Source of the DNA: an archaeon
Lineage (GTDB): Archaea > Asgardarchaeota > Thorarchaeia > Thorarchaeales > Thorarchaeaceae
NCBI GenBank assembly: GCA_024275415.1
Contig: JAJRZD010000065.1
Span: 1-5,625, forward strand
Length of the DNA stretch: 5,625 nucleotides
Direction of reading: 5' to 3'
In this document: positions 1 to 5,625 of the stretch, in pieces
Layout of the letters: the number at the start of each line of letters is the position of its first letter
Position numbering within the stretch: the first letter of the stretch is position 1
Position numbers and translations under genes: made by a program
The notes under the pieces: generated by a model
Told to the model about the DNA's origin: nothing
Database searches by the model: none
The model's input: the letters and a program-made list of their open reading frames with translations, nothing else

Positions 1-852
1 ACGATTTCACTTTGGAGCAGGAGATTCCCGCAATACTTGATGATTACAGTGATTCCAGTATTACTAGTGTCTGTAATCGAAGTTGTTGTATACTCCTTCC
101 TGTACGGGAGCGATGCCTATCAGTATATAGGTTCAGTAGGTCCAAATCCTTTTACCATGATCGTGAATCTCGTTATGAGCACTGGGAGTTTAGAAGTCAA
201 AGCCATAGTCTTGCTGTTGTCTGTAGTCACAATGGTAATCTATACAATCGTTGCAGGCGCGACCTACAAGTTTGGACTCGATAACTATGGTGCTCCGGAT
301 AGAGGTGAGGTGAGTGAGAGCTTTTCTTTCGCTGCGGGGCGGATTGTGACTCTAATTGCAGTACAGTTCATTGTTAGTGTCATCACAATCCTTCCGGTTC
401 TTCCAGGTCTGCTCCTTATGCTACAGGCAATACTCGCTTTTGACATTAGTGCACTAGTCACTGCGGGAATAGTCGTGTTGTGTGGCGTATTGGTCGCACT
501 CTATATCGGTGTAAGACTTTCAGTTGCAGGTGTCGTTGTGATTGCAGAAGAACAATCAGCAGTTGACTCCATCAAAAGAGCCTACTCGATGTCATCCGGC
601 CAGTTTTGGCACATATTTACAGGACAAATCTTGCTCGGCATTGTTGTGGGAATCATTGCTCTAGTAGTCGGGATACTAGTAGGATTCCCGTTTGGAGTGA
701 TATCAGGTAATGTCATTGTTGCATTGCTAGCTGTTGTGACAGTTAGTGCTCTCGCTGGAATCATCACAATTCCATTGGGCTACATCTTTGCTGTAGTTCT
801 CTACCGAGACCTTCTATCACGAACCAGTGTTGCACAACAACAGTGGTGGTAG
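1..852 (+). CDS. Polytopic membrane protein, 5'-truncated (resembles DUF975 / GDPD-membrane-domain-like integral membrane families)
   Basis: Frame 1 is open from base 1 (TISLWSRRFPQYLMITV...) to TAG 850-852, so the real start lies upstream of the window. About 6 hydrophobic spans. The segment RLSVAGVVVIAEEQSAVDSIKRAYSMSSGQFWHIF resembles the 'RLSL..P.iv.E..g..eal.rSw.lt.G.fW.i' pattern of these families (recalled, not searched). Confidence 0.8.
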   Translation, partial: TISLWSRRFPQYLMITVIPVLLVSVIEVVVYSFLYGSDAYQYIGSVGPNPFTMIVNLVMSTGSLEVKAIVLLLSVVTMVIYTIVAGATYKFGLDNYGAPDRGEVSESFSFAAGRIVTLIAVQFIVSVITILPVLPGLLLMLQAILAFDISALVTAGIVVLCGVLVALYIGVRLSVAGVVVIAEEQSAVDSIKRAYSMSSGQFWHIFTGQILLGIVVGIIALVVGILVGFPFGVISGNVIVALLAVVTVSALAGIITIPLGYIFAVVLYRDLLSRTSVAQQQWW

Positions 853-855
853 AAC

Positions 856-893
856 AAAAGATGGGAGTTCTAAGAACTCCCTTTCTTTTTCTT
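856..893 (+). terminator. Hairpin plus T-tract terminator after the membrane-protein gene, possibly bidirectional
   Basis: Perfect 8-bp inverted repeat GGGAGTTC (863-870) - TAA - GAACTCCC (874-881), followed by TTTCTTTTTCTT (882-893). AAAAG at 856-860 gives a short T-run on the minus strand. It starts 11 nt after the stop codon, between convergent genes. Confidence 0.65.
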
Positions 894-932
894 ATGGCTA
901 TTTATTTAGTTCGTATATCCGATTTGTACTCG

Positions 933-943
933 AAAAATAAGAG
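933..943 (-). terminator. Oligo-T terminator of tRNA-Phe
   Basis: Minus strand reads CTCTTATTTTT immediately after the encoded CCA, typical of archaeal oligo-T termination. Confidence 0.45.
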
Positions 944-1049
944 TGGTGCCGAGGGAGTGAGTTCCACGAAGGGGGAAATCCCCAGTCGATTTGAACACTC
1001 GACGACACGGTCTTCAGCCGTGCGATCTCCCGGGCTAATCTACCTCGGC
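944..1049 (-). tRNA. tRNA-Phe(GAA) with a 29-nt intron in the T-loop (59/60); CCA encoded
   Basis: Minus strand: acceptor GCCGAGG/CCTCGGC, discriminator A, CCA. D-arm GATT-AGCCCGGGA-GATC. Anticodon arm CACGG-CTGAAGA-CCGTG (GAA at 1015-1013, G37). Variable loop TCGTC. T-stem GAGTG/CACTC. Removing 989-961 restores the T-loop TTCAAAT and a 77-nt tRNA. Confidence 0.96.
961..989 (-). other. tRNA intron, position 59/60, bulge-helix-bulge (BHB) motif
   Basis: GAGTG-TTCA-AAT-CGA...TCG-TGGA-ACT-CACTC: exon helix, 4-bp central helix TTCA/TGGA (one G-U), two 3-nt bulges, intron helix CGA/TCG, internal hairpin GGGG-ATTT-CCCC. Cutting after nt 2 of each bulge gives exactly TTCAAAT. Confidence 0.93.
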
Positions 1050-1074
1050 TTGATTTCAATACGATTGCCCTTGT

Positions 1075-1082
1075 AATATAAA
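1075..1082 (-). promoter_or_regulatory. TATA box of tRNA-Phe
   Basis: Minus strand TTTATATT ending about 26 nt upstream of tRNA position 1 (1049), the standard archaeal spacing. Confidence 0.7.
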
Positions 1083-1095
1083 GGTAACGAGCCCA

Positions 1096-1620
1096 TCAGC
1101 GGATTTTGTGTGCCATGTAGCTTGCAACAATAGCGGTCAGTATGGCAGCAACATTCACACCGAGAGGATACACAAGTAACGAATCAAGGAATGACAGTGT
1201 GGCCAACCATGATGGCAGATTCGCAAAGTCCGAGATACCAAATGGCACGAAGTAGAACATCAGGAAAATGCTTGTTGTAAGAGCAACACCTACAAACGCT
1301 GGCATGTCCTCTTTCGACCTAGCGAACTCTGAGAGCTTGGTAATCAAATTCGACTTAGCCTTCTGACGCCTTCTGATCTTTCGCTTCGACATGATGTGTG
1401 CCCAGCGATACATGGCCTCTGCCATGAGCACATATGCACCCGCAAGGACAGCCATCGCTCCCAGTGCGACAATCAATTGCAGTTCCGCACTCAATACTTG
1501 CACGTACTCGGATGCATGCCACATCAGTGGGATCTGAACGAATCCTGCAATCCCAAGGAATATGAGGATAAGTCCTGGCTTACTTCCGCGTTTCCACCAA
1601 ATTGCTAAGCTCATGGTCAT
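1096..1620 (-). CDS. Hypothetical membrane protein (about 4 TM spans, polybasic central loop)
   Basis: 174-aa ORF with two hydrophobic hairpins separated by KRKIRRRQKAK. SD-like AGGTAG directly before ATG. It fills the space between the hydrolase gene and the tRNA promoter. No family recognised. Confidence 0.8.
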   Translation of the reverse strand: MTMSLAIWWKRGSKPGLILIFLGIAGFVQIPLMWHASEYVQVLSAELQLIVALGAMAVLAGAYVLMAEAMYRWAHIMSKRKIRRRQKAKSNLITKLSEFARSKEDMPAFVGVALTTSIFLMFYFVPFGISDFANLPSWLATLSFLDSLLVYPLGVNVAAILTAIVASYMAHKIR

Positions 1621-1660
1621 CTACCTGTCTGAGGCTATCCGCCCAGAAATCCAGTCCGCT

Positions 1661-1672
1661 CTTTAAGCTTTT
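1661..1672 (-). promoter_or_regulatory. Candidate BRE/TATA element for the 1096-1620 gene, overlapping the stop codon of the upstream gene
   Basis: Minus strand AAAAGCTTAAAG about 40 nt upstream of ATG 1620. It resembles purine-rich BRE plus TTAAA. Confidence 0.35.
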
Positions 1673-2766
1673 GGAATGAAAAGTCGATTAGCGACCAACG
1701 CGTACATCAACGGGATATTACGGAGTGCCGGATAGTCAGGCGGAGTTATCGTTGGGAGCCGTGATAGGGCTATCTGGGTCACGAATCCAACATACCCGTG
1801 TGCTTTCGCATAGACGTATGATTCCGCCACGTTCTCAGAGGAAGTTGCATAATCCACTACGAAGACTGTCTTTCCGCGGGACAGATACAGATCCAATCGC
1901 TCTGTGTACCACTCCGTGCTATATCCGTCACTCTCGTTCGAAGGTATCCTGATATCCCCCGAGCCTTGCTCGCCCCAAGGAGTGTCTGCGATGCCATCAA
2001 ATAGAATATGCTCCTGTGCAACCGCATCTATCCGATCGAAGTACTCCTCATGTCCTTCGTAGATAGAAAGTGCATTCTGTGCGATTATCAGAAACTCGGC
2101 GTTCCGCGCCCTGCAATACTGGCGAATCTCACCAATGAAGTCAATCATCTCTTGTTGGGCATTAATCCCCTCTTCAGTAGCAACATCTACCACTGGCCCG
2201 TAGTCATATGCCTCTATCCAGTCCATGTATATCCCGTCAAACCCATCATCTAGGACTTGTTGGATGCTGCTATTGTTACCATAGAGTATGATCTCCTTCC
2301 ATTCGTCATACCAGAACGCGACTGGATAATTTCCTTCCCATCCGTCCGGATCAATCGATACAAGGAACTCCGGCGTACCTCTTTCGGATTCTGTTGGCGC
2401 CACCCACGAACCATTCCAGTACCACCGCCAGTCCTCAGCCTGTCCTATATCGACATACGCAATGACCAACTTTGAATCCAAGTTCGCACCAGAACTGTCA
2501 TGCAATCGCCTCACCATCCCCGCCGTATCAAAGTCTGTTGCATCCCGGTCACTCCGTGTCGGCTCTAGGACAAGGAGGTCGTACTTGGACTCGATGAGCG
2601 CCTCGACCGCGCCATCCTCTTCAAGCCCTTGGATCTGATACGCCCAGAACTCGACATCCTGTATCCCTTCCTGAGCGGTCGGGGTCTGCCTTTGCAGATA
2701 GAGTACCACAACAAAAGAGGTGCTGAAAATGAGGATGGAAATGATGATAGCCGTTCGCCGTCGCAT
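1663..2766 (-). CDS. GH114 / TM1410-MJ1477-family endo-alpha-1,4-polygalactosaminidase-like hydrolase with N-terminal signal or membrane anchor
   Basis: Recognised motifs WAYQIQGL, YDLLVLEP, VIAYVDIGQAEDWRWYW, WEGNYPVAFWYDEW, GFDGIYMDWIEAY, IIAQNA, IDAVAQEH. The candidate catalytic D (YMD) and E (AQE) are present. The N-terminus MRRR plus about 20 hydrophobic residues suggests export. Confidence 0.88.
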   Translation of the reverse strand: MRRRTAIIISILIFSTSFVVVLYLQRQTPTAQEGIQDVEFWAYQIQGLEEDGAVEALIESKYDLLVLEPTRSDRDATDFDTAGMVRRLHDSSGANLDSKLVIAYVDIGQAEDWRWYWNGSWVAPTESERGTPEFLVSIDPDGWEGNYPVAFWYDEWKEIILYGNNSSIQQVLDDGFDGIYMDWIEAYDYGPVVDVATEEGINAQQEMIDFIGEIRQYCRARNAEFLIIAQNALSIYEGHEEYFDRIDAVAQEHILFDGIADTPWGEQGSGDIRIPSNESDGYSTEWYTERLDLYLSRGKTVFVVDYATSSENVAESYVYAKAHGYVGFVTQIALSRLPTITPPDYPALRNIPLMYALVANRLFIPKA

Positions 2767-2805
2767 ATGTGACCTGATACACCATCTGACTCATTTGTCT
2801 TGTGC

Positions 2806-3375
2806 CTATGGTTTCCTGCCTTCAATCGAGAAGGTGTAGCCATTCATTGACAGCCTTTCAACGGAGAATCCCGTATCACTGAGTACCCGCACCAACCGTT
2901 CAGGGGTCTGATCCTGTCGTCCTGCGACCCGAAAGCCGAAGCGCGATGTCGAGCCATCAGGGAATATGAAATCCACCGGAATCGACACTTGACTCTCTTC
3001 ACAGTTTATCAGGCACGCCTTTATTGAGAGGCGAGCTCGCCCCTTCAGCACACGGTACACTTCAGCAAGCACCTTTCGTTTAGCCTCCCAAGTCCGCATG
3101 TACGCCAGCGAGAACCAGATGGTCGCCACATCGAAGGTTTCCTCGGTAAAGCACAGTGCCATCGCGTCACAGGCAAACCAGCTCGCAACCTGAGGGTATA
3201 TCCGCGCCTCCCTGATCTTGTTGATGTTGATATCAACTGCGCAGACGCGTCCCCCCTCCAGTCGTGAAACCAGCCCCTCTCCGCCACCGCCAATGTCAAT
3301 AATCAATCCTTGTCCCCCCACACTTTCAAGCGCGACCTTCTGTAAGGGGATATCGCAAACCTCGCCTTGCTTCAT
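2806..3375 (-). CDS. Class I SAM-dependent methyltransferase (Methyltransf_11-like)
   Basis: Motif I IIDIGGGGEG, then VCAVDIN, CDAMALCFTEETFDVA and EVYRVLK. Start placed at ATG 3375 because GAGTGA (SD-like) lies just upstream. The ORF track's GTG at 3384 is the alternative. Substrate unknown. Confidence 0.88.
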   Translation of the reverse strand: MKQGEVCDIPLQKVALESVGGQGLIIDIGGGGEGLVSRLEGGRVCAVDININKIREARIYPQVASWFACDAMALCFTEETFDVATIWFSLAYMRTWEAKRKVLAEVYRVLKGRARLSIKACLINCEESQVSIPVDFIFPDGSTSRFGFRVAGRQDQTPERLVRVLSDTGFSVERLSMNGYTFSIEGRKP

Positions 3376-3482
3376 TTCTATCACTCTTCAGTCCTTACAG
3401 ATACTGTACGTAGCTGTCGTGGGACTGTCTGCCTCTCTAACCGTGATGTCCGTACACCTAAACATATTTCACTCCGCAATTC

Positions 3483-3488
3483 TTTTAA
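3483..3488 (+). promoter_or_regulatory. Candidate TATA box of tRNA-Ala
   Basis: TTTTAA about 40 nt upstream of mature position 1 (3529), implying a leader of roughly 15 nt. Confidence 0.5.
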
Positions 3489-3549
3489 CCATTCCATCGT
3501 GCAAGACCAATCACACATGTCACACATTGGGCCGGTAGATCAGCCCGGT

Positions 3550-3580
3550 TGTCTTGTCCATTCGTGGGCTCGATAGGGAC
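3550..3580 (+). other. tRNA intron in the D-loop (~20/21), 31 nt, relaxed bulge-helix-loop motif; boundaries uncertain by 1-2 nt
   Basis: The D-stem halves are separated by 40 nt instead of 9. Proposed motif: H CCCG/AGGG (3 of 4 pairs), 5' bulge GTT, intron helix GTC/GAT, 3' bulge ACA facing AG. The product D-loop AGCCCGGTA matches the intron-free AGCCCGGGA of the tRNA-Phe in length and at 8 of 9 bases. Confidence 0.8.
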
Positions 3581-3597
3581 AGATCGCCTCCTTGGCA

Positions 3598-3625
3598 CTT
3601 GTAACGCATAGGCGTACTTCCAAAA
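3598..3625 (+). other. tRNA intron at canonical 37/38, 28 nt
   Basis: CCTCC-TTGG-CAC...CCAA-AAT-GGAGG: perfect central helix TTGG/CCAA and two 3-nt bulges. The intron helix begins with TT/TT mismatches, then GT/AC and ACGC/GCGT. Spliced loop TTGGCAT. Confidence 0.93.
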
Positions 3626-3757
3626 TGGAGGAGGTCCCGAGTTCAAATCTCGGCCGGTCCACCAATTTCTCTATAGGAATTGCATATGATGTCTAAGTTG
3701 TGTCAAAAGACGAGTAGTTGGGAATTATGAGGATTCCAATTCGAGTGACCCGATTAG

Positions 3758-4125
3758 GTGGATATTAACTCGATAGGACAAATTACTACAATATTGAAAG
3801 AAAATTACATACTGCTGGATCTCTTTTTAGTTCATATGACTTTGTCAATGATCGTGGTAGTGGGAACGTTACTAATCATCGGTGGTCTAATAGGTATAGT
3901 TTCTTCTTCTATCTTTAATCGAGTTTCTACGAAACCTTACGATACGAATCTCAAGTATTCACTATTAGTGTCCGTTCTACTTTAATCAGCAGCATTATTG
4001 TATCACAACTATTGTTTGTTTCACCAATAATCATTTTTCAACCTTATATTGGATCCTTGGTTCTTATATGTGCAATAATTGCAAGATACGTTTCGCTAGA
4101 AAAAGAAACTGTAGATAAGCAATGA
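3758..4125 (+). pseudogene. Small membrane-protein gene split by an apparent 1-nt frameshift near 3980 (pseudogene or sequence error)
   Basis: Frame 2 (3758-3985) ends in the middle of a hydrophobic span (SLLVSVLL*). Frame 1 continues LISSIIVSQLLFVSPIIIFQPYIGSLVLICAIIARYVSLEKETVDKQ to TGA 4123-4125. One extra T in CTTTAA would fuse them to about 122 aa. Frame 1 is open from 3919, so the shift could lie earlier. Confidence 0.55.
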
Positions 4126-4130
4126 AGAAA

Positions 4131-4208
4131 CTAGTCGATTCCAGATTGCACTGGTATCATGATAAGAATACCACTTAGGAGTAGCATTACTACAAATATG
4201 TTCATCAT
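4131..4208 (-). CDS. Possible 25-aa hydrophobic mini-protein or gene remnant (MMNIFVVMLLLSGILIMIPVQSGID)
   Basis: C-terminal part of the 4131-4337 ORF. It has an ATGATG start after purine-rich GATGAGAGAAAA and one uninterrupted hydrophobic span. Too short to be sure. Confidence 0.25.
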   Translation of the reverse strand: MMNIFVVMLLLSGILIMIPVQSGID

Positions 4209-4329
4209 TTTTCTCTCATCGCTACCGGAACTCGAAAACTTAGTTTTCTTTTTCCAATACGTAGAAACTTGGCAGAAAGTCTTCCAAAGATATATTGGAC
4301 TATTTCTAGGGACTAGCAGAAAGGACGGT

Positions 4330-4791
4330 TTATGCATTATCGTCTATTTCAGACAGCACAACACTGGTGACGGTTCGTTCAATCCCGTCAATGTTCCTGA
4401 GTTTCGAGATCACGAACTCATTGAGGGCGTCAACGTCTGGGAGGGCAATCCTAACGATGAGGTCGATCTCGCCGGTCACAATGGACACACGCTCAACTTC
4501 AGGGAAGGCATCTATCTGCCTTGCGACCTCATATTGGTCGATTCTATGACTGCTTCCAGTCCTGTACGAGATTGTGCAGAGGATATAGGCAACAAGTCCT
4601 CTACCAATCTTTTTCCTATCAGCAACAATAGTGAATCTTCTGATGACCCCATCGTCCCTCATCCTCTTGATGCGGTTATGGATTGTGGTTTGCGGAATGT
4701 TGAGTATCTTGGACATCTTTCCGGTTGTCATACGGGCATCTTTCTTTAGCAGCGAGAGGATATCAAGATCCTTTTGATCGAGACTAGGCAT
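4330..4791 (-). CDS. Lrp/AsnC-family transcriptional regulator
   Basis: N-terminal HTH LDQKDLDILSLLKKDARM...TIHNRIKRMRDDGVIRRFT and C-terminal RAM domain (VSIVTGEIDLIVRI...IRNIDGIERTVTS-type pattern, here LRNIDGIERTVTS). ATG 4791 gives a typical 153 aa. ATG 4809 is possible. The track's 4872 start adds a non-family extension. Confidence 0.93.
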   Translation of the reverse strand: MPSLDQKDLDILSLLKKDARMTTGKMSKILNIPQTTIHNRIKRMRDDGVIRRFTIVADRKKIGRGLVAYILCTISYRTGSSHRIDQYEVARQIDAFPEVERVSIVTGEIDLIVRIALPDVDALNEFVISKLRNIDGIERTVTSVVLSEIDDNA

Positions 4792-4827
4792 GGTGGAAAA
4801 TAATTCCATTTTGAGTACATTAATCTG

Positions 4828-4841
4828 ACTATCTTGATAGT
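4828..4841. promoter_or_regulatory. Perfect palindrome ACTATC-TT-GATAGT in the Lrp/asnA divergent intergenic region; candidate operator
   Basis: 6-bp inverted repeat with a 2-nt spacer, located between the two divergent starts. Function is inferred. Confidence 0.45.
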
Positions 4842-4914
4842 TTACCCGATTTTTATTGCAAATCTTTTTCATTTCAGGGTCCTACACCATCCATAGCTTG
4901 GAAGATGAATCAGG

Positions 4915-5625
4915 ATGACCACACACACCTTTAAACGACCTACAGATGGAACCGGCATCCATTCGGAGCGGTTTTCTGACATATTCCGCATACAGACTGT
5001 GGCCTTAAAGAGCATCCATGATTTTCTCTCGGGTGCGGGGCTTGTCCAACTAATGCCAGTGATAATCTCCGCAGTGACGGATCCTCTGAATCACAGTGTA
5101 CATGAAGCGCGAATAAAGTATCAGGGGCAGAGTTTACAACTTACGAAAAGTATGATATTCCACAAACAGGTTGCCATCTCACTCCTTGGAGTCAATGGCA
5201 TCTACATTGTATCACCGAATGTGAGACTGGAACGAGAGGAAAGCAACAGGCATCTCCTAGAGTTCTCGCAGATAGACATCGAACTACGAGGCGCAAGTGC
5301 CAAACAGTTCCGATCATTCATAGAGGATATGATGGTTCGGATATTCTCAGATGTCGAGGATTCATGCTCTGTTGAGCTTGAGCGTCTTGGCACTAGTATA
5401 AGCATACCAAAGAAACCTTTCCGTGTCTATTCGAAATGGGATCTAGTCGACGAGTTCGGCTCAGGATTCGAACAAAGGATTTCTAAAGAGGAAGAGGACC
5501 TCTTCTGGATAACGGATTTTGAGAGAGAGTTCTATGACAGAGAAGATCCTGAGCGGAAAGGACATTATCACAACTATGACCTATTCTATCCCAATGGATA
5601 TCACGAGGCTTTGTCGGGTGGTGAG
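4915..5625 (+). CDS. asnA: Archaeal asparagine synthetase A (AsnRS/AspRS catalytic-core paralogue lacking the anticodon-binding domain), 3'-truncated
   Basis: Absent from the ORF track because there is no stop in the window. Translated by hand: 237 open codons from ATG 4915 (in-frame TGA at 4906 fixes the start). MTTHTF...PVIISAVTDPLNH...LTKSMIFHKQVAI...SPNVRLE...RHLLEFSQIDIE...FWITDFEREFYDRED...YHNYDLFYP...EALSGGE. Class II aaRS motif 2 (RxE..RHxxEF) and SGGE(R) are present, with no N-terminal OB fold. Confidence 0.9.
   Translation, partial: MTTHTFKRPTDGTGIHSERFSDIFRIQTVALKSIHDFLSGAGLVQLMPVIISAVTDPLNHSVHEARIKYQGQSLQLTKSMIFHKQVAISLLGVNGIYIVSPNVRLEREESNRHLLEFSQIDIELRGASAKQFRSFIEDMMVRIFSDVEDSCSVELERLGTSISIPKKPFRVYSKWDLVDEFGSGFEQRISKEEEDLFWITDFEREFYDREDPERKGHYHNYDLFYPNGYHEALSGGE

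Follow-up and report, generated by a model that had tools for sequence, protein, structure and literature searches.

A non-canonical T-loop intron in a Thorarchaeota tRNA-Phe gene and its patchy distribution among relatives

Can a tRNA-Phe gene that is interrupted within its T-loop yield an ordinary tRNA and, if so, what accounts for an intron in that place? The locus that raises these questions lies in a 5,625-nt stretch of Thorarchaeota DNA (hereafter, the window), which is the whole of a 5.6-kb contig (C44) of MAG G000, a 3.5-Mb assembly in 127 contigs with 47% G+C, 92.9% completeness and 4.5% contamination. The window encodes a membrane protein, a 174-aa protein, a GH114 hydrolase, a methyltransferase, an Lrp/AsnC regulator and a fragment of a class II aminoacyl-tRNA synthetase. 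A sequence-only reading had placed in it a tRNA-Phe(GAA) gene whose one intron, at position 59/60, sits in a strict bulge-helix-bulge (BHB) motif; it had assigned the intron to a rare class and had proposed that it breaks up the part of the gene that many integrases use as attB. The analysis below confirms that observation and partly supports the interpretation.

Results

Removal of 29 nt restores tRNA-Phe(GAA)

The 106-nt precursor of tRNA-Phe(GAA), with an encoded CCA, is read from the minus strand of the window (Table 1). Standard finders pass over it: ARAGORN calls no tRNA anywhere in the unspliced window, and the Rfam tRNA model also misses the site, its one match to the window being weak, partial and located at 3595-3661. 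Once the 29 nt between the two exons are deleted, ARAGORN calls the remaining 77-nt sequence tRNA-Phe(GAA). In this spliced form the acceptor stem has 7 bp and the T-stem 5 bp, and the T-loop reads TTCAAAT. A73 and CCA are present, as are A14, G18, G19 and G20 in the D-arm, and the anticodon loop, CTGAAGA, is uninterrupted. The predicted product is identical at 76 of 77 bases to a natural tRNA-Phe gene, the intron-less syntenic orthologue in L006/L066, and this match independently fixes the extent of the intron.

The 5′ exon is conserved among relatives, and a CTTTATAT motif at the matching distance upstream is kept in most of the orthologous loci. Searches with Infernal, ARAGORN and sequence similarity detected no second tRNA-Phe in the 92.9%-complete, 127-contig MAG, although unassembled DNA might carry one. 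One candidate on contig C43, reported as tRNA-Phe(GAA) by ARAGORN in intron mode, is instead a class II tRNA-Ser(UGA) with a 32-nt canonical intron. The acceptor stem of this tRNA-Ser is identical to that of tRNA-Phe. As the sole tRNA-Phe found in the MAG is invisible both to ARAGORN and to the Rfam tRNA model, the tRNA complements of Thorarchaeota MAGs are under-called.

Table 1. Positions of the tRNA-Phe gene, its intron and related features. Entries without a contig or locus name refer to the window; arrows mark predicted splice sites.
Feature	Position	Strand	Description
tRNA-Phe(GAA) precursor	1049..944	minus	106 nt, encoded CCA
tRNA-Phe 5′ exon	990..1049	minus	Acceptor 5′ strand, D-arm, anticodon arm, variable loop, T-stem 5′ strand and T-loop nucleotides 54-59
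Anticodon GAA	1015-1013	minus	Within the 5′ exon
Intron, position 59/60	961..989	minus	29 nt: 1 nt, stem CGA..GGGG, apical loop, CCCC..UCG, H strand UGGA, 2 nt
BHB, 5′ side	992..1000	minus	h GAGUG 1000-996; H UUCA (U54-A57) 995-992; then bulge AA↓U 991-989
BHB, 3′ side	955..966	minus	H strand UGGA 966-963; bulge AC↓U 962-960; h strand CACUC 959-955
Helix h′	988-986 with 969-967	minus	CGA/UCG
tRNA-Phe 3′ exon	944..960	minus	U60; T-stem 3′ strand 959-955; acceptor 3′ strand 954-948
3′ exon end	A73 947; CCA 946-944	minus	CCA encoded
TATA-box-like element	1074..1082	minus	TTTATATTA, centre ~29 nt upstream of tRNA position 1; read from sequence
Five-T run	933..937	minus	Resembles an archaeal oligo-T terminator, six bases past CCA; read from sequence
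174-aa protein gene	1099..1620	minus	No Pfam family; immediately upstream of tRNA-Phe
tRNA-Ala(GGC)	3529-3664	plus	Interrupted; G3:U70; encoded CCA
tRNA-Ala canonical intron	3598-3625	plus	28 nt; H4, h5, h′0
tRNA-Ala D-loop intron	about 3550-3580	plus	~31 nt; relaxed motif (H3, h0, h′3)
tRNA-Ser(UGA) in G000	C43:79658-79778	minus	Class II
T-loop intron sites in G000	C118:40511, C117:22839, C117:14794, C82:9049, C10:34080, C72:3222
RtcB gene in G000	C127:36594-37904		PF01139
L042 tRNA-Phe, partial and full	about 6350-6396 and 5090-5196	minus	
L045 tandem partial copy	1119 and 1295	plus	5′ exon and part of the intron
G012 tandem partial copy	C6:63622-63710 with 63801-63906		5′ exon and part of the intron

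The T-arm and the intron form a strict BHB motif

Both exon-intron boundaries fall in a BHB motif of which the T-arm itself supplies one half. The outer helix (h) is the T-stem, GAGUG/CACUC (5 bp), and the central helix (H), UUCA/UGGA, is paired at all four positions, once as U·G. Two 3-nt bulges, AA↓U and AC↓U, lie on opposite strands, with the splice site after the second base of each. On the far side, helix h′ has 3 bp only, beyond which come an internal loop and a GGGG/CCCC hairpin of 4 bp. With h of 5 bp and h′ of 3 bp, the motif has the strict hBHBh′ form, in which each of these helices has at least 2 bp.

The position of the intron is set by the motif as well as by the product. Seven different 29-nt excisions would leave an identical mature T-arm, and the full BHB (H4, h5, h′3) forms at 59/60 only; among 200,000 shuffled versions of the intron, a fraction of 6e-4 gave H = 4 with h′ ≥ 3. 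Drawn as a BHB, the segment made up of T-arm and intron has an energy of -15.0 kcal/mol against an MFE of -15.8, a gap of 0.8. The MFE fold of the full precursor (-41.2 kcal/mol) is not the cloverleaf with BHB (-36.5 kcal/mol), and tRNA precursors usually have an MFE fold other than that one. In-silico splicing and folding thus bear out what the sequence-only reading had said of the gene itself, from the identity of the tRNA and the coordinates of its single intron to the strict geometry, the restored T-loop and the intact anticodon loop.

Splicing enzymes and a proposed pathway

Two EndA homologues (PF01974) are encoded in G000. The one on contig C69 (190 aa) is alpha-like: it scores 1e-43 against chain 3P1Z_B, from the heterotetramer of Aeropyrum pernix, aligns with this chain from residue 11 to the end with two short gaps only, and retains the Tyr, His and Lys motifs. 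This alignment spans the stretch in which crenarchaeal enzymes carry their specific loop, the loop being judged from the alignment only. The other homologue, on contig C117 (213 aa), has diverged and lacks the catalytic His, which is what one would expect of a structural beta subunit. Asgard archaea have been reported to possess an (alpha-beta)2 EndA whose L1 loop enables non-canonical cuts (Kaneta et al. 2018, PMC5829648). The predicted G000 pair fits this (alpha-beta)2 type, which along with epsilon2 is the kind of host enzyme expected for non-canonical sites. For exon ligation, G000 encodes RtcB, with a PF01139 match of E 9e-175.

We propose the following pathway. In the precursor, U54-A57 of the T-loop would pair with the UGGA near the 3′ end of the intron, and the resulting 4-bp helix, flanked by the T-stem on one side and by a helix internal to the intron on the other, would complete the strict BHB. 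An endonuclease of the heterotetrameric (alpha-beta)2 type would then cut between the second and third bases of either 3-nt bulge, and RtcB would join the exons and probably circularise the 29-nt intron. Only in the spliced molecule could the T-loop take shape and make its contact with the D-loop. We infer from the motif and the enzyme genes that cleavage and ligation take place in vivo at the predicted bonds. Taking everything together, the best explanation of the locus is that tRNA-Phe(GAA) is very probably a functional, single-copy gene with one non-canonical, protein-spliced intron at 59/60.

Intron states at orthologous loci

An exact pattern drawn from the 5′ exon retrieved 59 loci from public genomes, nearly all of them of Candidatus Thorarchaeota. 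In nearly all loci the 174-aa protein and the methyltransferase are encoded just upstream of tRNA-Phe (60-86% identity by tblastn), and this common upstream pair makes the tRNA-Phe genes positional orthologues and assigns the contig to the Thorarchaeota.

When orthologues are aligned, as the sequence-only reading had suggested, the intron does prove patchy. Across 77 tRNA-Phe gene copies, classified from two overlapping retrieval sets in which some species occur twice, 36 are intron-less, 14 have a single intron at 59/60, 7 at 56/57, 2 at 53/54 and 1 at 58/59, in 5 the intron lies towards the variable loop (43/44 to 47/48), and 2 have two introns. The 59/60 intron occurs at ten loci of the public species set (L033-L091), among them L045 and L048, the latter with two introns. 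Examples of the other states are L040, L065, L072, L084 and L087 (variable-loop side), L052, L054, L071, L074, L083 and L091 (56/57), L038 (53/54), L042 (58/59) and L048 and L068 (two introns). The syntenic tRNA-Phe gene therefore has introns at a minimum of five (at least 5) positions in the T-arm and variable loop across species.

Four other loci have an intron of the window's type at the same site, with 23-25 of 29 bases identical: L056, in the window's genus, and L049, L051 and L069. These introns retain the H helix and the stems through compensating changes. L045 also has a window-type intron, in a record interrupted by N's. Elsewhere in the window's genus, G002, G003 and G006 are without a T-loop intron, and G004 has a 59/60 intron of a different sequence.

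On a tree of the two neighbouring proteins, the tips show the intron states in a scattered pattern: L036 (59/60), for instance, adjoins L058 (no intron), and L052 and L083 (56/57) lie among L037 and L077 (no intron). The presence and absence of introns among such very close relatives indicate that turnover, by gain, loss or both, is fast. In AU tests, a single clade of all 59/60 holders on the tree was rejected (p-AU 3e-72), and grouping into one clade the four holders of the window-type intron that the tree includes was not (p-AU 0.085). Given the latter value, vertical descent with losses may account for the window-type intron without lateral transfer. The neighbour-gene tree and the AU data are compatible alike with gain, loss and transfer.

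Several loci have partial copies of the gene. In L042, a 47-nt 5′ fragment of tRNA-Phe occupies the ancestral place beside the gene for the 174-aa protein; the full tRNA-Phe gene, with a promoter of a different type, lies 1.2 kb downstream, and a 335-aa ORF of no known family lies between the two. L064 has a 5′ fragment of tRNA-Phe only. In L045 and G012, a tandem partial copy takes in the 5′ exon together with some of the intron.

T-loop introns of a common build

The window intron has counterparts in the same genome. At least five tRNA genes of G000 have a 59/60 intron of 29-31 nt: those for tRNA-Phe, tRNA-Ile(GAU) and tRNA-Asp(GUC) and the genes at C117:14794 and C82:9049. All five introns have one build, in which 1 nt is followed by a stem of ~9 bp with an apical loop of 5-6 nt, an H strand of four bases that pair with U54-A57, and 2 nt. 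The apical loop reads AYUYC in four of the five (UCUUC in the tRNA-Ile intron), and the same loop occurs in one 56/57 and one 58/59 intron of G000 and in most of the sequence-distinct 59/60 tRNA-Phe introns of other species, the stems of which differ at most positions and stay paired. The window intron is a slightly degenerate example, with one base missing from the 3′ strand of the stem. Most T-loop introns of G000 (56/57, 58/59 and 59/60) thus share an AYUYC pentaloop on ~9-bp stems of unrelated sequence; inspection of the resolved G000 introns at other positions did not reveal this loop.

Pattern searches gave a less sharp picture. Across 86 Thorarchaeaceae genomes, matches to the build were about twice as many as in a reversed control, many of them with obviously complementary stems. 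Within G000, a scan for a 9-bp stem with an AYTNC loop (H = 4) returned 9 matches against 4 in the reversed control, barely above it, and an initial scan of T-loops was too permissive (330 hits versus 148). The assembly holds no second copy of the 29-nt intron at 4 mismatches or fewer, and the window intron shares only its build and the AYTYC loop with some of the other T-loop introns of G000, not the identity of 70-80% or more across isotypes that would mark a transposed family of the Thermoproteales type. On sequence and predicted fold, the window intron belongs to a Thorarchaeota-wide set of putative ~30-nt T-loop introns of common build.

A BHB-aware census of G000 covered ~45 candidate tRNA loci and resolved about 31 of them: 14 are uninterrupted, and ~16 are convincingly resolved with one or two BHB introns, at 10/11, in the D-loop and at 37/38, 44/45, 53/54 and 59/60. 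The 14 loci left without a call suggest relaxed motifs or three or more introns. One census call, 'Asn' on contig C30, is spurious. The window itself has a further interrupted gene, for tRNA-Ala(GGC), with a canonical intron and a D-loop intron (Table 1); the census call for this gene was wrong.

Alternative explanations

Three alternatives deserve consideration. The one that survives best concerns the origin of the intron and is compatible with a functional, spliced tRNA-Phe gene. It holds that the T-loop introns are a mobile or copied family and that the tRNA-Phe intron came by transposition or gene conversion out of another T-loop, or out of the tRNA-Phe of another lineage, rather than by vertical descent. 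The AYTYC loop shared on unrelated stems by four of the five 59/60 introns, one 56/57 and one 58/59 intron of G000 points this way, as do the recurrence of the build in many Thorarchaeaceae genomes, the 23-25 of 29 bases that the window intron has in common with introns in another genus, and the state of its own genus, where G004 has a different 59/60 intron and G002, G003 and G006 have none. The rejection of one clade of 59/60 holders is also in keeping with mobility, and intron transposition has been proposed for Thermoproteales (PMC4090602). However, the 29-nt intron is without a further copy in G000 at the mismatch level searched, a clade of the four window-type holders is not rejected, and the pattern count reaches only ~2x the reversed control. 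The common build may, moreover, reflect the constraints on a compact BHB hairpin, and a 2026 census of other Asgard classes reported almost no cross-isotype families and no arrival route (10.64898/2026.10.13.758758). On balance we consider a mobile or copied origin unlikely.

A more specific version of this idea, to which we give less credence again, is that the ~30-nt T-loop introns (1 nt, 9-bp stem, AYTYC pentaloop, UGRR, 2 nt) are one actively spreading family. Some unknown factor or mobility mechanism would then recognise the conserved apical loop, and the family would move between the T-loops of different tRNAs and in and out of the tRNA-Phe genes of sister species. Improbable as we judge it, such a family, if it exists, would offer a concrete approach, defined by sequence, to the unsolved problem of how archaea gain tRNA introns.

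A second alternative is that the intron persists because, by interrupting the 3′ half of the tRNA gene, it spoils an integration site (attB) for viruses or other integrative elements. Here the sequence-only reading restates an idea of Randau and Soll, that tRNA introns protect against integration, which is relayed in a review (PMC4090602). The hypothesis is thus a published one, SSV-type integrases target the part of the gene from the anticodon loop to the T-arm (PMC4090602), and partial copies of tRNA-Phe lie beside full genes in a few Thorarchaeota loci (L042, L064 and L045). Yet the partial copies in these other loci are 5′ parts of the gene, not 3′ parts, and the ORFs beside those of L042 and L064 have no integrase signature in Pfam, PHROGs or the PDB. 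No integrase domain is encoded in the window, and the assembly contains no att-like remnant of the 3′ part of tRNA-Phe or of the spliced T-arm. In addition, the intron is absent from most orthologues, and intron gains were unlinked to mobile elements in the 2026 census (10.64898/2026.10.13.758758). We therefore regard protection of an attB site as highly improbable. The single near-match to the 3′ exon, a 17-mer on contig C110, lies in sequence that shows no tRNA features, looks unrelated and is probably coding. For the T-loop intron, no function is indicated beyond its being tolerated.

The last alternative, that tRNA-Phe is a pseudogene inactivated by a 29-nt insertion while a working copy lies elsewhere or unassembled, can draw on the incomplete assembly (92.9%, 127 contigs) and on the failure of standard finders to call the gene, but it is exceedingly unlikely, because the insertion lies in a perfect BHB and its removal restores every conserved tRNA feature, the same intron occurs with compensating changes in four other species, promoter and synteny have been kept, interruptions of this sort affect many other tRNA genes of G000, and no other tRNA-Phe can be detected in the assembly.

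Discussion

The functional, spliced tRNA-Phe(GAA) gene favoured here would, taken alone, be a matter of routine annotation. More broadly, the series of orthologues over dozens of Thorarchaeota species, with intron states that change between sister taxa, is a compact natural data set, useful for studying how protein-spliced introns are gained and lost in the archaea most closely related to eukaryotes. In the literature searched, we found no description of the tRNA-Phe gene of the window or of its orthologue series.

The canonical archaeal intron at 37/38 has an identical geometry: each base of the T-stem and T-loop at 59/60 has its counterpart in the anticodon stem and loop, and cleavage and ligation are expected to follow the same chemistry. 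By contrast with the canonical intron, that of the window lies in the T-arm and sequesters U54-A57, so that the elbow between T-loop and D-loop cannot form before splicing.

The closest parallels in other archaea are the non-canonical BHB introns of Thermoproteales and Crenarchaeota, which include introns at 59/60 (Marck and Grosjean 2003 and Sugahara et al. 2008, as relayed in PMC4090602). Those at 59/60 have the same position, the same strict hBHBh′ of T-stem and T-loop, a short hairpin intron and a host with an (alpha-beta)2 EndA, whereas the host of the window intron is an Asgard archaeon, of the Thorarchaeota. Thermoproteales also provide the model for transposition families, which in the accounts given of them elsewhere (Fujishima et al. 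2010, via PMC4090602 and the 2026 preprint) have similar length and build across isotypes and a patchy distribution. Relative to those families as so described, the likeness among the G000 introns is one of architecture and of the 5-nt apical loop only; the stems differ, and the search brought up no near-identical copy of the window intron.

Among Asgard archaea, heavy loads of non-canonical tRNA introns have been reported (Valentin-Alvarado et al. 2024, PMC11291895). A recent census found T-arm introns to be common and mostly in canonical BHB motifs, with repeated gains on terminal branches and no arrival route found (Goswami et al. 2026 preprint, 10.64898/2026.10.13.758758). Published Asgard tRNA genes, like those of the window genome, have non-canonical and multiple introns and are accompanied by an (alpha-beta)2 EndA with an L1 loop. 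The published studies centre on Atabeyarchaeia and Jordiarchaeia/Freyarchaeia, and the text of the 2026 preprint never names Thorarchaeia; compared with the published genomes, G000 has a lower intron load, with 14 of ~45 candidate loci called uninterrupted. That the window intron belongs to a rare class, as first suggested, is a view that these comparisons do not sustain: 59/60 is already among the listed non-canonical positions (Yoshihisa 2014, PMC4090602), at least five genes of this kind are present in G000, and T-arm introns are common in Asgard archaea. With 59/60 listed and the intron richness of Asgard archaea published, the window intron is of a known kind in a lineage where it is to be expected; it is a real and ordinary non-canonical BHB intron.

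Follow-up and report, generated by a model that had tools for sequence, protein, structure and literature searches.

The window analysed here, a 5,625-nt stretch of DNA, raises the question of whether two tRNA genes broken up by three introns can be working genes and, if so, whether they mark an unusual locus. In a Thorarchaeota (Asgard) archaeon, the two very likely serve as the functional tRNA-Phe(GAA) and tRNA-Ala(GGC) genes, each present in a single copy and split by archaeal, protein-spliced bulge-helix-bulge (BHB) introns. As a locus, the window is not exceptional: it is a sample of a genome-wide habit of approximately one intron per tRNA gene, with two thirds of the introns non-canonical.

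Structure of the two interrupted genes

The tRNA-Phe(GAA) gene lies on the minus strand at positions 944..1049 (exon 1, 990-1049; exon 2, 944-960). It has the acceptor GCCGAGG/CCTCGGC, the anticodon loop CTGAAGA and an encoded CCA. The tRNA-Ala(GGC) gene lies on the plus strand at positions 3529..3664 and is divided into three exons (3529-3549, 3581-3597 and 3626-3664). This gene also encodes its CCA and carries G3:U70. Gene models were obtained with a cloverleaf parser that allows introns and is motif-free at the census level. The parser scores are 75 (Phe) and 71 (Ala), compared to a top score of 54 when the same pipeline was run on the reversed genome as a chance control; the genes accepted in the census all score at least 62. 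Removal of the introns produces a complete canonical cloverleaf with restored identity elements for both genes. No further copy of Phe(GAA) or Ala(GGC) was found in the genome by Rfam, ARAGORN or the parser, and both genes are the sole copies for their anticodons in the census.

Motifs were scored as (h,H,h'), giving the base pairs of the outer helix, the pairs of the central helix (maximum 4) and the base pairs of the inner helix. The tRNA-Phe intron (29 nt; positions 961..989, minus strand) is located in the T-loop between 59 and 60 and has a strict hBHBh' motif with a score of (5,4,3). Its outer helix is the T-stem, its central helix is TTCA:TGGA and its inner hairpin has an ATTTC loop. The first tRNA-Ala intron (31 nt; positions 3550..3580, plus strand) is located in the D-loop between 20 and 21. 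Its motif is a relaxed HBh' (0,3,3), in which the outer helix is absent and the central helix consists of 3 bp and a G.A mismatch. The second tRNA-Ala intron (28 nt; positions 3598..3625, plus strand) is at the canonical site between 37 and 38, with a score of (5,4,0). Here the outer helix is the anticodon stem, the central helix is TTGG:CCAA and the 3' bulge is a clean 3-nt AAT, while the 5' bulge is opened into a 5x2 internal loop in the minimum-energy fold. An earlier note on this DNA had described both genes as interrupted, with introns of 29, 31 and 28 nt in the T-loop, D-loop and anticodon loop, two of them with relaxed motifs. The parser returns the same sizes and positions, and it is the two Ala motifs that are relaxed.

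The boundaries of these introns are exact to the base because intron-free paralogs and orthologs match the spliced products independently of the motif. After removal of the 31-nt intron, tRNA-Ala(GGC) and the intron-free tRNA-Ala(CGC) on contig C77 have identical D-arms, GATCAGCCCGGTAGATC. Spliced tRNA-Phe is the same as intron-free tRNA-Phe orthologs (such as that of relative G013), except for one base in the variable loop. The splice-site rule was taken from the canonical intron and is obeyed by the other two. We rejected an alternative D-loop splice that uses a perfect AGCC:GGCT helix, since this would give a 15-nt D-loop and contradict the Ala(CGC) paralog.

Introns across the genome and its relatives

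The genome is a MAG with 92.9 % completeness and approximately 4.5 % contamination. A motif-free census of the whole genome recovered 46 tRNA genes, 33 of which are interrupted (72 %) and 11 of which have at least two introns. The introns number 46, of which 16 are canonical and 30 are non-canonical. The heavy non-canonical load predicted from the window alone is borne out by these counts: the genes are neither mostly intron-free nor interrupted by canonical introns only. The prediction of a host outside of the Thermoproteales also holds, as the closest homologs are all from Thorarchaeota MAGs. The central helix has 4/4 pairs in 28 introns and 3/4 in 16, such that 44 of the 46 reach at least 3/4; by our own scoring, 5 of the 30 non-canonical introns have poor or irregular motifs. 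The most obvious of these is in tRNA-Lys(UUU), where no BHB-compatible boundary was found for the 35 nt inserted near position 43; a well-formed inner motif is present, but its use leaves 13 extra nt. In tRNA-Trp, a 13-nt variable region remains. The anticodons recovered comprise 45 of the 46 standard ones and that of tRNA-Sec; tRNA-Asn(GTT) did not turn up in this 93 % complete MAG, whichever route was used.

Standard tRNA finders perform poorly on these genes. Using default settings, ARAGORN reports 0 genes in the whole window. When introns are allowed, it mis-types tRNA-Ala(GGC) as Gly(tcc); many other genes are mis-typed in this mode because a single intron is forced on them. Rfam has one partial, sub-threshold match in the window (positions 3595-3661, in the Ala gene; 24.5 bits versus a gathering score of 29) and no match on the Phe gene. 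Across the 46 genes of the census, Rfam misses 11, and ARAGORN also misses 11 when introns are allowed. Six genes escape both programs, with Rfam counted at E<=1 (Phe, Val-CAC, Pro-TGG, Asp, Lys-CTT and Trp). These six are the kind of hidden tRNAs that had been expected. A large share of Asgard tRNA genes is missed or mis-typed by standard finders; where the tRNA sets of such MAGs seem to have gaps, these are thus artefacts of annotation.

The window introns are conserved in related genomes. The Phe 59/60 site is also occupied in G005, G012, G004 and G009, with compensatory changes in the stem. Orthologs of tRNA-Ala(GGC) were identified in 10 relatives: the 20/21 site is filled in 8 of these, with a co-varying hairpin, and the 37/38 intron is present in 9 (all except G014). 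The Ala introns are common to at least seven genera, have diverged in sequence and are old. The tRNA-Phe gene shows five different intron states in one family. The intron habit is passed down within the family, and introns are often gained and lost along the way; gene by gene, intron presence flips among close relatives.

A recent burst in the style of the Thermoproteales, with introns copied between the tRNA genes of this genome, is an improbable source of the intron load. It would fit the stereotyped length of the introns (median 30 nt; 28-33 nt in 39 of the 46), the A-N-T-Y-C pentaloop shared at the same offset by nine of them and the ten best pairwise scores, the mean of which is slightly higher than in shuffles (18.9 versus 17.4 +/- 0.7). 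However, all-against-all alignment, through which the earlier note had proposed to look for transposition, gave no such signal: among the 46 introns, the best local score is 23, compared to 20.5 +/- 2.1 for shuffles, and 7 of 60 shuffles score as high. A burst also sits poorly with the age and divergence of the Ala introns and with the published share of cross-tRNA intron families, which is 1.5 % in Asgard archaea versus 28 % in Thermoproteales (Goswami et al. 2026 preprint, 10.64898/2026.10.13.758758).

Splicing endonuclease and ligation genes

The genome contains only two EndA-domain genes, which are separate from each other (C69, 190 aa; C117, 213 aa). Each encodes the domains PF02778 and PF01974. 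A third PF01974 match on C43 (12 bits, E-value: 0.46) overlaps tRNA-Glu(CTC) and was discarded as noise. The C69 protein, alpha, aligns end to end with the catalytic subunit of Aeropyrum pernix (3P1Z_B; 152 bits), and its histidine aligns with the residue that is mutated to alanine in 3AJV_B. Across 23 Asgard alpha sequences, Tyr128, His136, Lys167 and GIRKPK, a specificity loop of crenarchaeal type, are invariant. The loop belongs to an N-terminal 9-residue insert that is absent from the second paralog, and the GIRKPK insert lines up with the region around K44 in A. pernix alpha. In A. pernix, the loop lysine confers broad specificity (PMC5829648), and the loop probably widens the specificity of the Thorarchaeote enzyme as well.

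The second paralog is full-length, with two domains and an acidic extension at its N-terminus. In its 17 sequences, the position of the catalytic histidine is occupied by Thr, Ala, Ser, Val or Asn, although the protein is otherwise strongly conserved. It is labelled beta because of this missing histidine and because the Asgard EndA has been described as (alpha-beta)2 with an L1/CSL loop (PMC5829648). The A. pernix (alpha-beta)2 enzyme with its Crenarchaea-specific loop (PDB 3P1Z, 3AJV) resembles the one found here in its Tyr/His/Lys residues and in having a loop lysine in a "KP" context (IRKPKS versus VEKPRG). It differs with respect to the partner subunit, which in the Thorarchaeote is a 213-aa two-domain protein that has the acidic N-terminal tail, keeps the tyrosine and lysine and, in sequence, resembles crenarchaeal beta subunits less than it does the catalytic subunits of M. 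kandleri and M. jannaschii. Both paralogs are present in 28 of the 31 genomes searched across the phylum. The two proteins would be expected to assemble with each other; a complex prediction for the pair scored 0.16 against a mark of 0.32 and bears on assembly neither way.

From its sequence, the endonuclease appears to have the known (alpha-beta)2 layout and not a new architecture. A new arrangement, such as a fused epsilon2-like enzyme or one with a third subunit, is very unlikely. The second paralog lends some substance to this idea, since it is full-length and two-domain and retains the tyrosine and lysine, which sets it apart from the short Pyrobaculum beta subunit. Yet there are only two EndA-domain genes, neither fused nor triplicated; A. 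pernix alpha is a close homolog of the alpha found here; and the two-gene layout is found phylum-wide and has been published as (alpha-beta)2 (PMC5829648). The earlier note had predicted that this genome would encode either a broad-specificity or a new type of EndA, and had proposed a search for its subunit type and for a CSL- or ASL-like loop. The first half of this prediction is matched by a catalytic alpha subunit with a GIRKPK specificity loop and a His-less paralog, and the second half is very unlikely to hold.

The model proposed for the (alpha-beta)2-type enzyme begins with the pre-tRNA, which would fold so as to place every intron boundary within a 3-nt bulge beside a 4-bp helix. A heteromeric endonuclease, made up of catalytic alpha (C69) and its His-less structural paralog (C117), would cleave each bulge behind its second nucleotide. 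The lysine of alpha's specificity loop would allow relaxed motifs to be accepted too, including the HBh' site in the D-loop. The exons could then be joined by RtcB with archease as a helper, and genes for both of these proteins are present. The precursors encoded in the window are probably spliced in this manner.

It is highly improbable that the interrupted genes are instead decaying pseudogenes or insertion-disrupted copies with the real tRNAs encoded elsewhere: the assembly is incomplete, and tRNA fragments do occur in the Thorarchaeote lineage, given a truncated tRNA-Phe duplicate in G012 and a 3' tRNA-Leu(TAG) fragment on contig C82, but no genome search found a second Phe(GAA) or Ala(GGC), the spliced cloverleaf, G3:U70 and CCA are perfect with introns placed at BHB geometry, the sites are retained across genera with compensatory hairpin changes, and the same reasoning would turn 72 % of the tRNA genes into pseudogenes.

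Comparison with published tRNA introns

Both the richness of tRNA introns and the enzyme type have already been described for Asgard archaea (Kaneta et al. 2018, PMC5829648; Valentin-Alvarado 2024, PMC11291895; 10.64898/2026.10.13.758758), and the Kaneta et al. study included Thorarchaeota SMTZ1-83 (PMC5829648). The phenomenon is already known and opens no new question; what the census contributes to the Asgard record is one Thorarchaeota genome worked through in full. With approximately 1.0 intron per gene, this genome is close to the "other Asgard families" (0.91) and below the Freyr-, Jordi- and Atabeyarchaeaceae (2.2) (10.64898/2026.10.13.758758). Published Asgard introns belong to the same phylum-level group and are alike in several respects: they include multiple and non-canonical BHB introns, occur together with two EndA paralogs and are overlooked by standard callers when located in the D-arm. 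[quoted passage not shown]

The non-canonical and multiple tRNA introns of the Thermoproteales have reportedly been described by Marck & Grosjean (2003), Sugahara (2008) and Fujishima (2010). These introns share the 59/60, 53/54, D-loop and variable region positions with those of the Thorarchaeote genome, as well as the same strict and relaxed BHB motifs and an enzyme of the same type, likewise equipped with a specificity loop. The interrupted share of tRNA genes is also similar (72 % here versus approximately 70 % in Thermoproteales; PMC11291895). The Thermoproteales, however, belong to a different superphylum. As there are no recurrent intron families across tRNA types in the Thorarchaeote genome, their defining transposition signature is absent.

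The one less-described point is the stereotypy of the introns, which are approximately 30 nt long with a 9-bp stem and often have an A-N-T-Y-C pentaloop. Median lengths in Asgard archaea are 22-23 nt (10.64898/2026.10.13.758758), compared to approximately 30 nt here. It is conceivable, though rather doubtful, that the ~30-nt Thorarchaeota introns are one stereotyped class of element and not unrelated inserts. The layout of such an element may be one unpaired nucleotide, the 9-bp stem, a loop of 5 nt (frequently A-N-T-Y-C), the return strand of the stem and a tail of 6 nt, which is frequently GGAA-rich. Retention of the loop would reflect either the binding of a factor or a common mobile origin. 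If such a class exists, the tRNA-Phe intron, with its ATTTC loop, would belong to an as yet undescribed family of mini-introns that has spread separately from Thermoproteales-style copying.

The tRNA genes of the window

The window is the complete 5625-nt contig C44 of a 3.5 Mb MAG (127 contigs, 47% GC; completeness 92.9%, contamination 4.5%). No tRNA genes are called in it by ARAGORN under default settings, and Rfam gives a single partial, sub-threshold match (3595-3661). The genes were read by hand and with a custom parser that fits a cloverleaf with one insertion permitted per arm and makes its first step without a splice motif. A tRNA-Phe(GAA) gene is located at 944-1049 (minus strand) and a tRNA-Ala(GGC) gene with G3:U70 at 3529-3664 (plus strand), both with an encoded CCA. 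The tRNA-Phe gene has a 29-nt intron at positions 59/60 (961-989, minus strand). The tRNA-Ala gene has two introns on the plus strand: one of 31 nt in the D-loop (positions 20/21; 3550-3580) and a canonical one of 28 nt (positions 37/38; 3598-3625). The intron sizes, arms and outer gene coordinates proposed in an earlier note from the sequence alone agree exactly with these parsed genes, and the interruption of both is confirmed by the parser, a paralog and orthologs.

Bulge-helix-bulge (BHB) motifs were scored as (h,H,h'), the outer-helix length, paired positions out of four in the central helix, and inner-helix length. The canonical Ala intron supplies the local rule: 3-nt bulges on either side of a 4-bp helix, with the cut after the second bulge nucleotide. 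The Phe intron has a strict motif (5,4,3), with the T-stem as outer helix, TTCA:TGGA as central helix and an inner hairpin. The Ala 37/38 intron scores (5,4,0); its outer helix, central helix and 3' bulge are perfect and its 5' bulge is enlarged into an internal loop. The Ala D-loop intron has a relaxed HBh' motif (0,3,3), with no outer helix and a central helix of 3 bp plus a G.A mismatch. The boundaries are fixed independently of the motif, because intron-free genes match the spliced sequences: the D-arm of an intron-free tRNA-Ala(CGC) on contig C77 is that of the window gene after excision of the 31 nt, and spliced tRNA-Phe differs from intron-free orthologs by one variable-loop base.

The window also encodes a membrane protein fragment (1-852), a small membrane protein (1096-1620), a GH114 glycoside hydrolase (1663-2766), a methyltransferase (2806-3384), an Lrp/AsnC regulator (4330-4872) and a class II AspRS/AsnRS-like or AsnA-like fragment (4915-5625).

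Genome-wide intron load and intron form

The 3' CCA is encoded by all 46 tRNA genes found in the genome, so hidden genes could be searched for with the CCA as anchor. The census combined this genome-wide search with Rfam and ARAGORN matches, and manual curation was applied to class II tRNAs and atypical cases. The 46 genes cover 45 standard archaeal anticodons out of 46, Asn(GTT) being the sole one not found in the census, and also include tRNA-Sec. In a reversed-genome control run through the identical pipeline, the top score was 54 (versus at least 62 for all accepted genes).

Thirty-three genes (72%) are interrupted and 13 are intron-free. They contain 46 introns in total, 16 at 37/38 and 30 elsewhere. 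Of these 30, the D-arm holds 10, the anticodon stem one and the region from position 43 to the variable arm eight; the other 11 are T-arm introns, five of them at 59/60 and another three at 53/54. More than one intron interrupts 11 genes, and tRNA-Lys(CTT) and tRNA-Trp contain three each. By the thresholds of this analysis, 24 motifs are strict-like, 12 are HBh', five are hBH and five are weak or irregular. The heavy non-canonical load that the earlier note predicted from two genes is thus found genome-wide, as are its hidden tRNAs: six genes (Phe, Val-CAC, Pro-TGG, Asp, Lys-CTT and Trp) are missed by both Rfam (E<=1) and ARAGORN. Two genes are irregular. tRNA-Lys(UUU) (G000:C117:14752-14889) has a 35-nt insertion near position 43 with boundaries at odds with BHB geometry. 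tRNA-Trp (G000:C82:8872-9093) includes an 80-nt canonical intron, and removal of its three introns leaves a 13-nt variable region, unusual for a class I tRNA.

That Asgard archaea, Thorarchaeota among them, are rich in tRNA introns has been described before. The less expected aspect of this genome is that its introns are stereotyped. Median length is 30 nt (28-33 nt in 39 of 46), and most fold into 1 nt, a 9-bp stem enclosing a 5-nt loop, and a 6-nt tail. In nine introns, the window Phe intron (961-989) among them, intron positions 11-15 form an A-N-T-Y-C pentaloop, against approximately 0.24 expected by chance for a motif picked after the data were seen. Phe intron orthologs keep the pentaloop while their stems co-vary. 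GGAA and TGGAA are enriched in the 3' tails (z 4.5-5.1). The transposition that the earlier note thought intron clustering might reveal gives no signal: when the 46 introns are locally aligned all against all, the best score is 23 versus 20.5 +/- 2.1 for shuffled sequences, a value that 7 of 60 shuffles also reach. Unlike Thermoproteales, in which cross-tRNA families make up 28% (Asgard, 1.5%; 10.64898/2026.10.13.758758), this genome shows no comparable intron family signal in that alignment.

Splicing enzymes and host lineage

Two genes carry both domains of the tRNA splicing endonuclease (EndA) together. Over its whole length, the 190-aa protein on contig C69 matches the catalytic alpha subunit of the heterotetrameric Aeropyrum pernix enzyme (3P1Z_B; 152 bits), and its His aligns to the residue changed to Ala in 3AJV_B. 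Its nine-residue insert, IRKPKSPEF, which the second paralog lacks, aligns to the A. pernix loop bearing Lys44, the source of broad substrate specificity (PMC5829648). GIRKPK and Tyr128/His136/Lys167 are invariant in 23 Asgard alpha sequences. The second paralog (213 aa, contig C117) is strongly conserved and always lacks the catalytic His. A search of 31 genomes from across the phylum detects the pair in 28, and genes for RtcB and archease are also present in this genome. From its sequence, the pair is predicted to assemble in the known (alpha-beta)2 arrangement with an L1/CSL loop, a type previously attributed to Asgard archaea by Kaneta et al. 2018 (PMC5829648). Of the broad-specificity or new EndA anticipated earlier, the specificity-loop alpha subunit and His-less paralog support the former; the architecture is not new. 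The interpretation of a heavy intron load with a matching enzyme is supported.

The second paralog (region G000:C117:27099-29810) is approximately 1.4 kb from a tRNA-Tyr, tRNA-Arg(TCG) and tRNA-Arg(CCT) cluster, and the archease gene starts approximately 100 bp from tRNA-Ser(TGA) (G000:C43:79662-80292); splicing genes thus adjoin intron-bearing tRNA genes. The nearest homologs of the paralog (38 loci, 52-75% identity) all belong to Candidatus Thorarchaeota or Promethearchaeota MAGs. The host is therefore an Asgard archaeon outside the Thermoproteales, where the earlier note would have expected such introns.

The window introns and tRNA 3' ends in relatives

The comparison of intact tRNA-Ala(GGC) genes covered 11 genomes, namely this one and 10 relatives (designated by G numbers). 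Nine of them have the D-loop intron at one shared site, and G017 and G006 lack it; its sequence diverges and its hairpin co-varies. The canonical intron is absent from G014, and G011 has an additional 53/54 intron. tRNA-Phe is more variable in intron content. Five genomes, this one among them, have a 59/60 intron; other introns occur at 53/54 (G008), at 37/38 (G017 and G007) and in the D-loop (G010), and the gene is intron-free in eight genomes, two from the same genus. This patchy distribution indicates inheritance of the introns within the family, in which losses and gains are frequent, in line with the "repeated gains" described by Goswami et al. (10.64898/2026.10.13.758758). Phe- and Ala-query matches approximately 2-3 kb apart on one contig suggest conserved synteny in G012, G017, G016 and G007; both genes are parsed in G012 and G017 only, the Ala match in the others being the 3' part of the gene.

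At two loci in relatives (G005:C9:1-12500 and G002:C172:1-6300), the last ~25-49 nt of tRNA-Ala(GGC) occur in six to eight copies spaced 0.4-4.6 kb apart, in G002 downstream of the intact gene. Between copies are one to three unrelated ORFs, encoding a DNA methylase fragment, LVIVD-repeat protein, PepSY protein, nucleotidyltransferase, APH-type kinase, NosD-like beta-helix protein and flavin reductase. The arrangement resembles a cassette array, or a series of integrations that use the tRNA 3' end as their anchor. The array is absent from the window, where the region directly 3' of tRNA-Ala (3665-4330) is AT-rich (33-40% GC versus 47% for the genome) and contains only small ORFs without Pfam matches and no tRNA 3'-end copy. 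Elsewhere in the genome, a partial tRNA-Leu(TAG) duplicate (G000:C82:~7480-7583) extends from approximately position 26 to the CCA end, variable-arm intron included, 2.4 kb downstream of the intact gene (C82:4969-5086), as would be expected of att-site duplication by an element integrated into a tRNA gene.

What the first reader, a model, noticed from the sequence alone, without database searches (positions are those of the whole stretch)
3529..3664. tRNA-Ala(GGC) carrying two introns, one in the D-loop
Seen: a 136-nt gene whose D-stem halves are 40 nt apart and whose anticodon loop has a second insert. Removing 31 and 28 nt gives a 77-nt cloverleaf with G3:U70 and a GGC anticodon that agree on Ala. 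Known: multi-intron tRNAs and D-loop introns are rare and described chiefly in Thermoproteales. Inference: if this genome belongs to another lineage, this extends the phenomenon. Standard annotation could miss or truncate the gene.
Basis: partly seen in the sequence, partly recalled or inferred. Interest (0 to 1): 0.85.

Follow-up and report, generated by a model that had tools for sequence, protein, structure and literature searches.

The report
Two-intron alanine tRNA gene, Thorarchaeota
This is a real alanine tRNA gene of an Asgard (Thorarchaeota) archaeon, interrupted by two short protein-spliced introns, one of them in the D-loop. That layout hides it from common gene finders, but it is already documented for this group of archaea.

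Summary
Window 3529-3664 (+) is a 136-nt tRNA-Ala(GGC) gene. It has a 31-nt intron in the D-loop (3550-3580, position 20/21) and a 28-nt intron at the canonical 37/38 site (3598-3625). Removing both gives a 77-nt cloverleaf with G3:U70, A73 and an encoded CCA.

The main evidence comes from relatives. Some carry intron-less copies that differ from the predicted spliced product only by one compensatory T-stem pair. Others carry one, two or three introns in the same gene. The D-loop intron's helix covaries strongly. Intron 2 has a strict bulge-helix-bulge motif and intron 1 a slightly relaxed one.

The genome encodes an alpha+beta splicing endonuclease with the broad-specificity loop, and RtcB ligase. 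It has no other tRNA-Ala(GGC).

The genome is a Thorarchaeota (Asgard) MAG, not Thermoproteales. Multi-intron and D-arm tRNA introns are already published for Asgard archaea (2018, 2024, and a 2026 preprint), and 20/21 is a catalogued archaeal intron position. This scan has also confirmed similar Thorarchaeota tRNA genes on other DNA.

Verdict: a genuine and well-supported new member of a known kind, of low novelty.

The parts
3471..3490 (+). Conserved upstream element (ACTCCGCAATTCTTTTAACC), a likely BRE/TATA promoter. It ends 38 nt before the mature 5' end.
   Evidence: Nearly the same 20-mer precedes most orthologues (about 25 of 31 parsed) across several genera. In this genome the core 12-mer is found upstream of a tRNA only here. 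The promoter role is inferred.
3529..3549 (+). Exon 1: acceptor 5' strand, U8 A9, D-stem 5' strand and the D-loop up to U20.
   Evidence: The sequence matches the same part of intron-less orthologues.
3550..3580 (+). Intron 1, 31 nt, in the D-loop at position 20/21, with a relaxed BHB motif. The central helix is C3544-G3547 with A3575-G3578 (3 pairs plus a G.A mismatch). The bulges are GU|U and AC|A. The inner helix is GUC/GAU followed by GUCCA/UGGGC.
   Evidence: In 16 relatives all 7 tested pairs of the inner helix show compensatory changes, with 94% of cells paired against 50% or less when the partner is slid. Five relatives have a perfect CCCG/CGGG central helix.
3581..3597 (+). Exon 2: A21, D-stem 3' strand, G26, anticodon stem 5' strand and the loop through A37. 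The anticodon GGC is at 3594-3596.
3598..3625 (+). Intron 2, 28 nt, at the canonical position 37/38. The central helix and both bulges are strict: UUGG 3592-3595 pairs with CCAA 3620-3623, and the bulges are CA|C and AA|U. The inner helix begins after a U-U mismatched stretch.
   Evidence: The central helix is 4/4 paired in all 23 rows listed for relatives carrying this intron.
3626..3664 (+). Exon 3: U38, anticodon stem 3' strand, 5-nt variable loop, T-arm (stem 3637-3641 with 3649-3653), acceptor 3' strand, A73 and the encoded CCA.
   Evidence: Exon substitutions among relatives fall as compensatory pairs in stems.

Best explanation
Window 3529-3664 is the functional gene for tRNA-Ala(GGC) in a Thorarchaeota genome, and the only copy found there. 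It is transcribed as a precursor of about 136 nt plus a leader.

The archaeal splicing endonuclease, an (alpha-beta)2 EndA carrying the broad-specificity L1/CSL loop, cuts inside the two 3-nt bulges at each intron. The motif is strict at 37/38. At D-loop position 20/21 it is slightly relaxed, with one G.A mismatch in the 4-bp central helix and the D-stem as an offset outer helix. RtcB then joins the three exons into a 77-nt tRNA with an ordinary 9-nt D-loop (AGCCCGGUA).

Shown here: the gene anatomy, the conservation and covariation, and the presence of the enzyme genes. Inferred: the actual cleavage and ligation, and the promoter.
For: 1. The spliced product is a perfect cloverleaf that ARAGORN calls tRNA-Ala(GGC), with G3:U70 and A73.
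2. Intron-less orthologues in sister genera (L028, L029, L031) differ from the predicted product by a single compensatory T-stem pair. They contain exactly the junction sequence ...CCCGGT|AGATC..., and L028 scores 65 bits against Rfam tRNA.
3. Relatives carry 0, 1, 2 or 3 introns in the same gene with near-identical exons, and the exon changes are compensatory.
4. In the inner helix of intron 1, all 7 tested pairs have changes on both sides. 93.8% of cells are paired, against 31-50% in the slid controls and 0 of 500 shuffles reaching the covariation score.
5. Five relatives have a strict 3-4-3 BHB at the same junctions. The window has 3 of 4 central pairs.
6. The central helix of intron 2 is 4/4 paired in every relative that has the intron.
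7. Among the tRNA-Ala genes found in the genome, only TGC and CGC are intact, so GGC exists only here. GCC and GCT codons are used in the window's ORFs, 34 of 85 Ala codons.
8. The genome encodes an EndA alpha subunit that aligns without gaps to Aeropyrum pernix 3P1Z_B (E=1e-43). A Lys aligns to K44 of the specific loop, and the Tyr/His/Lys positions are kept. It also encodes a second, beta-like subunit and RtcB.
9. A conserved promoter-like element lies upstream.
Against: The central helix of intron 1 has a G.A mismatch. The minimum-free-energy fold prefers a 3-bp central helix with the bulge shifted by one nucleotide. The outer helix (the D-stem) is separated from the central helix by two unpaired nucleotides, so the motif is relaxed.

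The genome is a MAG (92.9% complete, 4.46% contamination), so a second Ala(GGC) copy on an unassembled piece cannot be excluded.
Confidence: 0.92

Rival explanations
1. Same gene and mechanism, but the 5' cut of intron 1 falls one nucleotide upstream (3548/3549, GG|U). The mature tRNA would then have an 8-nt D-loop lacking U20.
For: The minimum-free-energy fold pairs U3550 with A3575. That leaves a 3-nt bulge G3547-G3548-U3549 and a 3-bp CCC/GGG central helix. Cutting after the second bulge nucleotide would then give GG|U.
Against: Intron-less orthologues keep U20-A21 (...CCCGGTAGATC...). Relatives with a perfect CCCG/CGGG helix fix the bulge as GU|N. The two EndA active sites are spaced for a 4-bp helix (established knowledge, summarised in PMC4090602 and PMC5829648), which favours the G.A-containing 4-position register.
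Confidence: 0.06
2. The locus is a decaying pseudogene, or the 31-nt insert is never removed and the RNA is not a working tRNA.
For: Intron 1 has an imperfect BHB. Standard tools do not recognise the gene. One same-genus genome (L027) carries a truncated 5' remnant of this gene type next to an intact variant.
Against: No other Ala(GGC) gene was found in the genome. The exons are identical to those of relatives, and substitutions across the family are compensatory. The intron helix covaries. The promoter element is conserved. A 40-nt D-loop would be incompatible with the D-loop/T-loop tertiary contacts of every known tRNA (established knowledge).
Confidence: 0.02

Closest known systems
Intron-rich tRNA genes of Asgard archaea: Atabeyarchaeia/Freyarchaeia (Valentin-Alvarado et al. 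2024, PMC11291895), the 90-genome census (Goswami et al. 2026 preprint, 10.64898/2026.10.13.758758) and the Asgard survey including Thorarchaeota SMTZ1-83 (Kaneta et al. 2018, PMC5829648)
   Same: The same superphylum, with multiple short (20-30 nt) BHB-type introns per tRNA gene. D-arm introns are frequent and are often missed by annotators. The (alpha-beta)2 EndA carries the L1/CSL loop.
   Different: The published focus is on Jordiarchaeia and Atabeyarchaeia. The text of the preprint does not name Thorarchaeia, and I could not check whether this particular gene is in its tables because the supplements are not held. Here the 20/21 intron of tRNA-Ala(GGC) was found in 28 of 85 genomes of one family and in none of 314 genomes from 32 other Asgard families under one exon-anchored pattern.
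Multiple and non-canonical BHB introns of Thermoproteales/Crenarchaeota (Marck & Grosjean 2003; Sugahara et al. 2007, 2008; reviewed by Yoshihisa 2014, PMC4090602)
   Same: The same mechanism and motif. 20/21 is among the listed intron positions. Two or three introns per gene occur, and a broad-specificity heterotetrameric EndA is needed for relaxed motifs.
   Different: A different phylum. No sign was looked for or found here of the inter-gene intron transposition proposed for Thermoproteales.
Ectopic and multiple tRNA introns in the nuclear genome of Cyanidioschyzon merolae and in nucleomorphs (Soma et al. 2013, PMC3728597)
   Same: D-arm and multiple introns bounded by BHB-like motifs.
   Different: Those are eukaryotic genomes with a eukaryotic Sen complex. 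The present gene has an encoded CCA, sits in an archaeal genome and goes with archaeal EndA subunits.

Membership tests
tRNA-Ala | Cloverleaf with the G3:U70 wobble pair, A73 discriminator and an NGC anticodon | tested here: met
   After removal of both inserts, ARAGORN calls tRNA-Ala(GGC). G3531:T3658 and A3661 are present.
Archaeal BHB (protein-spliced) tRNA intron | Removing the insert restores a canonical tRNA, and intron-less homologues exist | tested here: met
   Intron-less orthologues L028, L029 and L031 differ from the spliced product by one compensatory pair.
Archaeal BHB (protein-spliced) tRNA intron | [quoted passage not shown] | tested here: met
   Intron 2: UUGG/CCAA with bulges CA|C and AA|U, so the central helix and bulges are strict. 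Intron 1: CCCG/AGGG (3 pairs plus G.A) with bulges GU|U and AC|A, which is relaxed. The same site is strict in 5 relatives.
Archaeal BHB (protein-spliced) tRNA intron | Structure maintained by selection (covariation in the intron helix) | tested here: met
   All 7 tested pairs have compensatory changes, with 93.8% of cells paired and slid controls at 50% or less.
Archaeal BHB (protein-spliced) tRNA intron | The host encodes a splicing endonuclease able to cut relaxed or non-canonical motifs, plus an RNA ligase | tested here: met
   Two EndA genes are present. The alpha subunit aligns without gaps to A. pernix 3P1Z_B, including the loop lysine. The beta-like subunit lacks the catalytic His by eye. 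RtcB scores 581 bits.
Archaeal BHB (protein-spliced) tRNA intron | Excision observed in RNA or in vitro | not testable with these tools

The most novel reading that the evidence does not exclude
The 20/21 intron of tRNA-Ala(GGC) is an old intron specific to the Thorarchaeota family. It has been lost repeatedly and has drifted from a strict to a relaxed BHB. In a subset of relatives the GGG strand lies 2 nt further upstream, which would move the 3' cut and give a D-loop two nucleotides longer (20a/20b). If so, the family is a natural series for measuring how much motif decay the Asgard EndA tolerates. The 20-nt upstream element, specific to this locus and conserved across genera, could be more than a plain promoter.
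Probability: 0.4. Interest if true: 0.3.

Novelty: new member of a known kind. Interest (0 to 1): 0.2.

Why it matters
The main use is for annotation. The only tRNA-Ala(GGC) of this genome is invisible to default ARAGORN and falls below threshold in Rfam. Automated pipelines would therefore report a missing isoacceptor in this and many other Thorarchaeota MAGs. This gives a concrete, well-supported example of the hidden D-arm introns described in the 2026 Asgard census. The set of orthologues with 0 to 3 introns could also serve for in vitro tests of Asgard EndA specificity. It does not change what is known about tRNA introns.

Tried and rejected
- Default ARAGORN on the window found no gene. 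With introns allowed it gave a wrong tRNA-Gly(TCC) call.
- Rfam cmscan gave only a misaligned 24.5-bit hit, below threshold. It also failed to report the relative with only the D-loop intron (L024) at E<=0.01.
- The supplementary tables of Kaneta 2018 and of the 2026 preprint are not held. I could not check whether this exact gene or position is already listed for Thorarchaeota.
- I considered the conserved upstream 12-mer as a general tRNA promoter signal of this genome and rejected that. It occurs upstream of a tRNA only at this locus.
- A brute-force delete-and-rescan with ARAGORN, meant to locate extra introns in other tRNA genes, accepts many neighbouring deletions. It shows that an insert exists but does not give exact boundaries. 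The boundaries for Arg, Tyr and Met were read by eye.
- Pseudogene and retained-insert readings were considered and rejected (see rivals).
- The earlier notes' label 'Thorarchaeota' was not taken on trust. It was checked against named contigs of the same-genus genome.

Full report
**What is there.** Window 3529-3664 (+) reads as a tRNA gene in three pieces.
- Exon 1 is 3529-3549: acceptor 5' strand, U8 A9, D-stem GAUC, and the D-loop up to U20.
- Exon 2 is 3581-3597: A21, D-stem GAUC, G26, anticodon stem, and the loop through A37, with the anticodon GGC at 3594-3596.
- Exon 3 is 3626-3664: U38, anticodon stem, a 5-nt variable loop, the T-arm, the acceptor 3' strand, A73 and the encoded CCA.
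- The inserts are 31 nt (3550-3580) and 28 nt (3598-3625).

Joined, the exons give a 77-nt sequence that ARAGORN calls tRNA-Ala(GGC) with a flawless cloverleaf and the G3:U70 alanine identity pair.

**Detection by standard tools.** Default ARAGORN finds no tRNA in the window. With introns allowed it forces a wrong tRNA-Gly(TCC) with one 54-nt intron. Rfam's tRNA model gives only a misaligned 24.5-bit match at 3595-3661, below the 29-bit cut-off. tRNAscan-SE was not available.

**Which organism.** The window is the whole of contig C44 of a 3.5-Mb archaeal MAG with 47% G+C (127 contigs, 92.9% complete, 4.46% contamination).

Earlier notes of this scan call the genome Thorarchaeota, and I checked that. 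A scan of the named genome collection for the D-loop-interrupted 5' part of the gene gave 24 loci. All are labelled Candidatus Thorarchaeota, Promethearchaeota or 'uncultured archaeon'. One of them, JBHLQH010000091.1, is a 5001-nt contig with the match at 4806. That is the contig of the same-genus genome G047 (C91, match at 4806), and it is labelled Candidatus Thorarchaeota archaeon LCG1B.475. Thorarchaeota AB_25, public since 2017, also carries the gene. So the lineage is Asgard, not Thermoproteales.

**Comparative evidence.** A search of 60 genomes of the same family, together with the named loci, gave 33 distinct tRNA-Ala(GGC) gene sequences.
- Intron-less genes: L028, L029, L031.
- Only the D-loop intron: L024, L032, L040, L051.
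- Only the 37/38 intron: L014, L017, L020, L027.
- Both introns: the window and about 15 others.
- D-loop plus T-arm: L034, L045.
- Three introns (D-loop, 37/38, T-arm): L016, L021, L022, L055.

The window's predicted spliced product, compared through A73 (74 nt), has the same exon sequence as L024 and L005. It differs from the intron-less L028 only at positions 50 and 66 of the sequence, a compensatory T-stem pair. L028 scores 65 bits against Rfam tRNA. Across all orthologues the exon substitutions fall as compensatory pairs in stems, as expected for a working tRNA.

**Splice motifs.** Intron 2 has a textbook central part. The central helix is U3592-G3595 with C3620-A3623, the bulges are C-A|C and A-A|U, and the anticodon stem is the outer helix. 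Its inner helix starts after a U-U mismatched stretch. The 4-bp central helix is intact in all 23 rows listed for relatives with this intron.

Intron 1 is slightly relaxed.
- The central helix is C3544-C3545-C3546-G3547 against A3575-G3576-G3577-G3578, giving three pairs and a G.A mismatch.
- The bulges are G-U|U and A-C|A.
- The inner helix is GUC/GAU followed by GUCCA/UGGGC.
- The D-stem acts as the outer helix, offset by the unpaired A14 G15.

Five relatives have a perfect CCCG/CGGG central helix with the same bulges and a 6-10-bp inner helix, which fixes the register.

On an alignment of 16 relatives (A2), the seven inner-helix pairs next to the 5' bulge all show changes on both sides. 93.8% of cells are paired, against 31-50% when the partner is slid by 1-3 columns, and 0 of 500 shuffles reach the covariation score.

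The minimum-free-energy fold of the window's own sequence prefers U3550-A3575 with a bulge shifted by one nucleotide. That would remove U20. The intron-less orthologues and the strict relatives argue against it, so I keep it as a minor rival.

**Is the gene needed, and can it be processed?** The tRNA-Ala genes otherwise found in the genome are TGC (C45) and CGC (C77) only. GCC and GCT make up 34 of 85 alanine codons in the window's ORFs.

The genome has two EndA genes.
- **Alpha subunit (190 aa):** it aligns without gaps to the Aeropyrum pernix catalytic subunit 3P1Z_B (E=1e-43). The Tyr/His/Lys positions are kept, and a lysine (K45) aligns to K44 of the Crenarchaea-specific loop. Kaneta et al. 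2018 name that loop (L1/CSL) and its lysine as the basis of broad substrate specificity, and report the L1 loop throughout Asgard.
- **Second subunit (213 aa):** it is beta-like. By eye it lacks the catalytic histidine.

RtcB is also present.

A 20-nt element (3471-3490, containing TTTTAA) is nearly invariant upstream of most orthologues across genera. It is found at this tRNA locus only in the genome. I read it as the promoter, which is an inference.

**Context in the genome.** This gene is not exceptional here. Reading the oddly called tRNA genes by eye gives the following:
- tRNA-Arg(GCG) on C20 has a strict BHB intron at about 19/20.
- tRNA-Tyr(GTA) on C117 has one at about 22/23, plus a 37/38 intron.
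- tRNA-Met(CAT) on C43 has a D-loop intron plus a 37/38 intron.
- A class II tRNA on C72 has a T-loop intron.

The window itself holds a second interrupted gene, tRNA-Phe(GAA) on the minus strand at about 944-1049, with a T-arm intron of about 29 nt.

**Distribution.** An exon-anchored pattern for a D-loop-interrupted tRNA-Ala(GGC) matched 28 of 85 genomes of this family and none of 314 genomes from 32 other families of the phylum. Both D-stem sequence variants of the gene carry the intron. The pattern is strict about exon sequence, so absence elsewhere is only 'not found with this pattern'.

**Comparison with what is known.**
- Non-canonical positions, including 20/21, and multi-intron tRNA genes are long known in Crenarchaeota (Yoshihisa 2014, PMC4090602).
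- For Asgard archaea, Kaneta et al. 2018 surveyed four genomes including a Thorarchaeote, and noted incomplete tRNA sets that hint at hidden disrupted genes.
- Valentin-Alvarado et al. 2024 found 92-95% of tRNA genes interrupted in three complete Asgard genomes.
- An October 2026 preprint on 90 Asgard genomes shows that tRNAscan-SE misses 25-30% of intervening sequences. Half of the missed ones lie in the D-arm.
- This scan has itself confirmed several Thorarchaeota multi-intron tRNA genes on other DNA.

The finding is therefore a clean new member of a known kind.

**Limits.** The supplementary tables of the two key papers are not held. The genome is a MAG.

Noticed in passing
window 944-1049 (-): A second hidden tRNA gene, tRNA-Phe(GAA) on the minus strand, with an insert of about 29 nt in the T-arm. 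Default ARAGORN and Rfam both miss it. It is recovered only after deleting 27-31 nt. Another note on this window mentions it too.
   Followed up: partly
G000 C20:55065-55175 (-), C117:27095-27231 (-), C43:83648-83788 (-), C72:3116-3269 (+): Other tRNA genes of the same genome carry extra introns of about 30 nt. Arg(GCG) has one at about 19/20 with a perfect GCAU/AUGC central helix. Tyr(GTA) has one at about 22/23 (UGGC/GCCA) plus a 37/38 intron. Met(CAT) has a D-loop intron plus a 37/38 intron. A class II tRNA has a T-loop intron. Boundaries were read by eye.
   Followed up: partly
window 3471-3490, and the same element upstream of orthologues in L005-L055: A 20-nt element (ACTCCACAATTCTTTTAACC, one mismatch in the window) is almost invariant upstream of tRNA-Ala(GGC) across genera, while the leader and the introns diverge. 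It does not mark other tRNA genes in this genome. That is more conserved than a plain TATA box needs to be.
   Followed up: partly
L008, L009, L012, L015, L019, L022, L025, L035, L040 (D-loop intron region): In nine relatives the GGG strand of the central helix lies 2 nt further upstream of the 3' exon. The BHB rule would then place the 3' cut 2 nt earlier, giving an intron of about 28-29 nt and an 11-nt D-loop with 20a/20b. In L019 the exon change C17>U is matched by G>A in the intron strand.
   Followed up: partly
L027 (G007 C624, same genus), 1046-1234 (-): A truncated 5' remnant of the GATC-type Ala(GGC) gene (exon 1, D-loop intron and a degenerate exon 2) sits 24 nt upstream of a complete variant gene that has only the 37/38 intron. 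It looks like a gene replacement or a decayed duplicate.
   Followed up: no
G000 C117:27095-29603: The gene for the beta-like EndA subunit lies about 1.4 kb from a cluster of three tRNA genes, at least one of which has several introns.
   Followed up: no
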